Origin: a phage | Sequence record: PZ357121.2 | Length of the DNA stretch: 64,000 nt | Direction: 5' to 3' (one strand) | Part shown: in pieces, positions 1 to 64,000 of the stretch | Position numbering within the stretch: position 1 is the stretch's first letter | How the letters are laid out: each line of letters begins with the position of its first letter | Notes under the pieces: model-generated | What the model saw: the letters and a program-made list of their open reading frames with translations, nothing else | Database searches by the model: none | What the model was told of the DNA's origin: nothing | Made by a program: the position numbers and the translations under genes

Positions 1-74
1 TGGATATCAATAGGATTCCCACCTACCGACATGATGTTTTGATAACGAACACGATTTAATTTAAATGATTTCAT
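1..74 (-). CDS. 46: recombination nuclease subunit gp46, N-terminal 24 codons only (gene continues past window start)
   Basis: ATG at 72-74 on minus strand translates MKSFKLNRVRYQNIMSVGGNPIDI and stays open to position 1; start overlaps stop of upstream ORF (ATGA); lies downstream of gene 47 as in T4-like phages. Confidence 0.55.
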   Translation of the reverse strand, partial: MKSFKLNRVRYQNIMSVGGNPIDI

Positions 75-313
75 ATGTATTCTCTTCGAATGAAGTCCTC
101 TACATATTTTAACATGTCATCCCTATCAGCAAAATATTCATCTAGTTCTGCATACATAACAACACCTGGTGCGTACTCACAGGTAACATACATTGTTCCG
201 AAGAAACGAGGAGATGATTCCTCGTAATTCTCAGTCCATTCAACGATACCAATATAACCGTCACCAATACTAAATTCATGACGATGGATTTCATAGTCAG
301 TCTTCGTAGTCAT
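71..313 (-). CDS. hypothetical small acidic protein (between 47 and 46)
   Basis: ORF track 71..322; start moved to ATG at 311-313, which has GAGGA about 9 nt upstream. Confidence 0.45.
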   Translation of the reverse strand: MTTKTDYEIHRHEFSIGDGYIGIVEWTENYEESSPRFFGTMYVTCEYAPGVVMYAELDEYFADRDDMLKYVEDFIRREYI

Positions 314-557
314 TATAAGCATCCTCGATGCAGGCTTCAGCCATTTTCAGAAGAGAACCAGGAGTATCACCGTCCATTACATTGAAACTGAATTCCACAG
401 CCCAGTCTGTACAGACACGAACTGCTTTAACTTCACCGTCTTCAACTCGTAATGGTTCAATCCAGTATTTCACTGTGTTCTCGAATCCGTCGTCGTCAAT
501 AACGTCTATTTCAACTTCAAGCCCGAGCCCAGCATTGTTAAATTCATCTAAAGTCAT
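297..557 (-). CDS. hypothetical small acidic protein (between 47 and 46)
   Basis: ORF track 86 aa; ATG overlaps gene 47 stop (ATGA coupling). Confidence 0.5.
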   Translation of the reverse strand: MTLDEFNNAGLGLEVEIDVIDDDGFENTVKYWIEPLRVEDGEVKAVRVCTDWAVEFSFNVMDGDTPGSLLKMAEACIEDAYNDYED

Positions 558-1573
558 TGTGTTGCCTCAATATAAAGTTCGTTGGAATATTTGACCAGCG
601 CTTCTCTGTCTTCGTCTGAGATATCTGGAATCGCGTCAATATATTCTTTAATGATATCTTGAAGTGATTTAATCTCGATTTCCTGGTCGTCATCAGATTC
701 AACACTGTTATCAACTTTAGAAACCATACGAAGAGAGTGAACTACTTTTTCAAGTTCAGATTCAAACTTAGTCAAATCTGAATCAATTTCTGATACTATA
801 ACACGTACGGCTAGATTAGTATAATCAGAATAATTGATTTTGCCTTTAAACGGATAAGTGATTCGTCGATGCCATGTTGTTTCATTAGGAATAAATTCCA
901 TACGTTCGACATCAGTGTCAAATACCCAGAATCCGCGCGGGTCGTTCTCATCACCTGCAGTAAGAGTCCATGGTGTCCCAATATATTTGACGTTAGCAGC
1001 TTCAGAGATTGTGTGGAAGTGGCCGGACCAGACTTGTTTATAGGTCTTTAAGAAATCAGGTTCAAGCCCATGAGACTTCATTCCTTTATAGAAATAAAAG
1101 CCGTTCAGTTCCCAGTGACCAACACAATATGCAGCAGAAGAAGTCTTGATGTGCTCTAAGATTTCACCTGTATTTTCTTCACACATCCATGGAACGATAT
1201 CAATCAGGCATCCGTCAAAATCTACAGTAGTTGGATGTTCGTAAATAGTAAAGTTTTCAAATTGAGTTAACAATTCAGAAACAGTGTTAGGTGTTATTGT
1301 ATTCTTAAACGCCATGTCATGGTTTCCTATCGTGACATGAACGTGAATGCCTGCTTTAGAAATCATATCAACGATTTCACGATTGAATTCCATTGTACGA
1401 TGTGTTATTGCTTTACGGACGTCAAACCAATCACCGTACTGAATCCAAGTTTTAATCCCGTGTTTCTTAGAGTATTCAATTGCTTGTCGAATACCATCAC
1501 GTTGAATATCTTGAACCCATGGGTCGTCTTGTTTGACTCCGATATGGAAGTCGCCTAAGTGCAAAATTTTCAT
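554..1573 (-). CDS. 47: recombination endonuclease subunit gp47 (Mre11/SbcD-like phosphoesterase)
   Basis: 339 aa; calcineurin-like phosphoesterase motifs LHLGDFH, GDWFD, GNHD, GHWE; GAGGAAA Shine-Dalgarno before ATG at 1573; same length as T4 gp47. Confidence 0.9.
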   Translation of the reverse strand: MKILHLGDFHIGVKQDDPWVQDIQRDGIRQAIEYSKKHGIKTWIQYGDWFDVRKAITHRTMEFNREIVDMISKAGIHVHVTIGNHDMAFKNTITPNTVSELLTQFENFTIYEHPTTVDFDGCLIDIVPWMCEENTGEILEHIKTSSAAYCVGHWELNGFYFYKGMKSHGLEPDFLKTYKQVWSGHFHTISEAANVKYIGTPWTLTAGDENDPRGFWVFDTDVERMEFIPNETTWHRRITYPFKGKINYSDYTNLAVRVIVSEIDSDLTKFESELEKVVHSLRMVSKVDNSVESDDDQEIEIKSLQDIIKEYIDAIPDISDEDREALVKYSNELYIEATQ

Positions 1574-1596
1574 ATTATTTCCTCATTAGTTAATTC

Positions 1597-1624
1597 ATTC
1601 TATCATCCGTTTATAAAGCAAAAA
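1597..1624 (-). promoter_or_regulatory. T4-type middle promoter (MotA box TTTTGCTTTA plus -10 TAGAAT) upstream of gene 47
   Basis: minus strand reads TTTTTTGCTTTATAAACGGATGATAGAATGAATTAACTAATGAGGAAATAATATG; MotA box consensus (a/t)3TGCTT(t/c)A with TAnnnT 11 nt downstream. Confidence 0.55.
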
Positions 1625-1643
1625 AGGAACTCCGAAGAGTTCC
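1619..1643 (-). terminator. rho-independent terminator hairpin (GGAACTC-TTCG-GAGTTCC then T-run) for minus-strand transcription
   Basis: plus strand aaaaaggaactccgaagagttcc; on minus strand a 7-bp stem with tetraloop followed by TTTTTT; overlaps stop of upstream small ORF. Confidence 0.6.
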
Positions 1644-1816
1644 TATCCACATAGTACACCGTACAGAGGCTCATTTGAACTTTTAAATCGAATGGGCTTG
1701 TACGTAATAGTTCCTTCGGCTTTAGCTTTATCATAAGACTCTTTAAAACGTCTCATTCTTTCTGCTTTGCCTTTACGGATTTTATCAAAATTTTCAGAAG
1801 TCGGGATGTTCGTCAT
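1643..1816 (-). CDS. hypothetical 57-aa basic protein (below ORF-track size cutoff)
   Basis: hand translation MTNIPTSENFDKIRKGKAERMRRF...; ATG at 1814-1816 with GAGAGGTG upstream. Confidence 0.35.
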   Translation of the reverse strand: MTNIPTSENFDKIRKGKAERMRRFKESYDKAKAEGTITYKPIRFKSSNEPLYGVLCG

Positions 1817-1855
1817 GCATAAGCACCTCTCAGAAAATGCCTAAATCGATTTCTC

Positions 1856-2062
1856 TCATCGTTTCCACCATTTCTTAACTTGAAATGAATCAACCCACAC
1901 GAGTTGTTTTGGATCTGCCTTTACAATAGGCGGACAAATTTCTGTAATAGAACCGTCGTGATATTCCTTTTCGGAAATTTTAACACAAAGAGGACCACCC
2001 AATTTAACGGTGAACCCTGCGTTCAGCTTCAGACGTTTAAACTTTGTTTGAACTAGCGCCAT
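1856..2062 (-). CDS. hypothetical protein
   Basis: ORF track 1856..2077 begins at TTG; first ATG at 2060-2062 gives 68 aa. Confidence 0.4.
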   Translation of the reverse strand: MALVQTKFKRLKLNAGFTVKLGGPLCVKISEKEYHDGSITEICPPIVKADPKQLVWVDSFQVKKWWKR

Positions 2063-2360
2063 TAATGATGTCCTCAATAGCCTGACGAGTAGTAACCCAC
2101 TGGATTTTAATTAACTTGTCATTATACGGTTGTCGTAGAATATCCCGAGATTTCTTAATAGCATATTCGTAAGCTTCGAAGTTGTTTTGAATTGCTGCTT
2201 CTTGAGCATGTGCATAAAGACGGTTTAGTTCAAAACGATTCTTTTTAAGAATCTTTTCGGATTTTTTACGTGCTTCAGCTTCATTTTTCTTTTGGATTTC
2301 TTGTAGCATTTTAGCTACTGCATCTTCTGCTTCTTTATTTTCAATAATCTCGGTAGTCAT
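2037..2360 (-). CDS. hypothetical coiled-coil protein
   Basis: ORF track 107 aa, charged helical composition. Confidence 0.5.
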   Translation of the reverse strand: MTTEIIENKEAEDAVAKMLQEIQKKNEAEARKKSEKILKKNRFELNRLYAHAQEAAIQNNFEAYEYAIKKSRDILRQPYNDKLIKIQWVTTRQAIEDIINGASSNKV

Positions 2361-2361
2361 A

Positions 2362-2571
2362 TTATCTCATTAAATTAAAATAAAAACGTCCATCCTCTTC
2401 AATACAGAACTCATACTCAACTGGAGTCCCATTTATTGAAAATGACACGTCATGTGGGTTCAAAGGGTCGATGTCAAAATTAATTTTAAATTCACGACCC
2501 AACAGTTTTACCAAATAAGGGATTGCTTCGTCAAAAGGTTCTTCTAAGTAGTTAGAGATGTCAATTGTCAT
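2362..2571 (-). CDS. hypothetical protein
   Basis: ORF track 2362..2655 overlaps gene 55 by ~95 nt; internal ATG at 2569-2571 with GAGGA upstream gives 69 aa. Confidence 0.4.
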
Positions 2572-3118
2572 CCTCATATAAAAAATCCAAACTAGGCGAA
2601 TCGCTAACAACTTCCTTCTTTTCAGCCCCAGGAGCTTTATAAGCGGATTCTTCATAATGCGTCATTTTATCGTAGATGTCTTGAATAAACGTTTCATCTA
2701 CCAACGCTACCATATCATCGTCATGACTGTCGTAGACATTATGAACGAAGTAACTATATTTCTTTGCAACTTCCTTACGTTCTTTTTTGATACGTTGGAC
2801 AAAAGCATTAAAACAAGCTCGAGTTATGTATGCATGTGGGTTATTGTACTTAGTTTCGTCGAAATTATGAAGTCCCTTAATAGAGGCTTCAATCCCATCT
2901 GCAATCATCTCCTGCTTCCAAGACTGGGTATATCCTGAAAAGTTGAAACGTTTGGACAGGCCTTCGGCGATAAGCATAATTGCTAAACCGATGGTATCAT
3001 TCTGACGAATAATTTTGTTTGGGTCTTTATTATTTAAGAGCTCCTTTTTCCACTCGATTATAGCGGCGAGAAGCTCTTTATTATTCACATAGTTATTTTT
3101 AGGTTTTTGTTCAGTCAT
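2561..3118 (-). CDS. 55: late-transcription sigma factor gp55
   Basis: 185 aa from ATG at 3116-3118 (ORF track starts at upstream TTG); strong similarity to my recollection of T4 gp55 (NYVNNKELL...[47 protein letters not shown]). Confidence 0.9.
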
Positions 3119-3139
3119 AAGTACCTCTTGGCTCAATTC

Positions 3140-3183
3140 ATAGGTCTATTATATCATAATATTTAGAGACCTATCTTAAAGCA
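3140..3183 (-). promoter_or_regulatory. promoter region upstream of gene 55: MotA-like box, TATAAT, 8-bp inverted repeat ATAGGTCT/AGACCTAT
   Basis: minus strand GCTTTAAGATAGGTCTCTAAATATTATGATATAATAGACCTATG. Confidence 0.45.
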
Positions 3184-3190
3184 CGAGATA

Positions 3191-3460
3191 CTATCGGAGC
3201 AAACAATAAGCCTGAAACACTTTTTCCATTAAACGTTTGAACTCATGGATATCGATATAAAGCTCAGTAAGACCGGCATTATAAAGAAAATCTAAAAAGT
3301 TCTCATGTGTTTCGTTATAGTCGCCTTCGTTTAATTGAGATACATGAGTTTCCCAAAAACCAACACCTTTAACAAATGGAAAATACGTAACTTTCATAAA
3401 GTTGTCGACGTAAAATTCACCCAGCTTTTCTTCAGTTATACTGATTCGAGTTAATTTCAT
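3191..3460 (-). CDS. hypothetical protein
   Basis: ORF track 89 aa. Confidence 0.5.
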   Translation of the reverse strand: MKLTRISITEEKLGEFYVDNFMKVTYFPFVKGVGFWETHVSQLNEGDYNETHENFLDFLYNAGLTELYIDIHEFKRLMEKVFQAYCLLR

Positions 3461-3684
3461 TCTAGTTCCTTTGCTGCTTCAAGAGCAACATCCAGCGAAT
3501 CAAATTGGTCTACGAAATCAATATTCAACGCATCATCAACCGTAGCATATAACCACCATTGTTTGAATTCGTATTCTAGAATAAATCCAGGACCTTCAAT
3601 CTGAGGAAGACCTAGGCTATTTGTACCAACTTCGTAACCAGCTAGACGCAGGTCATTAATCAAAGTTTCTGTTAATACGCTCAT
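3457..3684 (-). CDS. hypothetical acidic protein
   Basis: ORF track 75 aa; overlaps neighbours by 4 nt. Confidence 0.5.
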   Translation of the reverse strand: MSVLTETLINDLRLAGYEVGTNSLGLPQIEGPGFILEYEFKQWWLYATVDDALNIDFVDQFDSLDVALEAAKELE

Positions 3685-4013
3685 TTTGCCGCCTTAACAA
3701 TTTTCAGGTCAACGAATTTTTTCTTACGTTGATTTTTCATACGACGGATAGTCTTTTCAGAGATTTCATGTTTCTGATAAGCTTTAGATTCAACACCAAA
3801 TGCAGCAACGTCAAATTCAGAAAGAATATATTGTACTAGAATTTCACGAATAGAATTACGTCCAATTTTCTGGTCGTGTTTTTGCATGATTTCATAAAGA
3901 CGGAATTCCCACGCATCAAGAACTTGAGGAGTAACAATATTGCCAGATTCCAGAAGAGCAACAACTTTATCGAAAGCGAAAGAATTAACTACGTTTTTGA
4001 TTTTAGTAGACAT
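3681..4013 (-). CDS. hypothetical protein
   Basis: ORF track 3681..4061; start moved to ATG at 4013 (MSTKIKN) because upstream codons overlap the promoter hairpin; GAGGAAA upstream. Confidence 0.5.
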   Translation of the reverse strand: MSTKIKNVVNSFAFDKVVALLESGNIVTPQVLDAWEFRLYEIMQKHDQKIGRNSIREILVQYILSEFDVAAFGVESKAYQKHEISEKTIRRMKNQRKKKFVDLKIVKAAK

Positions 4014-4040
4014 ATTATTTTCCTCGGTTATTTTATTATC

Positions 4041-4080
4041 CAACGAGAGAATTATACTCATCTCTCAAGAGTTTGTATAC
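4041..4080 (-). promoter_or_regulatory. early-type promoter with -10 TATAAT between inverted arms GAGAGA/TCTCTC (copy 1 of a ~50-bp repeat)
   Basis: minus strand GTATACAAACTCTTGAGAGATGAGTATAATTCTCTCGTTGGATAATAAAA; second copy at 35440-35486. Confidence 0.55.
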
Positions 4081-4319
4081 TATTTTTTAAGCATGAAAAG
4101 TAAGTAATTTGTATCACGTGGAGTAATATCAACACCCATATCAAAGATGCCTTTATAGATTGGGTATTTGTTTTCGGTTGTATCGAAGCTGAAACTATTT
4201 CCATCACAACTAACAGTAATAGCATCTGTTAAAATGTCATACTCAATCCTAACAATTGAATCCCCAATTTTAACGTCGAGGTGTTTTTTGAATTTGATAA
4301 AATCTAATTCTTGGGCCAT
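4080..4319 (-). CDS. hypothetical protein
   Basis: ORF track 79 aa. Confidence 0.5.
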   Translation of the reverse strand: MAQELDFIKFKKHLDVKIGDSIVRIEYDILTDAITVSCDGNSFSFDTTENKYPIYKGIFDMGVDITPRDTNYLLFMLKK

Positions 4320-4340
4320 GATATTTTCCTCATTTTAAGA

Positions 4341-4380
4341 CGATAGGAAGATAATAACATGTCTTCCTATCGTTGTACAT
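4341..4380 (-). promoter_or_regulatory. early-type promoter embedded in 11-bp inverted repeat CGATAGGAAGA/TCTTCCTATCG
   Basis: minus strand ATGTACAACGATAGGAAGACATGTTATTATCTTCCTATCG. Confidence 0.5.
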
Positions 4381-4382
4381 TA

Positions 4383-4583
4383 TTAACCGAACTTTTTAGC
4401 GCCTTTCCAGCCTTCGTACATAACTGCACAAGTCAGTAGTACAGCGTGCTGGCATTCTTTGTATTTGTAAATCCAGAACCAGCGTAAGAAGTCTTCATCC
4501 TCAACGCCGTTGAGTTTCATATTGGCAAAGAATTCGGCACGTTCTTCACGAAGCTTTTGCGATAACATAGATTCAGGATTCAT
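4383..4583 (-). CDS. hypothetical protein
   Basis: ORF track 66 aa. Confidence 0.45.
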   Translation of the reverse strand: MNPESMLSQKLREERAEFFANMKLNGVEDEDFLRWFWIYKYKECQHAVLLTCAVMYEGWKGAKKFG

Positions 4584-4714
4584 TTTGTGTTCCAGGCCCC
4601 ATTTTCATCGATGAACTTAATCCAGTCATTTACAGACCATTTAGTTGTATCACCCTTTGGATTAACATTTAAAGTATATAATCCCTGCTTAAAAAGCATT
4701 CGTTTGATATTCAT
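4580..4714 (-). CDS. hypothetical small protein
   Basis: ORF track 4580..4807; start moved to ATG at 4714 (GAGGAAA upstream), 44 aa. Confidence 0.3.
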   Translation of the reverse strand: MNIKRMLFKQGLYTLNVNPKGDTTKWSVNDWIKFIDENGAWNTK

Positions 4715-4721
4715 AATTTCC

Positions 4722-5015
4722 TCAACTGTAACGATAACATTCGTTAGCTTTACGTTTGGCTTCAGTATGAGAAGTATTATAATCATACTCTTCTTTACTG
4801 TAAACATCTTTTTTCAACTTACGAACTTCTTTGCGGAGTTGTCGATTCATTTCATTCTTGACTTCAGAATCAACGCCTTTCATACGCTTCCATTTATCAG
4901 AGCGGAATATGTTTTCAACCATGTCTTTGTGGCTAACACCGTCAGGAGCTTTACGCTTACCAAAATAGTCGTAATCGCGAACTTTCAAATCTTTACGACG
5001 ATATGTTTTACCCAT
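4722..5015 (-). CDS. hypothetical basic protein
   Basis: ORF track 4722..5042 (TTG); ATG at 5013-5015 with GAGGT upstream gives 97 aa. Confidence 0.5.
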   Translation of the reverse strand: MGKTYRRKDLKVRDYDYFGKRKAPDGVSHKDMVENIFRSDKWKRMKGVDSEVKNEMNRQLRKEVRKLKKDVYSKEEYDYNTSHTEAKRKANECYRYS

Positions 5016-5022
5016 AAGTACC

Positions 5023-5271
5023 TCAGAGGTTGATTGATACAACGCGTTTGATAAAATTCACTTCACTTACTGAAAGGTCTTTAAGACCGATTGATTCTAA
5101 ACGCTGAGTAAGCGTCAACATCGGGATATAATCCCAATGAGTTTTATTTGCTTGATAAGTACGAACGCCATTAGCAATTTCAACGTTCAAATCAGAAATG
5201 GTAATGAATATCGGACGTTCGTCATTAACTTTAAGGGTTAGAACAACTTTCTTTGAATCTAAACTAATCAT
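5023..5271 (-). CDS. hypothetical protein
   Basis: ORF track 82 aa. Confidence 0.5.
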   Translation of the reverse strand: MISLDSKKVVLTLKVNDERPIFITISDLNVEIANGVRTYQANKTHWDYIPMLTLTQRLESIGLKDLSVSEVNFIKRVVSINL

Positions 5272-5450
5272 GACTTAATTTCCTTCGCAATTGAACAGAA
5301 GATACCACGGTCACAAAGCATTTCACCAATTTCTGGATATTTGATTGAACGGTACCAAACATCCAGGTTTGAAACTTTGGTTATCTGTACTGCATTACCG
5401 TTGACAGAATAGTACTGGTCAACCTTAATTTCTTTATCTTCAATTGTCAT
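5268..5450 (-). CDS. hypothetical protein
   Basis: ORF track 5268..5612; start moved to ATG at 5450 (MTIEDKEIK), GAGGAAAA upstream, 60 aa. Confidence 0.4.
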   Translation of the reverse strand: MTIEDKEIKVDQYYSVNGNAVQITKVSNLDVWYRSIKYPEIGEMLCDRGIFCSIAKEIKS

Positions 5451-5469
5451 TTTATTTTCCTCTATAGTA

Positions 5470-5507
5470 GATGGTTTAATCTTAACACATTTATTGAGGA
5501 TGTAAAC
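5470..5507 (-). promoter_or_regulatory. canonical T4-type early promoter (GTTTAC -35, TAAGAT -10), no hairpin
   Basis: minus strand GTTTACATCCTCAATAAATGTGTTAAGATTAAACC. Confidence 0.5.
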
Positions 5508-5616
5508 TGTTTTATGAAAATATTTTTTGATTTGAGAGGGGCACAAGGAGATAGTGAAGTGAAGATTCCAATGGATTATATTAGAAATGAGATAAAGAAG
5601 ACCAGGCGGCACCTGG

Positions 5617-5940
5617 TCAATCTTCTATGATATCAGAGTCATATCCTAATGAAATCAAGGACTTTTTAAACTCTGCAATATTCTTTTGTTTCTTATCATT
5701 TAAAAATATGACAGGATAACGAATATTAAGTGAAGTGAATCCTGCACGTTTAGCAAGAGATACGATTAAAGGACGGTCATATTCAATCTTACCATTATTA
5801 GTGAGGACTTTATAAAATGTATAAGGAGCATTGAGCTCCTTTAAAAGTTTTGTAACAGTATAACATCCTGGACAACGTCCAACTTCTTCAGGGATGCCAT
5901 AAATTTCAATCTTGTTCTTTAAGTTCGAGTTTTGTTCCAC
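5617..5940 (-). CDS. nrdH: glutaredoxin-like protein NrdH
   Basis: CPGC redox motif (GRCPGCYTVTKLL); ORF track 150 aa has an implausible hydrophobic N-terminal extension; GTG at 5938-5940 with AAGGA upstream gives 107 aa; start uncertain. Confidence 0.6.
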   Translation of the reverse strand: MEQNSNLKNKIEIYGIPEEVGRCPGCYTVTKLLKELNAPYTFYKVLTNNGKIEYDRPLIVSLAKRAGFTSLNIRYPVIFLNDKKQKNIAEFKKSLISLGYDSDIIED

Positions 5941-6223
5941 GAGAAATAATTCCTTGGTAAGCCCAATAAGGAGGATTAACAGAATCCTCGCCAGAGTTTT
6001 CTTCAGGAAAATAAACCTGGATAACGAAGCCGGATTCATCAAAGGTAAAATAAACCGTAGGCAGTTCACCTAACAAATCGGCACGAGCGTTGATTTCTTC
6101 GAGGTCTTGTTCACGTCCAGCCCAGAAGCTTGGGTTCAGACTACATTCATAGAAATAATAGTCATTACCGAACATATCAAAACCATTCCAACTCTCTACT
6201 ACATACCGCTCAAAACTAATCAT
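5906..6223 (-). CDS. hypothetical acidic protein
   Basis: ORF track 105 aa. Confidence 0.5.
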   Translation of the reverse strand: MISFERYVVESWNGFDMFGNDYYFYECSLNPSFWAGREQDLEEINARADLLGELPTVYFTFDESGFVIQVYFPEENSGEDSVNPPYWAYQGIISRGTKLELKEQD

Positions 6224-6225
6224 AA

Positions 6226-6441
6226 TTAAGCCTTTTTATCAAGAACAGAGTTCAGTTTATTAGTAATTTTGTCCAAACGTTCATTGAATTCGCTGGAGGA
6301 TAAACCCTTTTCTGGAGAAATTAAACTAATCACGAAAAATACACCAGTAAAAGGAATAAGAAAAATAGCTCCAACTGCCATAAACAAAAAGAACGTTACA
6401 GTTGTAAGAAAATCAGCTAAACCTTTACGAAATTTGTACAT
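6226..6441 (-). CDS. hypothetical small membrane protein
   Basis: ORF track 71 aa; hydrophobic stretch FFLFMAVGAIFLIPFTGVFFVISLI. Confidence 0.5.
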   Translation of the reverse strand: MYKFRKGLADFLTTVTFFLFMAVGAIFLIPFTGVFFVISLISPEKGLSSSEFNERLDKITNKLNSVLDKKA

Positions 6442-6551
6442 ATTTACCCTTAATTAACTAAGCATTGATAATCATTAAACTATATTGCGAATAAAATTCT
6501 GGACCAAAACGAAAAATCATATCATTTATAGTATCCATAATGTAATTCAAT

Positions 6552-7022
6552 TTAATCATGTTTCCACACCCCATCGGTATTTGACCAAAGTCGCTGATTA
6601 TCTGATCCTCGCCACAGCTTTTTAGTCGGAAGATTTTTCTCATACTTCCCATCAATAATAACATCAACATATTTAAGCATTTCTAGTTGTTTAATATCTT
6701 CAAACTTATATCCTGTCCACAACCAAATGCTTTTATTGGGATAAAGATTTTTTACTGTTTGAGCAATGCAATGAATAACATCTCGGTTATCAGGATAGAG
6801 AGGGTCACCTCCGGTTATAGTTAATCCTTCTATATAATCATTATTCAAACATTCAATTAATTGTTCTAGTGTTTCACCAGTGAATGGAACACCATTTCTA
6901 GCATTCCATGTTGATTTATTATAACACCCTTCGCATTTATGCAAACAACCTGTAACGAAAAGAACGACCCTGCATCCAGGACCATTCACAAAATCGCAAG
7001 GATAAAATCTATCATAATTCAT
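6552..7022 (-). CDS. nrdG: anaerobic ribonucleotide reductase activating protein NrdG (radical SAM)
   Basis: 156 aa; CxxxCxxC motif GCLHKCEGC; lies directly downstream of nrdD. Confidence 0.9.
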   Translation of the reverse strand: MNYDRFYPCDFVNGPGCRVVLFVTGCLHKCEGCYNKSTWNARNGVPFTGETLEQLIECLNNDYIEGLTITGGDPLYPDNRDVIHCIAQTVKNLYPNKSIWLWTGYKFEDIKQLEMLKYVDVIIDGKYEKNLPTKKLWRGSDNQRLWSNTDGVWKHD

Positions 7023-8310
7023 TGGTGTTTAACCCTATGCATGATTTCTTTATTTTTACCGAGATTAAATCCGCGTTCGTTCGGATTTCCCAAATAACCA
7101 CATGTTCTTCTTATTGTGTTCATCTTTTTAGGATCAGTTTCTCCACAAACTGAACAAACAAATCCGTTTTCAGTAGGAGTCATTTCATGGGTACTTCCGC
7201 ATGTAAAACATTTATCTACTGGCATATTAACACCAAAATAATCTAAATGTTGTGCAGCATAATCCCATACGGCCTCAAGACCTTTTAGGTTATTTTTCAT
7301 ATCAGGAAGTTCAACATAAGAAATGTGACCGCCGGTCGCTATGAAATGATATGGCGCTTCACGAGAAATCTTTTCAAACGGAGTAATATTTTCTTCTACT
7401 GAAACGTGGAAACTGTTAGTGTACCAGCCTTTATCGGTAACATCCTTTACACTTCCATATTTTTCTGTATCGAGTTTACAGAAGCGATAACAAAGGTTTT
7501 CAGCAGGAGTCGAATATAAACTAAAAGCAAAACCGGTTCTTTCAGTCCACTGCTTAAGATGAGCATTCATTTTAGTTAAAATTTCTTGTCCAATATCACG
7601 ACCGACAAGAATATTCAATTCGTGAATACCAATGTATCCTAAGGACACTGAACTTCTACCGTTTTTAAATAACTCAATTATATCGTCATCAGGTTTAAGA
7701 CGAACCCCGAATGCACCTTCTTGGTAAAGAATAGGAGCAACAGTCGCTTTAACACCCTTTAAAGAACTAATTCTACACATCAAGGCTTCAAAACACAGAT
7801 CCATTCGTTCATTAAACAACTCGATAAATTTCTGTTCATTGAACTGTGTTCCAATATAAGAATCTAATGCGATGCGAGGAAGATTCAGCGTTACAACACC
7901 GAGATTATTACGTCCATCAAGAATTTCATTACCAGTCGAATCTTTCCATACGCTCAAGAAACTACGGCAACCCATTGGAGAAACTGGAACTGAAGAACCG
8001 GTAATAGCTTTATTATTCTTAACCGAAATAATGTCAGGATACATTCTTTTGCTTGCGCATTCTAACGCAAGTTGTTTAATATCATAGTTCGGATCATCTT
8101 TATAAAGATTAACACCTTCTTCAACAAACATAACAAGTTTAGGAAAAATAGGAGTTATTCCATCACGACCAAGACCTTTAATGCGGTTTTTAAGAATTGC
8201 CTTCTGAATAATTCGTTCAGTCCAGTCAATTCCCGTACCAAATGTAATTGTCACAAAAGGCGTTTGTCCATTAGAGCTGAAAAGTGTATTTACTTCATCA
8301 TTATATTCAG
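7019..8310 (-). CDS. nrdD: anaerobic ribonucleotide reductase NrdD, exon 2
   Basis: glycyl radical motif RRTCGYLGNP and zinc ribbon CFTCGS...CSVCGE at C-terminus; exon boundary inferred at about 8310. Confidence 0.85.
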
Positions 8311-9343
8311 CATGAGTCGCAAATTCATGCCCGTTTATATGAAACAACAAAATTTGGATAGTCCATAGATATGCAACGTTCTTTTATAGTGCTAGGATGA
8401 AAATTTAGCGCTTTAGCTGCTTCTATATAAGACGTATACTTAATACCGTCAACAACCACATATTCAGGAACTTTATGAATAGTAGTCTTAATACTCAAAA
8501 CAAGAGGATGAGTTTCGACTTCACTTTCAGTGCAATTTAAATATTCCGCTGCTTTTTTAAAACTTCTAAAAGTTTTATTTTTAAGCTTTATCGATACTTG
8601 TTTTTTACTTTTTCGACTATTGATATTATTTTGCACATGTTCCTTAGATCTTCCGTTTTTAGCATAATATTCAGCTACAGAAGATTTTATATTGTTTTTA
8701 TGAGATTCGGATAACACTTTACCCTTATGAGCATCTCTTAATTTTTGAATATGTTCTTCAGTATCCGGATGCTTATAAAACTTTTTACCGCCTATGGATT
8801 TATTTAAACATTTTTTGCTATAAAAATATTTACGTATGACCTCTTCTTCATGTTTTAATGCATCTTTATAACTATCAAATGTTTTTAAAATTATCCATTT
8901 AGTAGGTGTATCAGTTTTTAAGCGTTCATTTATATACTTAGATGACGTTGTGTAAGTTTTCCAGTTTGTGGGCTTGTTTTTAATTGTTCTAAATTTTTTA
9001 TAACCGATATAAATGTCACCATTAGAAAACTTAACTAAGTATGTAAATGCGTCTTTATCTTTTATTTTAGTACAACGTCTTTTTATCCATTTCATTGTTT
9101 CACCTCGTATTCATAAGATAATCTTATTTATACAAGATGACTGCTGCATGTCGCCATGCAGATTAGACTATATCTTCATCTTTCGATGCCGGCCGTTTCG
9201 AATAGCATTAGCTTCTATTCTACACCGCTACATTCATCACGGTTAGTCGTTAGGCATTTAGTTCAAAAGAACATTTAGCACGGGATTGTCTACTAGAGAG
9301 GTTCCCCGTTTAGACCGGTTTTACATGAGCCTGAATTAAATTA
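8311..9343 (-). mobile_element. group I self-splicing intron in nrdD (sunY-type), about 1033 nt, carrying a homing endonuclease ORF
   Basis: nrdD reading frame is interrupted; exon 1 ends ...TATGAGT followed by TAATTTAATTCAGG; conserved group I core GGTCTAAACGGGGAACCTCTCTAGTAGACAATCCCGTGCTAAAT at about 9255-9300; ORF sits 3' of the core; boundaries +/- a few nt. Confidence 0.8.
8325..9095 (-). CDS. I-TevII: intron-encoded GIY-YIG homing endonuclease, I-TevII-like
   Basis: 256 aa; N-terminal FTYLVKFSNGDIYIGYKK; NUMOD3-like repeats; C-terminal helix-turn-helix-like tail; GAGGTG before ATG at 9095. Confidence 0.75.
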   Translation of the reverse strand: MKWIKRRCTKIKDKDAFTYLVKFSNGDIYIGYKKFRTIKNKPTNWKTYTTSSKYINERLKTDTPTKWIILKTFDSYKDALKHEEEVIRKYFYSKKCLNKSIGGKKFYKHPDTEEHIQKLRDAHKGKVLSESHKNNIKSSVAEYYAKNGRSKEHVQNNINSRKSKKQVSIKLKNKTFRSFKKAAEYLNCTESEVETHPLVLSIKTTIHKVPEYVVVDGIKYTSYIEAAKALNFHPSTIKERCISMDYPNFVVSYKRA

Positions 9344-9881
9344 ACTCATACGCCTGGAATGCATCGTATACGTCTTTTTCTGTTTTAGATTGGGCATAAT
9401 TCAACGCATCAGCGATTTGCCATTTTTCTGCATCCTCAATATGTTTTGCATAGGTGCGTTTAACATAAGGAGAAAGAACTTTATCGACATTCGCAAATGT
9501 AGTTCCACCATACTGATGCGAAGCAACTTGTGCAGTAATTTGTGCCATAATTGCAGTAGCAACACCAATAGATTTAGGCGTTTCAATTTGAGCATTGCCG
9601 AGCTTAAATCCGTTTTCAAGCATTCCTTTTAAATCTACTAAACAGCAATTAGTAAAAGGCAATGATATACTGTAATCTAAATCATGAAAATGAATTAATC
9701 CAACATTATGGGCATTTACAATATGACTTGGAAGAATACGACAAGCGATATGTTTAGAAACAATACCGGCCATTAAATCTCTTTTTGTTGGAAAGACGCG
9801 AGAATCTTTGTTGGCGTTTTCTGTATTTAATTCTTTATCTTTATTTGAAATAAAATTTAAAACATCTTTTTCTAAAGACAT
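9344..9881 (-). CDS. nrdD: anaerobic ribonucleotide reductase NrdD, exon 1
   Basis: N-terminal 179 codons of NrdD (…NENANKDSRVFPTKRDLMAGIVSKH…FTNCCLVDLKGMLENGFKLGNAQIETPKSIGVATAIMAQ…); frame runs into intron stop at 9336. Confidence 0.85.
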
Positions 9882-10693
9882 AATTCTAATTTATCCTTTT
9901 GAAATTCTTCGTCTAAATATGGGTTCCAACCCATTTTAAACCTTTTGATGAAATTATCAATTCTAAATTTCGGTAAGTTTAAATCCGCAAAAATAGATGA
10001 TTTACTTTTAAAATCTGGACTTAAATAATCATATAAAATTTCTGCGTATTTTAACCATAATATACAAGTACCAGATTTAATTGCTCTCGGAGTTTTCCAA
10101 GGTTTTACACCATACATCGGATTTCCACTTCCTTTATGCCTGATAGAAGATGAAATTCCAATTTTAATTTTAGCTTCCTTTGTATGCGAAAATCCACGAT
10201 GTGGATTTTCTTTCCAGTATTTTTTAGAAGCTTCTGATATTTTCTTTCTGGCTAAATTAGTATGATGCTTTCCATAAAATCCATGATTTTTGCCTTTATT
10301 ACGATTTCTTTTAATCATGGTTATTGATTGCTTTTCTCTAGTTTCTTTAGAAGGAGAAATACCATATGTCGTAAATTGGCCATCAGCATATGCTAAATTA
10401 AAATACTCTTTATTCCATACATCTTTTTCTATATTCTTTTGAAATTCAGCTTCAATGCTAGTTATTTGTTCATCTCCGACTAATTGAAAATATAATATCT
10501 CAACTTTCGGCGTTTCTTTCAATAAGGCTTTTTGAAATTCGGAAGATGACGAAGACGAATAATAAAATTTACCATTTTTATCAATAATATTCGTTCCGTC
10601 AAAAGTGCAATTGGTTTTACTTCCAATGTAATAATATGGCGGGGTTTTAGCATTAATTCTACTAATAAACGATAGTTTATATACTACATTCAT
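9872..10693 (-). CDS. free-standing GIY-YIG family homing endonuclease-like protein (Seg-like)
   Basis: 273 aa; N-terminal VVYKLSF...PPYYYIGSKT; NUMOD3-like repeats (KETREKQSITMIKRNRNKGKNHGFYGK, HTKEAKIKIGISSSIRHKGSGNPMYG). Confidence 0.6.
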   Translation of the reverse strand: MNVVYKLSFISRINAKTPPYYYIGSKTNCTFDGTNIIDKNGKFYYSSSSSSEFQKALLKETPKVEILYFQLVGDEQITSIEAEFQKNIEKDVWNKEYFNLAYADGQFTTYGISPSKETREKQSITMIKRNRNKGKNHGFYGKHHTNLARKKISEASKKYWKENPHRGFSHTKEAKIKIGISSSIRHKGSGNPMYGVKPWKTPRAIKSGTCILWLKYAEILYDYLSPDFKSKSSIFADLNLPKFRIDNFIKRFKMGWNPYLDEEFQKDKLELCL

Positions 10694-11163
10694 TTTAAAC
10701 TCTTTCTAAGCTGCTTTTTGAATGAAGCTATTAATTGTGTTTTAGTATCAGATTCATTATATTCAAATCCTCTTTGAAGCATCTCGGCCATCATTTCCTC
10801 TTTACCTAGTCTCGAGAACTCTTTAGTTTTGTCTGGAACAAAATTAGGATGGATATTATTATCAGAATAATCTTGTTTCAAATAAGCAAGAAGAGCTTCA
10901 AGCCATTCGAGGTAGTTGACATCACGGCCTTTAAGACCGGAACGGTTGAACTTATGCTTCATTTGACCTTCTGCTGCGTTGCACAGATTACAGAGTAACC
11001 CACGAACTCTACCGGCTTTTGGCCCGTTTAATTCGTGGTCGTGGTCAAGATGGTTACCTTGAACATCAGGGTCTAATTCACGGTGGCAAATAGGACACTT
11101 ACCGTTCTGTGCATCATAAAATTTTTGTTTTTCTTCTTTATATTTTGCGCCTGATAATAACAT
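10690..11163 (-). CDS. 49: recombination endonuclease VII gp49
   Basis: 157 aa; zinc-binding CPICH and CNLCNAAEG motifs; strong similarity to my recollection of T4 gp49. Confidence 0.9.
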   Translation of the reverse strand: MLLSGAKYKEEKQKFYDAQNGKCPICHRELDPDVQGNHLDHDHELNGPKAGRVRGLLCNLCNAAEGQMKHKFNRSGLKGRDVNYLEWLEALLAYLKQDYSDNNIHPNFVPDKTKEFSRLGKEEMMAEMLQRGFEYNESDTKTQLIASFKKQLRKSLK

Positions 11164-11198
11164 GATAAACCCTTACCTTAAATAGATAAGGGTATTTA

Positions 11199-11624
11199 TT
11201 AACTTAAACGTCTTTCTAAATATTCAATGTATTCTGCGGCTGCTTGCATCAGGTTACCTTCATAGCCGTCGTTATTTTCTTGTCCAGCTAATTTAGCTAA
11301 TGCATAAGAAATTCGTTCACCTTCGAATTCACCAAGTTTACTACCTAGCACATCCGCAATATCAGCCGAATCAATTTCTTCGAGTTCATCTATTGAATGT
11401 GATTCCCAGAAGCACCAAAGAGAAGTATCACGGTCATAGATGCAAAGTTTCTCACCAGTGTTCAACATCACTTCAATAATGCCATGGTCGCCATAACCAT
11501 CTTCGGTCGTAGTACCAATTACCTTGATGATTGTTCCTTTCTTTAATTCAGGAAACTTGACTTGTAGTTCTTCATCTTCTTTAACAATCTTGAACCATTT
11601 ACCACGTGTGTCAGAAATATTCAT
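11199..11624 (-). CDS. hypothetical protein at the position of T4 pin (identity to Pin not established)
   Basis: ORF track 187 aa; ATG at 11622-11624 (MNISDTRGKWF) with GAGGA 8 nt upstream gives 141 aa. Confidence 0.45.
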   Translation of the reverse strand: MNISDTRGKWFKIVKEDEELQVKFPELKKGTIIKVIGTTTEDGYGDHGIIEVMLNTGEKLCIYDRDTSLWCFWESHSIDELEEIDSADIADVLGSKLGEFEGERISYALAKLAGQENNDGYEGNLMQAAAEYIEYLERRLS

Positions 11625-11625
11625 A

Positions 11626-11796
11626 TCAATATCCTCTATAAAAGTTACGATGAGAACGTTTAGCTTTGCGAAGCTGACGTTTAGTAGGACGAACTGTAAA
11701 TGGTTGTCCAGAGAAAAAATTCGGATCTGTTTTAATAAGCAAATACCAATCATGCTTGCCATTTTTTAATAAACGGTACAATAATTTAACTTGCAT
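11626..11796 (-). CDS. hypothetical small basic protein
   Basis: ORF track 11626..11823 (TTG); ATG at 11794-11796 gives 56 aa. Confidence 0.3.
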   Translation of the reverse strand: MQVKLLYRLLKNGKHDWYLLIKTDPNFFSGQPFTVRPTKRQLRKAKRSHRNFYRGY

Positions 11797-11924
11797 AATA
11801 ATCTCTTCCCATTTCCATATCAATCATATCGTTTACTGTAGGTTCATCATAACACGTTTCTTCGTCGTTGTAAACTGTTTCGACGTCTGGCTCGACAGTT
11901 TCCCATCGAGCCGAATACCATGGC

Positions 11925-12281
11925 TTAACCCCGGAGTTTATTGAGCTCTTCATAATCAATCCAGGATTCTAGCCCTGACGGCAGGTCACATTCAATGTTC
12001 CACAGAAGCTCTTCAATGGCTTGCAGGCGATTATATTCTTCAACGGTAATGGTAACCATTGGTGTAACCGGTTCTGCCTTTTTAACCATCATGTCGTTCA
12101 TCAGGACGTAAAGGTCATCACGAACGACAGTGTCGTTCCAACCCCATGATTTGGCTTCGTAAGCTAATGATGAAGGGAGCACATTTAAAACTTCAATAAT
12201 AGTTGGAGCATCAGGACCAAGTTCATTGGCACAAACTTCGTATACATCTTGGAAATCTTTAAGATTTAATGAATATGTCAT
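11925..12281 (-). CDS. hypothetical acidic protein
   Basis: ORF track 118 aa. Confidence 0.5.
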   Translation of the reverse strand: MTYSLNLKDFQDVYEVCANELGPDAPTIIEVLNVLPSSLAYEAKSWGWNDTVVRDDLYVLMNDMMVKKAEPVTPMVTITVEEYNRLQAIEELLWNIECDLPSGLESWIDYEELNKLRG

Positions 12282-12300
12282 TTAAAATATTCTCGCAGTT
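12278..12300. repeat. 23-bp direct repeat, copy A (tcatttaaaatattctcgcagtt)
   Basis: identical to 12593-12615; spans stop of ORF 12300..12596 and start of ORF 11925..12281. Confidence 0.9.
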
Positions 12301-12596
12301 TATTGTTCTACACATGCACAGGAAACTTCGAAATCAGGACCGTCGTACTTCCAGTGATATTCACCAACAGGAATCCAGTCACCATGCTCGTTTTCTTCAT
12401 AGTCCTCAGGCTCAAGGCCAACGAATCGCCATTGGACACCGATGATTCTATTACCCATCATTACTCGAAATTCGCCCCATGGATTATCAATAGCATACTG
12501 AATATCGTTCTTAGCACGAGAACACATTTCTTGATATAACAAAGTTTCTAATTCGTCCTGGTCATAAGGGCCTGGGAAAGTTAAATCGATATTCAT
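12300..12596 (-). CDS. hypothetical protein, flanked by 23-bp direct repeats
   Basis: ORF track 98 aa. Confidence 0.5.
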   Translation of the reverse strand: MNIDLTFPGPYDQDELETLLYQEMCSRAKNDIQYAIDNPWGEFRVMMGNRIIGVQWRFVGLEPEDYEENEHGDWIPVGEYHWKYDGPDFEVSCACVEQ

Positions 12597-12615
12597 TTAA
12601 AATATTCTCGCAGTT
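12593..12615. repeat. 23-bp direct repeat, copy B (tcatttaaaatattctcgcagtt)
   Basis: encodes the last codons of nrdC (QLREYFK*) and overlaps the start of the next ORF. Confidence 0.9.
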
Positions 12616-12856
12616 GGTCAAATCCACCAATGTGACTTCCGTCAGGAGCAAACACTTGAGGCATCGTCAATCCAACATGTGTTTCACGTCCAAGCTTAGC
12701 CAGAAGCTCAGCAATTTTTTCTTCATCGAATACACCTTTTTCTGGCATAACATTAATGAATTCGAACGGCTGTTTCTTAACAGTCAGCAATCGTTTCGCA
12801 TTATCACAATAAATGCATTTATGAATAGTAGAGTCATACCCGTACACTTTAAACAT
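12593..12856 (-). CDS. nrdC: thioredoxin NrdC
   Basis: 87 aa from ATG at 12856 (MFKVYGYD); redox CIYC motif; ORF track start is 6 codons upstream. Confidence 0.85.
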   Translation of the reverse strand: MFKVYGYDSTIHKCIYCDNAKRLLTVKKQPFEFINVMPEKGVFDEEKIAELLAKLGRETHVGLTMPQVFAPDGSHIGGFDQLREYFK

Positions 12857-13262
12857 TATTTTTCCTTTCATCAATTAAATATGCAATGCCAAATACAATA
12901 CATGTAATAAAACCTGTGATACAGATAGAAACCAACAACACTGTACCAAAGAACCAAATCAAGTTATCTTTAGTAGTTTGTTTGATATCCATCTCACGAA
13001 TTTCTATAGCTATCGTATCACCTTTATTCAGAAGCGTATAAAACGATGGCGATACACGCCTGTCAAAAACTCGTCCTTGCTCATCTTTATAGACTGCAAT
13101 AAATTCTAATTTAGAATATTTTCCTGTAGATTGACCTGAGATTAGCTCTACTACCTCCACAGGAATTACTTTAGTTTCCATGTAAGTATTCTGGCTGTTC
13201 CAAATGAATGGAATGATGGCAAAAACTAAAGCTGCAATAAAGCAACGAAGGCTATATCTCAT
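12849..13262 (-). CDS. hypothetical membrane protein
   Basis: 137 aa; hydrophobic N- and C-terminal segments. Confidence 0.5.
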   Translation of the reverse strand: MRYSLRCFIAALVFAIIPFIWNSQNTYMETKVIPVEVVELISGQSTGKYSKLEFIAVYKDEQGRVFDRRVSPSFYTLLNKGDTIAIEIREMDIKQTTKDNLIWFFGTVLLVSICITGFITCIVFGIAYLIDERKNNV

Positions 13263-13567
13263 TATAATGTTCTCTCAAATTTGTGGAAGCATTTACGGCA
13301 TTTCAATTTCAAGTTATCAGTGGTCCAGTTAACCAGTTGGACTTGGATAGTTCCACATTCCGGACATGGATGTTTTGCTGCCGATTTGGCAGCATTTTCA
13401 CGTCGTTCAACCATTTTCATGATTTCGTTCCATGCCGGAGGAACGAACTCTTCTTCACTGTGGATTTTATCTCGCTGAACAAATTCAATCTTTGAACTAT
13501 CGTCAATAAACTTAACCAAGCCGTGATTAGTGCTCATATCAATATCCTCTAAAAGACGTAGTTTCAT
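13262..13567 (-). CDS. hypothetical zinc-ribbon protein
   Basis: 101 aa; CPEC...CRKC. Confidence 0.5.
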   Translation of the reverse strand: MKLRLLEDIDMSTNHGLVKFIDDSSKIEFVQRDKIHSEEEFVPPAWNEIMKMVERRENAAKSAAKHPCPECGTIQVQLVNWTTDNLKLKCRKCFHKFERTL

Positions 13568-14517
13568 TATAAAACCTCAATGGCATTTCGTAAACCGTCC
13601 GCTTTCGCATTCAGAGCTTTTAACGATTTAGTTTGTTCTGCAATCTGGGCTTCGACTTCTTTCAGACGAGATTTGAGATATTCGCGTTCTTCTCTTAAGT
13701 TATCAACTTTTTCTGCTTTAGGCTCTTTAATAGGCTTAGGCTTATACTCGTTAGGGTTCTTCAGCTTAATTTGAATACGAGAACTGAATAACATTGAACC
13801 GTTATCTTCGGTTTCATCATACATTTCTACCACGTCCATGATTCTTAACATCATGCGAAGTTTATAAGACAGCGAACGAATGGTTTTGTTGCGCTTATTA
13901 ATTTCTTCGGCTTTCATGGTACCGAGATTACGTGAGTAGTAATAAGGAACCTGGATATCAATTGTCAATGATGCGTTACCATTACCGGTTGGTTTGAATA
14001 CTGCAGTAACCCAATCTTTAACATGAACTTTATTTGTACGACCATCGCCGCCTGTGAATAATTTACGTGAATGTTTAAAAAGCATATTCACTTGGTTATT
14101 GAATTCACAAGCAAATTTATCGGCAAATTTAGTTTCAGGAATGGTAGATAACCAATCAGCCAAATGAGTCTTTTTAACATCGTTAATAATAGTAAATTCA
14201 ACTAAATCAGTTTTAGGTGTCACAGATTTAATAAAGCTCGGCTTCATAAAGTTTTTAATGTTATCACGAGCTACAGTAGAAGATAATAAACGAGAACGTT
14301 TGAACCATTGAAGCAGTGTCCCTAATGAATGAGAATACGCATTCTGAGTATCTTTACAGATATGATTTTCTTGGCCTGTGTATGTACCAAAATCGCGAAG
14401 AATACCACTTACTACAACTCGGTGTGGAACATCAAATCCTAATGAACCAGAAGCACGTTGGGCATGAACGTTAGCGATAAGACCTGCAAAATAATCAATG
14501 TAATGTGAACGTGTCAT
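13567..14517 (-). CDS. hypothetical 316-aa protein with C-terminal coiled coil
   Basis: ORF track; C-terminal heptad-like LREEREYLKSRLKEVEAQIAEQTKSLKALNAKADGLRNAIEVL; own promoter upstream. Confidence 0.55.
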   Translation of the reverse strand: MTRSHYIDYFAGLIANVHAQRASGSLGFDVPHRVVVSGILRDFGTYTGQENHICKDTQNAYSHSLGTLLQWFKRSRLLSSTVARDNIKNFMKPSFIKSVTPKTDLVEFTIINDVKKTHLADWLSTIPETKFADKFACEFNNQVNMLFKHSRKLFTGGDGRTNKVHVKDWVTAVFKPTGNGNASLTIDIQVPYYYSRNLGTMKAEEINKRNKTIRSLSYKLRMMLRIMDVVEMYDETEDNGSMLFSSRIQIKLKNPNEYKPKPIKEPKAEKVDNLREEREYLKSRLKEVEAQIAEQTKSLKALNAKADGLRNAIEVL

Positions 14518-14545
14518 AATATTTTCCTCTCGTTAAGATAGAAAG

Positions 14546-14575
14546 ATTATACTCCAACCGTCCTTGGTTGTAAAC
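14546..14575 (-). promoter_or_regulatory. early-type promoter with spacer hairpin (GTTTACAACCAAGGACGGTTGGAGTATAAT)
   Basis: near-identical core at 15539-15568 and 16599-16622. Confidence 0.55.
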
Positions 14576-14579
14576 TGAT

Positions 14580-15512
14580 TTATGATTTTAATGCATTCAT
14601 TGCGTTAAAAAGTTTAGAGTACTGCAACTGGAGCTTGGTAACTACTTGTTGAGCATCACGAAGCTTAGCTTGTGCTTTGTCAAGTTCAACAGACAGTTGG
14701 TCCACAGTGGCTTTGATTTGATTATAATAGTAATCTTCTGCAGGAAGAAGACCGTTAGAGATTTCCAGTTTAGACGACGGTGTGCCGTTAAACATAACAG
14801 GTTGTGCTGAAGCTGAATTAATCTTACCGATAGTCGGGGCGACAATAATTGACGCTTCGAACGTTGCATTTTCCTTTTTAAGATTTTTATAATATTCAGA
14901 GTCTTTGTGCCACCATGGCGCAGGAACCTTTTTACCAATAGATACACGAGCCTGGATAGCGATATGGCCCTTATTCTTGATAACGTCGATAATATTAAGC
15001 TCACGAGAATAAATTGCTTTAATCTGGTGAATATTATCACCTAACACTTCCAACGCTTGGTGGAATACACGAGCAACGTTATCATTCTTAGGTTTATACG
15101 TAAGAGTGAACTCGTTCTCACTGATAACCATGATTTCCAACTTATCGTAAGTATATTTCAAATGTTTCATGTTAATTGCTTGAGGACGAATACGAGAAGC
15201 AATGGCCATCAGATTGTTAAGGTTATTCCGGAACTGCTTAGCGAAATATTGTCCTTCACCACCAATACAAAAATTACGAAGTTTCTGTTTGGCTAATAAA
15301 CGGCTGAACTCACCATTTTTAATGAACTCTTTAACGGGGGTGTTAGTAACGCATTCAAATTGAGTAAACTTACGAGAAGTAATTCCATAATACGAACAGA
15401 TTTCCTCAATCTCTTCAGGAGTCTTTACAGGCATACGGATAGGATTAGGACCTGGGGTATATGCGTTCGAGGTAAATTCTTTGATAAGTTCTCTACGTGT
15501 AATAAAAGCCAT
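14580..15512 (-). CDS. hypothetical 310-aa protein with C-terminal coiled coil
   Basis: ORF track; C-terminal VDQLSVELDKAQAKLRDAQQVVTKLQLQYSKLFNAMNALKS. Confidence 0.55.
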   Translation of the reverse strand: MAFITRRELIKEFTSNAYTPGPNPIRMPVKTPEEIEEICSYYGITSRKFTQFECVTNTPVKEFIKNGEFSRLLAKQKLRNFCIGGEGQYFAKQFRNNLNNLMAIASRIRPQAINMKHLKYTYDKLEIMVISENEFTLTYKPKNDNVARVFHQALEVLGDNIHQIKAIYSRELNIIDVIKNKGHIAIQARVSIGKKVPAPWWHKDSEYYKNLKKENATFEASIIVAPTIGKINSASAQPVMFNGTPSSKLEISNGLLPAEDYYYNQIKATVDQLSVELDKAQAKLRDAQQVVTKLQLQYSKLFNAMNALKS

Positions 15513-15538
15513 TTTATATTCCTCATGTTGAAAAATTT

Positions 15539-15568
15539 ATTATACTCCAACCATCCTTGGTTGTACAT
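15539..15568 (-). promoter_or_regulatory. early-type promoter with spacer hairpin (TGTACAACCAAGGATGGTTGGAGTATAAT)
   Basis: paralogous to the element at 14546-14575. Confidence 0.55.
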
Positions 15569-16563
15569 CATTCCTTAAGAAGTTTTACTACCTGAATAAG
15601 ATTAGCTCGTTCTGTTTTATTTTTACCGTTTAAGCCTGCTAATCGTGAGATTTCATCGTCAGTCTGTTGAATAGTTACATTAAGTTCGTTAATCAAAGCT
15701 TCAAAGTATTTGATTTGCTCAGCATGTTTTGATTCAAATTTCTGAACTGGAATAACGTCTTGGTTTAGTTCATCAATAAGGTCTTTAAGAGCATCTTCTT
15801 GGTTGATATCATATTCAACTTCTTTTATTTCTTCAATGAGCTCGTCTTTATATCTAACGTCTTTTAGTCCTGGTGCTGGTCCTGAAATCTCTTCTTTAGG
15901 AGTACAAACATATCCAATACGGTATCCAATGCCGTCTCGCTTGATATCAACTTCGTCAATAAATCCACAATGTTTAAGACCAGAGCCGATTAGGTCAAAA
16001 TATCCTTGACGTCGTCCTTCAAACGTTACACGAACTACTAAGACAGTTTTACCTGCAACCTTTTGAAGCTCACATTTATAAAAGTCTGTTGAACCTGAAT
16101 AACGTGGATGAGTTTTAAAGTTCATCTGACGATCTAGGCCCATTTGTAAGCGTGCTGATACGGCCATAAAACGTGTTTGGTTCTCGTTAAGATGAGCAAC
16201 AATCCATTTCAAAGGCATTTTACACTGTTCACGACCGAACAAATCAGTATATCCTAGATTACGCAGAATGTTGTTAGAGTTAATCATCGACAGAACGTTA
16301 AGTTTATTCAGCGCGCTGAAGATTCCATCGGCCATTGATTTTCCGTAACCTTTACACGCTTTAATAAGCGCTCGCGGTAGATTAGTATAGATTTCAGACG
16401 GCATATGAAAATCAAATTTACTAGTCAGTAATTGATGAACTTGGATAGCAATTTGCTCATAATTAAGCGCTCTGCGATCATTATGGTCTTTAAACCACAC
16501 TTTAATCTGTGAAGCACATAAACCGTTAATTTCATGTTTTACCGCATCAGATGTAATGCTCAT
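15568..16563 (-). CDS. hypothetical 331-aa protein with C-terminal coiled coil
   Basis: ORF track; C-terminal QIKYFEALINELNVTIQQTDDEISRLAGLNGKNKTERANLIQVVKLLKE. Confidence 0.55.
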   Translation of the reverse strand: MSITSDAVKHEINGLCASQIKVWFKDHNDRRALNYEQIAIQVHQLLTSKFDFHMPSEIYTNLPRALIKACKGYGKSMADGIFSALNKLNVLSMINSNNILRNLGYTDLFGREQCKMPLKWIVAHLNENQTRFMAVSARLQMGLDRQMNFKTHPRYSGSTDFYKCELQKVAGKTVLVVRVTFEGRRQGYFDLIGSGLKHCGFIDEVDIKRDGIGYRIGYVCTPKEEISGPAPGLKDVRYKDELIEEIKEVEYDINQEDALKDLIDELNQDVIPVQKFESKHAEQIKYFEALINELNVTIQQTDDEISRLAGLNGKNKTERANLIQVVKLLKE

Positions 16564-16598
16564 AACTATTTCCTCAGATTGAATTGGAACTCAAAACC

Positions 16599-16622
16599 AT
16601 TATAACCCGTCCTTGGGTAAAG
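16599..16622 (-). promoter_or_regulatory. early-type promoter containing CCAAGGACGGGTTATAAT core
   Basis: third member of the CCAAGGA(C/T)GG promoter family. Confidence 0.45.
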
Positions 16623-16625
16623 CGT

Positions 16626-17153
16626 TTATGCGTGAACCGTCTTTAAACGTTCTTCAAATTTCCGAAGAGTACTAATACGTTCTGCTTTCTGTTTTGTATA
16701 GTTTGCAATACGTTCTGAAGTGAGAGCGTATCGTTCGTTTACTGTTTCTTTCATGAAGTCAGGGATTTCACGAGAAGCTTTAATTTCATCAAACTTATCG
16801 AGTACTGCCTGGTCTTCAGCGATTAAATTTTCGTACATCTCGATATCTTTCTTGATAAACTCGATATCTTCCTGGGTTACTTTGGATAAACGAGATGCTT
16901 TATCCTTTTTGTACTGCTCGTTAGTTTCACGAGACCAGAATAATGTACGTTTTTTGTTAGTGTTTTTGTAGACTTCCACAATTCCAACTGAATCGATGAT
17001 AGCAATCCAATTCCAGCGAGATTTGAAAATCTGACCTCCGTCCACGGTAATCTCGTTACCATAAGCAACGTCATTAAAGAACTTGCTTTGTGCTTCAGAT
17101 TTAAATTTACCGTCGTTATAATTTACCAGGTTGAAAATATCTTTAGCGTTCAT
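16626..17153 (-). CDS. hypothetical protein
   Basis: ORF track 175 aa; GGAGGT before ATG. Confidence 0.55.
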   Translation of the reverse strand: MNAKDIFNLVNYNDGKFKSEAQSKFFNDVAYGNEITVDGGQIFKSRWNWIAIIDSVGIVEVYKNTNKKRTLFWSRETNEQYKKDKASRLSKVTQEDIEFIKKDIEMYENLIAEDQAVLDKFDEIKASREIPDFMKETVNERYALTSERIANYTKQKAERISTLRKFEERLKTVHA

Positions 17154-17172
17154 GTTTTACCTCCAGTAGTTG

Positions 17173-17209
17173 ATAGGTCTATAATAACATAACCATAGAC
17201 CTTGTAAAC
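17173..17209 (-). promoter_or_regulatory. early-type promoter with -10 inside hairpin (arms AGGTCTAT/ATAGACCT)
   Basis: minus strand GTTTACAAGGTCTATGGTTATGTTATTATAGACCTATC. Confidence 0.5.
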
Positions 17210-17211
17210 AA

Positions 17212-17499
17212 CTAAAAGAAACTTTTTTCGGTATTTTTTCCACTGAACCAAACCGATTTCGGAATTTTCTGTAATTTTTCAGATTTAAGTTTCTCTTCCT
17301 GTTCTTTCTTATATGCATCCTTGTCGTACCGGAACAACTCTAGGGCATTCTTTTGTAGACGGTCTAAGGTAATTAAGGCTTTAGTTTTTCCTTTCAAGGA
17401 AGAGTCCTGGCGAACCTCCTCGCTATATTGCATCGTAGAACTAACCATACGATGAGCATAGAGTTCGACTGCGGCTTTAATTTTTTGCATAAAATCCAT
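17212..17499 (-). CDS. hypothetical protein
   Basis: ORF track 95 aa. Confidence 0.45.
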   Translation of the reverse strand: MDFMQKIKAAVELYAHRMVSSTMQYSEEVRQDSSLKGKTKALITLDRLQKNALELFRYDKDAYKKEQEEKLKSEKLQKIPKSVWFSGKNTEKSFF

Positions 17500-17637
17500 A
17501 ACATATCCTCTTTGATTTGTACATCATTATTTTTAAATATTTCTATGCCCTCAGTAGGTTCCTGGTGTCCTTATTTGAGGTAAGCCATATGATTATTCAT
17601 CTTTATGGCTTTTGTTACCTCAGAACTTCCTATAAGC

Positions 17638-18639
17638 TTATTTCAGTAAAGTTACTTCAGAGATTTCCTCCCAACCATCTTTGTCAGTTGAAATAAAATC
17701 TGCTACGTAAAGAGCCGTACGTAATGATACATTGCGAAGACGAGATACGTTAGCCTTCATCCAGGACAAGGCTTTATACGTTTCTGCATCTGTCAGACCA
17801 CGTTTCTGCATCATGTCAGTAGATAATATTACATCTTCAACTCGAACCATAATCTCTTCATTAGAGTGTACTCCAAGGTCGAGATACACTGAACGAGATA
17901 CTAAAGCTTGAAGGTGTGGGGCAAGTTTCGAACCGCGTTCTAACTCTTTATCGATATCAACGTTTGTAATGAAAACGATAGTACCTTCAAACTCAAATTC
18001 TTTATCAATACCCTTATCATCGAGATAAGATGACGCAGTGCTCCAGCAAACTTTGCGTTTATCTCCAGTATCTAATGCTGCTTTAAGAAGGTTCAAGATG
18101 TCCATATCTGAGAATACGTCAACGTCGTCGATTAAGAGAACGCTGTCTGCATCACGGTTGAGCCAAAGTTGTTCGTAAAGGCCGATACCAGAGATTTTAC
18201 CATTAATGCTTTTGTATTTGATGAAACCGTTATCATTAGCATTATTAAGTGCTTTATCCAGAGAATACGTCTTACCAATACCAGCTGCACCTGAAATAAT
18301 GAGTGAACGAATTTTACCATCGATAATGCCATTCGTCATCATGTTCATTACTTTAAAGCGTTTGTTGATACGAGTTTTCATATCTTCAGTGCTTTCAACA
18401 ACTGCAACTGGTGATGTCTCAACTCCTTCCATTACGATGTCTGATTTGAAGACCCATACTCCACGTTCAGAACCATCAATCATAACGAAAATTTTACCAT
18501 CACCTAAGTGGGAACATTCAGGATTAAGCTTTGCCGGGAACCAGGTCTTTGTGGCAACATAAGAACCAGAGATTTCGTTATTACGATAGATACCTTTTTT
18601 GATTTGAACGTTGAACATTTTATTCTCCAATTTACTCAT
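17638..18639 (-). CDS. P-loop ATPase (AAA-like)
   Basis: 333 aa; Walker A GAAGIGKT, Walker B VLLIDDVD, sensor-like FITNVD. Confidence 0.65.
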   Translation of the reverse strand: MSKLENKMFNVQIKKGIYRNNEISGSYVATKTWFPAKLNPECSHLGDGKIFVMIDGSERGVWVFKSDIVMEGVETSPVAVVESTEDMKTRINKRFKVMNMMTNGIIDGKIRSLIISGAAGIGKTYSLDKALNNANDNGFIKYKSINGKISGIGLYEQLWLNRDADSVLLIDDVDVFSDMDILNLLKAALDTGDKRKVCWSTASSYLDDKGIDKEFEFEGTIVFITNVDIDKELERGSKLAPHLQALVSRSVYLDLGVHSNEEIMVRVEDVILSTDMMQKRGLTDAETYKALSWMKANVSRLRNVSLRTALYVADFISTDKDGWEEISEVTLLK

Positions 18640-18647
18640 TTCGTTTC

Positions 18648-18684
18648 GATAGGTCTATAGTATCATATCCTAAAAGCATGTACA
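18648..18684 (-). promoter_or_regulatory. early-type promoter (TGTACA...TACTATAGACCTATC)
   Basis: shares the -10/right-arm sequence TATAGACCTATC with the element at 17173-17209. Confidence 0.4.
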
Positions 18685-18714
18685 CTACTTTTTTAAAATA
18701 TTTTAACCCCCTAA

Positions 18715-18735
18715 AGGGACCCGAAGGTCCCCACA
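18715..18735 (-). terminator. terminator-like hairpin GGGACC-TTCG-GGTCCC
   Basis: plus strand gggacccgaaggtcccc immediately 3' of ORF 18737..19018; weak T-run. Confidence 0.4.
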
Positions 18736-18736
18736 T

Positions 18737-19018
18737 TTACTTATCGCACTTAGCAACATAATTAGGCATATCACAGAATACGGAGCGAGTAACTACTCGG
18801 CCCTTTGACCATGCTTCAGTTGCTTGTCCGGCCGTGCTATTAATATAGCTTGATCTAATGTTCTCAATACCCTGAGAATGTGATGCATTTACCGAACCAT
18901 TAGAAGACCCAGAAGACTGGTTACCACCAGCTCCTGCACTACCGCCAGCAGCACCCGTGGTAGCACCAACAGAGAATGCCATCATTACTGCGAATAAACC
19001 AATTACTAATTTTTTCAT
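18737..19018 (-). CDS. hypothetical secreted protein (signal peptide, Gly/Ser-rich linker, 2 Cys)
   Basis: 93 aa; N-terminal MKKLVIGLFAVMMAFSVGA. Confidence 0.5.
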   Translation of the reverse strand: MKKLVIGLFAVMMAFSVGATTGAAGGSAGAGGNQSSGSSNGSVNASHSQGIENIRSSYINSTAGQATEAWSKGRVVTRSVFCDMPNYVAKCDK

Positions 19019-19049
19019 ATTTACCTCAAGTTAATGGTTATTTATCTAC

Positions 19050-20039
19050 TTATTTATAGTAAGAATTATGATTTTCGAGATAGACTTGTTCAAGGAAGTC
19101 ATCCCAGAAACTCATATCTACTTTTTGTTGCATGCCGTTCTTGGCAGCTTGTTCTGATGCTTGTTCAACTTGGTCAACGATATCTTCTAGGAATTCTTGT
19201 ACAGTTTTAAATGTATGTTTACCAAGCTTAACATCGAGAATAAATGGAGCATCCTGAAGTGGGTAAACCAGATCGCCTGTTTTGTAAATTTCCAATAATT
19301 GAAGTCCACCACGACATGCATGACTCAATGCTTTCCAGTCAATACCTTCGTTAGCTTCTGCCTTACGAGCACGTTCACCATAGTTCTCTTCCAGTTTAAC
19401 CAGGATGGCATTGAACTCTTTATTGGTTAATGTGTCTTGGAATTTACGGTCTAACAGATTATAGAATGTTTGCTTACCTGTTTTCTCGTTTTCAGTTTCA
19501 ACCCACGAAGCAAATTCACCTACAGGCAGAACATTCTTCATATGTGATAAACGAATTACTGCACCATTATCAAAGTATTGTCCCCATTCATTAGAACGTT
19601 TAAGGGCTTGACGAAGAACAGCCAGTCGAGAACCCTTGACACCGTATTTAGAAGCTTGCTTACGGACGTACCCTAAATAAGATTTCATGTTAGTGGTATA
19701 GAAACGAGACCTGTTGTCTTGAATATACTTCCATACATCAGGCAAATCAGATTTAACTACTAAACTTGGTGGAGTGTGAAGCATATCTAATGCGACGGTT
19801 TCACCATCTGCAGCTAGTTTAAAGAAATATTTGAGACTATACAACTCATGGTCCACGTCGTCTTTTGTGTTCTTAGAAGATGTGTTATTCGTGTTCTTGC
19901 TCACGTGTTCTTTAACGTTACCGGTCAAGATATCACGAGCATGAGGGACATAAATTTCTTTAAAATCGACGTCGGATTCAGGAGTAGACGTTCCATAAAG
20001 GTGGCTACCAAAGTAGCCTTTCATAATTGTTTTCATCAT
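19050..20039 (-). CDS. predicted nucleotidyltransferase (Pol-beta superfamily fold motif)
   Basis: 329 aa; N-terminal GSHLYGTSTPESDVDF fits the GS-x(9-13)-DxD NTase signature, with a further acidic residue in ETVALD; start overlaps stop of upstream membrane protein (ATGA). Confidence 0.55.
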   Translation of the reverse strand: MMKTIMKGYFGSHLYGTSTPESDVDFKEIYVPHARDILTGNVKEHVSKNTNNTSSKNTKDDVDHELYSLKYFFKLAADGETVALDMLHTPPSLVVKSDLPDVWKYIQDNRSRFYTTNMKSYLGYVRKQASKYGVKGSRLAVLRQALKRSNEWGQYFDNGAVIRLSHMKNVLPVGEFASWVETENEKTGKQTFYNLLDRKFQDTLTNKEFNAILVKLEENYGERARKAEANEGIDWKALSHACRGGLQLLEIYKTGDLVYPLQDAPFILDVKLGKHTFKTVQEFLEDIVDQVEQASEQAAKNGMQQKVDMSFWDDFLEQVYLENHNSYYK

Positions 20040-20509
20040 TTAGCCTTATATTCAAGAGTAGGACAAACTTTTTCTTTACGAGCTTTAAGGTATTCGCCTA
20101 TTAATGATTTCTTACGTTCAATAGGCTCAAGTCCATTTTTAATTCGTTCTTGGTTTTGCGCAATGAGCTCAATTTCTTTATAATATTTTCTGTCGTTATA
20201 TTTGTCTAACAACCAAGACGGACCAATTACCAATCCAGTAGCAATAAAAGCCATGACTGCTACCATTAAAATGCCTACGCCAATTGAGGCCGGAACTAAT
20301 GTCCATAGACTGCTAAAAACAAAGAATCTAGTTAAAATTTCCTGGCCAATGATTGTGACTGCTGCTAAAATCGCAAATCCAATAATTGAAACAGACAATA
20401 CCGGGATTAACGTTTTCCAAAAATAAGCACACAACGTTTTCGGACGATTCCATGTACTATTGAACGCGGCATAAATTTTAAAGTGCCAAGAGTTTTCATT
20501 GATAATCAT
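20036..20509 (-). CDS. hypothetical integral membrane protein (several predicted TM segments)
   Basis: 157 aa; hydrophobic segments LIPVLSVSIIGFAILAAVTIIG and LVPASIGVGILMVAVMAFIATGLVIG. Confidence 0.55.
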   Translation of the reverse strand: MIINENSWHFKIYAAFNSTWNRPKTLCAYFWKTLIPVLSVSIIGFAILAAVTIIGQEILTRFFVFSSLWTLVPASIGVGILMVAVMAFIATGLVIGPSWLLDKYNDRKYYKEIELIAQNQERIKNGLEPIERKKSLIGEYLKARKEKVCPTLEYKAK

Positions 20510-20518
20510 AATAATTCC

Positions 20519-21049
20519 TTATTTCAAAGTTGGGATAATAGAATCGAGATAAGCTTTAAGAGCAACTGCTTCATCTTTGTCTAATGTAATGATATGTTGA
20601 CGAAGGTCATCAATTTGGCGAATAACTACGACATCACCGTCTTCATAAGAAGGATTAACGCCTAGGACTGTTGTATAGTCAGGGCGGTCCTGATTTGTAA
20701 TAAAAGCATTACGGCATTTAGCCCATTGAAGCTTGGCCTTTTTGGCAGTTTCAGATTCTATGAATTCTTTCACCTTAGTGACGAATGTTTTCCAATTATT
20801 GATAGAAAGGCATTCATCTTCTGTTTCGATATTAACCCCACTATAAAGACCGTGATAAAAACGAACTTGAAGGTCTTCATCAATGTTAATTACAGATGCA
20901 TGTCCCGGTGGATTGAGTTTCAAAATCTTGTCCAGTTCCATAGGAAGAATAGTAGCAGCATCATCTTCTTGTGTCAGAACATACACATAACCACGTTTTT
21001 CGATACATAAATCACCAAACAACTCGGTTGTTTCAATTACAGTTTTCAT
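20519..21049 (-). CDS. hypothetical protein
   Basis: ORF track 20519..21061; ATG at 21049 (MKTVIETT) gives 176 aa. Confidence 0.5.
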   Translation of the reverse strand: MKTVIETTELFGDLCIEKRGYVYVLTQEDDAATILPMELDKILKLNPPGHASVINIDEDLQVRFYHGLYSGVNIETEDECLSINNWKTFVTKVKEFIESETAKKAKLQWAKCRNAFITNQDRPDYTTVLGVNPSYEDGDVVVIRQIDDLRQHIITLDKDEAVALKAYLDSIIPTLK

Positions 21050-21056
21050 ATTATTC

Positions 21057-21230
21057 ACCAATTAAAGTTTCAACAAAATTCACCAAAGCATTCTGGCAAA
21101 CATCAACCTGATTTTCATAAAAGTCTTCGTTATCATTTACTGCATGATAAGCTACATCATTTAAATCTGAATCAGCTTCACGTAAGTCATGGATAAGGTC
21201 CATCAATTTATTAGCTTGTTCACGGGTCAT
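21057..21230 (-). CDS. hypothetical 57-aa acidic protein (below ORF-track cutoff)
   Basis: hand translation MTREQANKLMDLIHDLREADSDLNDVAYHAVNDNEDFYENQVDVCQNALVNFVETLIGE. Confidence 0.35.
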
Positions 21231-21337
21231 TTTACCATACTCGTTTCAATAAGATTCACTATGCCATTTACCATGTTATAAGTAAACATCGGATAATTGT
21301 ATTGTACTACAACATAAGAGATAAGCAAAAGTTTCAT
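21227..21337 (-). CDS. hypothetical 36-aa hydrophobic peptide, first ORF after promoter
   Basis: MKLLLISYVVVQYNYPMFTYNMVNGIVNLIETSMVK; GGAG Shine-Dalgarno; stop overlaps next start (ATGA). Confidence 0.25.
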   Translation of the reverse strand: MKLLLISYVVVQYNYPMFTYNMVNGIVNLIETSMVK

Positions 21338-21356
21338 TTTGTTCTCCGTTTGTTTT

Positions 21357-21395
21357 GATAGGACTACTATAACATAGTCCTATCAAGATGTAAAC
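21357..21395 (-). promoter_or_regulatory. hairpin-embedded early promoter, family A (GTTTAC, 10-bp arms GATAGGACTA/TAGTCCTATC flanking TGTTATAG)
   Basis: minus strand GTTTACATCTTGATAGGACTATGTTATAGTAGTCCTATC; same hairpin at 31346, 32641, 39733 (arms perfect in 3 of 4 copies). Confidence 0.6.
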
Positions 21396-21604
21396 TACCG
21401 ATTGTGTTTTAAATGTTGATAAAGTTCTTCAACTTGTTTAGGGTCCAAAACAATTAAGTCATTTTCTTGACGAAGATAAATCCATCCCTTATCCCCAGGG
21501 CCATTTTTACAAAACATCACCGTCGTCATATCGTCATCTTCAGCGCTTTCAGGTAAAAGTTCAAGTACACCGTCTTCAGATTTTCCAGTATAATCGTAAA
21601 GCAT
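21395..21604 (-). CDS. hypothetical acidic protein
   Basis: ORF track 21395..21631; ATG at 21604 with GAGGA upstream gives 69 aa. Confidence 0.45.
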   Translation of the reverse strand: MLYDYTGKSEDGVLELLPESAEDDDMTTVMFCKNGPGDKGWIYLRQENDLIVLDPKQVEELYQHLKHNR

Positions 21605-21611
21605 AATATCC

Positions 21612-21791
21612 TCACATAATCTCGTTAACATACATTTGCAATTCGGTGTGGGCTTCAGCCATCTTTTTCATAGCTCTGTTAATGTCGATGTCTCCATCTT
21701 CGCAACCATGAGCATTTTCCCAATCAGATACCGCATTAGCGTACTCTTCAATCAAAAACATTAACTTTGAAATCTTTTCTTTACGCGTCAT
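21612..21791 (-). CDS. hypothetical protein
   Basis: ORF track 21612..21860; ATG at 21791 (MTRKEKISK) sits downstream of promoter and GAGGAG, 59 aa. Confidence 0.45.
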   Translation of the reverse strand: MTRKEKISKLMFLIEEYANAVSDWENAHGCEDGDIDINRAMKKMAEAHTELQMYVNEIM

Positions 21792-21797
21792 AATGTT

Positions 21798-21847
21798 CTC
21801 CTCTAGTAAGTAAGGACTACTATAACACAACCTGAGGAGAAGTAAAC
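21798..21847 (-). promoter_or_regulatory. early-type promoter inside a long hairpin whose 3' arm is the Shine-Dalgarno (CTCCTC...GAGGAG)
   Basis: minus strand GTTTACTTCTCCTCAGGTTGTGTTATAGTAGTCCTTACTTACTAGAGGAGAACATTATG. Confidence 0.5.
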
Positions 21848-21860
21848 TGATAGATGCCAA

Positions 21861-21890
21861 AAAGCCCCAACCATAAGGAAGGGGCTAGTA
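21861..21890 (-). terminator. rho-independent terminator after rI (AGCCCC...GGGGCT hairpin then T5)
   Basis: plus strand aaaaagccccaaccataaggaaggggct; same hairpin type at 36606-36634. Confidence 0.6.
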
Positions 21891-21892
21891 AA

Positions 21893-22195
21893 TTAGATAG
21901 ATGTAGGCTCTAATTTTATTTTCATGAACTCAGCAAATTGTCTGGCAGTTTTTATGCCTTGTTCATGACATTCAAATGCATCATCACAGGGGCTATTTTT
22001 GTAATGCTTTGCCATATACTTATAGAATTTTTCAGAATTCTCGACATTTTGAATTTCAAACAAAGTATATACGTTTTTAATCCCTGATTCCATAAAGTTA
22101 TCAAAATATGGGTCGATATATGCAGTACCAACGATAGGAGTTGTTGCTGCAAAAAACCCCAGCATCGCCATGACAGCTATCGCTCTTAAGGCCAT
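21893..22195 (-). CDS. rI: lysis inhibition regulator rI (antiholin-like, signal-anchor N-terminus)
   Basis: 100 aa; similarity to my recollection of T4 RI (AMLG...DPYFDNFMESGIKNVY...PCDDAFEC...FMKIKLE). Confidence 0.8.
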   Translation of the reverse strand: MALRAIAVMAMLGFFAATTPIVGTAYIDPYFDNFMESGIKNVYTLFEIQNVENSEKFYKYMAKHYKNSPCDDAFECHEQGIKTARQFAEFMKIKLEPTSI

Positions 22196-22207
22196 ATAGG
22201 CCTCCTG

Positions 22208-22420
22208 TTAATTTTGGCCAGTATTTATTTTTCGCCTTTGGACGGCCTTAACATCTGTGAGGTATTTTTCCAGCTTGCGCTTGCGTGTATAATCAGCTTT
22301 AGAACCAGTTTGACGGATATCCTCGTTTAAATGAGAAATAGAATGACCTAATTCTCTTCGGATTTCATCCAATTGGGTTACAGTAAGATTACGAAGTTGT
22401 CTTTCGTTTAATTGCTGCAT
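22208..22420 (-). CDS. hypothetical protein (rI.1 position)
   Basis: ORF track 70 aa. Confidence 0.5.
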
Positions 22421-22447
22421 ATATACCTCTTGGTTAGATATTAGTAT

Positions 22448-23029
22448 TTATAACAACCCTGTCAAATCGTTCCAATGCTTCCGGCATAATGACACATATC
22501 TATCGGTATCACCAATTTCAATTTGACTGCCATCTGTAATTGGAAGTCCGTCTTCCGTGACTCTAGCTACCATTGTGGCCTTTTTACCACAATGACAGAC
22601 ACCTTTAAGTTCAACAAGCTTATCGGCAATAGCCATTAATGCTTGAGAACCTTCAAATAGATTACCTTTAAAATCTGTTCGTAGTCCATATGCCATTACC
22701 GGCACATTGTATACGTCAACAATACGACTAAGTTGATACACCTTTTCAGTAGTTAAGAACTGAGCTTCATCAACAAATACACAGTGAATATCCTTTTGTG
22801 CTGCAGCCCATTTATAGAATTCAAAGATATCCATGTCTTTTGTAATTATATTGGCATCCTGACGAATACCAATACGAGAGACTATTTCACCTTTTGAATC
22901 ACGAGTATCAATAGCCGGTTTAAGAACTAATACACCCATGCCACGTTCTTTATAGTTATGTGCGGCAGTAAGTAATGAAGCAGACTTACCAGCGTTCATA
23001 GCGGCATATGTAAAAATTAAACTAGCCAT
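22448..23029 (-). CDS. tk: thymidine kinase
   Basis: 193 aa; P-loop AAMNAGKSASLL; zinc-binding C-terminal CHCGKKA...SLCRKH. Confidence 0.9.
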   Translation of the reverse strand: MASLIFTYAAMNAGKSASLLTAAHNYKERGMGVLVLKPAIDTRDSKGEIVSRIGIRQDANIITKDMDIFEFYKWAAAQKDIHCVFVDEAQFLTTEKVYQLSRIVDVYNVPVMAYGLRTDFKGNLFEGSQALMAIADKLVELKGVCHCGKKATMVARVTEDGLPITDGSQIEIGDTDRYVSLCRKHWNDLTGLL

Positions 23030-23037
23030 AAGAGTCC

Positions 23038-23223
23038 TTATTCGGTAATTCGTTCTAAATAATCATCCAATGCTTTTTGAGCATCTTCCAATTCTTGTGT
23101 TGCAAGTTGTTTTGCCAGTTTAGACGAGAAATACGATGAATGTTCCCATTCATAAGCTTGTTCTGCTAACCGTATTTCATTAGACAAATAAATTATTTCT
23201 TCTTTCTGTTGGCGAGTAATCAT
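23038..23223 (-). CDS. hypothetical protein
   Basis: ORF track 61 aa. Confidence 0.45.
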   Translation of the reverse strand: MITRQQKEEIIYLSNEIRLAEQAYEWEHSSYFSSKLAKQLATQELEDAQKALDDYLERITE

Positions 23224-23402
23224 AACGAATTCACATAGTTAATGAGTTCTTGCTCTTTCCTGTCAAATGATTCCATCAATGCTTGATATTCTTCGTCTGA
23301 TAACGGGGCGTATTCGTCGTATGTGGCTGTACCCGCCTGCTCATCCAAAAGGTCGTGAATGAGTTCAAATAATTTAGCTTTTTCTTCTTTAGTCAATTTC
23401 AT
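23220..23402 (-). CDS. hypothetical acidic protein
   Basis: ORF track 60 aa. Confidence 0.45.
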   Translation of the reverse strand: MKLTKEEKAKLFELIHDLLDEQAGTATYDEYAPLSDEEYQALMESFDRKEQELINYVNSL

Positions 23403-23605
23403 TTAGGTTCGCCTTCTTTAACGAAATCTGGATAAGGGCAAAATCCTGAGTAAAACCCTTCACCTTTATGATTGTTACAACCCTTGTTCGAGCAATAGCA
23501 CCAATAATCAAAATCACAAGCCATTTCGTCATTGCATAGAGCAAATACTACAGGCCATTCGCACTTTTCGCATTTAGCGCCTAGAAGAATTTTTGTTTGA
23601 CTCAT
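23399..23605 (-). CDS. hypothetical Cys-rich small protein
   Basis: ORF track 23399..23626; ATG at 23605 gives 68 aa; 12 Cys. Confidence 0.45.
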   Translation of the reverse strand: MSQTKILLGAKCEKCEWPVVFALCNDEMACDFDYWCYCSNKGCNNHKGEGFYSGFCPYPDFVKEGEPK

Positions 23606-23814
23606 AACCACGTCACCTGCATGCAATATTCTTCGACATGCTTTTTACGACCTTTCTTATCGATAAAGGTGTATTCCATAAAGCGGCCATGATAACGACG
23701 TTCAACATCATGTGGGGTATTAATAGGACACTTAGTCTGGCGAATTTCTTCCCATTCACGAATAATGACTGCTTTATTCTTCGGGTCATACGGGTGAGGA
23801 TAATGTACATTCAT
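23602..23814 (-). CDS. hypothetical protein
   Basis: ORF track 23602..23829; ATG at 23814 gives 70 aa. Confidence 0.45.
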   Translation of the reverse strand: MNVHYPHPYDPKNKAVIIREWEEIRQTKCPINTPHDVERRYHGRFMEYTFIDKKGRKKHVEEYCMQVTWL

Positions 23815-24308
23815 AACAATGGTTCCCAATCAACAATCACAATTTCTAGTTTAGTGGAATACGTATCAAGAATTTCTTCAATGATATCCCAGTTTCCACC
23901 ACCTATACCTGCACCAATTCTCGGCATATAAATCACAGGCTTTGTTATTTTATTCTTTCCGAATTCATTTAATTCTATTATACAATTCATTAAAGCATAG
24001 TACTCGAAATTAGGTCCCGGCTCAAACTGTGTATAAAGATTAAAGCAATAAGCTTTATGGGTCTTAAAATATTTTTCATAAACCGAATAAGTCCCGAGTT
24101 TAGTCTCATCACCGAATTCGGTTTGAAGTTTATCTGCTTCTAAAATTTTTGGATAAGCCTTTGCTAATTGTCCTGCTACACCGGAACCCATTGTATGAAA
24201 ACAATTACACCCATGAGCAATATTATTACCTTTAGAAAACAGGGCGACAATATCGCCCTTGATATAGTTTTTAATCACTTGCTGCAAGTCCTCTATTATA
24301 AGAGTCAA
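23811..24308 (-). CDS. macro-domain-like protein (putative ADP-ribose binding/processing)
   Basis: 165 aa; NIAHGCNCFHTMGSGVAGQL resembles the macro NAAN...GGGV motif and PVIYMPRIGAGIGGG the second glycine-rich loop; motif-level only. Confidence 0.45.
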   Translation of the reverse strand: MTLIIEDLQQVIKNYIKGDIVALFSKGNNIAHGCNCFHTMGSGVAGQLAKAYPKILEADKLQTEFGDETKLGTYSVYEKYFKTHKAYCFNLYTQFEPGPNFEYYALMNCIIELNEFGKNKITKPVIYMPRIGAGIGGGNWDIIEEILDTYSTKLEIVIVDWEPLL

Positions 24309-24618
24309 CTAGACGGTCCACCATAGAATTGCATGCTGCCTTATCTTTAGGTTCCGCCACCGAGCATTCTAATATTTGCCATTTTTTATAGTATCTTTTA
24401 ATTAAGGTAGACGCCTTGAACCTACTAGACGCCCCATCTTTTTCTCCGTCTTTATACGCATATAACAATTTTTGTGAAAAATCTACTTTACACTCTTGAC
24501 TTTTACCACAATAATCAGACGCCGTTCTGTTTGTATACTCCGTTACATCAGTATATGTAGTATTAGCAAGAGCGCTAAATGAAACCAAGCCAACTATTAA
24601 AGCCAACATTTTGGTCAT
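24271..24618 (-). CDS. hypothetical secreted protein (signal peptide, 4 Cys)
   Basis: 115 aa; N-terminal MTKMLALIVGLVSFSALA. Confidence 0.5.
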   Translation of the reverse strand: MTKMLALIVGLVSFSALANTTYTDVTEYTNRTASDYCGKSQECKVDFSQKLLYAYKDGEKDGASSRFKASTLIKRYYKKWQILECSVAEPKDKAACNSMVDRLVDSYNRGLAASD

Positions 24619-25157
24619 TCTTTTATTTCCAGTAGTTTATTTGATTTAAGGTAATTAGCCTTTTCTAGGACTTCAGAAGCATATTTACTTCCAGCACTTG
24701 TCTTCCATCCCGCATTATATGAGGATATAGCTTTTCTTATATCCCCATTATGTATATTTAACCAATAAGAAAATTCGATATAAGCCCATCTGGCTGAATT
24801 AGACCGCTTAGATAGCATTTTCTTAATTTGGGCATCAGTCATATTATAACCAAGTTGGTTAATTCTTGCCCTCATTGTTGGTAGATAATTTTGGAACATT
24901 CCATACGCATGGTGACCTTTCTTATCTTTAAGATTAATACCGGCAGATGATTCCTGCCATAGTATTGCGGCCATTATGTATCCAAGTCCTTTCTTATGCA
25001 TATTTTCATGCGTTTTAAATTTTCCGTCCTTAGAAAACTGTTCCCCAAACTGATAAGCATAATTCAAGTTATCGAGTTGGACATTACTAAAAGTATGCTC
25101 GGAGCTATGTGCTGATAATGAAAGAGCAAATAGACCAGCGAGTAGTGCTTTTCTCAT
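24615..25157 (-). CDS. secreted lytic transglycosylase-like protein (SLT domain)
   Basis: 180 aa; signal peptide MRKALLAGLFALSLSAHS; AILWQESS...AYGMFQ resembles the SLT catalytic Glu-Ser and GLMQ motifs. Confidence 0.5.
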   Translation of the reverse strand: MRKALLAGLFALSLSAHSSEHTFSNVQLDNLNYAYQFGEQFSKDGKFKTHENMHKKGLGYIMAAILWQESSAGINLKDKKGHHAYGMFQNYLPTMRARINQLGYNMTDAQIKKMLSKRSNSARWAYIEFSYWLNIHNGDIRKAISSYNAGWKTSAGSKYASEVLEKANYLKSNKLLEIKE

Positions 25158-25165
25158 GTTTACCT

Positions 25166-25624
25166 CTAGATTTTAATCACTGCTTTAGAAGCTTTTCCTG
25201 GTAGTCGTTTACTGTTAATAATAGCCATTCTGCATTGAAGAGTCTTCATTTTGAATGCTGGATTTTCGCGACAAACTGTAAGTCCTAACCAAAGATTTCC
25301 ATCAGTTATTTCTAAACGGCCTGGGCGATATTCGACACCTTCGACAAAATCTTCATCAACATCTGGACGTGCCGGCATTGATAAAAATTCTGCAACTTCT
25401 TTAACATGATTTTTTACTTTACGAAATAATTCAAAAACGTAATTCTCATCTATTTCTCTCTGGATGGCACGATCTAAGAGATGTTGAGAATACTTGATAT
25501 GAAAGCCTGGTAGTCCAAGAGACTTTGCAGCATCTTTTATACTGGCATTTATTTTGCGGAACTCCGTTTCAAAGATTCGACGGAGTTTATTGCGGCGGAT
25601 AAAAACGTCTGAATTGATAGCCAT
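25166..25624 (-). CDS. regB: endoribonuclease RegB
   Basis: 152 aa; similarity to my recollection of T4 RegB (FIRRNKLRR...YSQHLLDRAIQREID...CRMAIINS.RLPGKASKAVIK). Confidence 0.8.
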   Translation of the reverse strand: MAINSDVFIRRNKLRRIFETEFRKINASIKDAAKSLGLPGFHIKYSQHLLDRAIQREIDENYVFELFRKVKNHVKEVAEFLSMPARPDVDEDFVEGVEYRPGRLEITDGNLWLGLTVCRENPAFKMKTLQCRMAIINSKRLPGKASKAVIKI

Positions 25625-25632
25625 TTTGATTT

Positions 25633-25681
25633 CTCCTCTAGTTGACAGGTCTATAGTAACACAACTAGAGGAGAAGTAAAC
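25633..25681 (-). promoter_or_regulatory. early-type promoter inside 12-bp inverted repeat CTCCTCTAGTTG/CAACTAGAGGAG; 3' arm is the regB Shine-Dalgarno
   Basis: minus strand GTTTACTTCTCCTCTAGTTGTGTTACTATAGACCTGTCAACTAGAGGAGAAATCAAAATG. Confidence 0.55.
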
Positions 25682-25980
25682 TACTCTTTGAAAGGAATTA
25701 ACTTTTTAACTGCTTTAGATACTTCGTCACGAACCTGGTGGAAGTTCTTGAGCTGTTCAAGGCGTTGTTCGTAATACGCAATCTCATCTTCTTCAAGACA
25801 ATCGTCAGCGTCTTCTTTCAGATATGCCTTGTACTCATTAAAGAGGGCCCATAGGCGGTTCTCAAAGTCATCAAGGCTTTGAATTTTCTTGTGCTTCGGA
25901 ACAAGGCCAAAAGGATTGCTTTCAGTTATGCGTCTAGATGCTTCATAATGAGTTCCAAAGCCTGATAGGATTTGAGCCAT
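25681..25980 (-). CDS. hypothetical acidic protein
   Basis: ORF track 99 aa. Confidence 0.5.
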
Positions 25981-26246
25981 TAGTATTTTTCCTCAGGTCG
26001 AAATACTGCACGACAGGCCCACATGCTGGCTTCTTTTAGATGTTGCTTAGCATACTTAAGAGCCTGTACTGCATCCATATCTTCTTTGGTTTGTTGCTCT
26101 GTTTCATTTTCTTTCAAGATATATGCTTCTTCAATCAGAGCATCAAACAACAATCCAAGACGGACTTCTGCATCTTTAATAGCGTTCACTTTACCGATTT
26201 TATCATCGGTATGCGGCTTGTAGCCTTTGATGTCTTCAATCGACAT
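25980..26246 (-). CDS. hypothetical protein
   Basis: ORF track 25980..26414; ATG at 26246 (MSIEDIKG) with GAGGAAA upstream gives 88 aa. Confidence 0.45.
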
Positions 26247-26460
26247 AAGGAATTTCCTCATCGGTGGCAAGGTCATATTCGACCAATTGGATAGGCTCAT
26301 TAATACCATATCCACGTACAGTGATATCAGTTGTCGGATAGTTTCCAGTAATATCACCCATTCTAAATGATTCAATGAATGATTGCTCGCCTGAGCAACT
26401 AAACCAGGCGGCAAAACATTTTAAAACATCTTCAGACCCTTCTATAATCAATTTAGCCAT
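26236..26460 (-). CDS. hypothetical acidic protein
   Basis: ORF track 74 aa. Confidence 0.45.
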   Translation of the reverse strand: MAKLIIEGSEDVLKCFAAWFSCSGEQSFIESFRMGDITGNYPTTDITVRGYGINEPIQLVEYDLATDEEIPYVD

Positions 26461-26822
26461 TATAGACTCTCAGTAAAGGTGCGAGCGATAACGTCACGCT
26501 GCTGTTCCGGAGTCAGAGAGTTAAAGCGAACTGCATAACCGGATACACGGATGGTCAGCTGCGGATATTTTTCCGGATGCTTAACTGCATCTTCCAGAGT
26601 TTCACGACGCAGAACGTTAACGTTCAGATGTTGACCACCTTCAATTTTAACTTTAGGTTGATGTTCAATTTCAATTTCACGGGCATTCAAACCGTAGAAA
26701 ATTTCTGGGTCTACAATAGCGTCTTCTTTAAAAGTCTTAGAGACAATAATCCGGGCTTGAGTACCGTCTTCAAAATAAATAGTGCCTTTGTGTGTGCCTT
26801 CAAGAATTTGATATGCTTTCAT
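26460..26822 (-). CDS. autonomous glycyl radical cofactor (GrcA/YfiD-like)
   Basis: 120 aa; C-terminal half [61 protein letters not shown] matches the glycyl-radical domain (RVSGY) of E. coli GrcA as I recall it. Confidence 0.85.
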
Positions 26823-26828
26823 ATAACC

Positions 26829-27137
26829 TCAATTAGAAAATAAATTTATCCAAGTTTTTTCTTTAATCAAAAATGGGTTGGAATTAAACACCATTAAACT
26901 TTGAGTGATTAATCCCTTAAATGGCCCATCAATAAATTCCATTTTGAAATGTGGAATACTAGTCATCAACCGTGCATTAGGAGCAGTACAAAGAACCTGC
27001 TGACCTGCGAACGGACCTTTAGTCAAACGATATCGTTTAGGTTTAAAATGGTAAATCTCATAATTTTCTACAAGAGCCCTTTTATTGCATACCGGGCTAT
27101 TATAACAATATTCAAAAACTTCAATAGTGGTCATCAT
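26829..27137 (-). CDS. hypothetical protein
   Basis: ORF track 26829..27200; likely start at internal Met about 27137. Confidence 0.4.
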   Translation of the reverse strand: MMTTIEVFEYCYNSPVCNKRALVENYEIYHFKPKRYRLTKGPFAGQQVLCTAPNARLMTSIPHFKMEFIDGPFKGLITQSLMVFNSNPFLIKEKTWINLFSN

Positions 27138-27673
27138 TGCATTCCAATCACAAAAAATTGAGGACGAGCAATACCGCCGTTGCAATATTTGCTTTTGCAA
27201 CAGTGTTGGACTGTTTTAATATGTACATTGTAAATCTTATCCATATCAGGAGCTTTAATAGGCTCGTCAATTATATACAGAATACGAGAAAGCGTTAATC
27301 CACGGAATTTAGAACCTTCATTGCCAATAAAACTACGAACAGAATCAGTAAATAAACGGAATCGAATATCGTCGCTAGAATAACGAGAAAATTCTTTTTC
27401 AATGTTGCCAGCAGAAATTTTAGCATAAGCTGAAGTATTAGAAAGAACAATAACCGTTCCACCATCATACAGCCAATTAGCAGCAAAGTTAGTCACAGCA
27501 ATTGATTTACCTGATTGTCGGCCACCGTCTAAACGAAGTGTACAGTACTGCTTGAGTACGTCTTCAAACGGTGGGACATAACCGTTCTTACAAATTTCTT
27601 CTACTCTAGCATCAGAATGGTGTGTAAAAGCATTCATCAGGGATAGATAAGGTCCAGTTAAAAATGTTCTCAT
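27134..27673 (-). CDS. hypothetical P-loop NTPase
   Basis: ORF track 27134..27709; ATG at 27673 gives 179 aa; Walker A DGGRQSGKS, Walker B ILYIIDEP. Confidence 0.5.
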   Translation of the reverse strand: MRTFLTGPYLSLMNAFTHHSDARVEEICKNGYVPPFEDVLKQYCTLRLDGGRQSGKSIAVTNFAANWLYDGGTVIVLSNTSAYAKISAGNIEKEFSRYSSDDIRFRLFTDSVRSFIGNEGSKFRGLTLSRILYIIDEPIKAPDMDKIYNVHIKTVQHCCKSKYCNGGIARPQFFVIGMQ

Positions 27674-27849
27674 ATTATTTCTCTTAAGGTTTGGGCCATT
27701 CCGTGGCACATGTTAGGTCCTTCGACTCGCTATGTAAACCCATTACCGCATTGCGCTCGACCTTATTACAGGTTGGAAAAGGTACATCACTCAGAGGACT
27801 CGACGTTCATGAGGAGAGGTTGCGTTCCCCTTTATTAGACAGGAATTAT

Positions 27850-28110
27850 TTAAGCTTTACCACCAGAAACAATTCCAAAGTTATCAAAATCGTATTCAAT
27901 ATCATCAGCATCCACTTTAGGTCCCGCTACGATGTATGCGATTTCGCGGCGCTTTGCATAGGTATTGATTTCTTTACCGTCACCACCTAAGAAAGAATAT
28001 CCATTACGTTTTAATGAGCCAAAGTCTTCAGCATCACCTGCGAATGCTTTAACTTTAAATTTAGGGCCTTTAACGACTGCTTCTGTGATAAATTCTTGAT
28101 ACGTTTTCAT
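27850..28110 (-). CDS. internal head protein (IP) paralog with N-terminal capsid-targeting sequence MKTYQEFITEA
   Basis: 86 aa from ATG at 28110; N-terminus matches the conserved T4 IPI/IPII/IPIII leader. Confidence 0.6.
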   Translation of the reverse strand: MKTYQEFITEAVVKGPKFKVKAFAGDAEDFGSLKRNGYSFLGGDGKEINTYAKRREIAYIVAGPKVDADDIEYDFDNFGIVSGGKA

Positions 28111-28125
28111 TTTTATGTCCATTAG

Positions 28126-28539
28126 TTAGTAAATTGATTTGCCATAATATTTGTACCAAGACGGCCGTTGAGCAATTTTTTCATCTAAGCGTGCTTGACT
28201 TATCGCAATGGACGCTTCGGACGGGTCATAATTATTACGAAATTCGGCAGGGATGTCGGAAATATCCTGGACTGTCGTGTCCTTGATTTTGAAACCACGT
28301 TTCAAGCATTCAGCGATTAGCTCGATTTGACGTAAACGTAAAAATTCGAGTTTGTCGTAAAAGAATGTTACGTGACCTGTGCCTAAGATAAATGTTGGAG
28401 AGATTTTAAAATCCTTTACACGTTTACCGTTTTGAACATGTTTACGGACTGCACCAAATACGCGTGGTAATTCACGATACTCAGCCATAAGATGTTGGTC
28501 GGCCAGTTCAGAAACAAGTGTTAAATTGATACGGGTCAT
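28126..28539 (-). CDS. denV: endonuclease V (pyrimidine dimer DNA glycosylase) DenV
   Basis: 137 aa from ATG at 28539; very high similarity to T4 endonuclease V ([35 protein letters not shown]...). Confidence 0.9.
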
Positions 28540-28542
28540 AAT

Positions 28543-28596
28543 TTCCTCCAAGTAGTTGATGAATGTATAGTATCAAAGTCCTTGGAGGAAGTAAAC
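28543..28596 (-). promoter_or_regulatory. early-type promoter inside 10-bp inverted repeat TTCCTCCAAG/CTTGGAGGAA; 3' arm is the denV Shine-Dalgarno
   Basis: minus strand GTTTACTTCCTCCAAGGACTTTGATACTATACATTCATCAACTACTTGGAGGAAATTATG. Confidence 0.55.
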
Positions 28597-28597
28597 A

Positions 28598-28879
28598 CTA
28601 TTTTTCTGAAGCGCCTGAAATATATTTTTCAAGACGTTGTTTCATTAGCGAGCCGTTCTTAGCGATTTCTTCCGGTTTATCGCACATACGTAACAAGGCT
28701 TCAAGCTTAGCGATATCGCTGGTACGTTCAAATTTGCGAGTATCTATCTTACTAGCAAGTTCAGAAATACGTGCTAATAGACTTTCAGCTTCAACCAAAG
28801 CTGCACCTAGCTTAGTTGCAAATGTGTCAGTAGCTTCGTTAAGAATAGATTCTGATAAAAATTCACTATATGTTTTCAT
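28598..28879 (-). CDS. internal head protein (IP) paralog with leader [11 protein letters not shown]
   Basis: 93 aa from ATG at 28879. Confidence 0.55.
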
Positions 28880-29364
28880 ATATACGCTTTCCAAGTTCCT
28901 GTTTTAAATGTTGAGATTACGCGTTTCGCGCGATTAGGTGTCTGACGATACCATTTAGATTGGGCTAGATTTACTGCCGCTTCATCCCAACGTTTCTGTT
29001 GAAGCATACGAAGAGAATTAGTAAAACCGGCGACTCCTGCTACACCCATTTGGAAGACCATATTGACCAATGCACACCGACGAACTGCATCTAAAGAATC
29101 ATATACCGGTTTAAGTTTAGCATTACCCAAGATTCCGCGGACGGCTTTATCAACGTCTTCATTAAATAGCTTTTCAGCCTCATCAAGGGTAATTGTACCG
29201 TTGCATTTACGTCCGATCATTCTGTCAAGTTCAGCTTTAGCTACGGCTAAAGACGGATTCTTTGTTACTAAATGACCTATGCCAATCGTCCAAAAGCCTT
29301 CAGTGTCTTTGTATAAAGTCAGTCTAAGACCTTCGTCATTACGAAGCATTTCAAATATATTCAT
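28876..29364 (-). CDS. e: lysozyme (endolysin) e
   Basis: 162 aa from ATG at 29364 (MNIFEMLR); catalytic E11, D20, T26 conserved; roughly 80% identical to T4 lysozyme from memory. Confidence 0.9.
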
Positions 29365-29365
29365 A

Positions 29366-29400
29366 ATACCTCCCACGTTTATAGGAGGTATTTATTACTT
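29366..29400 (-). promoter_or_regulatory. lysozyme regulatory hairpin TACCTCC/GGAGGTA with late-promoter-like AATAAATA and TATAAACG; 3' arm is the Shine-Dalgarno
   Basis: minus strand AAGTAATAAATACCTCCTATAAACGTGGGAGGTATTATG; same architecture as the T4 gene e translational control. Confidence 0.55.
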
Positions 29401-29854
29401 ATAGGAGGGTAGTGAGCACCTTATATAATGATTTGCCCATTACATATTCCCATTGAGAAGGTTTAATTAAAGCGAATGCATCAAATTCAGGAATCTGTCG
29501 TCCGTCTGGGAACGTATGATAGGAATTACAAACACTGTTTCTGAATTGCTCGTGCTCTACAGGGATGGTATATAAGAACAGATGAATATTCTTATTGTCT
29601 GAGTAACGATGTTCACCTAGGTCTTTCAGGAAGGCAGGGTCATATTGTGTAAACCCAGTTTCTTCTTCGCATTCACGAATAGCGGCTTCGATAGGAGATT
29701 CACCGGGCTCGACACGGCCTTTAGGAATATCCCACCGATGAGCTAAAGAACCTTTAGGACGAGAACCAGTTACACGGCCCATGAATAACTCTTTATCTTT
29801 TGTCATGAAGATAATACCAGCTGATAGCTCTTTCACTTTATTTTTCTTACTCAT
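29399..29854 (-). CDS. nudE: Nudix hydrolase NudE
   Basis: 151 aa from ATG at 29854; Nudix box GRVEPGESPIEAAIRECEEETG. Confidence 0.8.
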   Translation of the reverse strand: MSKKNKVKELSAGIIFMTKDKELFMGRVTGSRPKGSLAHRWDIPKGRVEPGESPIEAAIRECEEETGFTQYDPAFLKDLGEHRYSDNKNIHLFLYTIPVEHEQFRNSVCNSYHTFPDGRQIPEFDAFALIKPSQWEYVMGKSLYKVLTTLL

Positions 29855-30333
29855 CATCTCAAATTCCTGCATTCGGTAATAAAATGTTCAACTTCATTAT
29901 TCTTGGCCTTTATCTTGTCTTTATGATCTTGTAAACTACTTTTAATAAGATTAATAATGATGGCGGCGGTACCGCCGCCAATGATGCCACCAACAACACT
30001 TATGATACTAGATGCTAATAAGATAGCAATAATATCAACAAAACCGAAAGAACTCACCTTAGTACTGAAAAACCATATAGACGGTACAAATATAATCCAT
30101 CCTGTTATCCATTGGCACTTATTGAAAAACCTTTCAAGCTCAGCTTGAGTTGTTCGTATTACTTCATCGATAGGTTGATATCCATTAATGTATCTGTTCA
30201 CGATAATACCTGCTGGCTGGTCGATTTTAAATTCTTGACAAATATGTTTCACTAAGTAGGATGGACAGGATGTCCAATCTACTGAATAGTATGAAATACC
30301 TTCATTGCCATCGTCTATATTATTGTTAATCAT
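29854..30333 (-). CDS. hypothetical membrane protein with C-terminal HFITECR motif
   Basis: 159 aa; TM segments; C-terminal motif shared with 31021, 33475, 34177 ORFs. Confidence 0.5.
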   Translation of the reverse strand: MINNNIDDGNEGISYYSVDWTSCPSYLVKHICQEFKIDQPAGIIVNRYINGYQPIDEVIRTTQAELERFFNKCQWITGWIIFVPSIWFFSTKVSSFGFVDIIAILLASSIISVVGGIIGGGTAAIIINLIKSSLQDHKDKIKAKNNEVEHFITECRNLR

Positions 30334-31019
30334 TACCAGCCTTCCATAGGGAATTCCAGATAAACTTGAGCATTGACACGAATTTCATTGGTAATCTTTT
30401 TAACTCGGTCTGTATTACGAGATACACGTCCGAACCAACGCCATCCATTACTAATTGCACGAGAACCAGTGTGCCATGTTTGCCAATCAAACTGAAGAAG
30501 AGTACGATCTGGAGCTTCCCATTTCTCTAGTTCACCTTTTTCGATTTTTTCGAGGACTTCTTTGTGCCACTGGCGATAGATAAGTTCGCCATCAGGAATC
30601 TGACCGAACTCTGCAGTTCCTGTTGCAAAATGAGTAGGACACACATCAGCGTTAACAAGACCAAGAATATGTTCAGAATGGTAACGAGGGTTGTCATAAT
30701 CAGGTTGTCCTGCAGTAATAAAGTGTTGACCGGCTGGAATATCAGGGCGTGGTACGTCATCATGGTGATATCCAGGAATAGCAGGATACCAACCAGGCAT
30801 CAACATGTGAACTCGTGAATCAAATACTACATCCGAGTCTTTCCAATCGCCAGGAAGATTTTGGATAAAGCTACGAGTAATTGGACCGCCATTATCAAAA
30901 GCAAAATTCAAATCGCAGTTAAAGAACATAGGCTCGTTTTTAATCTGGTCGTTTTTAATCGCGTGAGCAAAACCACCTACTGCACGAGCTTGGCTATTAA
31001 ACACTTTAGAACTATTCAT
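30333..31019 (-). CDS. hypothetical protein with His-rich HxD...H motifs (possible metal-dependent enzyme)
   Basis: 228 aa; GYHHDDVPR...AGQHF. Confidence 0.45.
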   Translation of the reverse strand: MNSSKVFNSQARAVGGFAHAIKNDQIKNEPMFFNCDLNFAFDNGGPITRSFIQNLPGDWKDSDVVFDSRVHMLMPGWYPAIPGYHHDDVPRPDIPAGQHFITAGQPDYDNPRYHSEHILGLVNADVCPTHFATGTAEFGQIPDGELIYRQWHKEVLEKIEKGELEKWEAPDRTLLQFDWQTWHTGSRAISNGWRWFGRVSRNTDRVKKITNEIRVNAQVYLEFPMEGW

Positions 31020-31020
31020 A

Positions 31021-31326
31021 TTATTTTCCTCGACATTCTTTAATGAAATTTTCTAGATTGGTAGATTCAATAGCTTTTTTACGAGCTTCTGCGTGTTCTT
31101 CTTCAGACAATTTACATTTATAATTGACCCAGACATTATGGTCGAAACTAGTCGTGGCATATAATAACAATGCTCCAACGAATAGCAAAAACGGCGATAA
31201 GAATACAAAACCAGGAACACCATCCATATCGTAAGCCTTTTGTAATACTGCAACAGAAAGAGCTGCGTAAAAAGGTGATGCAAATATTGTTAAAAGACCA
31301 ATTCGGTTGGTTTCGCCTAATTTCAT
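31021..31326 (-). CDS. hypothetical membrane protein with C-terminal NFIKECR motif
   Basis: 101 aa; GAGGAG before ATG. Confidence 0.5.
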   Translation of the reverse strand: MKLGETNRIGLLTIFASPFYAALSVAVLQKAYDMDGVPGFVFLSPFLLFVGALLLYATTSFDHNVWVNYKCKLSEEEHAEARKKAIESTNLENFIKECRGK

Positions 31327-31345
31327 AATATTCTCCTCATGTTTT

Positions 31346-31384
31346 AATAGGACTACTATAACATAGTCCTATCATGTTGTAAAC
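31346..31384 (-). promoter_or_regulatory. hairpin-embedded early promoter, family A copy
   Basis: plus strand aataggactactataacatagtcctatcatgttgtaaac. Confidence 0.6.
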
Positions 31385-31396
31385 AGTTTTGCGAAA

Positions 31397-32353
31397 CTAT
31401 TTGAAAGGTTTTACCATATGGAAATTTTGTTTGAAACGTTTGACGTAATCATCATGTCCTAAGCTTTGATACATACTTACTACTTTGCTGTAGTTTTCCC
31501 AGGCATACTCACGGAACCAGCCGGAGGTTATGCTTGTGCAGACTTTTTCTAATGCTATCATAAAACTGGCTTCAGGGTTAATTTTAAAGTCATTAGGAAT
31601 CTGAGAACGTTCTAATGCTAGTACACATGATTCTTCGTATACGCCGGCCAATTTGACCATTTCTGGCAATGATTCAAACTTCTCGCGTGAGGTCATGACT
31701 TCAGAACCGTCTTTCATATAAAATGTATACGCTGGACGGTCTGTTAGTGCAATGGCTTCATGAATAGTATCATGGTCGTATGTATAGATGTCATCTTTAA
31801 AGAACGCACTTTTAGAAGTGTCAAGAACTGGGTGAGCATAGTTCAAGGTTTCTTTCTGGCGTTTCAGCATAATTTCAGTAAGTTCATCGTTCAGTGTAAC
31901 ACCTTTACCACGAAGATACTGAATATGGTTCATAGTCTTTAAAAAGAACGGATTATTTTTCTTGAAACGATGAGACATCTTAATTGCAAGACATATCTCA
32001 GGAGTTGCCCAGTAAAACCCATTCAAACGGTCTTTAGACAAATGTTTCTTGGCGTATTTTAAAAGGTCATAAGAAGACGTGAAATCTTCAGGAGTGAGTT
32101 CACCGACTAATTCACGGACATTAGTGATTGCCGGAACAATATACGCTTCAAAATGAGTTTCGCGTCCGTTATGGAAGCATTTGAAAACTTGGACATCAGG
32201 GTTATCTTGATGAACATATACACCCATCATTTGATTTTTGAATGTATTCCAAGAACCTTGGTCTGCAATAAAGTCCCAGTCACTATTTTTGATAGCGTTA
32301 GAATCAATAAGACCATGATAGTGAAGTGCACGAGAACCAATAACTAACATCAT
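31397..32353 (-). CDS. hypothetical 318-aa protein (N-terminal IGSRALHYHGL...SDWDF, weak NTase-like signature)
   Basis: ORF track. Confidence 0.45.
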   Translation of the reverse strand: MMLVIGSRALHYHGLIDSNAIKNSDWDFIADQGSWNTFKNQMMGVYVHQDNPDVQVFKCFHNGRETHFEAYIVPAITNVRELVGELTPEDFTSSYDLLKYAKKHLSKDRLNGFYWATPEICLAIKMSHRFKKNNPFFLKTMNHIQYLRGKGVTLNDELTEIMLKRQKETLNYAHPVLDTSKSAFFKDDIYTYDHDTIHEAIALTDRPAYTFYMKDGSEVMTSREKFESLPEMVKLAGVYEESCVLALERSQIPNDFKINPEASFMIALEKVCTSITSGWFREYAWENYSKVVSMYQSLGHDDYVKRFKQNFHMVKPFK

Positions 32354-32381
32354 AATATTTTCCTCGGATTAATTCATTAAC

Positions 32382-32621
32382 TTAAATTTCACGACATGCG
32401 ATATCATATTCATCCCAGAGGTCATCGTGTGAAGCCTCTACCAATGGAACGATTGTACCATTTATGTCTTCATTATAAGGGCAAATTGTACAGTGCGCAT
32501 CTTCGAATCGAATGCCTTTGTGTTCAGATTTTTTATAACGCATATCGAATATCTTTGCAAACTTTTCACGAGTAATGGTTTTAGCAACCACTTCGGTTCC
32601 AACACTTTCGTAATAAATCAT
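32382..32621 (-). CDS. hypothetical protein
   Basis: ORF track 79 aa; GGAG before ATG. Confidence 0.5.
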   Translation of the reverse strand: MIYYESVGTEVVAKTITREKFAKIFDMRYKKSEHKGIRFEDAHCTICPYNEDINGTIVPLVEASHDDLWDEYDIACREI

Positions 32622-32640
32622 TGTGGACTCCGTTTAATTT

Positions 32641-32679
32641 GATAGGACTACTATAACATAGCCCTATCTTGTTGTAAAC
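32641..32679 (-). promoter_or_regulatory. hairpin-embedded early promoter, family A copy (one arm mismatch)
   Basis: plus strand gataggactactataacatagccctatcttgttgtaaac. Confidence 0.55.
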
Positions 32680-32683
32680 TGTT

Positions 32684-32881
32684 TTAGCAAGAATAACTAG
32701 ATGATACCCAGCCTTGAACAGTAATACTATTATTTGATACCGAGATCGCGTTCTGGAGATTCAGGCCTGCGTTATCTTCAATCCACAATGTAACTTCTTC
32801 GCGTTCTTCTGTTGCAATTTGGAACAGGTTTTCTAGGGCAGCTACTGCCGTACGTACAGCACAATCTAATTCACGAGACAT
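32684..32881 (-). CDS. hypothetical small protein ending GWVSSSYSC (paralog family)
   Basis: ORF track 65 aa. Confidence 0.45.
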   Translation of the reverse strand: MSRELDCAVRTAVAALENLFQIATEEREEVTLWIEDNAGLNLQNAISVSNNSITVQGWVSSSYSC

Positions 32882-32890
32882 ATGGTTTCC

Positions 32891-33163
32891 TTAACAAGTG
32901 TGAGAAGATGCGATCCAACCACCAGTTTCGAGGCTCAGGTTGTAGTCGTATTGGTAAACATCAGCCCATTCAGCATAGCCGTTTTTTGTACAACGTTCAA
33001 GATCGGCTTTAAGTTGTCCGGGTGAATGATAGGTTCCACCCATACCATAAGCTGGACACAAGTCGAATGTTGTGTTTTGTTTATCAGCAATTTCTTTGGC
33101 AGCCTCAATAGCTGCATAGATTTTTGCTACGGCTTCAGCCAGTTCGGTTTGTTCTTTAGACAT
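32891..33163 (-). CDS. hypothetical small protein ending GGWIASSHTC (paralog family)
   Basis: ORF track 90 aa. Confidence 0.5.
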   Translation of the reverse strand: MSKEQTELAEAVAKIYAAIEAAKEIADKQNTTFDLCPAYGMGGTYHSPGQLKADLERCTKNGYAEWADVYQYDYNLSLETGGWIASSHTC

Positions 33164-33172
33164 AATGATTCC

Positions 33173-33478
33173 TTAGCACAACGCAGAAGACGAAACCCAA
33201 GCACCTTCAGTAATAACGTAACCATTACCTTCACGCTTAACATCGCCACCATTATTTTCAATTTCATCTTTCATCCACTGGGATACGATTTCACCCTTAG
33301 GATAATAAGTACGACCGCTACCATAATCACCTACAGAAAATGATACGGCGTATTGGTCTGCGATCTTTGTTGCTTCTTCTTCGATACGTTCAGCTTGATT
33401 CAGAAGTTTATAAATTGCATCTGAAGCGGATTTGGCATCATTAAACTCTGGTACTTTAATTTCAATAATCTTACTCAT
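33173..33478 (-). CDS. hypothetical small protein ending GAWVSSSALC (paralog family)
   Basis: ORF track 101 aa. Confidence 0.5.
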   Translation of the reverse strand: MSKIIEIKVPEFNDAKSASDAIYKLLNQAERIEEEATKIADQYAVSFSVGDYGSGRTYYPKGEIVSQWMKDEIENNGGDVKREGNGYVITEGAWVSSSALC

Positions 33479-33834
33479 TTTCTACATTCCTTAATAAAGT
33501 TTTCTATTGTTTCATTTTCACGTCTAGCTAGGAGTTCATTATAACTAATCATTTGAGAAGCGTAAACCTTTTTATTTTTCTTGTTATGGTTTATAAAATC
33601 GTAGTAAAAATAGACTACAGTACAAAATGATGCGATGGATGCAAAGGCTTGGGTATACCGTAAGTCCTGCCATTGGTCTGTGAATCCACCAGTGTTCCCT
33701 ATAAATCCTAACACAACGCCGTCAATAAGAAATCCAACTAATCCAAAGGCAAATCCCATGCCAATACTCATAATAAAAATTAGAATGTTCTCACCAAGAG
33801 AAGGCCATACGGTTAAGAGTTGAGGCTTTTGCAT
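33475..33834 (-). CDS. hypothetical membrane protein with C-terminal NFIKECRK motif
   Basis: ORF track 119 aa. Confidence 0.5.
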   Translation of the reverse strand: MQKPQLLTVWPSLGENILIFIMSIGMGFAFGLVGFLIDGVVLGFIGNTGGFTDQWQDLRYTQAFASIASFCTVVYFYYDFINHNKKNKKVYASQMISYNELLARRENETIENFIKECRK

Positions 33835-34238
33835 CTTATTTCCTTAACGAATTCCATAGCTTCTTCATATTCATACTTTTTAACAGCTTCGTCATACTGA
33901 GCTTGGGCTTTTGCGCACTGAACTTTCCATTCTCTTAATCGGGCTCTGTGATGACGTCCTTGGTGCCAATATCCTGCCCAATTAATAGGCATTAATAAAA
34001 ATGGTACAATAAACGACCCGGCTATAATAAGTAAAAACACTGCATCAGACGATATAACTTCACTAGAATCTAAAATAGCTCCTATAATCATAAAGATTAA
34101 AAATGCTAAAGCTAAAATAGGGCCAAATAGTACTTCATTTGGGATTAATTTACGCTTGTATTCATACGCCCAGGGCTTACTTGGCATGTATAGGGTTGGC
34201 TTTGACATATTCTCTACATTCCATAATAAATTGCTCAA
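33813..34238 (-). CDS. hypothetical membrane protein (start uncertain)
   Basis: ORF track 141 aa; two TM segments; possible start at internal Met near 34190. Confidence 0.45.
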   Translation of the reverse strand: MSNLLWNVENMSKPTLYMPSKPWAYEYKRKLIPNEVLFGPILALAFLIFMIIGAILDSSEVISSDAVFLLIIAGSFIVPFLLMPINWAGYWHQGRHHRARLREWKVQCAKAQAQYDEAVKKYEYEEAMEFVKEIRCKSLNS

Positions 34239-34794
34239 GGATTAAATTGTTAGTGAAATTAGGACTAACAACCATGGTTTCATAAAGCGCATCAATAGCA
34301 CTTAAAGCATCAACTCTTTTAAGCAAAGGCTTGCCTTCATACATAGTTTCAGAATCGACGATTAACGTAAAGTAATATTTTTTATTATCGACTAGAACTT
34401 CAGTATCGATATAAAACATGTTAGACCTTAAGAGCTTATCTCTAAAACCATAATAATCTTCAGAGCGTTCGCTGATATAGTCCCGTTCAGTGTTTAAACA
34501 ACAAACAGACCATGTAGGAGCAACAAAATCAGTGAATCTAATATCATGGTCTGCAACTAGTTTAGCAATAGCTCCGATATCATGAATCATAATACCTGGG
34601 GCTAATAAAGATTTTCGGCGATTTGCATATTCAGTTGTCTCATAAGAAGACGACCAGTACCATTTACGTCCAGTTGCAACATATCGTAATGAATCAACTA
34701 AAGAAGTAGGTGGATTTACCTTATTTCGGAACTCTTCGAACATTGAGTCAATATCATTATTTTGGTTTCGCATGTTAACTCCTTTATTATCCAA
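34177..34794 (-). CDS. hypothetical protein with near-C-terminal QFIMECR motif
   Basis: ORF track 205 aa. Confidence 0.5.
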   Translation of the reverse strand: MDNKGVNMRNQNNDIDSMFEEFRNKVNPPTSLVDSLRYVATGRKWYWSSSYETTEYANRRKSLLAPGIMIHDIGAIAKLVADHDIRFTDFVAPTWSVCCLNTERDYISERSEDYYGFRDKLLRSNMFYIDTEVLVDNKKYYFTLIVDSETMYEGKPLLKRVDALSAIDALYETMVVSPNFTNNLILEQFIMECREYVKANPIHAK

Positions 34795-34821
34795 AGGAGG
34801 ACCGGAGTCCTCCGTATTATT

Positions 34822-35415
34822 TTATTTCAAAGAGTTAATATATTCTTGTACATCAGCAGAAGTGGTTTCGACACCAGCTGGAGCGCCATTGAACGTTTCA
34901 ACACGAGTCAGAGTGTCTTCGATATCAACCTTAGTCAGTGCAGCGATTTCAATTACATCGTCAGCCGTAGAGATACCAAGGGCATTAGCTGCTCGAGTTT
35001 CACGAATGTATTCGAGTTTGATTGCCAGATTCTGACGAGCATCGTCAAGTTCAACAACCTTACGAGCAATTTCAATTCGCATAGCGGCATACCCGTCAGC
35101 TTTTGTATTAAGTTGTTCAGCCGTTCGACGATACAGAAGACCAAGCTTAGCATGCATGGTAACATCTTGACCTTCAGCCAGGAGCTTACGAATTTCACGT
35201 TCCTTAGAAGCGGCTTGCTTATTCTTTTCATTAACAAGTTCGCGAATACGTTTTTCTTCATTAATAGATTTAACAGAAGCCGTTTTTAGTTCTTTGATTT
35301 GGGTAATCAACTTATCTGCAGCTGCGTTATACTGTTCTTCGACAGTCAGATTTTTAGCCATAGCAGTACCCAGTTTAGTGCGGATGAATTCAACAAGTTT
35401 CTTCAGTGTGTTCAT
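34822..35415 (-). CDS. hypothetical coiled-coil protein
   Basis: ORF track 34822..35430; ATG at 35415 gives 197 aa. Confidence 0.5.
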
Positions 35416-35439
35416 ATTATTACCTTTCAATTGGTGGTT

Positions 35440-35486
35440 TATTATCCAATGAGAGCATTATACTCTGCTCTCAAGAGTTTGTAAAT
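35440..35486 (-). promoter_or_regulatory. early-type promoter with -10 between inverted arms GAGAGC/GCTCTC (copy 2 of ~50-bp repeat; compensatory change versus copy at 4041-4080)
   Basis: minus strand ATTTACAAACTCTTGAGAGCAGAGTATAATGCTCTCATTGGATAATAAA. Confidence 0.55.
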
Positions 35487-35713
35487 TATTTTTTAATCAA
35501 ATTGACATAAAACTCGGCGTCTTCCGGGTGCATGCCTTCGCAGTATTCTTCAACCATGAACTTCTTAACAGCTTCATAAGGACCACTCAGATTAAGCTCA
35601 GTTGTCCAGAACTTGGAATCTTGGACTGAATCGATACGAACTTCAGGGTGGCGGTTGCGAATAACTTCTTCGGTGTATTCATAATCAACGACATCAATAC
35701 TAACTGTAGCCAT
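35486..35713 (-). CDS. hypothetical acidic protein
   Basis: ORF track 75 aa. Confidence 0.5.
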   Translation of the reverse strand: MATVSIDVVDYEYTEEVIRNRHPEVRIDSVQDSKFWTTELNLSGPYEAVKKFMVEEYCEGMHPEDAEFYVNLIKK

Positions 35714-35742
35714 TTTGTTTCTCCTCTGTAGTTGATAAGTCT

Positions 35743-35772
35743 ATAGTATCACCATCTTTGGTGCTTGTACAT
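35743..35772 (-). promoter_or_regulatory. early-type promoter with small spacer hairpin (CACC...GGTG)
   Basis: minus strand ATGTACAAGCACCAAAGATGGTGATACTATAG. Confidence 0.4.
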
Positions 35773-35780
35773 CATTATTT

Positions 35781-36086
35781 TTAATTTTTCCAACTTAACA
35801 ACTTGTAGTGTCCTTCATTCATACGTGGTTTATCCCAAGAAATACTAATATATGATTCGCTGTCAATAGAAGTCGCCGGGTTTTTCTCTACCGTAAGACC
35901 TTCACTTTCCAGCCATTCAATAGTATTTGCGCATAAATCGGAAGAACACCTCATTGGAAACCGGCAAGATTTTTCACCTTTAGCTGCAGTGTTATACATC
36001 TTTTCTAAAATACGCTTTTGCACGTTTTTAAAAATAGTTTCAGCAGATTCTTCAGATTTTTTATTCAGTTCAGTATAAAGATTCAT
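35781..36086 (-). CDS. hypothetical protein
   Basis: ORF track 35781..36113; ATG at 36086 with GAGGAG upstream gives 101 aa. Confidence 0.45.
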   Translation of the reverse strand: MNLYTELNKKSEESAETIFKNVQKRILEKMYNTAAKGEKSCRFPMRCSSDLCANTIEWLESEGLTVEKNPATSIDSESYISISWDKPRMNEGHYKLLSWKN

Positions 36087-36103
36087 AATATTCTCCTCAT
36101 TAA

Positions 36104-36141
36104 TAGGGCTCATAATATCTCAATCATAAGCCCGTGTAAAC
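36104..36141 (-). promoter_or_regulatory. early-type promoter with -10 inside imperfect hairpin (GGGCTTATGA...TATGAGCCC)
   Basis: minus strand GTTTACACGGGCTTATGATTGAGATATTATGAGCCCTATTAATGAGGAG. Confidence 0.45.
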
Positions 36142-36143
36142 AA

Positions 36144-36419
36144 TTATTTCATATTATTGAAATAATCTTCCGCATCAAAATCGTTATCATGGTAAACTTT
36201 GGTAGACGATTTGGCGTAACCTTCAGCTGAGAACATATTAATCACAACTTTAATTGTATACCACTGTCCGTCTTCATTACCCATTACTGCATAGGTTTCA
36301 TACACTGGGTGTTCAGGTCCAATAACTTTAATATCATTCACCGTACGTCCGAAATCTTCTGGAACGCATTTCATAAAGAAGTTGAACAGTTCACCGTAAT
36401 TATCCATTTCATTCTCCAA
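36144..36419 (-). CDS. hypothetical acidic protein
   Basis: ORF track 91 aa. Confidence 0.5.
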   Translation of the reverse strand: MENEMDNYGELFNFFMKCVPEDFGRTVNDIKVIGPEHPVYETYAVMGNEDGQWYTIKVVINMFSAEGYAKSSTKVYHDNDFDAEDYFNNMK

Positions 36420-36605
36420 GTTTTTTCTGTATTGGTAGTTGATAGTTGTATAGTACCACGGAAGAACAGGGATGTAAACAGTTTTGTGAAAAAAAGTTTT
36501 TGTGGAATTCTAGGGCAGGGAGAGGAAATTAAAAAGTAGGATAATATATTATAAAGGGTATAAACTAAATGATGTGCCTAGAGAGGTCCAGAAAGGCCTA
36601 GATAC

Positions 36606-36634
36606 CAAAAAGCCCCAACCTTTCGGAAGGGGCT
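36606..36634 (-). terminator. rho-independent terminator (AGCCCC...GGGGCT hairpin then T5)
   Basis: plus strand aaaaagccccaacctttcggaaggggct; downstream of the tRNA/stable-RNA region. Confidence 0.6.
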
Positions 36635-36673
36635 ATACCTTGTCGGGGTTCCACCTGCAAGGCAAGTGTTTGT

Positions 36674-36765
36674 ACGAAACGCCGGGATTCGAACCCGGTT
36701 ATTAAGCAGTTGACGCTACTCAATATTTTTAAAAGGCCATATCTCGACCATATCCGAACGTTCCG
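36674..36765 (-). ncRNA. tRNA-like small RNA candidate (canonical T-arm and acceptor-like stem, no full cloverleaf)
   Basis: minus strand has CCGGG-TTCGAAT-CCCGG T-arm followed by CGTTTCG that can pair with CGGAACG 92 nt upstream; D and anticodon arms could not be folded by hand; in an ORF-free 290-nt gap. Confidence 0.3.
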
Positions 36766-36933
36766 TCAAAAACGCTACTCGGCTTACGGCAAAGATATTT
36801 CCTCGAATCGATAATTCTGTGCGCTGTTTCTGCTGTGATGTAAGGGGATATTAACGAATCATAAAGATTTATTAAGACCAGTCCTTACGCAGGGAACATC
36901 AGTCCGACGACTTACCGGTAGCGACCCGGCTTC

Positions 36934-37278
36934 TTATTTTGGCATATCATCAATTTGCTCTCGACGCCGACGCCATAGATTAATCGCTTCATAAACACAT
37001 TCTGCGTTTGGTATATGACGGCAATAATATAATGATTCGCGTTTCTGGAACCGATGTTGCAACGGGATTTCGTTTAAAAGGTCTTTACGGTCAAAGTATT
37101 CAAAACTAGTTAACCCAGAACGATTTTTAATGAACTTCCAATGCCCAAATTCATTTTGAACATAGATGTAATCGGCATGCTGATACAGCGAATTAATCAA
37201 TCGATGAGAAATAACTGTATCATATTCGTTAAAATAAAACGTTAAATCATGAACTACCAGATAAATATTGCCTTTCAT
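36934..37278 (-). CDS. hypothetical protein
   Basis: ORF track 36934..37329; ATG at 37278 with GAGGAAA upstream gives 114 aa, immediately 3' of tRNA-Arg. Confidence 0.45.
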   Translation of the reverse strand: MKGNIYLVVHDLTFYFNEYDTVISHRLINSLYQHADYIYVQNEFGHWKFIKNRSGLTSFEYFDRKDLLNEIPLQHRFQKRESLYYCRHIPNAECVYEAINLWRRRREQIDDMPK

Positions 37279-37296
37279 ATTTTCCTCACTTAAAGT

Positions 37297-37372
37297 TGGT
37301 GCCTCTAGAAAGATTTGAACTCTCACCATTAACCTTAGAACGATTATATGCTATCCATTACACTATAGAGGC
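37297..37372 (-). tRNA. tRNA-Arg (anticodon UCU), CCA encoded
   Basis: hand-folded cloverleaf: acceptor GCCTCTA/TAGAGGC, D-arm GTGT-AATGGATA-GCAT, anticodon stem TAATC/GGTTA with loop GTTCTAA, T-arm GAGAG-TTCAAAT-CTTTC, then ACCA. Confidence 0.8.
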
Positions 37373-38023
37373 AATTAAATTATTTACAATATCTTCTTTA
37401 TAAACTTCAGCATAATGAAGTTCATATATTTCCCATCCTAATGATTTTATAATATCATGGCGTTCTTTATAATAAGGGGCCAAAATCTTTTTCTTAGGAT
37501 TGGAGTAATGTTGGTTTCCATTAACTTCAATAATAATCTTTTTATCTATTAAAGCAATATCCGTGCAATACGCTCGGTTTTTAACCGGTTGGTATTCTTC
37601 AATAAATGAAATTCCGTTTTCTATTAATTTAGATTTCAAAAATTCACAAGGCACAGATTTAAATTTTGTATTTTTCTTCCAAGGATGTTTATCAGGGTTT
37701 TCATTCAACCATTTTTTCCGAGCATTAGATATTTTTATTCTAGATTCCTCAGAGTGTTCTCTACCTAATGAAGCGGCTGACAATTTTTGTCTAGTCTCTT
37801 CCGAAATTACTACAGGGACACCAGTCTTTTTAGATACAACATACTGGTTTAAATTACCTGAAGCTATACGTGCTTTATTCATTGCTGCAATGGCTGATTT
37901 AGAACTTTCTTTATACAATTCCAATTTAGGGTTGGATTTACACCATCTAGTGTGGTTAGCCATCCATCCTTTAGGTTTATTAGAAATATCAAATTCCATA
38001 TTACAATGTTTACAAATGCTCAT
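37358..38023 (-). CDS. putative free-standing endonuclease: N-terminal zinc finger, NUMOD3-like linker, C-terminal Vsr/DUF559-like (PD-(D/E)xK) domain
   Basis: 221 aa from ATG at 38023 (AGGAGA upstream); CKHCN...HTRWC; SEETRQKLSAASLGREHSEESRIKISNARKKW; IEVNGNQHY...ERHDIIKSLGWEIYELHY; last 5 codons overlap the 5' end of tRNA-Arg. Confidence 0.5.
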   Translation of the reverse strand: MSICKHCNMEFDISNKPKGWMANHTRWCKSNPKLELYKESSKSAIAAMNKARIASGNLNQYVVSKKTGVPVVISEETRQKLSAASLGREHSEESRIKISNARKKWLNENPDKHPWKKNTKFKSVPCEFLKSKLIENGISFIEEYQPVKNRAYCTDIALIDKKIIIEVNGNQHYSNPKKKILAPYYKERHDIIKSLGWEIYELHYAEVYKEDIVNNLIASIV

Positions 38024-38097
38024 TACCAATTATCTCCTATAAAATATAGGAGTATTTATTATTTGGATAGAGCACTTAATTTACTTCGTTTAAATTA

Positions 38098-38169
38098 CTG
38101 GCGCACTTGGACTCGAACCAAGATAAAGGAGTTAACAGCTCCCCGTAATAACCTTTATACGATGCACCA
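38098..38169 (-). tRNA. tRNA-Asn (anticodon GUU), CCA not encoded
   Basis: hand-folded: acceptor TGGTGCA/TGCGCCA (one G-U), D-loop with GG, anticodon stem GGGAG/CTCCT with loop CTGTTAA, T-arm CTTGG-TTCGAGT-CCAAG; D-stem has one mismatch. Confidence 0.6.
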
Positions 38170-38175
38170 TTTGTT

Positions 38176-38250
38176 TGGTGACCCTGGCTGGTTTCGATCC
38201 AGCTACCTATCAGTTATGAGCTGACAGCTCTCCCATTGAGCTACAGGGCC
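38176..38250 (-). tRNA. tRNA with CAU anticodon (Met, or Ile if lysidine-modified), CCA encoded
   Basis: hand-folded: acceptor GGCCCTG/CAGGGTC, D-arm GCTC-AATGGGA-GAGC, anticodon stem GTCAG/CTGAT with loop CTCATAA, T-stem GCTGG/CCAGC with atypical loop ATCGAAA, then ACCA. Confidence 0.7.
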
Positions 38251-38329
38251 TAAATAACTTTCTATTATGAAAGGCACTTTAGAGCACCTTTGGTAATAGA
38301 GGGTATGAATTAATAATAACACATAATTC

Positions 38330-38845
38330 TTAAAGCAAATCAATCATTTTAACAGTCGGCAAAACAATTTCTTCTTCAATATAAGCGAATTCAACACGTT
38401 CAACTACACGCAAGAAATCATAGTCGTAGTATTCAGAAGCATAGCCAAGAATATCAATAAGGCCTTGGGATATCTCATCGCCTTTCACAAAGAACAGGTC
38501 GAATACACGCGATTCGTCTTCTTCAGATTTATTACCAAGGTCGACTTCAATATCAAAGACCTTTTTAATGAATTCTGGATAAAGCTGGTCTGAGAACAGT
38601 CCTTCAACCAAGTATTCATAGATTAAAAGCGAGCAATCACTGAATGGTGTATTACCACAGTAACGTTCAACTTTAGTGCTAGAATGACGACTCTTAAATT
38701 TCTTCAAGAGATATTTAAACTGTTGGAGCTCATGCTCTTCTACACCAAATAATGTTTTGGTTTTATAGTTGTCGCCGTCATTTTCCCAAGTAGTGACATC
38801 AATTACGTAACCTTTAGGAATTGTACTGCCTAAACAAATATTCAT
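38330..38845 (-). CDS. hypothetical acidic protein
   Basis: ORF track 171 aa. Confidence 0.5.
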   Translation of the reverse strand: MNICLGSTIPKGYVIDVTTWENDGDNYKTKTLFGVEEHELQQFKYLLKKFKSRHSSTKVERYCGNTPFSDCSLLIYEYLVEGLFSDQLYPEFIKKVFDIEVDLGNKSEEDESRVFDLFFVKGDEISQGLIDILGYASEYYDYDFLRVVERVEFAYIEEEIVLPTVKMIDLL

Positions 38846-38849
38846 TTAC

Positions 38850-39140
38850 TCACCGTACCATATTAATGTAATTATATTCAATGCAACATAATTTCAAAGG
38901 ATTCTTGAAAATATCATATTCAAGAGGACCTTTTTCTGTTTCAATAAAGAAATCAAAGTTCACACTATTAAATTTGCGGTCTTCCCAAAGTAATTTAACC
39001 TGTGAAGATGAACGGTCGACGTAAACCTTTTCAACTTCAAAACATGTTAAAATGCCATAATCATCAATCAAGGCTTTAGCTGCTTCTTGATCATATTTAT
39101 ATCCATTTTCAATGGATGATACTTTCGCATAAAGAATCAT
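38850..39140 (-). CDS. hypothetical protein
   Basis: ORF track 96 aa. Confidence 0.5.
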   Translation of the reverse strand: MILYAKVSSIENGYKYDQEAAKALIDDYGILTCFEVEKVYVDRSSSQVKLLWEDRKFNSVNFDFFIETEKGPLEYDIFKNPLKLCCIEYNYINMVR

Positions 39141-39142
39141 TA

Positions 39143-39526
39143 TTAACCTTTATCAACAATAGTATGTGTATGGGCATTTACGATTTGCCACCAGTCAAAA
39201 CTATCGCCAAATCGTTTTGATTTATTGTCTTCAATAATTTGGCGTAATTCATCTTCAGTAGCGGCTTTCGCGATTAAATCAGCATATCCACCACGAGGAT
39301 AATAATTATCACCTGCAAAAAGTAAAAAGTTTGGTTTAATATTATTAAACTCTTCAAGAGTAATAACTTTTCCTGTCGGTTGAACAATCTCTACATATTT
39401 ATATCCTAATTTTTGAGCAGCATCTACTGCTTCAAGCAAAGTATCATGAGCCCATCCAATTTGACAACCTGGCTTTTCAGATGGATTAGCCTGATAATCC
39501 GCGTACACTTTATACATTCTATTCAC
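39143..39526 (-). CDS. hypothetical protein
   Basis: ORF track 127 aa. Confidence 0.5.
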   Translation of the reverse strand: MNRMYKVYADYQANPSEKPGCQIGWAHDTLLEAVDAAQKLGYKYVEIVQPTGKVITLEEFNNIKPNFLLFAGDNYYPRGGYADLIAKAATEDELRQIIEDNKSKRFGDSFDWWQIVNAHTHTIVDKG

Positions 39527-39725
39527 CTTTAGAAATTTTATCCATAACGATAGCGATTAAGCCGATTAGAAATGCTACTACCAATGAGATAGAATTTTCG
39601 GTTGTTGTCAGTAGTCCGCAAATGAATCCTACAAACATCGAAAAACTAAAAGCCATTGAAGCAATTACTACAGCAACATTACGAATCAGTTCAGCGCGTT
39701 TCATTTTATTTCTCCATTTACTCAT
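39519..39725 (-). CDS. hypothetical small membrane protein
   Basis: ORF track 68 aa; two hydrophobic segments. Confidence 0.5.
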   Translation of the reverse strand: MSKWRNKMKRAELIRNVAVVIASMAFSFSMFVGFICGLLTTTENSISLVVAFLIGLIAIVMDKISKGE

Positions 39726-39732
39726 TTGTTTT

Positions 39733-39771
39733 GATAGGACTACTATAACATAGTCCTATCATCATGTAAAC
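39733..39771 (-). promoter_or_regulatory. hairpin-embedded early promoter, family A copy
   Basis: plus strand gataggactactataacatagtcctatcatcatgtaaac. Confidence 0.6.
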
Positions 39772-39773
39772 TA

Positions 39774-40037
39774 TTAAATACCAGCTTCGCGTTTAACATA
39801 ATCGACGTAAGCTTGGATAGCTTTCTTGCTGGTAATTTTTACCTGACCACGACCATTGCCTTCTTTAGAGTTTTTCTTAACAACTACATTACCATCTTTA
39901 ACACCCCATACATGGACGTAAGTACCGATGTTTCGGTCGTAGAACATTGCATGGTCGTTGTTGTAAGAGAATGATTCGTAGTTCTCTGTCAGAGTAGAAG
40001 ATTGAGATTCGGCGATAAATTCTTTATAGGTTTTCAT
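39774..40037 (-). CDS. internal head protein (IPI-like) with leader MKTYKEFIAES
   Basis: 87 aa; capsid-targeting leader; located next to 57B as ipI is in T4. Confidence 0.6.
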   Translation of the reverse strand: MKTYKEFIAESQSSTLTENYESFSYNNDHAMFYDRNIGTYVHVWGVKDGNVVVKKNSKEGNGRGQVKITSKKAIQAYVDYVKREAGI

Positions 40038-40062
40038 TTTATTTCCTTGAGGCTGTTTATTT

Positions 40063-40101
40063 GATAGGATGATAGTAACACACCATCATCCTTATGTAAA
40101 C
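40063..40101 (-). promoter_or_regulatory. hairpin-embedded early promoter, family A architecture with different arms (GGATGAT/ATCATCC)
   Basis: plus strand gataggatgatagtaacacaccatcatccttatgtaaac. Confidence 0.5.
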
Positions 40102-40114
40102 TGTTTTGTGAAAA

Positions 40115-40800
<686 letters not shown>

Positions 40801-40804
40801 TTTA

Positions 40805-41539
40805 TTACCTTAAGATTGTTTCAATTTTAGAATAAAGCTCTTCTAAAGAGCCGTCGTTTGTAATAACTAAATCGCCTTCTTCAATAGGCAACCCAGCTTC
40901 TGTAATATGTTTATCAGTGGATTCCGTACCAGAGCGAACCACATGAATAACTGTAGCACCCATCGCTCTAGCGGTTTCCATTTCATGGACTTGGCGTGTA
41001 TCGGTTACAACATAGTAATCGAAATCACTTCCAATATAATCCATATAGTTTAATGCAAAAAGTTTAACCCAATACATACGGTCAAATAAATTAACGACAA
41101 CATCCGTACCGAGGGCTTGCATAAGACGGCGGATTGACCATGTGTCGTTGATATTATTTATAGCTTCACGCAGGGCTTCATATGGTTTAATATCTAGATA
41201 TGAATACCCACCTTCTAATGATGATAATACTTTAACATTATTAATTGGTAAATATTGACTTTGTAAATAAATTAGCGCTTCTTCCAATAATTCAATAACA
41301 TCCAACTTATTGAGATTTAATGGTGTTTCACGGTCGTATCCAACACCTTCGAAGTATTCATATTTCAACTCAGTGAATACATCAGGATTTTCAGCATGCC
41401 TACGTCCCCAGGCTATTGCTAGAGCGTCTTTAATCGGATATGCCAATTGGTATTTTACGGATTTAAAGTTTGAATTGATGTAATCGGCAGTAGTGTCTTT
41501 ACCACTACGTTTGATGCCGCTTAAAAAGATTAGCTCCAT
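40805..41539 (-). CDS. 1: deoxynucleoside monophosphate kinase gp1
   Basis: 244 aa; P-loop GIKRSGKDT; T4-like gene order 57A-1-3-2-4. Confidence 0.85.
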   Translation of the reverse strand: MELIFLSGIKRSGKDTTADYINSNFKSVKYQLAYPIKDALAIAWGRRHAENPDVFTELKYEYFEGVGYDRETPLNLNKLDVIELLEEALIYLQSQYLPINNVKVLSSLEGGYSYLDIKPYEALREAINNINDTWSIRRLMQALGTDVVVNLFDRMYWVKLFALNYMDYIGSDFDYYVVTDTRQVHEMETARAMGATVIHVVRSGTESTDKHITEAGLPIEEGDLVITNDGSLEELYSKIETILR

Positions 41540-41592
41540 AGGTTTTCCTCATATAATTTATGAATGATTATAACATACGGAGCTAGAAGCGA

Positions 41593-42177
41593 TTAACGCA
41601 AGGAAGGGTGTCTAGAAATGGATTTAGATTCGACCGCTTGACGTGGCTGTTGAGATACAATGACTTCGCCATCCTTTTCTATCGTCATATACGCGTAGTG
41701 AATAGTTGCTACGCACGTAACGGCAGGGTCAGAGTCTTCGGTGTAACTAAATTCAATTTCACTCAAATCAGAAATCCATGGTTTATAGAAATTTGCCGTC
41801 AAAACTACTTCGGTCTTATTGTTGTTTAAAATGTGCAAAGTAACAAACTCAGGACCATCTGAGTGGGCCGTATTATGTCCGGTTATATAGTTATTAGTGC
41901 TGAGCATCCATTTATACATGTTCATCCAGGACGTCATGTCTTCATCAACTATAAATCGTACAACAAAAGGGTCATATTCAAATGTGGTGCCTGCACGCAT
42001 TGCACGTCCTAACCCCATTGTGCCTGTCACAGTTTCAACAACAGGAATTCTCACACCTGGTAATGGAGCCGTTTGGGCATTGAGCACAAAACCTGAAGTT
42101 CGTGTACTATCTGGGATATCCACAACAAAGTTTGTTATATTTGTTTGGTTAAAAATCTGTCTCGCTGGACGAGTCAT
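41593..42177 (-). CDS. 3: tail completion and sheath stabilizer protein gp3
   Basis: ORF track 41593..42183 (GTG); ATG at 42177 with GAGGTG upstream gives 194 aa; called by position between 1 and 2. Confidence 0.65.
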   Translation of the reverse strand: MTRPARQIFNQTNITNFVVDIPDSTRTSGFVLNAQTAPLPGVRIPVVETVTGTMGLGRAMRAGTTFEYDPFVVRFIVDEDMTSWMNMYKWMLSTNNYITGHNTAHSDGPEFVTLHILNNNKTEVVLTANFYKPWISDLSEIEFSYTEDSDPAVTCVATIHYAYMTIEKDGEVIVSQQPRQAVESKSISRHPSLR

Positions 42178-42279
42178 AAGCACCTCAAAAACGCTTTAAT
42201 AAAAATGCAGTATAATGGTTTTAGGTCTCTTCCATTAATCCGGTTCAACAGAATATCAGAAGAACGGAAGAGAATAGAA

Positions 42280-43101
42280 TTAAGATTTCCAAACAGTATT
42301 CGCAGAGAAACGTTTTCCTTTTGACATAAACTGCTGAGTAGGTAACATGATTATGTTAGCCCAGTCTTTAGGAGCTATTTCTGTTATTGTTCCTCTAATG
42401 TGGCCTGGCAGGTATGCTTTAATCATTTTGTCAGCACCTTGAAATCCTTTCACCTTGCTCCAGTCTATCTTAAACTTTGTGTTATTAGTAATAGTAGTTG
42501 TGCTAGCATATTGCTTCAGCAATTCTTCAAGAAACTGTTGTCGTGCTTTAGGTGGGATATAGTGCAAGTTTAACCCATACATCAAATTATGTTTACCTAA
42601 TCCTAAATAAATAATCAAAGGATATCGGTCCCAGTATGGCAAAGTATCTTTATGTTTAGCATCATACACGTAAGTATAAATTTTGCCTGGCGTAGGCTTG
42701 ACTACTTTATGACCTTTTACACTTTTCTTAATTGTTTCAACAAACCACTTAGATGATTTGTTGTTTACTGCTGCGCCTTCATTTCTAATCTTTTCTCGTA
42801 TTGAACTGCGAAACGAGTTTATCATCAGAAGTTGACGTTCTTGCTTATTGAGTTTATTTTTAGGTTTAGATTCAAGCGTTTCAATTTTCTGTGCAGTCTT
42901 AATAGATGATGCATATCTAGACATTGCAGATGTAAACGACGAGTATTTTATTCCTTTTGATTCTGCAAATGCTTTTGCAGTGATTCCTTTCTCTTTAGCT
43001 TTCTTGTATTCTAATCCTATCTCAATCCATTTTCTTTCATTCATAGACTGAGCAATCTTAGTGGCTTGTACGCCTTCAGATATAATTTGGAATATGCTCA
43101 T
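42280..43101 (-). CDS. 2: DNA end protector protein gp2
   Basis: 273 aa; position and length match T4 gp2; start overlaps stop of upstream endonuclease gene (ATGA). Confidence 0.75.
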
Positions 43102-43748
43102 TCAACTTTCCTCATTTTACAATTATCACCATGCCAACGTTTATAAGGCGCAGGTTTACATTCTATACCGCAGTATTGGCATATCTTATTATGAGTATTT
43201 AAGTATCCTAATCTCATGTTTTCCTTTTCTTCAGGAGTTCTATTTCGTCCTGTAAGAGTATTTTTTATTTTGTCTCTAATCTCTTTGGGCATTATCCTGC
43301 CTCGGCCTGCTTTACCTATTTTAGCTTTATGCTCTTCGGATAATTTCTTACCCTTCTTAGCTAAACTCATTTTCTTTTTAGATTCTTCGGAAATAGGACC
43401 TAATTTTCTACCTCTGGATGAATCGCCTATTCTTTTTCGCACATCAATAGAACGGCCTCGTCCTCCCTTTCCTCCTAGGTCTATATTATATGTATCTTCT
43501 CTATCCACAAAAGATTGATCAACTAATTCTGCTTCCTTTTGGAAAGCCATTTCTTCATTTAGTAATTCGTCACCGGTATCATACACATATAATACTTCTT
43601 TTACAAAATTATCTAATCCGTATTTAGCATGGGCTTTTAAGATAATTTTACCTGTTCCTTTATAAGAATCATCCGGATTATTAGTTTTATGAACACCTAT
43701 ATAAATTTTATTATTTACGATGTTAGTTATTTTATATACAGTATACAT
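43098..43748 (-). CDS. free-standing GIY-YIG homing endonuclease (Seg-like) between genes 4 and 2
   Basis: 216 aa; canonical GIY-YIG N-terminus [21 protein letters not shown]; NUMOD3 repeats; C-terminal zinc finger CQYCGIECK...HGDNCK. Confidence 0.75.
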
Positions 43749-43749
43749 A

Positions 43750-44199
43750 TCATCCCTTATATCCTAAACGACGTAAACCGTCTTCTGTGAGAATTCTGAA
43801 TTTTATATTTCTCTTTTCTGCGACAGCAGAAGCAGCTTTCCATTTATCACAGTTCACAGACCACACGTAGATCTCGTTCATATAACGTTTCTTTGCTGCG
43901 GTCGTAAGATTTGCAGGCTTAATAGGTGGCTGAGTTTCTTTCTTTGGTTTTATTTCTACAAAGAACTCTTGACCTGATGCATCTTTCATCCATATGTCCA
44001 TATAGTATCGACGTTTCTTACCTTCGGCATTACAAAAATATGGAATTACTGCTGTTTCACTACCCCATGCAATAATTTCTGGATTTTTATCTAACCATTC
44101 GAAAAAGAATTTTTCCCAGTTTGAACGATACGTTATTTTGGTATGGTCTCCACGGTATTTTTTTAAATTTTTTGGGACCCATTTACCAGAGTAGGCCAT
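43750..44199 (-). CDS. 4: head completion protein gp4
   Basis: ORF track 43750..44343; ATG at 44197-44199 (MAYSGKWVPKNLKKYRGD) with GGAGGA upstream gives 149 aa, matching T4 gp4 length and N-terminus. Confidence 0.8.
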   Translation of the reverse strand: MAYSGKWVPKNLKKYRGDHTKITYRSNWEKFFFEWLDKNPEIIAWGSETAVIPYFCNAEGKKRRYYMDIWMKDASGQEFFVEIKPKKETQPPIKPANLTTAAKKRYMNEIYVWSVNCDKWKAASAVAEKRNIKFRILTEDGLRRLGYKG

Positions 44200-44210
44200 G
44201 TTGTCCTCCT

Positions 44211-44218
44211 TATAAATA
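44211..44218 (+). promoter_or_regulatory. T4 late promoter TATAAATA upstream of gene 53
   Basis: exact TATAAATA about 43 nt before the gene 53 start, in the divergent 4/53 intergenic region. Confidence 0.6.
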
Positions 44219-44260
44219 GTATTATTATTTATACCAATTTCATATTGGAAGGAGACTATC

Positions 44261-44836
44261 TTGTTATTTACATTCTTCGACCCAATAGGATACAGTGCTA
44301 AAACAGTTAATAAGAATGCACCTACTATTCCTATGACAGACATATTTCGTAACTATAAAGAGTACTTTAAGCGTGTTGCTGCCAATTATAGATTACGTTC
44401 TTATTATATTAAAGGCTCTCCGCGTCCTGAAGAACTAGCAAACATAATTTATGGCAACCCTCAATTATACTGGGTCCTTTTGATGTGTAATGACAACTAT
44501 GATCCGTATTATGGTTGGATTACATCTCAGGAAGCAGCGTATCAAGCTTCTATTCAGAAATATGCTAATGCCGGCGGCGACCAAGTTCTTTATCATATTA
44601 ATGAAAATCATGAGAAATTTTACAATTTGGTTTCATATCCAGACGAGCCTTTAGTGTGGTACGATAAAGGTGATGAAGCTCGTAAGTATCCGCAATATAA
44701 AGGACCTTTAGCTGCAGTAGATACTTATGAAGCTGCAGTATTAGATAATGAAAAACTTCGTAAAATAAAAATTGTTGCAAAAGAAGATATAAACTCGTTT
44801 ATCACAGATTTGATTCGTGAGATGGAGATTGCATAA
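44261..44836 (+). CDS. 53: baseplate wedge protein gp53
   Basis: 191 aa; TTG start with GGAG upstream; position between 4 and 5. Confidence 0.75.
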   Translation: MLFTFFDPIGYSAKTVNKNAPTIPMTDIFRNYKEYFKRVAANYRLRSYYIKGSPRPEELANIIYGNPQLYWVLLMCNDNYDPYYGWITSQEAAYQASIQKYANAGGDQVLYHINENHEKFYNLVSYPDEPLVWYDKGDEARKYPQYKGPLAAVDTYEAAVLDNEKLRKIKIVAKEDINSFITDLIREMEIA

Positions 44837-46572
44837 TGGAAATGATTAGCAGTAGCCTTAATTGGTTCGTGGGTGTTGTCGAGGACAGAATGGACCCGTT
44901 AAAACAAGGGCGAGTTCGAGTTCGAGTCGTTGGTCTTCATCCGGCGCAGAGAACACAAGGTGATGTACAAGGTATTCCTACAGAAAAACTTCCATGGATG
45001 ACTGTTATTCAACCTATTACGTCTGCATCAATGTCAGGTATTGGTGGTTCTGTTACAGGTCCTGTTGAAGGAACTCGAGTATATGGTCATTTCTTAGACA
45101 AATGGAAAACAAACGGGATTGTACTTGGTACATATGGCGGAATAGTACGTGAAAAGCCTAATAGACTTGAAGGTTTTTCAGACCCGACAGGTCAGTATCC
45201 GCGACGTTTAGGTAATGATACGAACGTATTAAACCAAGGTGGTGAAGCTGGTTATTATTCGAACTCTAACGTAATTCAAGATAACAACTTGGATTACGGT
45301 ATAAACCCAGATGATACAGATTTAGCAAATATTCCAGAAGATGACGACCCTAATTTTACAATAACAGAAATGTTACGTCGTGATGAAGGTCTTCGTGATA
45401 AAGTGTATTGGGACCATCTCGGGTATCCTACAGTAGGTATTGGACACCTTATCGTAATGGAAAAGACCCGAGATATGTCTCGAATTAATAAATTGTTATC
45501 TGATCAAGTAGGGCGTGAAGTAACAGGAAATCCGGGAACTATTACATTAGAAGAAGCAACAGCGTTATTTGAGAAGGACCTTTCTAAGATGCAGAAAGAC
45601 ATTCGTTCTAATTCTAAAGTAGGTCCTGTTTATGCTAAAATGAACAGATCTCGCCAAATGGCATTAGAAAACATGTGCTTCCAAATGGGCGTTGGTGGTG
45701 TAGCAAAATTCAATACTATGCTTAAAGCAATGGCCACAGGTGATTGGAAAACCGCATACAAATCTGGACGCGATTCGTTATGGTTCCAACAGACTAAAGG
45801 GCGTGCTTCACGTGTAACAACAATTATTTTAACTGGTAACATGGAATCATATGGCGTTCCTGTTAAAACACCACCTTCACCAGGAGTTGGTGCTGATTTA
45901 GTTACTAGAAATACCGATCCAGAAGACCCAGCTGGTCCTCCTGTTCCGTTAGATTCGCGTATCCTTTTTAAAGAACCGGAATCAAGTTATCGTGGTGAGT
46001 ATCCATACGTTCATGCTATGGAAACAGAAAGTGGTCATATCCAAGAATTTGACGATACTCCAGGTAATGAACGTTATCGCTTAGTTCATCCAACAGGGTC
46101 ATATGAGGAAGTTTCTCCGTCTGGGCGTCGTACTCGTAAAACTGTAGAAGACCTTTTTGACATCACTAATGGCGATGGGAACTTCTTGATTTCTGGTGAT
46201 AAACTTGTTAACGTTGGTGCTAACGAAATATATTATAACATGGCAGACCGCCTCCATCAAATAGATGGCAATGACACAATCTTTATTCGTGGTAACCAAT
46301 CTAAAACTGTTGAAGGCGATGGAACTCTTTACGTTAAGGGTAATATCAAAATAGTTGTTGACGGAAATGCAGATATTCTTGTTAAAGGTGATGCTAAAAC
46401 TCAGGTCGAAGGGAATCATGATTACACCGTCAATGGAAACGTTAAATGGACTGTTAACGGTAATGTTGATATGACTGTTGCCGGGGATTGGGCAGAAACA
46501 ATGTCTACAATGAGCTCAGTAGCTTCAGGACAATACACAATTGATGGTAGCCGTGTGGATGTCGGGTTATAA
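44836..46572 (+). CDS. 5: baseplate central spike / cell-puncturing lysozyme gp5
   Basis: 578 aa; N-terminal OB-fold region, internal lysozyme domain (…LRRDEGLRDKVYWDHLGYPTVGIGHL…), C-terminal beta-helix VxGxxxxxx repeats. Confidence 0.9.
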   Translation: MEMISSSLNWFVGVVEDRMDPLKQGRVRVRVVGLHPAQRTQGDVQGIPTEKLPWMTVIQPITSASMSGIGGSVTGPVEGTRVYGHFLDKWKTNGIVLGTYGGIVREKPNRLEGFSDPTGQYPRRLGNDTNVLNQGGEAGYYSNSNVIQDNNLDYGINPDDTDLANIPEDDDPNFTITEMLRRDEGLRDKVYWDHLGYPTVGIGHLIVMEKTRDMSRINKLLSDQVGREVTGNPGTITLEEATALFEKDLSKMQKDIRSNSKVGPVYAKMNRSRQMALENMCFQMGVGGVAKFNTMLKAMATGDWKTAYKSGRDSLWFQQTKGRASRVTTIILTGNMESYGVPVKTPPSPGVGADLVTRNTDPEDPAGPPVPLDSRILFKEPESSYRGEYPYVHAMETESGHIQEFDDTPGNERYRLVHPTGSYEEVSPSGRRTRKTVEDLFDITNGDGNFLISGDKLVNVGANEIYYNMADRLHQIDGNDTIFIRGNQSKTVEGDGTLYVKGNIKIVVDGNADILVKGDAKTQVEGNHDYTVNGNVKWTVNGNVDMTVAGDWAETMSTMSSVASGQYTIDGSRVDVGL

Positions 46573-46575
46573 ATA
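46568..46575 (+). promoter_or_regulatory. T4 late promoter TATAAATA overlapping gene 5 stop, upstream of the segC-like gene
   Basis: exact TATAAATA 17 nt before the start at 46592. Confidence 0.5.
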
Positions 46576-46591
46576 ATTCCAGAGGTAAATT

Positions 46592-47455
46592 ATGAAGAAA
46601 TCCAAAACCATACAATTCCGTTACATTTATAAATCAACAGTAACCAACCCAAAGGGGTTGGTTCGAATATATATAGGAAAGCATGAATCCAGATATTTTA
46701 ATCTAGAGGATGATAATTACGTAGGAAGCGGGGATTATATACAAAAGATTAAAAACAAACCAGGCTATGCTATAGATTTCGAAATTATCGAATTCGTTTC
46801 AACACTCGATGTTTTAAATGAAAGAGAAAAATTTTGGATATCTGAATATAGAAAAACAGGCCAGTGTGTTAATATAAAAGACGGTGGAGATGGATTTTCT
46901 TCAAACGATTTAAAACGAATGTGGTCTAATCCTGAGTATCGAGAAACTCAACTTAAAGCTTTGGCAAAAGGAAAATCTACAAAAGAATTTTCAGAAAAAA
47001 TTTCAAAAATTAATAAACTTAGATGTTCGGAATCGGAATATCGAAAGAAAATGAGTAATGCGATGAAAACTGCTTTTGAAAATGATCCCACATTAAAAAT
47101 TCGTATTTCTAATACTGTCAAATCTTTATGGAAATCCGATGAATATAGAAACAAATTAATTAATCATCCAGGAAAAATAGAAGGAACGAAAAAATCCTGG
47201 AATAATCCTTTAATAAGAAAATCAAGATTAGATACTAGAAATAAAAAACTAAGATCAGTTGAACCTTGGATTAGTATTGAAAAAGTCAAAAAACTTTGGG
47301 AGGATTTGGGAAAACCTCATCCGCAGAAATATAAATGGTTTAGAGAAAAAGCAATTGAACATAATCTACCGGATGTAAGTTATAACGCAATTTTAAAAGC
47401 ATTGAAAAAATGTGATTATAAATTTACACCATTGGAGAATTCAGTAATTGGCTAA
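46592..47455 (+). CDS. free-standing GIY-YIG homing endonuclease, SegC-like (between 5 and 5.1)
   Basis: 287 aa; FRYIYKSTVTNPKGLVRIYIGKHE, YVGSGDY, KFWISEY; repeated W-x-N/S-x-EYR motifs. Confidence 0.7.
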   Translation: MKKSKTIQFRYIYKSTVTNPKGLVRIYIGKHESRYFNLEDDNYVGSGDYIQKIKNKPGYAIDFEIIEFVSTLDVLNEREKFWISEYRKTGQCVNIKDGGDGFSSNDLKRMWSNPEYRETQLKALAKGKSTKEFSEKISKINKLRCSESEYRKKMSNAMKTAFENDPTLKIRISNTVKSLWKSDEYRNKLINHPGKIEGTKKSWNNPLIRKSRLDTRNKKLRSVEPWISIEKVKKLWEDLGKPHPQKYKWFREKAIEHNLPDVSYNAILKALKKCDYKFTPLENSVIG

Positions 47456-47963
47456 TATACTTCCTTTAAATACCGACTTAGGAGAAGACATGGAAGGGGC
47501 GTCTATTGACGTCCTTTTTACTCCACAGTTAGAAACAACCGAAACTTTAGTGTCAATAAATATAACAGATTATGAACCGACACAAGGCATTACGGTAGAT
47601 GGTAATCGTTTATATGGAACATATGAAAGTGTGTTTAGTTTTTCTTCGGATGCATTGAAATACCGATTAAATGATGATTTTGAAACTGCATCTTCATGGG
47701 ATGATTTACCAAAAGATGAATCCACACAGTTATATTTGTGGAGAGCTCCTCAGAATCTTCGTAAAGTGTTTAGTTATACGGTTGAAATGATTTATAACTA
47801 CCAAGAAGAAAGTTCATCAGGCGATTCTAGAAGTGCCTCTGGTACAGAACCTCCACCGGCTCCAGTACAAAAAACTCTTACTAAGGTTTATACAAAAACT
47901 ATAGTAGGAAATTGGAGCAAATGGGCTCAACAATTACGAAACTATGTTTATGTGAGGCCGTGA
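47448..47963 (+). CDS. 5.1: gp5.1-like protein
   Basis: 171 aa; position between gene 5 and the PAAR protein. Confidence 0.55.
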
Positions 47964-47965
47964 AA

Positions 47966-48259
47966 ATGTCTGGTTTAAGTTACGACAAGTGCGTTACAAC
48001 AGGTCATGAAGCATGGCCTCCTACTGTAATAAATGCTTCCCAATCTAAAGTATTCACCGGCGGTATTCCTGTTCTTGTGGCAGGAGACCAAATAACACCT
48101 CATACAGAAATTAAAAAACCATACGAGACTCATGGAGGTGTTACTGAACCTCGTACATCTAAAGTATACGTCACCGGTAAAAAGGCCGTTCAAATGGCTG
48201 ACCCAATTTCATGCGGGGATACTGTTTCTCAGGCCTCGTCAAAAGTCTTTATAAAATAG
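47966..48259 (+). CDS. 5.4: PAAR-repeat spike tip protein gp5.4
   Basis: 97 aa from ATG at 47966 ([33 protein letters not shown]...); GAGG Shine-Dalgarno; ORF track start is 18 codons upstream. Confidence 0.85.
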
Positions 48260-48267
48260 GAATTAAA

Positions 48268-50241
48268 ATGGCAAACACTCCTGTAAATTATCAATTAGCC
48301 CGAACAGCGAATGCTATTCCCGAGATTTTTATCGGGGGCACATTTGCCGAAATCAAACAGAATATTATCGAATGGCTTAATGGGCAGAATGAATTTCTTG
48401 ATTATGATTTTGAAGGTTCGCGTTTAAACGTATTGTGTGACCTTTTAGCATATAACACTCTTTACATCCAACAGTTCAGTAATAGTGCAGTGTATGAAAG
48501 TTTTATGCGTACTGCAAACTTGCGTAGTTCTGTTGTACAAGCGGCTCAAGATAACGGATATCTGCCTTCATCTAAATCAGCAGCACAAACAGAAATTATG
48601 CTCACATGTACGGATGCATTAAATAGAAACTATATCACCATTCCACGCGGCACTCGTTTCTTAGCATACGCTAAAGATACTTCTGTTAACCCGTATAACT
48701 TTGTTTCTACTGAAGATGTCATTGTAGTTAAAGACAAAAATAACCAATATTTTCCACGTCTTCGATTAGCTCAAGGACGTATTGTTCGCACTGAATTAAC
48801 ATTTGATAAATTAAAACCTATCATTATTCGTGATAAGAATATTGACCGTAATTTGGTTAAGTTGTATGTTGACGGAGCAGAATGGATTAACTGGACTCGT
48901 AAGTCGATGGTTCACGCTGGTTCTACGTCAACAATCTATTATATGCGTGAAACAGTTGATGGGAACACCGAATTTTATTTTGGTGAAGGCGAAATCTCTA
49001 TTAACACATCAGAAGGTGCGTTAACATCTAACTATATTGGTGGCCTTAAACCTGTTCAGGGTTCTAAAATCGTAATTGAGTATATTTCTACTAATGGTGC
49101 AGATGCTAACGGAGCTGTAGGATTTTCTTATGCTGATACATTAGCTAATATCACGGTAATCGATATTAACGAGAACCCTAGCAATAACCCAGACTTTGTT
49201 GGGGCAGACGGTGGTGGTGACCCTGAAGATATTGAACGTATCCGCGAATTAGGCACAATTAAACGCGAAACTCAACAACGTTGTGTAACCGCTTCCGACT
49301 ATGACACATTCGTCTCTGAGCGGTTTGGTTCTATTATTCAAGCGGTTCAAACATTCACAGATTCATCTAAACCAGGGTACGCATATATTGCTGCTAAGCC
49401 TAAATCTGGATTGTATTTGACTTCTGTCCAACGTGATGATATCAAAAACTATTTGAATGATTATAACTTAGGGACTATTACACCTGTTGTTATTTCGCCT
49501 GATTATTTGTTTATCAAAATGAATATCAAAGTTACATACGCGTTGAATAAACTCCAAGAATCAGAACAATATCTTGAAGGGCAAATTATTAATAAAATTG
49601 ACCGATATTATATTGAAGATGTAGAAATTTTTAACTCATCGTTTGCAAAATCTAAAATGCTAACTTATGTCGATGATGCAGATATTTCTATTATTGGTTC
49701 TTCTGCTACTATTCAAATGGTTCGCGAAGTACAAAACTTCTATAAAACGCCTGAGGCCGGTATTAAATACAATAATCAGATTAAAGATAGATCGATGGAA
49801 TCTAATATATTCTCGTTTGATTCGCACAGACCTAATCCAGAAAATGCAAACGAAACTATTAAATACGGTGTTCGCATAGTATCTTCTGACCGTAATGACC
49901 GTGGCATAGGTCAAGTTATTATTGGTCCATTTGCAGAAGGTGATGTTGTTGAAAACGAAAATATACAACCTTATACAGGTAATGATTTTAATAAACTTAC
50001 TGTTACTGACGGACGAAACAAATACTATTCAATTGGTGAAGTGAATTATCCTGCCGATTCGATTTATTGGAACATTGCTAAAATTGACCTCACTTCAGAC
50101 CGTTTTGAAGTTCAAACAATTGAACTTTATTCCGACCCTGCAGATGATATTATTTTTACAAAGGATGGTTCTTTAATCGTATTCGAAAATGACTTACGTC
50201 CTCAGTACTTAACTATAGATTTGGAGCCTATTTCACAATGA
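48268..50241 (+). CDS. 6: baseplate wedge protein gp6
   Basis: 657 aa from ATG at 48268 (MANTPVNYQLARTANAIPEIFIGGTF). Confidence 0.9.
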   Translation: MANTPVNYQLARTANAIPEIFIGGTFAEIKQNIIEWLNGQNEFLDYDFEGSRLNVLCDLLAYNTLYIQQFSNSAVYESFMRTANLRSSVVQAAQDNGYLPSSKSAAQTEIMLTCTDALNRNYITIPRGTRFLAYAKDTSVNPYNFVSTEDVIVVKDKNNQYFPRLRLAQGRIVRTELTFDKLKPIIIRDKNIDRNLVKLYVDGAEWINWTRKSMVHAGSTSTIYYMRETVDGNTEFYFGEGEISINTSEGALTSNYIGGLKPVQGSKIVIEYISTNGADANGAVGFSYADTLANITVIDINENPSNNPDFVGADGGGDPEDIERIRELGTIKRETQQRCVTASDYDTFVSERFGSIIQAVQTFTDSSKPGYAYIAAKPKSGLYLTSVQRDDIKNYLNDYNLGTITPVVISPDYLFIKMNIKVTYALNKLQESEQYLEGQIINKIDRYYIEDVEIFNSSFAKSKMLTYVDDADISIIGSSATIQMVREVQNFYKTPEAGIKYNNQIKDRSMESNIFSFDSHRPNPENANETIKYGVRIVSSDRNDRGIGQVIIGPFAEGDVVENENIQPYTGNDFNKLTVTDGRNKYYSIGEVNYPADSIYWNIAKIDLTSDRFEVQTIELYSDPADDIIFTKDGSLIVFENDLRPQYLTIDLEPISQ

Positions 50242-53200
50242 CAGTAAAAGCGCCAGCAGTCACAAGTCTCAGAATATCCAAGTTGTCCGCTAACCAAGTT
50301 CAAATACGCTGGGATGACGTTGGTGCTAATTTCTACTATTTCGTAGAAATCGCTGAGACTAAAACAGCGGACGGTGGAATAATTCCCCCTGCCAGCTACA
50401 GATGGATAAATTTAGGATATACTCCTAATAGCAACTGGTTCGAAAATAGCTTAGACCCATTAACTTCTTATATTATTCGTGTATCAACTGCCGCTGAAGG
50501 CTTTGAGAGATCTGATTGGGTATATACCGAAATATTTGAATCATTTCAGACTAACGCGTATACATTTCAACATATGATTGAAATGCAATTGGCTAACACT
50601 TTTATTAGAGAAAAATTTACAAATAACAACATGGCTTATGTCGATTTTAATAACGACACTATAATGGCAGCTCTAATGAATGAATCGTTCCAATTTAGCC
50701 CTGCTTATGCGGATATTTCATCTATTAAAAATTTCATTATTGGCGAAAATGAGTATCATGAAATTCAAGGTTCGATTCAACAGGTGTGTCATGATATAAA
50801 CCGTGTTTATTTGATGGAATCCGAAGGAATTCTTTATTTGTTTGAACGGTATCAGCCTGTGGTTAAAGTCTCTAATGATAAGGGACAAACCTGGAAATCG
50901 GTTAAATTGTTTAATGACCGTGTAGGGTACCCTGTATCAAGAACAGTGTATTACCAGACAGATTACACCACGTATGTTCTTGGGTATGATAAATTATTTT
51001 ACGGCCGTAAATCAACTGACGTTCGTTGGTCTGCTGATGATGTGAGATTTAGTTCTCAAGATATAACATTTGCTAAAATTGGTGACCAGTTAAATTTAGG
51101 ATATGATGTAGAAATATTTGGTAACTATGCATCATTACCTGCTAACGTATCACGTATTGCAGAAGCTATCGTTTGCAATGACGATTATGTATACGTTGCT
51201 GCTCGAGATAAAGTTCGTTTTATTAAAACTAGTAATGCCCCTATTGATTCAGACCCGTTATCTCCGACGTATTCCGAACGTTTGTTTGAACAAGAAACAT
51301 TTAACATCACAGGTAACCCTAAGGCAGTTTGCTATAAAATGGATTCTGTCGGTGGTAAAATATTTGCACTGATTATCGGTGAAGTTGTTAATCTTAATGA
51401 CGACCCGAGGACCACTCCTATTGTCGATTCTGCTGATAAGGGTGTTTATGTTCTAGACCATGATGCTGGCACATTTAAACGTGTGTTTGGTAATACTGAA
51501 GAAGAACGCCGTCGTATTGAACCAGGGTACACCAGTATGTCTACTGATGGTGTTGAGTTATCTATTTCATCTAGTAATTTTAAATTTTTAGAATCGGATA
51601 TTGTTGATGACCCAAAAACACAAATCAAGTACGGTTTAATCGGTGCTGTTAAATATGAGTATCCTCGCGAATGGTTGGCTGATAAACATTATCATATGAT
51701 GGCATTTACTTCAACTGAAGACTCTCAATGGGAATCGTTCACTCCACAACCGATGGAATACTATGCCGAGCCATTCTTTAGTTATTCTAGAAAGTCTGGT
51801 ACTCGTTGTTGGATTAATAACTCAGACAAGGCTGTTGTAATTTATTCTGATTTACTTTACACTAAGGTTATTGAGAATCATCCACTTAGTTCTTCAGACC
51901 GTGAAGTTCATGAATATTGGAAGGACGGTGACTGTACAATAGTGATGCCTAACGTAGATTTCACCGGATTTAAAAAATATGCATCTGGCATGATTTTCTA
52001 TAAAGCATCAGGTGAGATTATTTCTTATTATGACTTTAGTTACCGTGTTAGAGATAATGTTTCTATAATTTGGAAGCCTACTAATATATTCTTAACAGCA
52101 TCGTTACAAAACCAAGAAAAAGATACCACATGGACTCCTGTAGAAGAGACTGGTATCGCGGACCCAGATTTACGACCATTGCTCACTACAATGATGCCAG
52201 AGTCTTATCTTTTAGATAATACAAACTTCGAAGCATTCTGCGAGGCTTATATTCAGTATCTTTCTGACGGTTATGGGACACATTATAACAACCTTTTAAA
52301 TCTTATTAAAAATCAATATCCACGCGAAGAACATGCGTGGGAATATTTATGGTCTGAGATTTATAAACGAAACATTTACTTAAACGCTGAAAAACGCGAT
52401 TTAGTGTCTCGTTTCTTTGAATCAAGAAGTTATGACTTCTATTCAACTAAAGGAACTGAAGCATCATATAAATTCTTGTTTAAAGTGCTTTATAACGAAG
52501 ATGTTGAAATTGAAATTGAATCTAGTTCCGGGACCGAATATGATATCATCATTGAATCTGATTCGTTGACAGAAGATTTGGTCGGACAAACCATATACAC
52601 CGCTACAGGACGTTGTAATGTGACGTATATCGAGAGAAGTTACTCTAAAGGTAAATTACAATGGACCGTAACAATTCACAACCTCTTAGGTCGTTTAATC
52701 CAAGGACAGGAAGTTAAAGCTGAAAGACTCCCTGGTTTTGAAGGTGAAATTGTTCGCGGTATTAAAGGTAAAGAGCTTTCTCAGAACAACATCGATTACA
52801 TAAATCGTGGTAGAGCATACTACGTAATGAAGATTAAATCTAAACTTCCGTCATCTCGTTGGAAATCAGACGTATTACGTTTTGTTCATCCGGTTGGATT
52901 TGGATTTATCGCAATTACCCTTCTCACAATGTTTATTAACACCGGATTAACACTTAAACATGTTGAAACCATTATTAATAAATATAAAAACTATAAGTGG
53001 GATTCTGGATTACCGACTAAATATGCAGACCGAGTGGCTAAATTAGACCCACAAGGAAATGTTGAGTTTGACCCTATTACAGGTAAAGCGATATATGAAA
53101 TAGGCCCTATGGCTGGTCAAGATTATCCATTGCCTGAAGATTATAACGCTGAAAACAATAACTCTGTATTTCAAGGTCAACTTCCATCGGAACGTCGTAA

Positions 53201-53336
53201 ACTGATGAGCCCATTATTTGATGCGTCCGGAACAACATTCTCTAGATTTAGAGATTTGGTTGAACAACGGTTAATCGATAATGTAGGAAATCCAAGAGAC
53301 CCCGTGAATCCACCACAGGTTAAATTAGATGAATGA
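50238..53336 (+). CDS. 7: baseplate wedge protein gp7
   Basis: 1032 aa, identical length to T4 gp7; 4-nt overlap with gene 6. Confidence 0.9.
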   Translation: MTVKAPAVTSLRISKLSANQVQIRWDDVGANFYYFVEIAETKTADGGIIPPASYRWINLGYTPNSNWFENSLDPLTSYIIRVSTAAEGFERSDWVYTEIFESFQTNAYTFQHMIEMQLANTFIREKFTNNNMAYVDFNNDTIMAALMNESFQFSPAYADISSIKNFIIGENEYHEIQGSIQQVCHDINRVYLMESEGILYLFERYQPVVKVSNDKGQTWKSVKLFNDRVGYPVSRTVYYQTDYTTYVLGYDKLFYGRKSTDVRWSADDVRFSSQDITFAKIGDQLNLGYDVEIFGNYASLPANVSRIAEAIVCNDDYVYVAARDKVRFIKTSNAPIDSDPLSPTYSERLFEQETFNITGNPKAVCYKMDSVGGKIFALIIGEVVNLNDDPRTTPIVDSADKGVYVLDHDAGTFKRVFGNTEEERRRIEPGYTSMSTDGVELSISSSNFKFLESDIVDDPKTQIKYGLIGAVKYEYPREWLADKHYHMMAFTSTEDSQWESFTPQPMEYYAEPFFSYSRKSGTRCWINNSDKAVVIYSDLLYTKVIENHPLSSSDREVHEYWKDGDCTIVMPNVDFTGFKKYASGMIFYKASGEIISYYDFSYRVRDNVSIIWKPTNIFLTASLQNQEKDTTWTPVEETGIADPDLRPLLTTMMPESYLLDNTNFEAFCEAYIQYLSDGYGTHYNNLLNLIKNQYPREEHAWEYLWSEIYKRNIYLNAEKRDLVSRFFESRSYDFYSTKGTEASYKFLFKVLYNEDVEIEIESSSGTEYDIIIESDSLTEDLVGQTIYTATGRCNVTYIERSYSKGKLQWTVTIHNLLGRLIQGQEVKAERLPGFEGEIVRGIKGKELSQNNIDYINRGRAYYVMKIKSKLPSSRWKSDVLRFVHPVGFGFIAITLLTMFINTGLTLKHVETIINKYKNYKWDSGLPTKYADRVAKLDPQGNVEFDPITGKAIYEIGPMAGQDYPLPEDYNAENNNSVFQGQLPSERRKLMSPLFDASGTTFSRFRDLVEQRLIDNVGNPRDPVNPPQVKLDE

Positions 53337-54333
53337 TTCAAGTGTTATCTATCGTGCAATAGTTACATCAAAATTTAGAACAGAGAAAATGCTGAATTTT
53401 TATAATTCAGTTGGGGATGGAGATGATAAGAACTCCATTTATATTACGTTTGGACGTTCAGAGCCTTGGGCGTCAAATGAAAATGAGGTGGGCTTCGCCC
53501 CACCTTATCCTACAGATTCTGTTCTTGGTGTTACTGATATGTGGACCCACATGATGGGTACCGTTAAAGTTTTACCTTCAATGTTAGATTCTGTTATTCC
53601 TAGACGTGATTGGGGAGATGTGCGATATCCAGACCCTTACACGTTTAGAATTAACGATATAGTCGCATGTAATACTGCTCCGTACAACGCGACAGAAGTT
53701 GGAGCTGGTTGGTTAATTTACCGTTGTTTAGATGTCCCTGACGTAGGGCTCTGTTCAATAGAATCTTTAGATAATAAAGATGAATGTCTTAAATTAGGTG
53801 GTAAATGGACCCCGTCTGTTCGTTCTATGTCTCCTCCTGAAGGCAGAGGCGATGCTAATGGGGTTATAGAAACCGGTGATGGATATATTTGGGAATATCT
53901 TTATGAGATTCCTGCCGATGTGTCAATTAACCGTTGCACTAACGAATATCTTGTAGTTCCATGGCCGGAAGAAATTAAAGAAGACCCCACCCGTTGGGGA
54001 TATGAAAATAACTTAACTTGGCAACAAGATGACTACGGCTTGATTTATCGTGTTAAAGCTAATACAATGCGGTTTAAAGCATATTTTGATTCTGTTTATT
54101 TCCCTGAGGCAGCTTTGCCTGGTAATAAGGGTTTTAGACAGATATCAATTATCGCAAACCCGTTAGAAGCTAAGAAAAATCCAAACGACCCTAATGTTAA
54201 AGCAGAAAAGGATTATTACGACCCTAGAGACCTGCAACGTCATTCTGGTGAAATGATTTATATGGAAAACCGCCCACCTGTTATTATGGCAATGGACCAA
54301 ACAGAAGAAATTAACATTTTGTTTATGTTTTAA
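53329..54333 (+). CDS. 8: baseplate wedge protein gp8
   Basis: 334 aa, same length as T4 gp8. Confidence 0.9.
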   Translation: MNDSSVIYRAIVTSKFRTEKMLNFYNSVGDGDDKNSIYITFGRSEPWASNENEVGFAPPYPTDSVLGVTDMWTHMMGTVKVLPSMLDSVIPRRDWGDVRYPDPYTFRINDIVACNTAPYNATEVGAGWLIYRCLDVPDVGLCSIESLDNKDECLKLGGKWTPSVRSMSPPEGRGDANGVIETGDGYIWEYLYEIPADVSINRCTNEYLVVPWPEEIKEDPTRWGYENNLTWQQDDYGLIYRVKANTMRFKAYFDSVYFPEAALPGNKGFRQISIIANPLEAKKNPNDPNVKAEKDYYDPRDLQRHSGEMIYMENRPPVIMAMDQTEEINILFMF

Positions 54334-54340
54334 TTAGGGA

Positions 54341-54362
54341 GCCTTCGGGCTCCCATTTTTGT
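54341..54362 (+). terminator. rho-independent terminator after gene 8 (GGGAGCC-TTCG-GGCTCCC then ATTTTTG)
   Basis: 7-bp GC-rich stem with tetraloop followed by T-run. Confidence 0.65.
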
Positions 54363-54365
54363 ATC

Positions 54366-54373
54366 TATAAATA
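54366..54373 (+). promoter_or_regulatory. T4 late promoter TATAAATA upstream of gene 9
   Basis: exact TATAAATA 33 nt before the gene 9 ATG. Confidence 0.6.
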
Positions 54374-54405
54374 GAATATAATATCGGACAACAAAAGGCA
54401 GAATT

Positions 54406-55278
54406 ATGGCATTTTTTAAGCAAACTCCTAAACAATTAATTGATACCGGCGAAATTGGTAATGCCTCAACAGGTGATATCTTATTCGATGGTGGTAATAA
54501 AATAAATGACGATATCAACGCTATTTACAATGCATTTGGCGATCAACGTAAAATGGCCGTAGCAGATGGAACCGGGCCTACAGGTCAAACTATTCATGCC
54601 ACAGGTTATTATCAAAAAGGAAAGGCTGTCGATTATCAAACTCCTATTAAACCAGGCACTATGCATGATATTGATGCTTCTGATGGTGGTGTGATTGTTA
54701 TTATTGACCGTCCTGAATTAGGTGACTCTGTAGAATTCATAAACTCTAATGGGTCTATTTCTGTTAACAATCCTTTAAGTATCCAAGTAACTGATGGTTC
54801 AATTAAAGGTGTTCTTAATAATCTTGTTATTTCCACCCCTTATACCCATGTTGTTCTTCGTTGTGTTGAAATTAATGGGCCTACTTCAGTATGGAATTAT
54901 TCTACTGATAGCATGTTTGGGCAGAAAGAATCTCCTGTCGATGGGACTTGGAGTCTTACAGGAAACACAGTTTCTATTCCTCTGTTTTATCGCACAGATT
55001 ATAACATGGCTAAATTGCTTGTTACATGCCAATCCGCAGACGGTAGAAAAATAAAAACATGCGAAATAAATATTCTAATAGATACAATTAACTCAGAAGT
55101 TCTTTCTACTGAATTTGCAGTAATGCGAGTTGGTAATGTAGATGAAACCGACGAGATTGCTAATATTAGCTTTAGTATTATTAACAACTTTGCTACTATG
55201 ACGATTACATCCGATATTATTGGATTACGTTCAGCAGTTAAAATTATCTCAACACAGAAAATTGGGGTCGCTCAATAA
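54406..55278 (+). CDS. 9: baseplate wedge / long tail fiber socket protein gp9
   Basis: 290 aa; similarity to my recollection of T4 gp9 (LIDTGEIGNASTGDILFDGGNKIN...KIGVAQ). Confidence 0.85.
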   Translation: MAFFKQTPKQLIDTGEIGNASTGDILFDGGNKINDDINAIYNAFGDQRKMAVADGTGPTGQTIHATGYYQKGKAVDYQTPIKPGTMHDIDASDGGVIVIIDRPELGDSVEFINSNGSISVNNPLSIQVTDGSIKGVLNNLVISTPYTHVVLRCVEINGPTSVWNYSTDSMFGQKESPVDGTWSLTGNTVSIPLFYRTDYNMAKLLVTCQSADGRKIKTCEINILIDTINSEVLSTEFAVMRVGNVDETDEIANISFSIINNFATMTITSDIIGLRSAVKIISTQKIGVAQ

Positions 55279-57083
55279 TGAAACAAAATATTAAAATTGG
55301 TAACGTCGTTGATGACGGACAAGGCGATTACCTTCGTCGAGGTGGTGAAAAAATAAATGAGAACTTTGACGAAATCTATTATGAATTAGGTGATGGTGAA
55401 GTTCCTTATGCCGCTGGCGCATGGAAGACTTATGATGCGGCTGATGGTCTTAATCTTAAGGCCGCTTGGGGTAAATCTTATGCAATTAATACTACTTCTG
55501 GGCGAGTTTCGGTAAATCTTCCTAAAGGGACAATTGCAGACTATAATAAAGTTATTCGTGCTCGTGACGTATTTGCAACTTGGAACATTAACCCTGTTAC
55601 TTTAATTCCGGCAAATGGAGACACGATTAAAGGTTCTTCATCTCCGGTAGAAATTAACGTTCAGTTCTCTGATTTAGAATTAGTTTATTGTGCTCCTGGA
55701 CGTTGGGAATACATCAAGAACAAACAAATTGATAAAATAGTTAGCTCTGACATTAGTAACGTTGCTCGTAGAGAATATCTGGTTGAAACCCAAGGTCAGA
55801 CCGATTTCATGGATGTTTTTAACGGGACCTCTTATAACGTTAACAACATTCGCGTAAAACATCGTGGCAACGAATTGTACTATGGTGATGTATTCAGTGA
55901 TAACAGTGATTTTGGTTCTCCAGGCGCTAATCCTGGTGAACTGGTTGCACTTGATGGATTTAATATTAGATTACGCCAACCATGTAATGTTGGCGACACT
56001 GTACAAATTGAGACATTCTTAGATGGTGTTTCTCAGTGGCGTAGTTCATATACTCGTCGCCAAGTTCGCATTTTAGATAGTAAATTGACTGCTAAAAAAT
56101 CTATTGACGGAAGTATTTACGTCACTGATTTGAGTACGTTCCGGTCTATTCCATTTACAGCATTTGGTATTAATCCTACGGAACCACCTAACCCTAATTC
56201 GTTAGAAGTTCGCTTCAATGGTATTCTCCAAGAATTAGCTGGTACTGTTGGAACTCCTATTTTCCGTTGTGAAGGTGTGGATGCTGATTCTGAAGAGTCA
56301 TGCGCTAATCTCGGTGGGACGTGGACTCAATCGTATACAGATTATGCGATTGAATATACTGATAATATCCCTAGCGCAATTCTGTTTGACCGTCAATTTG
56401 AAGACCAAGACATTATTACCATCACATGGTTTAATAACGATTTAGGAACTCTTCTTGAAATGGAAGAAATCCTTGATGCCACTGACGAGAAATATGTTTC
56501 TCAAGGGTCTAACATTGAAATTACTGGTGACGTTGCATTAACCGATTTCGATAAAATTGGATGGCCTAATGTAGAACCTGTTCCTAAGTATGAACGTGAA
56601 TTCTCGACTATCTCAGCAATATTTGATACAATTTATCCTGTCGGGACTATTTACGAAAATGCGGTTAACCCTAATAATCCGGCAACTTATTTAGGTTTTG
56701 GTTTGTGGAAAATTTGGGGACAAGGCAAAGTATTAGCAGGTTGGAATGACGACGCATCCGATCCTAATTTTGCATTAAATAATAATGACCTTGACGTCAA
56801 TGGTAACCCTACTCATACCGCAGGTGGTACCGTTGGTGTAACAACCATCACATTAGAAAATGCTGATTTACCAGCTACACAAACCGATGAAAAGGTTCTT
56901 ATTTCTGATGATAATGGTACAGTAATTATAGGCGGTTGCCAATATGACCCGGATGAAGAAGGTCCTATTTACACTAAATATCGTGAAGACCATGCAAAGA
57001 CTAATGGATCTCATGTTCCAGCGCGTTCTATAACTAATATTCAGCCATCTATAACTGTATACCGTTGGGTAAGGATTGCATAA
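55278..57083 (+). CDS. 10: baseplate wedge protein gp10
   Basis: 601 aa; stop overlaps gene 11 start (TAATG). Confidence 0.85.
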
Positions 57084-57742
57084 TGACTGTACTTAATACA
57101 AAGGCGGGAGTTATTTCCCGTCATGCTGATTTTTTGAATTACAGAAAAAATCCAGCTCAAATTGATGTTTTAAACAACCAAGCTGTAGGTTCCGTGACTA
57201 TTTCTCAGTTAGCTCGCGGTTTTTATGATGCTAACGTAGAATCTGCAATAAATGATGTCCATAATATGGCACGAGCTGATATTGGTACTGTTGTCACAAA
57301 CACTTCAGGCGTATCGCCTGAAGGTACAGCACAAGTTGATTATTGGACTTTTTCTGGTGATGTTCTCGACGATACTTTGACCACTGGAACGCCAGTCGTT
57401 ATTAACGTATTTGGACTTGCTGTTAAAGCAACAATCGGTATGACTGATAACGAATTAACGGCACAAGTTCGTATAGCTTTACAAGAAGCCATTGCTAATC
57501 AAATCGCTATTTCTTCTTATAAAGACCATCCGTCTGAAGGTAATAAACTTCAGGTGACATATTTAGATAACCAACGTCATGTGTTGCCAACATATGCTTC
57601 GTTTGGTGTAACAATTTCGCAAGAAATTTTGTCTGAAGCAAAATCCGGATACGGAACATGGAATTTATTGGGTGCCCAAACGGTTACTCTTGATAACCAT
57701 GATACTCCTACCGTTTTCTACCACTTTGTGAGAGCCTCATGA
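57083..57742 (+). CDS. 11: baseplate wedge protein gp11 (short tail fiber attachment)
   Basis: 219 aa from ATG at 57083 ([17 protein letters not shown]); ORF track start is 6 codons upstream. Confidence 0.85.
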
Positions 57743-59322
57743 GTAATAACAATACATACCAACACGTTTCAAACGAATCCATTTACGTTGAATTCGACCC
57801 AGTAGGGTCGAATTTTCCAGATACAGTCACTAATGTCCAAGCCGCATTAGCTGCTATTTCTCCTTCAGGTGTTAATGGCGTACCGGAAGCAACAACTACT
57901 ACACCTGGAATTATTCAAATAGCCACTCCACAAGAAGTTATTGATGGATTAGATAATAATAAAGCTGTTACTCCGGCATCACTGAATGCTCGTCTACAAT
58001 ATCCTAATGCAACCGAAACTCAATATGGTTTAACTCGTTATGCTACTGAAGATGAAGCAGTAGCCGGAGCTATTGACGATGCATCAATTACTCCGCTTAA
58101 ATTGAATCAAAAAATAGACAATGTATTCCAGACAAAAGTATCAACAGAAGCAACAAATGGTGTAATTAAAATTTCAACTTCTGCTGCGGCATTAGCTGGT
58201 TCTGACGATACAACGGCAATGACTCCGTTAAAAACGCAACAATTAGCAATTAAACTTATTTCGCAAATTGCTCCAAATAATAGTGACGCCACCGAATCTA
58301 TTACAGGTGTTGTTCGTTTAGCTACAGTTGCACAAGCACAACAAGGCACCCTGCGTGAAGGCTATGCAATTTCACCTTATACCTTTATGAATTCAGTAGC
58401 ATCAGAAACTAATAAAGGTGTCGTTAAACTAGGGACACAGACTGAAGTAAATAGTAACAACTCTTCAGTTGTAGTGACCGGCGCAACATTAAACGGGCGT
58501 GGGGCTACAACTTCTTTACGTGGAGTTGTTCGTTTAACTACACAAGCGGGTAGCCAATCAGGTGGTGATGGTTCTTCTGCCCTTGCTTGGAATGCTGATG
58601 TTATCCACCAACGAGGCGGTCAAACTATTAATGGCACTCTTCGCATTAATAATACGTTGACGGTTGGTTCTGGTGGTGCTAATATAACGGGTAATGTCAA
58701 TATGACCGGTGGTTATATTCAAGGCAATCGTATTGTGACTCAAAATGAATTAGACCGAATTCTTCCAGTTGGCGCTATTACAATGTGGGCTGCAGATAGT
58801 TTGCCGAGTTCGGACTGGCGTTTCTGTCACGGTGGGACCGTTTCTGCTTCAGAATGTCCGGTATATGCTTCCAGAATTGGGACACGATATGGTGGTAGTT
58901 CTTCTAACCCAGGCTTGCCCGATATGCGTGGATTATTTGTTCGCGGCTCAGGTCGTGGTAACCATTTAACTAACCCTAATGTTAATGGTAATGACCAATT
59001 CGGTAAGCCTCGTCTGGCGGTAGGTTGTACCGGTGGATATGTTGGTGAGGTGCAAAAACAACAGATGTCATATCATAAGCATGCTGGCGGTTTTGGTGAA
59101 CATGACGATGCAGGAGCATTCGGTAATACTCGTCGTTCAAACTTTGTTGGTACTCGTAAAGGACTTGACTGGGATAACCGTTCGTATTTTACTAACGATG
59201 GATATGAAATTGATCCAGCGTCTCAGCGTAACTCTAAATATACCCTGAATCGTCCAGAATTAATTGGAAATGAAACTCGCCCATGGAATATTTCTTTAAA
59301 CTATATCATTAAGGTAAAATAA
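57739..59322 (+). CDS. 12: short tail fiber protein gp12
   Basis: 527 aa, identical length to T4 gp12; conserved C-terminal receptor-binding region. Confidence 0.9.
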
Positions 59323-60770
59323 TGACTGATATAACTCTGGTAGATTTACCATATGTTGACGGCCCACCAGACGCGGGTCAGAGTCGTATTGAATGGATTA
59401 AAAACGATGAAGAAATAACAGGTGCTGACACAAAATACGGTTCTGAAGGTGTAATGAACCGTCCTATTGTTGAAGTTCAACGTAACGTAGAAGCGTTAGA
59501 TGTTAATATTAAAACTATAGCATCTTCTTTGAATACGGCCAATGAAGATATCAAAGCTATTCAAGGTATTTTAGATGTTTCTGGGGATGTTGATGCTCTT
59601 GCACAGATAGGCCAGAACACCCAAGATATTGATGTCATTAAAGTCACAATTCAAACCCATGCTAGTGAATTGAATGATTTGAATGAACATATTGATGCGA
59701 ATACTGATGATATTGGTGTTTATAATCAGGAAACAGATTCAGTTTATAGAACTGTTCGTAACGACCTGCTTTGGATTAAAAATGAATTAGGACAATACAC
59801 TGGTCAAGATATTAATGGGGTTCCTACTCCAGGAAATGATAGCACTGGTATGAAACGCCGTATTATGACTAATAGCTCCGTAATTGTTGACCACGGTGTT
59901 CGTTTATCCGATTTAGAAACTAAATTTGCTGATTCTGACGTCGGCTCTTTAACTATTGAAGTCGAACACTTGCGCGAAGAAATGGGACCTCGCACTTCTT
60001 TCACTACTCCAGTGTTTAGTCGTCTTTCCAGTATTGATTTAACTTTGTCACGTCAAAATGCTGACTTGGATGGCATTAAACAGTCTATTGGGTATCCTAA
60101 TACGACTTCTATTATTACTACAACTAATGCGAATAGTTCAGCAATAAACGACATTAATCTTGAGCTCAATCAATCTGGTGGTATTAAACCTCGTTTGACT
60201 ACAGTAGAAACTGCCATTGGCGCCGATGATTTGCCTACTACAATCCAAGGACGTATTAAACTCAATACTGATGCTATCGGAGCATTGAATACTGTTGTCG
60301 GCTCTGATTCTTCGTCAGGATTGCGTTTTAATGTGTCATGGTTAAATAACGTAGTTGGTGTTGACGCTTCAGGTGGGAAACCGGAACCAGACGGCTCTTT
60401 GCTTTATCGTACTCGAGAGCTTGAAGGAACTATCGGTGGGCTGAGTAATGACATTCAGAACATTCAAACTGATGTTGGGACTAATTCCACAGGAATTAAG
60501 GGTTCTGTAAACACATTAAATACTCTTATAAATGGCACCAACCCAAATGGTTCGACTGTTGAAGAACGCGGTATATTGCCTACAGTTAAAAGTCATGATA
60601 CGACAATTAATGGTTTAACTTCTAGAATTGCTACTCTTGAAACTGATTTGGCCGCTGCAGAAGCTGAAATCCAAACTCTTAAGGACGCTGGATATATTGA
60701 AGATGCTCCTTCAGACGGTAAATTCTATGTTCGCAAAGATGGCGCATGGGTTGAACTTCCTACAGCTTAA
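59322..60770 (+). CDS. wac: fibritin (whisker antigen control) wac
   Basis: 482 aa; coiled-coil segments and C-terminal foldon-like GYIEDAPSDGKFYVRKDGAWVELPTA. Confidence 0.85.
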   Translation: MTDITLVDLPYVDGPPDAGQSRIEWIKNDEEITGADTKYGSEGVMNRPIVEVQRNVEALDVNIKTIASSLNTANEDIKAIQGILDVSGDVDALAQIGQNTQDIDVIKVTIQTHASELNDLNEHIDANTDDIGVYNQETDSVYRTVRNDLLWIKNELGQYTGQDINGVPTPGNDSTGMKRRIMTNSSVIVDHGVRLSDLETKFADSDVGSLTIEVEHLREEMGPRTSFTTPVFSRLSSIDLTLSRQNADLDGIKQSIGYPNTTSIITTTNANSSAINDINLELNQSGGIKPRLTTVETAIGADDLPTTIQGRIKLNTDAIGALNTVVGSDSSSGLRFNVSWLNNVVGVDASGGKPEPDGSLLYRTRELEGTIGGLSNDIQNIQTDVGTNSTGIKGSVNTLNTLINGTNPNGSTVEERGILPTVKSHDTTINGLTSRIATLETDLAAAEAEIQTLKDAGYIEDAPSDGKFYVRKDGAWVELPTA

Positions 60771-60775
60771 TGAAA

Positions 60776-60793
60776 AGGGCCTTCGGGCCCTAA
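60776..60793 (+). terminator. terminator-like hairpin after wac (GGGCC-TTCG-GGCCC)
   Basis: plus strand aaagggccttcgggcccta; weak T-run. Confidence 0.45.
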
Positions 60794-60802
60794 AGGATTT
60801 AT

Positions 60803-61729
60803 ATGTCAGGTTATAATGCACAAAACCCTAAAGAATTAAAGGACGTAATATTACGTCGTTTAGGCGCTCCTATTGTAAATGTTGAATTAACTACAGACCA
60901 AATTTATGATTGTATTTCACGAGCGTTAGAACTTTATGGCGAATACCATTTTGACGGGTTGAATAAAGGTTTCCACGTATTTTTTGTTGATGACGAAGAA
61001 AAATACCGTCATGGTGTATTTGATATGCGTGGTTCTAATGTATTTGCTGTAACAAGAATTATAAGAACAAATGTTGGCTCTATTACTTCAATGGATGGTA
61101 ATGCAACTTATCCATGGTTCACTGATTTCCTTTTAGGAATGGCAGGTGTTTCAGGTGGTATGGGTAGTAATTGTGGTAAATTCTACGGCCCGAACGCTTT
61201 TGGCGCTGACCTCGGGTATTATTCTCAATTAGTATCTTATATGGGTATGCTTCAAGATATGATTGCTCCTCTTCCAGATTTTTGGTTTAACTCTGCAAAC
61301 GAGCAATTAAAAGTAATGGGTAACTTTAGACAGAAAGATGTCATTATCGTTGAATCGTATGTTCGCTCTTATATCGAGACCCATAAGATGGTAGGAAATA
61401 CAGTAGGGTACGGTCAGGTCGGTCCTCGTGATTCATGGTCTATTTCTGAACGTTATGATAATCCAGACCATAATTTGGTCGGACGTCGAGTTGGTGAAGA
61501 TCCTGCAACTAAACAAGGCGCATATAACAACCGCTGGGTTAAAGATTATGCAACTGCATTAGCTAAAGAGCTTAATGGACAAATTCTTGCTAAACATCAA
61601 GGTATGATGTTACCTGGTGGCGTCACTGTTGATGGTGTTCGATTAATTGAAGAAGCTCGTTTAGAGAAAGAAGCTTTACGAGAAGAGTTATATTTACTGG
61701 ACCCTCCTGCAGGTATTTTGGTAGGTTAA
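60803..61729 (+). CDS. 13: neck protein gp13
   Basis: 308 aa; position after wac. Confidence 0.85.
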
Positions 61730-61730
61730 T

Positions 61731-62366
61731 ATGGCAACATACTACAGATTGTATATTACAACATTTGAAACATCCACCGGTATAAAGATTTATGGTGGTA
61801 AACACAAATCAGTTTACGAAGACCCTTCAAAAGACCCTTATACTGGGTCTGGCACCTTTATACGAAGGGCCAAAAGAAAATACGGTCCGTCTTGTATAAA
61901 AGAAATTATATGGTCTAAGCCATTTGAATCTAAAGCTCTAATGGATGAAGCTGAAGAGTTACTGGTAGATGAATTATCCATTTTAGAAAATTGCGCAAAT
62001 CTTGTTAAAGGTGGTGCAGGCGGAAGGTCGTATATTAACCCAGAAGATAATCCATCTATAGGACAAAAACGTTCAGCCCAATCTAAAAAGAAAATGTCTG
62101 ACGCCGCAAAATCAAGAAAATGGACTGAAGAAGGGTTAAGAAAACGTAAAGAATCTACAGCAAGAATGTGGAAAGATTTCAAACATAGACATCCTGATTT
62201 TTCTGGTTCAAAAAATCCAGCAGCTCGAAAAGTTAGTGTAAATGGTAAAATATTTAACACCTGCAAAGAATGTGGTGAAGAATTTAATATCACATCAAGC
62301 GCGGTTATAGGCCGATGCAAAAACAACAAACCTAAATGGGCAGGATGGAATTATGTCGACGTATAA
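61731..62366 (+). CDS. free-standing GIY-YIG-like homing endonuclease between neck genes 13 and 14
   Basis: 211 aa; [24 protein letters not shown]; NUMOD3-like repeats; C-terminal CKECGEE...GRCKNN; starts 1 nt after gene 13 stop and overlaps gene 14 start by 14 nt. Confidence 0.6.
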
Positions 62367-63117
62367 TTCAAATTTATTTGCAAAGTTAGAAAACCGAGAA
62401 GGCTATTCTAAAACTAATGAAACAGAGATTTTAAACAAATACGTGAACTTCAACAAATACGAAAATAGCCAGACATTAGCCGATGTTCTAGTGGCAGAAA
62501 GCATACAGATGCGCGGTATTGAATGTTTTTATGTTCCACGTGAATATGTTGCCGTGGACCTTATCTTTGGTGAGGACCTTAAAAATAAATTTACTAAAGC
62601 ATGGAAATTTGCTGCATATCTGAACTCTTTTGAAGGTTATGAAGGAGCGAAATCGTTCTTCAGCAACTTCGGAATGCAAGTTCAAGACGAAGTTACATTA
62701 TCTATTAACCCGGGTCTTTTCAAACACCAGGTCAACAATCAGGAGCCCAAGGAAGGTGATTTAATATACTTCCCAATGGACAACAGTTTGTTTGAGATTA
62801 ACTGGGTTGAACCATATGACCCATTCTATCAAGTAGGTAAAAATGCGATTCGTAAAATTACTGCAGGCAAGTTTATTTACTCTGGCGAAGAAATCAATCC
62901 GGTGCTTCAGAAAAATGAAGGTATCAATATACCTGAATTTAGTGACTTGGAACTTAACCCTGTTAGAAATCTTGACGGTATCCATGACATTAATATCGAT
63001 GAGTATTCTGAAGTTGAGCAAATCAATTCAGAGGCAAGTGAATACGTTGAGCCGTATGTAGTAGTTAACAACCGTGGTAGACAAAATTCACCATTTGACG
63101 ATGGGTTTATGAATTAA
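62353..63117 (+). CDS. 14: neck protein gp14
   Basis: 254 aa. Confidence 0.85.
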
Positions 63118-63166
63118 TAAATAGATAAGATAAAGCAAACACCGGTCGAAAGGCCGGTTAGGAGAA

Positions 63167-63991
63167 ATGATGTTTGGTTATTTTTACAACTCGTCGTTCA
63201 GGCGATATATCACAATGATGGGCGATTTGTTTTCAAATATCCAAGTTAACCGTCAATTGTCTACAGGCAATAAATTAATTAGAGTTCCTATTACGTATGC
63301 ATCTAAAGAGCACTTTATGATGAAACTTAATAAATGGACCTCTATAAACTCACAAGAAGATGTGGCTAAAGTCGAAACTATTCTACCACGTATAAATCTC
63401 CAAATGGTAGATTTCGTTTATAACCCGACGTTTAAAACGAATATATTGAATAACTCTCTTTTGAGTAAATCGACTAAGGATATTGTAGACCAATACAACC
63501 CATCACCAATTAAAATGATTTTTGAACTGAGCATCTTTACTCGTTATGAAGATGATATGTTCCAAATCGTTGAGCAAATTATTCCATATTTTCAGCCGCA
63601 TTTTAATACGACTATGATTGAGCAATATGGGCAGGATATTCCATTTGAAAGGGATATTAAAGTCGTATGGATGGCAGCAGCAATGGATGAACAAATAGAC
63701 GGTGATAATTTATCCCGTCGACGTTTAGAGTGGTCATTAACATTTGAAGTAAATGGATGGATGTATCCTCCGGTAGGCGCAGCTGAAGGCCTTATTAAAA
63801 CGACTTATCTTGATTTTCATGCTAATGAGCGAGACCTTCAAACAGCCGCCAGTGTTTTTGAATCAGTTGATACAGAAATTAAACCGAGAGACGTTGAAGC
63901 ACAAGATTGGAATGGTGAAGTTGAACAAACTTATACTCATGATATTCCAATCCCGACTCCACCAACCCCTCCTGGTCCTAGAAAACAATAA
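63167..63991 (+). CDS. 15: tail sheath stabilizer / tail terminator gp15
   Basis: 274 aa (second ATG at 63170 has better AGGAGA spacing); hairpin ACCGG-TCGAAAGG-CCGGT just upstream. Confidence 0.85.
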   Translation: MMFGYFYNSSFRRYITMMGDLFSNIQVNRQLSTGNKLIRVPITYASKEHFMMKLNKWTSINSQEDVAKVETILPRINLQMVDFVYNPTFKTNILNNSLLSKSTKDIVDQYNPSPIKMIFELSIFTRYEDDMFQIVEQIIPYFQPHFNTTMIEQYGQDIPFERDIKVVWMAAAMDEQIDGDNLSRRRLEWSLTFEVNGWMYPPVGAAEGLIKTTYLDFHANERDLQTAASVFESVDTEIKPRDVEAQDWNGEVEQTYTHDIPIPTPPTPPGPRKQ

Positions 63992-64000
63992 GAGGTAAAT

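Follow-up and report, generated by a model that had tools for sequence, protein, structure and literature searches.

Short C-terminal peptides and the e.2 to e.5 cluster

The T4 proteins gp43, gp33, gp55, and RNase H share C-terminal clamp-binding tails that bind gp45, and the consensus of these tails is a hydrophobic LDFL(F/Y)-type sequence at the very end of the chain. The SHOCT domain (PF09851) is likewise short and C-terminal; it occurs on diverse membrane proteins and is frequent in Psp neighbourhoods. PspB and PspC (in enterobacteria) and LiaI (in Bacillus) are small membrane partners of PspA-family proteins. T4-type hyperplastic regions, in turn, reportedly undergo modular shuffling at repeated gene-boundary sequences (promoter-early stem-loop cassettes). 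Here, we analyzed a window of 64 kb, i.e., the whole stretch of DNA under study, from an RB69-like Mosigvirus (a T4-type phage), in which five neighbouring early genes on the minus strand, e.2, RB69ORF133c (133c), e.3, e.4, and e.5, encode proteins that bear the same kind of short C-terminal tail.

These tails recall the gp45-binding tails in concept, since a similar short peptide at the C-terminus of unrelated T4 proteins docks on one hub, the hub being hypothetical here. The gp45-binding tails, however, lack FIxxCR and occur on proteins of replication and transcription, not of the membrane. Upon inspection of all tails, none resembled the LDFL(F/Y) type and their ends were basic, and we rejected a gp45 clamp-binding tail. 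Like SHOCT, the tail is a short module at the C-terminus of heterogeneous, often membrane-bound bodies; SHOCT membership was rejected as well, given that no tail protein scanned matched PF09851 at E ≤ 0.1 and that the consensus differs. The same Pfam scan of the tail proteins returned no family at E ≤ 0.1, save for irrelevant sub-threshold matches. As with the stem-loop cassettes, gene-end repeats drive the gain and loss of ORFs: the motif-coding microhomology mediated a clean natural loss of e.2 in L014. In contrast to those cassettes, the repeat here is coding and conserved as protein, and its nucleotide identity extends over just 5–16 nt.

The five ORFs match annotated T4/RB69 orthologues, and the PHROG profiles align end to end (E of 1e-47 to 3.5e-94). 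Their position on the early strand, from e.6 to nudE, is kept, with the gene order of RB69 and ATK47; T4 has the same e.6-to-nudE order without the ORF132c-139c insert, and the e.2–e.3 interval contains a variable insert in Mosigvirus, Dhakavirus, Gaprivervirus, Marfavirus, and Karamvirus. A palindromic stem-loop between e.6 and e.5 (34796..34813, strand unassigned), listed as a putative terminator in the ATK47 annotation and as a stem-loop in the T4 record L13089, precedes the overlapping gene run e.5-e.4-e.3. Just upstream of 133c, a candidate site resembling T4 early promoters by consensus match (TTTACA-17-TATAGT with TG; 31355..31383, minus strand) is present, and the Nudix hydrolase gene nudE (29399..29857, minus strand), which begins at the e.2 stop codon, is the last in the overlapping run. 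Database records go no further than calling the products hypothetical or predicted membrane proteins (T4 e.2, e.3, e.4, and e.5 are msp7-msp4 in GenBank L13089), and in neither these records nor the searchable literature on the genes did we find a shared C-terminal motif mentioned.

The ORFs and C-termini that the earlier note had reported are as it gave them, all on the minus strand, but two of its starts probably are not: the annotations of T4 and RB69 make 34773 and 34208 the likelier starts of e.5 and e.4. The e.2 orthologue (29854..30333, 159 aa; RB69 e.2, PHROG 2203, E 1e-47) consists of an acidic N-terminal domain, a hydrophobic hairpin at approximately residues 88–131, and a 28-aa tail ending in EVEHFITECRNLR, with the motif HFITECR at 29866..29886. 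The 133c orthologue (31021..31326, 101 aa; PHROG 9798, E 4e-68) is a minimal “hairpin + tail” protein, in which two hydrophobic segments are followed by a 40-aa tail ending in NLENFIKECRGK (motif NFIKECR, 31030..31050). In the e.3 orthologue (33475..33834, 119 aa; PHROG 2330), a hydrophobic hairpin and a basic stretch, NHNKKNKK, precede the tail, which ends in TIENFIKECRK (motif NFIKECR, 33481..33501). The e.4 orthologue (33813..34208, 131 aa from the ATG at 34208; PHROG 2604) has two membrane segments and a 52-aa tail ending in AMEFVKEIRCKSLNS, which aligns in register with the e.3 tail; its variant motif EFVKEIR(C), at 33834..33854, has Ile in place of Cys and a Cys two residues further.

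The earlier description of all five as membrane proteins holds for these four and fails for the e.5 orthologue (34177..34773, 198 aa from the ATG at 34773; PHROG 2607), a soluble alpha/beta protein with no hydrophobic stretch, signal peptide, or membrane segment. Its motif, QFIMECR at 34213..34233, lies in LEQFIMECREYVK within a predicted C-terminal helix (residues 177–192), and the 11 residues after the motif overlap the e.4 start; confidence in the structure model, in which the tail is predicted to be helical, is modest (pLDDT 63). In the membrane proteins, the tail ends a stretch of 28–52 residues past the last membrane segment, downstream of a basic stretch. Since the motif follows both the last hydrophobic segment and this basic stretch, the positive-inside rule places the tails of e.2, 133c, e.3, and e.4 probably on the cytoplasmic side. 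This stretch is also probably helical. The hydrophobic moment of the tails does not stand out: shuffled sequences matched the observed value in 3–53% of trials, and the tails are thus not marked as an “amphipathic docking helix”.

Conservation of the tail as protein

Pattern searches of the 64 kb in six frames located the motifs given above. The strict pattern F[IVL]xEC[RK] gave four matches, all at the C-termini of the cluster proteins, 1–11 residues before the stop, and a looser pattern added a single match, the EFVKEIRCK of e.4 that had already been singled out as a weaker version. In the whole T4 genome (six frames), the core [FW][IVL]xxC[RK] matched six times: in e.5, in e.3, in an e.2 tail fragment, once internally in gp30.3, and twice in non-coding frames. 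The motif thus occurs far beyond chance and is specific to the e.2–e.5 cluster, the other T4 matches being at chance level. Its consensus is [LIVM]-x-x-[FW]-[IV]-x-x-C-[RK], followed by 1–16 mostly basic residues, with ends such as CRK, CRKLK, CRRARK, and CRVKR.

Among 10-column blocks, the motif block ranks first for conservation in the e.5 and e.3 families and second in the e.2 and e.4 families. Within the window, its codons differ from gene to gene (TTT/TTC, TGC/TGT, and AGG/CGA/AGA). Among 62 distinct nucleotide versions, the Arg column is encoded by AGG, CGT, AGA, CGA, and CGC, along with AAA for Lys, and the Cys column by TGC 21 times and TGT 32 times. The use of five Arg codons and two Cys codons implies selection on the protein, and the substitutions that do occur are conservative (I/V, E/D, R/K, and F/W). 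Furthermore, the longest identical nucleotide runs between pairs of window tails span 5–10 nt, mostly no better than random 45-mers. The claim of protein-level conservation, as opposed to a repeated DNA sequence, is thus borne out: the tail peptide is under purifying selection as protein.

Comparison of the phage sequences indicates that this conservation extends over at least seven genera. At least ten different bodies carry the core [FW][IV]xxC[RK] in T4, Dhakavirus, Gaprivervirus, Marfavirus, Karamvirus, and Muldoonvirus, and the tail is retained in orthologues from T4, Dhakavirus, and Gaprivervirus VR7 that are merely 25–50% identical overall. In T4, e.3, e.4, and e.5 bear the same tail; the reference e.2 does not, because its ORF is interrupted. 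Further bodies with the motif, some lacking membrane segments, are found in Marfavirus EI (five proteins), Karamvirus EnC07 (six), and Muldoonvirus (two), and the soluble carriers comprise e.5 in five genera, EI 4943..5227, and EnC07 5727..6068. In the e.4 lineage, the Cys is replaced or moved (Ile/Ser and then Cys in T4 and Mosigvirus) or absent (in EI, VR7, and one EnC07 protein). As such, the Cys is dispensable there, and the chemistry of any handle is less defined.

Explanations for the shared tail

The best explanation, which we hold tentatively and at somewhat short of even confidence, is that the tail serves as a common interaction handle, for a shared cytoplasmic partner or for mutual binding. 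On this account, four two-segment hairpin proteins of the inner membrane (e.2, 133c, e.3, and e.4) and the soluble e.5 would all present a short tail helix that binds one shared cytoplasmic partner, or other tails, at the inner membrane. The tail would have spread inside the cluster by tandem duplication (e.2/133c and e.3/e.4) and would have moved by recombination onto other bodies, e.g., e.5 and the soluble proteins of other genera, and its carriers would be co-expressed and translationally coupled. Gene overlaps, ATGA and similar, are as expected of proteins made in fixed ratios. Indeed, downstream genes start within or at the stop of the gene before them, whose coding sequence also contains their Shine-Dalgarno sequence: the ATG of e.4 is inside e.5, and ATGA overlaps occur at the ends of e.3 and e.2.

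This arrangement also raises the question of whether the peptide is a by-product of the DNA, either of the downstream initiation region (AU-rich leader, Shine-Dalgarno sequence, spacer, and ATG) or of a repeatedly shuffled linker. A check proposed in the earlier note, for overlap with the downstream start, showed that every tail overlaps either the Shine-Dalgarno sequence or the start codon of the next gene. Specifically, TGC AGG AAT of the e.2 motif also holds a Shine-Dalgarno-like AGGAA for nudE; in 133c, CGA GGA after the motif gives GAGGA for ORF132c (ATG at 31019); and AAG GAA serves as Shine-Dalgarno sequence in both e.3 and e.4, where AAA TGA holds the ATG of the next gene (33173..33478) and AGA TGC that of e.3, respectively. 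Moreover, codon choice at the x position seems to follow the Shine-Dalgarno sequence (AAG for 27/31 Lys and GAG for 7/7 Glu, each directly before GAA, in sequences that are not independent), the T4 e.4 and e.5 tails share an identical run of 16 nt, and the L014 crossover lies in the 9-nt TGCAGGAAA common to the e.3 and e.2 tails. However, the register of the Shine-Dalgarno sequence varies (on K-E, E-E, C-R-K, or R-G, and wholly downstream of the motif in Dhakavirus e.5), the downstream ATG falls at a variable 2–25 nt past the Cys codon, and no Shine-Dalgarno sequence accounts for F, I, and C of the motif. With differing registers, overlap with translation signals fails to account for the motif, and the codon variety, conservative residue changes, and mostly random-level nucleotide identity described above also stand against a constraint on the nucleotides. 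We regard this explanation as very improbable and already largely refuted; recombination at the tails is a side effect, rather than the cause, of their conservation. Read-through of conserved intergenic DNA was likewise rejected, the ORFs being annotated orthologues and four of the five junctions having no intergenic DNA because the next gene begins inside or at the previous stop.

Common descent of the bodies, which had been called unrelated, is a more serious contender, although still unlikely: the membrane proteins would derive from one “hairpin + tail” ancestor and keep the tail for an intramolecular or structural reason (capping or hairpin packing) with no shared partner, and e.5 and other soluble carriers would have acquired it by chance recombination. 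The bodies are indeed largely unalignable, but hhalign pairs e.2 with 133c (P 8e-5) and e.3 with e.4 (P 3e-5) over 59 columns that comprise the second membrane segment and the tail, such that these pairs look like distant paralogues in profile comparison. The genes are tandem and encode membrane proteins of the same architecture, 133c weakly matches the e.2 PHROG over hairpin and tail, one EnC07 protein does so over membrane segment and tail, and two adjacent EI proteins that both end in NW[IV]KGCRK look like a recent duplication. Nevertheless, once the motif is removed, profile comparison finds no family pair significantly alike, which identifies the tail as the shared element. The membrane segments of e.2 diverge freely, even mosaically, while its tail stays, and the tail is borne by several unrelated soluble bodies, among them e.5, in whose family no block is better conserved; if its role were purely intramolecular, such different bodies would hardly be expected to share it. 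Less probable again is a stability or processing tag, i.e., a degron or a mark recognized by a phage enzyme or by a protease or chaperone of the host (ClpXP, FtsH, Lon, or DnaK), which would time the removal or modification of early proteins. One tag on many unrelated early proteins has the appearance of a degradation or targeting tag, a motif that closes or nearly closes the chain, with basic residues last, resembles the MuA-type ClpX signals, which are C-terminal, and the near-invariant Cys could serve as a modification site. Yet the motif lies 11–16 residues from the end in e.5 and some others, which is atypical of C-terminal degrons, the e.4 lineage can dispense with the Cys, and we know of no degron consensus that contains the conserved F, I, and C.

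A cleavage site (I-x-E) for the gp21 head (prohead) protease was considered separately. The I-x-E is present in Tequatrovirus, Mosigvirus, and Dhakavirus tails, but Marfavirus and Karamvirus have H, Y, G, R, or M in place of the acidic residue, and we rejected the site; the gp21 (L/I)-x-E capsid-targeting peptide is expected at the N-terminus, and the tails here are C-terminal.

The e.6 gene and a possible Psp-like module

Returning to the interaction handle, a more specific and rather doubtful version of it involves the adjoining gene, e.6 (34822..35415, minus strand), whose 197-aa product is a predicted all-helical, PspA/Vipp1 (ESCRT-III)-like protein. Its AF2 model (pLDDT 77; helices at 2–22, 25–80, 86–145, 166–175, and 186–196) has the predicted features of the PspA/Vipp1/ESCRT-III fold, namely an N-terminal amphipathic helix, a long helical hairpin, and shorter C-terminal helices. 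When the model was compared with the PDB using Foldseek, the top ten matches were nine Vipp1 structures and one CdvB2 (best E 9.3e-4, probability 1.00), with PspA (7abk) at rank 21. A six-sequence e.6 profile matches Vipp1 collinearly at E 8.7e-4, and a 24-sequence profile at only E 0.85; Pfam PspA_IM30 gave no match for e.6.

As in the PspB/PspC/LiaI systems, small inner-membrane proteins with (predicted) cytoplasmic tails here adjoin a PspA/Vipp1-like gene; unlike them, the tail proteins have no sequence match to the PspB, PspC, and LiaI-LiaF-TM Pfam families. The order e.6-then-e.5 is kept in Tequatrovirus, Mosigvirus, Dhakavirus, Marfavirus, and Karamvirus. In VR7, the tails are kept and e.6 is apparently absent, which argues against an obligate dependence on e.6, and e.6 occurs in 1071 phage records, Aeromonas phages included, versus 715 for e.3. 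The conserved C-terminal helix of e.6 has an aromatic-aliphatic-x-x-small-basic pattern, as in the FIxxCR tails, and the final nine residues of the protein (V-Q-E-Y-I-N-S-L-K) match the tail pattern in degenerate form. The genes from e.6 to e.2 could form a phage Psp-like membrane-maintenance module, in which the tails would use the docking site of the e.6 C-terminal helix, whether that site belongs to e.6 or to a host factor acting on the C-termini of PspA-family proteins. If so, the tails would anchor, nucleate, or cap the e.6 polymer at sites of phage membrane proteins, e.g., during lysis inhibition.

A shared C-terminal peptide between e.6 and nudE

The window region is 96-97% identical to Mosigvirus coliphages (RB69-like, T4-type), and its ORFs were named from synteny with, and annotation in, phages ATK47, RB69 and T4, together with PHROG profiles. 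Between e.6 (34822..35415) and nudE/e (a Nudix hydrolase gene and the lysozyme gene), five minus-strand ORFs end in a short peptide of the F-I-x-E-C-R type: e.2 (29854..30333), RB69ORF133c (31021..31326; hereafter 133c), e.3 (33475..33834), e.4 (33813..34238, probable start 34208) and e.5 (34177..34794, probable start 34773). Their C-termini are exactly those quoted in the earlier note. In the T4 record L13089, e.2-e.5 are named msp7 to msp4, and database entries for the tail genes read hypothetical or predicted membrane protein, with nothing further. Searches of Pfam, NCBIfam and PDB sequences with e.2-e.5 gave no match, the motif included; a word-indexed protein search with e.3 returned only three near-identical relatives, and an exhaustive profile search with e.5 only six proteins. 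Since the e.3 and e.5 families are confined to T4-type phages, their relatives provide no functional lead.

A six-frame search of the 64 kb with F[IVL].EC[RK] gave four matches, each at the C-terminus of one of these ORFs with 1-11 residues left to the stop, and the sole additional match to a looser pattern was EFVKEIRCK of e.4. When 26 distinct tails were made into a profile HMM, it picked up no additional ORF in the window. A six-frame reading of the complete T4 genome, taken in four pieces, shows the relaxed core [FW][IVL]xxC[RK] in e.5, e.3 and the e.2 tail fragment, and otherwise at one internal site of gp30.3 and twice in non-coding frames. These counts show that the motif is genuine, far exceeds chance expectation and is cluster-specific. 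We found no account of it in the literature searched; prior mention in a T4 genome review is possible. The motif is a shared C-terminal peptide on heterogeneous proteins of known, uncharacterised T4 gene families. It matches none of the SHOCT, PspB and PspC families, nor is it of the type of the gp45-binding tails of T4.

The tail recurs in other genera. T4 has ..EFVIDCRKIK in e.3, ..KFVKESRCKSQS in e.4 and ..KFVKECREYVK.. in e.5, and other tequatroviruses have a full-length e.2 of 162 aa ending ..NNFITECRKLK. Dhakavirus carries it in e.2 (..SFIEECRK), e.3 (..IFIKECKS) and a strongly diverged e.5 (..RFIAECREYAKE..), and Gaprivervirus VR7 in e.2, e.3 and a short e.4 (..EFIKEIRNGTA). There are five carriers in Marfavirus EI (..EEFIKHCREAVNG, ..NRFIKYCRGKHVS, ..NWIKGCRK, ..NWVKGCRK and the Cys-less ..AFLKEMRK), six in Karamvirus EnC07 (..DFINYCRG.., ..GFIRMCRK.., ..SFIDDCRRARK, ..EFITECRGK.., ..NFISRCRVKR and ..NFIQGIRGER) and two in Serratia phage Muldoon (..EFIKYCKDKY and ..KFLKSCKEKY, the latter from a frame other than that of the annotated CDS). 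In the 18 kb around nudE, neither the motif nor e.6 is present in Slopekvirus KP27 or Pseudotevenvirus leE. From these variants, the invariant core is therefore [FW][IV]xxC[RK], usually with an aliphatic residue at -3 and basic residues after it; the motif as first described holds in this core, but its acidic residue is non-essential across genera. Among 10-column blocks of the cross-genus alignments, the motif block ranks first in e.5 and e.3, and second in e.2 and e.4.

In the Muldoon locus, the annotated CDS at 7890..8267 ends ..STDEMVS, and an other-frame stop-to-stop ORF (7991..8251) ends ..KFLKSCKEKY exactly at the next gene's start, in agreement with ..EFIKYCKDKY, the tail of the next protein; a frameshift or an annotation error is likely. 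Elsewhere in the window, two internal-head-protein-like ORFs (27850..28122 and 28598..28894, minus strand) open with the T4 capsid-targeting sequence, and one begins MKTYQEFITEA... The superficial likeness of EFITE to the tail motif appears coincidental.

Coding constraint and the overlap with downstream starts

Within the window, the motif codons differ (TTT/TTC, TGC/TGT, AGG/CGA/AGA). A survey of 62 distinct nucleotide versions from 22 loci gave AGG, CGT, AGA, CGA and CGC in the Arg column, plus Lys AAA in Dhakavirus e.3; the Cys column had TGT 32 times and TGC 21 times. Replacements are conservative (I/V, E/D, R/K). The longest identical nucleotide runs among tails of one genome are 5-10 nt, mostly at the level of random 45-mers, the exceptions being a 16-nt run in T4 e.4/e.5 and a 10-nt run in Mosigvirus e.3/e.5. 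Conservation at the protein level rather than as repeated DNA, as originally proposed, is thus correct. Read-through of a conserved intergenic sequence was likewise rejected, since each ORF has an annotated orthologue, intergenic DNA is absent from four of the five junctions, and nucleotide identity among the tails mostly does not exceed the random level.

We found that, in each case, part of the tail-coding DNA also belongs to the next gene's translation-initiation region. The e.4 tail (AAG GAA ATA AGA TGC) holds the Shine-Dalgarno sequence and ATG of e.3, and the e.3 tail (AAG GAA TGT AGA AAA TGA) those of the gene after it; 133c (CGA GGA) provides GAGGA, e.2 and T4 e.3 (TGC AGG AAA) provide AGGAAA, and in Dhakavirus e.5 the Shine-Dalgarno sequence (AAA GAG GTT) lies entirely downstream of the motif. 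The register therefore varies from gene to gene. The overlap seems to influence codon choice at the variable position directly before GAA, where 27 of 31 Lys codons are AAG and 7 of 7 Glu codons are GAG, although these sequences are non-independent and the bias is to be read as a caution, not a statistic. F, I and C are inexplicable by any Shine-Dalgarno sequence. Because the registers differ, the downstream Shine-Dalgarno sequence or ATG was rejected as the main cause of the motif, even if codon choice suggests that a Shine-Dalgarno sequence has been superimposed on it: the tails are dual-coding, and the peptide is no by-product of translation signals. Spacing is also variable, with 2-25 nt from the Cys codon to the downstream ATG and 1-16 codons from the motif to its own stop, which argues against a nascent-peptide arrest or coupling signal.

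In L014, an IMG/VR tequatrovirus contig, e.2 is absent through a precise natural deletion (about 6300..6400), and the e.3 tail is an in-frame chimera, ..EFVIDCRKLK, joined directly to the nudE start. Crossing over took place within the 9-nt TGCAGGAAA (Cys-Arg-Lys codons), which both the e.3 and the e.2 tail contain; a gene can thus be lost cleanly and in frame through microhomology in the motif-coding DNA.

The same junction bears on the start of nudE. The annotated T4 start (MQEIKMK..; 1536..1991 in L002, the T4 comparison locus) uses an ATG from the e.2-tail Glu-Cys codons (GA ATG C; window 29857..29872). Since this ATG is missing in L014 (GAT TGC), translation of nudE probably begins at the second ATG, which has AGGAAA ahead of it and overlaps the upstream stop. 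The T4 reference e.2 itself (L002 1973..2461, or NC_000866 67472..67960) has 102 aa, against 162 aa in close relatives. Compared with these, its frame is broken by a pair of compensating 1-nt indels some 75 nt apart, first an A-run that lacks one base and then an added base. Between the two, the sequence is out of frame and holds a stop; beyond the second, the original frame resumes, with the second membrane segment and ..NNFITECRKLK still encoded. This is either a laboratory-strain pseudogene or an old sequencing error.

The proteins that carry the tail

The description of the carriers as small membrane proteins holds for e.2, 133c, e.3 and e.4, but not for e.5, which has no hydrophobic stretch. 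In each of the former, the hydrophobic part, either a single long stretch or two distinct ones, would fit a two-segment hairpin; after it come a basic patch and a polar tail of 28-52 residues with the motif at its end. By the positive-inside rule, these tails would be cytoplasmic. Soluble carriers comprise the e.5 family in five genera, EI 4943..5227 and EnC07 5727..6068. In an AF2 model of e.5 (pLDDT 63), the motif lies in a C-terminal helix (residues 177-192). The hydrophobic moment is unremarkable, and we therefore do not call the tails strongly amphipathic.

In profile-profile comparisons, e.2 aligns with 133c (P 8e-5) and e.3 with e.4 (P 3e-5) over 59 columns that correspond to the second membrane segment and the tail, so that, contrary to the earlier note, the bodies within these two pairs look distantly related. 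For the remaining family pairs, the alignments are restricted to 10-17 motif columns. With the motif columns removed, no family pair is significant. The 133c protein and one EnC07 protein match the e.2 PHROG weakly over the second membrane segment and tail, and the "e.5" proteins of Dhakavirus, Marfavirus and Karamvirus are distant e.5 homologues. We conclude from these alignments that the tail probably spread in part when a "hairpin + tail" gene was duplicated in tandem and in part via transfer onto unrelated bodies. Whichever way it spread, the tail is the element under selection.

A second paralogue family lies inside the same span. Tandem RB69ORF136c/137c/139c-like genes (PHROG 899, 4882) occupy 32684..32881, 32891..33163 and 33173..33478 on the minus strand, and recur at three comparison loci (L005 5351..6593, L024 3889..5414 and L025 5147..5673), with five copies each in Dhakavirus IME341 and Marfavirus EI and none in T4. 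In all 15 members compared, Cys is the very last residue, after W-x-(S/A)-S-S (window C-termini ..GWVSSSYSC, ..GWIASSHTC and ..AWVSSSALC); the Ser-rich stretch with terminal Cys resembles a putative modified-peptide core. The family accompanies ORF134c (DUF7275 + DUF7277) in Mosigvirus, Dhakavirus, Gaprivervirus, Marfavirus and Karamvirus, and ORF132c in the same genera except Karamvirus. Minus-strand sites resembling T4 early promoters (TTTACA-17-TATAAT or TATAGT) lie at 35457..35485, 36112..36140, 32650..32678 and 31355..31383, upstream of e.6, ORF 35781..36113, ORF135c and 133c, respectively. These consensus matches suggest that there may be several early transcription units inside the cluster.

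The neighbour e.6 and the possible role of the tails

The gene just upstream of e.5, e.6, is "hypothetical" in T4 and RB69 annotation, and its cross-genus identity is 54-88%, versus 25-50% for e.2-e.5. In its AF2 model (pLDDT 77), a helix at the N-terminus is followed by a long hairpin of helices and, at the C-terminus, by two short helices. Among PDB structures, Foldseek places Vipp1 and archaeal CdvB2 highest (best E 9.3e-4, probability 1.00) and PspA at rank 21. Sequence support is unstable, as a 6-sequence profile gave a collinear match to Vipp1 at E 8.7e-4 and a 24-sequence profile E 0.85. A Pfam search with e.6 gave no match; the GenBank record of phage EI names its homologue "shock protein A". 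On the structural evidence, we take e.6 to be a PspA/Vipp1-like protein of the ESCRT-III superfamily. In the literature searched, we found no paper tying e.6 to PspA, nor anything relevant on e.2-e.6 or a T4 PspA homologue.

The e.6 C-terminus, in which D188, Y192, S195, L196 and K197 are at least 90% conserved among 24 homologues, fits a degenerate tail pattern, [LIVM]xx[FWY][IVL]xx[CLIMS][KR]. When long stop-to-stop segments were counted with the pattern ending at most 12 residues from the C-terminus, it was found in 5 of 275 window segments (e.6, e.5, e.3, 133c and e.2) and 8 of 633 in T4 (e.6, e.5, e.4, e.3, rIII, mobD.3 and two non-coding frames), a fit that for e.6 is post-hoc against a background of about 0.5-1%. 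The only T4 genes outside the e cluster that fit are rIII (130785..131033), the cytoplasmic antiholin, ending ..AVRHFVVTLK-COOH, and mobD.3 (58155..58349), ending ..LVQYLEMIRWNNEN; one or two chance hits are expected.

The reading that we find best supported, at a little less than an even chance, sees in the tail a handle for interactions in the cytoplasm, common to co-expressed, translationally coupled early proteins. The tails would bind a single common partner, or one another, at the inner membrane. That the handle extends to e.6, with e.6 to e.2 forming a phage Psp-like module whose tails would dock where the C-terminal helix of e.6 docks, we consider quite doubtful. The pattern fit would agree with such a module. 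Against e.6 as an obligate partner, the VR7 locus keeps its tails without e.5 and e.6, and VR7 is absent among all records at least 95% identical to its genus's e.6; e.6 is also commoner than e.3 (1071 vs 715 records, those of e.6 including Aeromonas phages).

Among the alternatives, a relic of paralogy in which the tail has an intramolecular role is unlikely, if the least so; it fits the hairpin-and-tail alignments of e.2 with 133c and of e.3 with e.4, and sits less easily with the presence of the tail on several soluble, unrelated bodies such as e.5. We give still less weight to a stability or processing tag, with which a C-terminal position would be compatible; of its possible forms, a gp21 protease site or capsid-targeting sequence was rejected because the acidic residue is not kept in other genera and the position is wrong. 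Most improbable is a nucleotide-level constraint or recombination linker, which the L014 crossover would favour and the synonymous codon differences oppose.

The e.2-e.6 genes are T4 early genes that have been without an assigned function for decades. The shared tail unites these ORFs as one functional unit, and a peptide found on at least 10 different proteins and confined to one cluster offers a concrete experimental handle, the motif being real, well conserved and tractable. The locus also illustrates how coding microhomology is able to mediate clean in-frame gene gain or loss in hyperplastic regions. If the tails are a docking code, they would be the second T4 C-terminal peptide code to organise a multi-protein set, after the gp45-binding tails. 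The adjoining PspA/Vipp1-like protein suggests that these genes help to control the integrity of the inner membrane in infected cells, with a bearing on lysis timing, lysis inhibition and phage fitness.

Follow-up and report, generated by a model that had tools for sequence, protein, structure and literature searches.

A family of small phage proteins with a conserved C-terminal tail ending in Cys, and the synteny of this family with a gene for a DUF7277-DUF7275 protein, point to an undescribed protein-plus-enzyme module in large phages. The module was recognised in the window, i.e. the whole stretch of 64,000 nucleotides that was analysed, which belongs to a Mosigvirus, an RB69-like T-even phage: the region 32300-33900 is 97.7% identical to RB69 and at most 99.2% identical to other isolates. 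In the proposed module, one to six tandem small genes lie directly upstream of, and co-oriented with, one DUF7277-DUF7275 gene. We tentatively favour the idea that the DUF7277-DUF7275 enzyme has the small proteins as its dedicated partners, probably as its substrates, and that their tail acts as an acceptor or docking arm; this is quite possible, with a probability somewhat short of an even chance. If linkage means function, this would be a widespread phage-restricted two-component system that has no description in the databases or the literature searched, and that is distributed over T-even-like, rV5-like, Otago-like, Mendera-like and jumbo phages.

The small genes and their Cys-tailed products

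Three adjacent small genes, all on the minus strand, encode proteins of 101, 90 and 65 amino acids (paralogues A, B and C) and are placed between e.3 and ORF135c/ORF134c. The earlier note had given the positions and the endings of these three open reading frames correctly, leaving the strand unstated. The features of the region are:

33538..33566, minus strand: promoter-like site TTTACG-17-TATAAT inside e.3, upstream of the small genes (10/12 matches, consensus match only)
33173..33478, minus strand: paralogue A, 101 aa; N-terminal helix, YGSGRTYYPKG hairpin, tail GAWVSSSALC-COOH (EGAWVSSSALC end)
32891..33163, minus strand: paralogue B, 90 aa; YGMGGTYHSPG hairpin, tail GGWIASSHTC-COOH (TGGWIASSHTC end)
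32684..32881, minus strand: paralogue C, 65 aa; helix, W-strand and tail QGWVSSSYSC-COOH (VQGWVSSSYSC end)
32641..32678, minus strand: promoter-like site TTTACA-17-TATAGT with TG upstream (10/12 matches, consensus match only)
32382..32621, minus strand: 79-aa ORF between the small genes and the enzyme gene; RB69ORF135c, phrog_3723
31397..32353, minus strand: putative enzyme, 318 aa; DUF7277 (N-terminal) and DUF7275 (C-terminal); RB69ORF134c

Paralogue A corresponds to RB69 ORF139c+138c, two ORFs that a 1-bp indel separates in the record of RB69, paralogue B to RB69ORF137c, and paralogue C to RB69ORF136c. In T4, e.2 directly abuts e.3, and the whole block is thus an insertion relative to T4; its absence at the syntenic position of T4 may be one reason why the module has escaped study. 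The start codon of paralogue A overlaps the stop codon of e.3 (ATGA), whereas paralogue B is preceded by TAAGGAATCATT-ATG and paralogue C by TAAGGAAACCAT-ATG. Both gene junctions are nearly identical, TG(C/T) TAA GGA A(T/A)C (ATT/CAT) ATG, and the Shine-Dalgarno sequence overlaps the preceding stop codon, an arrangement consistent with tandem duplication and co-translation. A hairpin with an 11-bp stem (32641..32678; dG -19.8 kcal/mol, z = -3.0) is located in the 62-nt gap that follows paralogue C, and the site at these positions may be an internal early promoter or a processing site ahead of ORF135c and the enzyme gene. The total count of sigma-70/T4-early-like promoter matches in the region is not above that of shuffles. 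The three small genes are probably early genes. The 79-aa ORF is lineage-specific, does not belong to the small family and is not among the families that are co-conserved across the 80 loci described below.

The three genes are weak but real, anciently diverged paralogues, each under purifying selection. Their tandem paralogy, proposed in the earlier note, is borne out by pairwise BLASTP comparisons (E = 2e-4, 2e-3 and 3e-4), in which the alignments reach 16-54 residues back from the C-terminus, i.e. beyond the last few residues, and by a hidden Markov model of the family that retrieved exactly these three proteins from the 1230 six-frame open reading frames of the window (A 2e-22, B 3e-23, C 4e-5). 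The internal segment that had been noticed in the two longer proteins is indeed common to A (YGSGRTYYPKG) and B (YGMGGTYHSPG) and absent from the 65-aa copy, which is a minimal version without the YGxGG hairpin. The motif W[VILM][SA]SS..C occurs three times in the six-frame translation of the window, always at these C-termini, as compared to about 1e-4 occurrences expected from composition. Searches with PHROG models assigned A and B to phrog_899 (E = 1.3e-22 and 1.1e-17, respectively) and C to phrog_4882 (E = 1.6e-36). The orthologues in other Mosigvirus genomes have pN/pS values of about 0-0.13, with mainly synonymous differences, and we can thus conclude that the small ORFs are real genes under constraint. 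Paralogue A was found with an identity of 99% or more in 127 phage records, and paralogue C is conserved in 252. The description of a diversifying gene family, also found in the earlier note, is misleading in this respect: the paralogues differ strongly from each other (28-33% identity), and this divergence is ancient, whereas each orthologue is subject to purifying selection.

A search with a nine-sequence profile against 1.84 billion cluster representatives (E <= 1e-3) extended the family to 214 clusters at 50% identity, nearly all of 65-143 amino acids and aligned up to the last residue. Among the 151 retrieved sequences that are shorter than 150 amino acids and end in Cys, the Trp at position -8 is present in 149, the Ser at -5 in 150 and the Ser at -4 in 149; Ser, Ala or Pro occupies position -6, and Gly predominates at -10 and -9. 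The family is defined by its extreme C-terminus, G-x-W-h-[S/A]-S-S-x-x-Cys-COOH, and the conserved Ser-rich tail ending in Cys that was first seen in three neighbouring genes turned out to be nearly invariant in more than 150 distant relatives, with the Cys almost always in the last position; in a minor group it is followed by one further residue. In divergent members, the distance from the Ser-Ser pair to the Cys is variable (SSC, SSxC, SSxxC), which argues against a single rigid geometry. A [YF]GxGxxY hairpin with the consensus AYGMGGTYYPKG is found in 132/151 members. The only invariant columns are Y, G, G, W, S, S and C; neither Arg nor His is conserved in the alignment, and 77 of the 151 proteins contain a single Cys. 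The proteins are acidic and soluble-looking, with pI values of 4.1-4.7 and a family median of 4.5 (n=151). In the longer members, the N-terminal extensions are coiled-coil or low-complexity sequences with no informative fused domain, and one 134-aa "member" consists of two tandem copies that are read through.

An AlphaFold2 model of the 101-aa protein, calculated with a small alignment (pLDDT 89), predicts a long N-terminal helix packed on a small sheet, in which W-V-S would form the last beta-strand and SSxxC a terminal turn. A comparison of this model with solved structures yielded nothing similar, and the matches among predicted viral structures are exclusively uncharacterised members of the same family. 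No Pfam or NCBIfam family matches the small proteins, and PADLOC-DB gave a single insignificant hit (E = 0.01, 12.5 bits). The only database families matched are phrog_899 and phrog_4882, both of unknown function, and PHROGs files the 65-aa paralogue apart from the others although the tail is common to both families. A literature search for these ORFs, their accessions and the DUF and PHROG families found nothing relevant. The label "sulfurtransferase" in some records under the match refers to an e.4 homologue outside this module. Since only five loci were retrieved when 185,579 species of bacteria and archaea were scanned, each represented by one genome, and all five are on contigs of metagenome-assembled genomes, the module is essentially phage-restricted.

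The linked DUF7277-DUF7275 gene

The 318-aa product of the gene downstream of the small genes matches the Pfam families DUF7277 (PF23942) and DUF7275 (PF23940) with E values of 1e-78 and 3e-27 and scores of 263.7 and 95.5 bits, so that both domains are above the threshold (cut-off 27); the same is true for both domains of the homologues in four other phages. In PHROGs, the protein belongs to phrog_2141. A comparison of 92 unique homologues, 88 of them full-length, revealed two groups of conserved residues. In the N-terminal part, G6-S7, D25-x-D27 and E69 are conserved in 88/88 full-length homologues, with E69 replaced by Asp in six; these residues resemble the hG[GS] / DxD / hEh signature of Pol-beta-type nucleotidyltransferases. 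Farther downstream, K125, H128, K139, H194-D195, H198, E240-E241 and E248-R249 are invariant or nearly so (H128, H194-D195, H198, E240, E241 and E248 in 92/92), and this His/Asp/Glu cluster looks like the kind that binds metals in HD-type hydrolases. In addition, C272 in the segment KVCTSxTSGW is conserved in 89/92 homologues; the Val or Ile found instead in Wakanda, Toniann and KVP40 occurs in proteins that all lack the N-terminal domain. Some GenBank records name homologues "putative nucleotidyltransferase". The assignment as a nucleotidyltransferase with a hydrolase-like domain is thus putative and derives from the motif pattern and third-party annotation.

Profile-based searches yielded no relative for this protein. 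Profiles built from 8- and 23-sequence alignments did not match any PDB sequence, Pfam nucleotidyltransferase or HD models did not match eight homologues at E <= 10, and hhalign against E. coli Cca and the N-terminal half of GlnD gave a probability of 0.1%, which is a weak test with single-sequence targets. A single-sequence AlphaFold2 prediction of the enzyme was unusable (pLDDT 37.5). Two candidate identities were dismissed: the enzyme is not RlaP, with no PF10127 match in eight homologues at E <= 10, and it is not the arabinosyl-hmC sugar nucleotidyltransferase of RB69, which is the unrelated gp52:53. This linked downstream enzyme gene, the most informative feature of the region, was absent from the earlier note.

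The linkage was studied from both sides. Starting from the small protein, a DUF7277/DUF7275 gene is located one to three genes downstream on the same strand in 7/7 unrelated phage lineages, i.e. three metagenomic contigs (84, 122 and 371 kb), Pseudomonas phage phiPsa267 (Otagovirus), Escherichia phage phAPEC8 and two Aeromonas phages. The partner on the metagenomic contigs is a DUF7275 or a DUF7277+DUF7275 gene, and the four phages have further small paralogues nearby. For the reverse test, 80 IMG/VR loci were fetched with an alignment of the enzyme alone (38-97% identity to the window protein); these loci are not phylogenetically independent, and many are from Straboviridae. At least one match to the small family (HMM E <= 0.01) is present in 69/80 loci. 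Altogether, these loci contain 137 small-family copies, all of them on the strand of the enzyme gene (137/137) and all but one upstream of it (136/137); the numbers of loci with 0, 1, 2, 3, 5 and 6 copies are 11, 23, 29, 15, 1 and 1, respectively. Six of the eleven loci with no match have divergent ORFs ending W-x-S-S-(x)-C directly upstream of the enzyme gene, and a seventh (L042) is doubtful. A small partner is thus not recognisable in about 4-5 of the 80 loci, and neither is one beside the full-length homologue DSS3_PM1.

No other gene family is co-conserved with the enzyme across the 80 loci: in an all-against-all clustering of their ORFs by BLAST, the small family is present in 64 loci, as compared to at most 31 for the next real family. 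Counted by host genus, the phage records with a tblastn match to the small protein and those with a match to the enzyme are close in number, with 253 vs 260 for Escherichia, 59 vs 59 for Aeromonas, 34 vs 35 for Klebsiella, 34 vs 36 for Enterobacter and 18 vs 18 for Shigella. Acinetobacter and Stenotrophomonas phages were missed by BLAST but have three HMM-detectable copies in tandem next to the enzyme gene, located downstream of it in the case of the Stenotrophomonas phage. The homologues that consist of the C-terminal domain only, in Streptomyces phage Wakanda, Gordonia phage Toniann and Vibrio phage KVP40, have no small-family neighbour. Since the synteny survives the complete turnover of all other neighbours, there is a strong indication that the small proteins are functionally coupled to the enzyme.

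Possible roles of the tail and the enzyme

The proposal of the earlier note that the tail is a modification signal can now be considered reasonable as a hypothesis, given the tight and nearly universal linkage to a conserved gene for a putative enzyme; the chemistry, as well as the physical interaction between the partners, the role of the tail as an acceptor arm and any host target, are what we infer. We propose that the Trp anchors the last beta-strand within the fold of the small protein, and that the short exposed Ser-Ser-x-x-Cys-COOH arm enters the active site of the enzyme. There, the Ser hydroxyl and/or the terminal Cys might be modified, e.g. by O-nucleotidylylation, the simplest guess in view of the N-terminal signature of the enzyme, and the hydrolase-like domain could reverse or process this modification. 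Within the small proteins, only the tail reaches the degree of conservation of the enzyme. The divergent bodies, the one invariant arm and the single enzyme gene suggest that several substrates or carriers share one element for recognition or as acceptor, and the divergent acidic bodies might provide each copy with a different target or role early in infection.

Alternatively, the tight synteny could be due to the small proteins regulating or inhibiting the enzyme instead of serving as its substrates, and the synteny evidence fits such a role equally well. The small proteins would then be antitoxin-like inhibitors or specificity subunits, and the thiol and the carboxylate of the tail would plug or chelate the metal centre of the enzyme until a trigger relieves it. 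The invariant His/Asp/Glu cluster of the enzyme suits metal binding, and a C-terminal Cys, with its thiol and carboxylate, would from a chemical point of view be a bidentate ligand. However, up to six divergent paralogues per enzyme, each under purifying selection, exceed the needs of an inhibitor, chelation offers no obvious function for the invariant Ser-Ser pair, and we know of no toxicity of the enzyme; on balance, we regard such regulation as rather unlikely. Somewhat less likely still is that the small proteins act alone on the host, e.g. as acidic decoys or as anti-defence inhibitors with a tail that inserts into an enzyme of the host, with the linkage to DUF7275 reflecting no more than a common accessory island or common early expression. 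Small, acidic, probably early proteins encoded in a non-essential region, which the T4 syntenic site lacks, have features typical of host-takeover and anti-defence genes, and NAD-salvage, Sir2, RNA-repair or Gad2-like genes are frequent in the neighbourhoods. Yet an island leaves the strict same-strand upstream adjacency unexplained, from Straboviridae to Otagovirus, Phapecoctavirus, Menderavirus and jumbo phages, the linkage persists while every other neighbour changes, and neither a PADLOC match nor any other connection with defence systems came to light.

Other readings concern the terminal Cys itself. Like the cysteines on the C-terminal arms of DsrC/TusE, PAPS reductase or the large subunit of RNR, the tail might be a swinging-arm thiol that passes a group to or from C272 of the enzyme in a redox, persulfide or thioester relay. 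A nearly invariant terminal Cys on a short exposed segment would suit this role, and so would C272, which is present in 89/92 homologues and is lost only where there is no small partner; this loss is, however, confounded with phylogenetic distance and with the loss of the N-terminal domain. In addition, the small proteins have no fold or sequence similarity to any sulfur carrier or redoxin, and the equally invariant Trp and Ser-Ser pair would be left unexplained, making such a relay improbable. An even bolder idea, and a very improbable one, is that the enzyme is a new protein modifier: the tail Ser would be nucleotidylylated and eliminated to dehydroalanine, and the Cys would either add to it or be decarboxylated, forming a lanthionine- or AviCys-like ring. 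If true, lytic phages of Gram-negative bacteria would carry out RiPP-style chemistry with an enzyme of unrelated origin, and it would result in a C-terminal cross-link or warhead on folded carriers, with the bodies of the paralogues directing the warhead to different host targets. Finally, lipidation-like and metal-binding functions of the tail, as suggested in the earlier note, find nothing in their favour except for the presence of the terminal Cys, and we consider a lipidation or membrane-anchor signal or an intrinsic metal site extremely unlikely. The Cys is at position -1 with no CaaX box, signal peptide or lipobox, the N-termini start with MSK or MSR followed by an acidic helix rather than by a hydrophobic signal, the acidic proteins look soluble, and the 80 loci have no prenyl- or acyl-transferase in common. 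As for metal binding, the terminal Cys is the sole conserved candidate ligand: neither a His nor a second Cys is conserved, and half of the members contain a single Cys.

If the linkage is functional, the module could reveal a new C-terminal post-translational chemistry or a new mode of host manipulation, and two Pfam DUFs and three PHROGs would thereby gain a function. These families are encoded by many therapeutic-candidate phages of the genera Mosigvirus, Dhakavirus, Karamvirus and Phapecoctavirus.

Comparison with known systems

The module matches no known system by the tests applied, and for the PHROG and Pfam families concerned the databases record neither a function nor a description of the motif nor a link between the small family and DUF7275. 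RlaP (PF10127) is an RNA-ligase-associated Pol-beta nucleotidyltransferase of large phages (PMC7824862; PMC12776372). Both RlaP and the enzyme studied here are phage-borne putative Pol-beta nucleotidyltransferases, and the DUF7275 gene is sometimes located near Rnl1/PNK or Rnl2; its RNA-repair neighbours are not conserved (80 loci), and RlaP has not been described with Cys-tailed small proteins.

The gene arrangement, with tandem paralogous small genes directly upstream of one enzyme gene, is reminiscent of RiPP clusters, and so are the Gly-Gly or Gly-Ala that often precede the Trp in the small family. AviCys is formed from a dehydrated Ser and a Cys, with EpiD/LanD acting on the C-terminal Cys. 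In the small family, S(-5), S(-4) and C(-1) are nearly invariant, and S(-4)...C(-1)-COOH corresponds to the i,i+3 arrangement of AviCys. However, a LanB/M/KC/L dehydratase, a LanD flavoprotein, a protease or an exporter is encoded neither between e.3 and ORF134c nor among the Pfam-labelled genes of three metagenomic contexts, and none is co-conserved in the 80 loci. Moreover, the products are folded proteins of 65-140 amino acids, in which the Trp strand is predicted to be part of the fold, the Ser-Cys spacing is variable, the hosts are Gram-negative and the phages are lytic.

A reactive Cys at or near the C-terminus serves as a handle for partner enzymes in the DsrC/TusE sulfur relay and in the pearlin carrier peptides (TglA-Cys), and cysteines on C-terminal arms are also known from PAPS reductase and the large subunit of RNR. 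DsrC/TusE and TglA-Cys share with the small family the C-terminal Cys on a small protein, but they have no sequence or fold similarity to it and their partners differ. The small family matches neither the DsrC fold nor the ThiS/MoaD beta-grasp with its C-terminal Gly-Gly.

PII-GlnD and HepT-MntA are small proteins paired with enzymes as well: GlnD combines a nucleotidyltransferase and an HD domain for reversible uridylylation of PII, and the type VII toxin-antitoxin system HepT-MntA relies on AMPylation. The module would be similar to them in that a small protein would be paired with an enzyme that has a Pol-beta-like GS...DxD...E signature, followed by a putative helical domain with metal-type His/Asp residues, and in that hydroxyl side chains would be the likely acceptors. 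The differences are that the small proteins have neither a PII fold nor the HEPN motif Rx4-6H, that the enzyme has no hhalign similarity to GlnD or Cca (a weak test, given the single-sequence targets), and that the acceptor would be located at the extreme C-terminus of the small protein rather than in a loop.

The insertion between e.2 and e.3

In T4, e.2 abuts e.3, whereas the RB69-like phages carry about 3.5 kb of extra DNA between the two genes, and this insertion contains ORF132c, ORF133c, the putative enzyme gene, ORF135c and the three small genes.

Window about 29840-33480 (position by offset from RB69 coordinates): insertion relative to T4
Window 32622-32683, minus strand: 62-nt gap 3' of the third paralogue
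Window 33813-34238, and 3014-3409 in Escherichia phage vB_Eco_F27: e.4 homologue, predicted membrane protein

The 62-nt gap separates the small genes from ORF135c and the enzyme gene. It harbours a strong hairpin with an 11-bp stem (dG -19.8 kcal/mol, z = -3.0), which overlaps a promoter-like site identified as a consensus match, TTTACA-17-TATAGT. Possible roles for this element are those of an internal early promoter, an attenuator or an RNA-processing site.

The e.4 homologue lies outside the module formed by the small genes and the enzyme gene. In vB_Eco_F27 it is annotated as 'sulfurtransferase', and the same product name occurs within the matched region of Shigella phage JK36, where the e.4 homologue may be the gene that bears it; we found no support for this name on the e.4 homologue.

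Small genes with a split frame, a doubled motif or two copies in one frame

Several records show unusual forms of the small genes:

RB69 NC_004928, 6877-7183: split gene, counterpart of window 33173-33478
Aeromonas phages L013 (6250-6474) and L014 (6264-6476), and phage loci L044 (5700-5951) and L083 (5357-5674): small genes with a doubled motif

In the RB69 record, a 1-bp indel breaks the 101-aa gene, leaving ORF139c (71 aa) and ORF138c (33 aa) in its place, and the tail reads AWVSSPALC rather than AWVSSSALC. Since the gene is intact in more than 120 other Mosigvirus records, the split is either a pseudogene of the laboratory strain or a sequencing error. In the four loci with a doubled motif, the second small gene carries two copies: an internal DW(L/N)SSSC and, about 25 residues further on, a terminal W-x-x-S-(S/N)-C. 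The arrangement suggests that the tail has been duplicated within the gene. The metagenomic protein P0166 (134 aa) consists of two tandem family copies in a single reading frame (...GWAASSQSC-W-EMN...VWDHSGCAF), which places the first tail inside the protein instead of at its C-terminus. Either a stop codon was lost, giving a natural fusion, or the assembly is in error.

Neighbourhoods in unrelated phages and T4 Tk.1

In unrelated phages (loci L003, L004, L006, L009, L012, L013, L014, L016, L017 and L020), recurrent neighbours of the module are NAD-salvage genes (NAPRTase/NamPRT), Sir2, DprA-like proteins, RNA ligase 1 or 2, polynucleotide kinase, a Gad2-domain protein and DUF932. No single one of these is conserved across lineages, but the region has the character of an accessory or counter-defence neighbourhood.

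T4 itself contains a weak match to the family HMM:

T4 NC_000866, 350-550: gene tk.1

The match to Tk.1 (62 aa; E = 0.0044 within that small search) runs through a hairpin-like segment (...FEISSEYGDAETYY...), and the W..SS..C tail is absent from the T4 protein. Tk.1 may be a remote, tail-less relative, or the similarity may have arisen by chance.

Follow-up and report, generated by a model that had tools for sequence, protein, structure and literature searches.

The 64-kb window, i.e., the whole stretch of phage DNA that was analysed, derives from the genome of a Tequatrovirus (T4-like). As judged by alignment and gene order, the region that follows its tRNA genes is two RNA genes on the minus strand: (i) a homolog of T4 rnaD, the gene of species 2 RNA (36818..36937), and (ii) a homolog of T4 rnaC, the gene of species 1 RNA (36673..36811). 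Species 1 (rnaC) and species 2 (rnaD) are small stable RNAs of T4 that have been known since the 1970s. Both genes are annotated in the T4 reference genome (NC_000866), where the misc_RNA features after tRNA-Arg are rnaD ('species 2 RNA', T4s002, 71053-71171) and rnaC ('species 1 RNA', T4s001, 70908-71046), followed by e.8; thus, both are already known. The window aligns with this T4 stretch column for column, and its minus-strand order is that of T4 (tRNA-Arg, rnaD, rnaC, terminator, e.8). T4 rnaC is 98.7% identical to the window (151-nt query spanning rnaC), and T4 rnaD aligns with 36937-36818 at ~84% identity over its full length (119-120 nt). When phage genomes were searched by blastn with the region, 809 records were returned, nearly all from Tequatrovirus and relatives.

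A sequence-only reading of this DNA had proposed an equivalent of the T4 stable small RNAs. The base-for-base match to rnaD and rnaC of NC_000866, with identical neighbours, shows that the guess was correct and that the locus is a known one. The same reading had counted one candidate RNA. Its assignment to the small stable RNAs stands, but the count does not, as the region comprises two RNA genes and the tRNA-like module belongs to rnaC. The description of the region as ORF-free also holds: the overlapping ORFs are all spurious, at most 43 aa long, and none is conserved. A coding explanation was rejected, since the ORFs are this short and unconserved and the substitutions in stems are compensatory.

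rnaD and the genomic neighbourhood

Like T4 rnaD, the rnaD of the window sits immediately 5' of rnaC (the spacer is 6 nt) and has identical 5' and 3' cores. The 5' core is a CCGG-GUCGCUA-CCGG hairpin followed by AAGUCGUCGGACUGAUGUUCCCUG, and the 3' core is AUCACAGCAGAAAC.GCGCAC; both are conserved, and both are kept in Mosigvirus and Dhakavirus. By contrast, the middle hairpin is variable and has diverged from that of T4, and the 3' end reads ...GCGCACAG where T4 has ...GCGCACCA. The range of rnaD is narrower than that of rnaC, covering Tequatro-, Mosig- and Dhakavirus plus a divergent Marfavirus copy. In the Marfavirus-type loci (L015 107-130; L021, L022, L037) an rnaD-like AAGUCGUCGAACUGACGUUCCCUG ... 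AUCACAGC..GAAGCGGCGCA lies ~490 nt upstream of rnaC, with tRNA-Met between them. This divergent copy implies that rnaD is older and more widely spread than BLAST at the level of Tequatrovirus suggests. Pairing of the rnaD loop (CGCUAC) with a GUAGCG repeat of rnaC was considered and rejected, as the 6-mer match does not exceed chance and Dhakavirus, though devoid of rnaC, keeps the rnaD loop unaltered. When a T4-like phage was adapted to the host ECOR34, a convergent rnaD SNP arose in all lines (PMC12685909), which suggests that the locus matters for host adaptation.

The window and T4 differ in what precedes rnaD. In T4, tRNA-Arg abuts rnaD, whereas in the window a 114-aa ORF (36934-37278, minus strand) lies between the two. 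This ORF belongs to phrog_3355 (E = 3e-50), has no Pfam domain, and its TAA stop (at 36934) overlaps the first bases of rnaD; phage RB51 has a homolog, RB51ncORF141c, in the same place. With the ORF interposed, the 5' end of rnaD cannot arise by 3' processing of tRNA-Arg, as that of T4 could.

Three tRNAs are detected in the window by ARAGORN and Rfam, all on the minus strand: tRNA-Arg (37372-37297), tRNA-Asn (38169-38098) and tRNA-Met (38250-38176). The cluster (37297-38250, minus strand) thus has three genes (Met, Asn, Arg) compared to eight in T4, and the same trio in the same order is noted in Dhakavirus CLB_P2. Between tRNA-Asn and tRNA-Arg, at the position of T4 segB, lies a 223-aa ORF (37358-38029, minus strand) that encodes a different protein. 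Its Pfam matches, to NUMOD3 and to DUF559/RAP (Vsr-like nuclease), are weak, as is a PHROG match to homing endonucleases; the protein is probably another homing endonuclease that occupies the same niche of the tRNA cluster.

The intrinsic terminator predicted to end the tRNA-cluster transcript (36606..36634, minus strand) is conserved in T4. As had been claimed, a hairpin and U run fold here as a rho-independent terminator, with AGCCCC-UU-CC-GAAA-GG-UU-GGGGCU at 36634-36611 and UUUUU at 36610-36606. A simple σ70 promoter/terminator scanner was uninformative and missed this terminator because of the U.U interruption in its stem. The T4 late promoter TATAAATA was sought directly upstream and was not found near the locus; its counts across the window are at chance. 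Between rnaC and the terminator is a hairpin-forming stretch, CACUUGCCUUGCAGGUG (36652-36668, minus strand), that is kept in T4 and in the rnaC-less Dhakavirus. The ORF downstream (36419-36144) is a member of phrog_2678, the family of T4 e.8. In phage RB51 (L041 819-1292) an ORF annotated 'flanked by 34 bp imperfect direct repeat' is found between rnaC and e.8; insertion of such an ORF accounts for the two-piece BLAST matches that span ~950 nt in many Tequatroviruses.

Helices and loop pairing of rnaC

The rnaC of the window is the same gene as T4 rnaC, with the same neighbours, the same terminator and the same strand relative to the tRNA genes, and two substitutions within it. One (C/U at 36745) is at an unpaired position; the other (G/A at 36707) turns a U-A pair of hairpin 2 into U-G. 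The boundaries of the gene were transferred from the T4 annotation, which places the start 1 nt before the acceptor stem and the end at ...GUA, short of the conserved ...UACA.

The structure of rnaC was derived on a MAFFT alignment, A3, of 32 distinct homologs from more than 10 Tevenvirinae genera. On A3, 93% of the cells of the derived structure are paired, versus 83% for shuffles and 35-47% for slid partners, and 18 pairs are changed on both sides; the observed values were reached by none of 500 shuffles. The same four-arm layout is obtained from RNAalifold when run separately on two hairpin-1 sequence classes, and the rnaC helices are present even in the minimum-free-energy fold computed from the window sequence by itself (z-score -4.55). 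A covariance model (R1) scores the window rnaC at 162 bits and finds no other copy in the window. On this predicted fold, rnaC is a tRNA-like RNA and not a standard tRNA.

The acceptor stem of rnaC is formed by the two ends of the molecule. Its 5' strand, CGAUUCG (36804..36810, minus strand), pairs with CGUUUCG (36681-36675) over 7 bp, with covariation: the third pair is G-C in 22 and A-U in 10 of the A3 sequences (n = 32), while the two central positions are U.U in 30/32 and become U-A and C-G in Tegunavirus. The 3' strand and the tail U-A-C-A that follows it (together 36671..36681, minus strand) abut the T stem in tRNA-like fashion. A tail of the form U-N-C-A is present in all 32 sequences (e.g., UACA in the window, UUCA in Tegunavirus and UCCA in Marfavirus), with C75 and A76 invariant. 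The T arm, CCGGG-UUCGAAU-CCCGG (36682..36698, minus strand), is 100% paired in A3 with two covarying pairs, and its loop is canonical in 28 of the 32 sequences. Acceptor stem and T arm are directly adjoined (7 + 5 bp, covarying, loop UUCGAAU). The minus-strand T arm had been recognised from the letters as CCGGG-TTCGAAT-CCCGG, and it is found at 36698-36682, followed by CGTTTCG at 36681-36675. The acceptor partner assigned at that time, ~90 nt upstream (CGGAACG, 36765-36759), is not sustained: this helix shows no compensatory change among the 32 homologs and was rejected, the true partner being CGATTCG at 36810-36804.

The interior of the molecule is occupied by two hairpins. Hairpin 1 (36734..36803, minus strand), recovered by RNAalifold in both sequence classes, is long and opens with a D-like stem of 3 bp, AGG (36803-36801) with CCU (36736-36734), directly after the acceptor stem. 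The D-like stem encloses a segmented hairpin of ~60 nt, the apical stem of which has compensatory changes at 5/5 pairs, and a conserved GG (36738-36737) lies just 5' of the CCU strand. Hairpin 2 (36700..36725, minus strand) has a 10-bp stem, UAUUGAGUAG / CUGCUUAAUA, with compensatory changes at 8/10 pairs and a 6-nt loop. Hardly any variation is seen in A3 at the 5' AGGA or in the linker GCCUU..AAAAU. The earlier statement that no D or anticodon arm could be folded needs correction, as D-like and anticodon-like arms are present, in non-canonical form. The GG at 36738-36737 is CG in exactly four homologs (L004, L038-L040), and these have the T loop UGCAU(C/G)C, not UUCGAAU (36685-36691). The joint change may reflect a contact like that of tRNA G18/G19 with the T loop, or a joint loss; it could represent one or two events and is offered as a lead only.

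The apical loop of hairpin 1, UUGACG (36764..36769, minus strand), and the hairpin-2 loop, CGUCAA (36710..36715, minus strand), are exact reverse complements of each other. Six standard pairs between the two loops are kept in 32/32 sequences, including paired switches to UUGGCG/CGCCAA in Marfavirus and UUGAUG/CAUCAA in Tegunavirus, so that the covariation amounts to two independent lineage events only. The chance that two given 6-mers are perfectly complementary is ~1 in 4096. One of the scans that supplied homologs placed no constraint on either loop, and all of its full-length distinct matches are in A3, with no exception to the pairing; thus, the sample is not biased toward loop complementarity. 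The comparison indicates that the loops of rnaC pair, most simply as a 6-bp intramolecular kissing loop, and it is the pairing of the loops that the covariation reports, as intramolecular and intermolecular pairing look alike in an alignment. The nucleotides CGGAACG, formerly taken as an acceptor strand, are the 3' part of the hairpin-1 apical loop and its stem.

The motif GAGTAGCGT, said to occur twice, has exactly two copies in the 64-kb window (36780-36772 and 36721-36713), compared to 0.19 expected by chance; none of 100 shuffles had two. The second copy of GAGTAGCGT is kept in T4-type phages only. The repeated GAGUAGCGU was considered as a conserved switch and rejected, as the second copy is unconserved outside the T4-type phages.

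Distribution of rnaC

Of the 751 phage records that match the 151-nt rnaC-spanning query, 491 do so at 99% identity or more; for the adjacent rnaD, identity ranges from 77 to 97%. The divergent rnaC sequences are from Karamvirus (Pet-CM3-4, VPA32, PS49 and CIP9-like contigs), Winklervirus LC53, Tegunavirus fHe-Yen9-01, Gelderlandvirus Melville, Kagamiyamavirus EcS1, Mosigvirus, Kanagawavirus (Kosakonia 305, KLB31, PEi20), Moonvirus NM4.3, Marfavirus F48, Erwinia phage COW86c and Citrobacter phage Ursula, together with IMG/VR and metagenome loci. Wider viral scans returned T4-like contigs only, with one metagenome scan adding a single locus, and a search of 185,579 bacterial and archaeal genomes with a degenerate rnaC pattern gave no copy.

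An rnaC flanked on both sides by tRNA genes is seen in Karam-, Winkler-, Gelderland-, Kagamiyama- and Moonvirus and in related unclassified phages. This is the usual setting outside Tequatrovirus, with Trp/Gly, Phe/Trp or Met/Gly as the flanking pair. Within these arrays the gap between the upstream tRNA and the start of rnaC is ~6 nt, and a few to ~12 nt separate the end of rnaC from the next tRNA; rnaC is thus spaced like a tRNA gene. In Dhakavirus CLB_P2 (L019 601-803), the hairpin and terminator that elsewhere come after rnaC stand directly behind rnaD, with rnaC precisely missing. The gap falls between ...GCGCACC and CACUUGCC..., as if a cassette had been gained or lost. This clean absence implies that rnaC behaves as a cassette, one that travels in the tRNA arrays of many enterobacterial T4-like genera.

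Searches of the window with ARAGORN and Rfam reveal no tRNA, tmRNA or other Rfam family at the locus at gathering scores and only noise at E <= 10; rnaC has no family in Rfam 15. The closest score, at the permissive threshold, is to tRNA-Sec (16.6 bits compared to a gathering score of 47, E = 3.3), so the relaxed-threshold check that had been suggested for a standard long-arm tRNA finds none. R1 matches the tRNA-Asn (18 bits) and tRNA-Met (11.5 bits) of the window weakly but end to end, which fits a tRNA-derived architecture of rnaC. In GenBank, MK373779 and MK327928 label rnaC 'tRNA-OTHER' and 'tRNA-Lys'. Labels of this type (Phe, Lys, OTHER), which tRNA finders and annotation pipelines sometimes attach to rnaC, are a recurrent annotation artefact, and the tRNA-Phe that ARAGORN calls within rnaC of Karamvirus-type phages uses the false acceptor helix.

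Maturation, function and comparison with known RNAs

A species 2-species 1 dimeric precursor in T4 was reportedly described by the Apirion lab, and T4 work of the 1970s-80s is said to have included RNase P processing of these RNAs. In T4, a Northern blot with an RNAC probe shows RNAC, and both RNAC and RNAD are classed as late RNAs (PMC9697503). One primary transcript of ~1.75 kb is given as the precursor of the tRNAs and the species I/II RNAs (PMC2330249, citing Broida and Abelson), and the presumed stop of T4 tRNA-cluster transcription lies past the species I RNA gene (PMC2330249). The stability and co-transcription of the RNAs are taken from this literature; the homology, synteny, helices, loop covariation, tRNA-array placement and terminator come from the present analysis.

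A route of maturation can be proposed. The rnaD and rnaC sequences would form the tail of the tRNA-cluster transcript, which is predicted to stop at the terminator (36634-36606), and rnaC would behave like a tRNA toward the processing machinery. With a 7-bp acceptor stem that ends stacked on a canonical T arm, rnaC could be cut on its 5' side by RNase P, and this cut would free the 3' side of rnaD as well. Exonucleases may then trim the 3' trailer back to the conserved U-N-C-A end. The kissing loop would close rnaC into a compact, nuclease-resistant shape without a free anticodon; such a body would explain both the stability of rnaC and its inability to decode. Taken as a whole, the explanation that the region holds homologs of T4 rnaD and rnaC, with tRNA-like maturation and a compact rnaC body closed by loop pairing, is very probably correct. 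The two U.U mismatches of the acceptor stem and the ORF between tRNA-Arg and rnaD count against it.

Two other identities for the RNA were weighed. The 3' ~93-96 nt could be a class II (long variable arm) tRNA or pseudogene, with CGGAACG/CGUUUCG as acceptor stem and hairpin 2 as variable arm. ARAGORN reports a 96-nt 'tRNA-Phe(gaa)' on this fold at two Karamvirus-type loci (L003 1550-1645; L005 1547-1642), some GenBank labels at the site name a tRNA, the weak Rfam alignment is to tRNA-Sec (16.6 bits), and the CGGAACG/CGUUUCG helix can be drawn in 81% of cells. That helix, however, has 0 compensatory changes, pair 50-140 is broken in 21 of the 32 sequences, and each of 500 shuffles equals or betters its score; moreover, the nucleotides of CGGAACG are fully explained by the covarying apical stem and the kissing loop. 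At the window site itself ARAGORN and the Rfam tRNA model are empty, there is no conserved 7-nt anticodon loop, and the T4 annotation sets the mature 5' end 46 nt further upstream. A free 7-nt loop on a 5-bp stem is absent from the alignment, in which the stem has 10 bp and its 6-nt loop is paired to the hairpin-1 loop in 32/32 sequences. A class II tRNA is thus highly improbable, and the suggestion of a degenerate tRNA, which had been offered as the alternative to a stable RNA, gives way to the latter. A reduced tmRNA-like or Y-RNA-like (YrlA) molecule would share with rnaC the topology of two ends that form an acceptor stem beside a T arm, together with a pseudoknotted interior. It is extremely unlikely, as ARAGORN detects no tmRNA and Rfam neither tmRNA nor Y-RNA even at E <= 10, a tag ORF is absent, and the G.U (G3.U70) that alanyl-tRNA synthetase needs is not seen in any sequence at the third acceptor position, where the pair is A-U or G-C; E. 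coli, moreover, is not known to have a Ro/Rsr protein.

Other alternatives bear on how the loops pair and on whether the RNAs do anything. The complementary loops could pair between molecules, giving rnaC dimers or multimers, or form an alternative conformer: the covariation speaks for loop pairing rather than for pairing within one molecule and, as the sequence can be read, the duplicated GAGUAGCGU of T4-type phages would give the 3' strand of hairpin 1 a further partner in the second copy. Both loops reside on one RNA, however, in arms that emerge from a single junction, so that closure within the molecule is favoured, and a conserved-switch conformer is made unlikely by the loss of the second motif copy outside T4-type phages; this option is judged improbable. 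An equally small chance is given to the possibility that the locus is a decaying, functionless tRNA-gene relic or a mere stable by-product of tRNA-operon processing. Deletions of the T4 tRNA region are viable in laboratory hosts, rnaC is absent altogether from Dhakavirus, and a by-product origin is harder to exclude for rnaD. No function has been found in 50 years, and that of rnaC and rnaD is still listed as unknown in literature up to 2025 (PMC3014915, PMC9697503, PMC12685909). Decay is at odds, however, with the near-identity (at least 99%) of the rnaC query in 491 records, next to neighbours that drift, and with the retention of rnaC in more than 10 genera, where compensatory changes maintain five helices and the tertiary pairing. 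Also against decay, the unpaired AGGA, GG, AAAAU linker and U-N-C-A tail are invariant, rnaD keeps conserved cores around its variable hairpin, and the convergent rnaD SNP arose in every line adapting to ECOR34 (PMC12685909).

The leading guess as to the function of rnaC, though weakly held, is a non-decoding mimic of the tRNA 'top half' that occupies a protein recognising the acceptor/T-arm region of tRNA. Candidate targets would be an enzyme of tRNA processing or modification, or a host defence directed at tRNA, with the mimic not usable or cleavable as a tRNA. A broader proposal is rather unlikely: that rnaC is the founding member of an uncatalogued Tevenvirinae RNA family, a top-half mimic closed by a kissing loop and perhaps a decoy or inhibitor, with rnaD perhaps a second RNA relevant to host range. 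The decoy might then act, for example, on an enzyme of tRNA maturation or on an anti-phage nuclease that targets tRNA, to which it would present an uncleavable, non-decoding RNA. No description of the corrected rnaC architecture and its covarying kissing loop was found in the papers that could be searched. The correct acceptor stem, the covarying loop pairing, the invariant U-N-C-A tail, the tandem U.U mismatches of the acceptor stem and the cassette-like spread of rnaC provide handles for experiments.

Compared with canonical tRNA (RF00005), rnaC shares a 7-bp acceptor stem that runs directly into a 5-bp T stem, the UUCGAAU loop, a single discriminator base, a near-CCA tail, a GG beside the D-like stem and placement in tRNA arrays. 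Unlike canonical tRNA, rnaC is ~140 nt long, has a 60-nt hairpin in place of the D loop and an 'anticodon' arm of 10 bp with a 6-nt loop sequestered by pairing, carries a tandem U.U in the acceptor stem, ends in ACA instead of CCA and scores below threshold in tRNA models. The tRNA-like domain of tmRNA and YrlA are, as is rnaC, cases of non-decoding RNAs in which two RNA ends form a mimic of the tRNA acceptor/T arm. They differ from rnaC, which has no sequence or covariance-model match to them, no G3.U70, no ORF and no Ro-binding stem, and in which a kissing loop between two hairpins holds the body together. For the kissing loop itself, HIV TAR-TAR* and ColE1 RNA I/RNA II are a structural precedent only, with loops of 6-7 nt that pair along their whole length. 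These are two-molecule complexes that act in dimerisation or antisense control, whereas the two loops of rnaC belong to one tRNA-like RNA.
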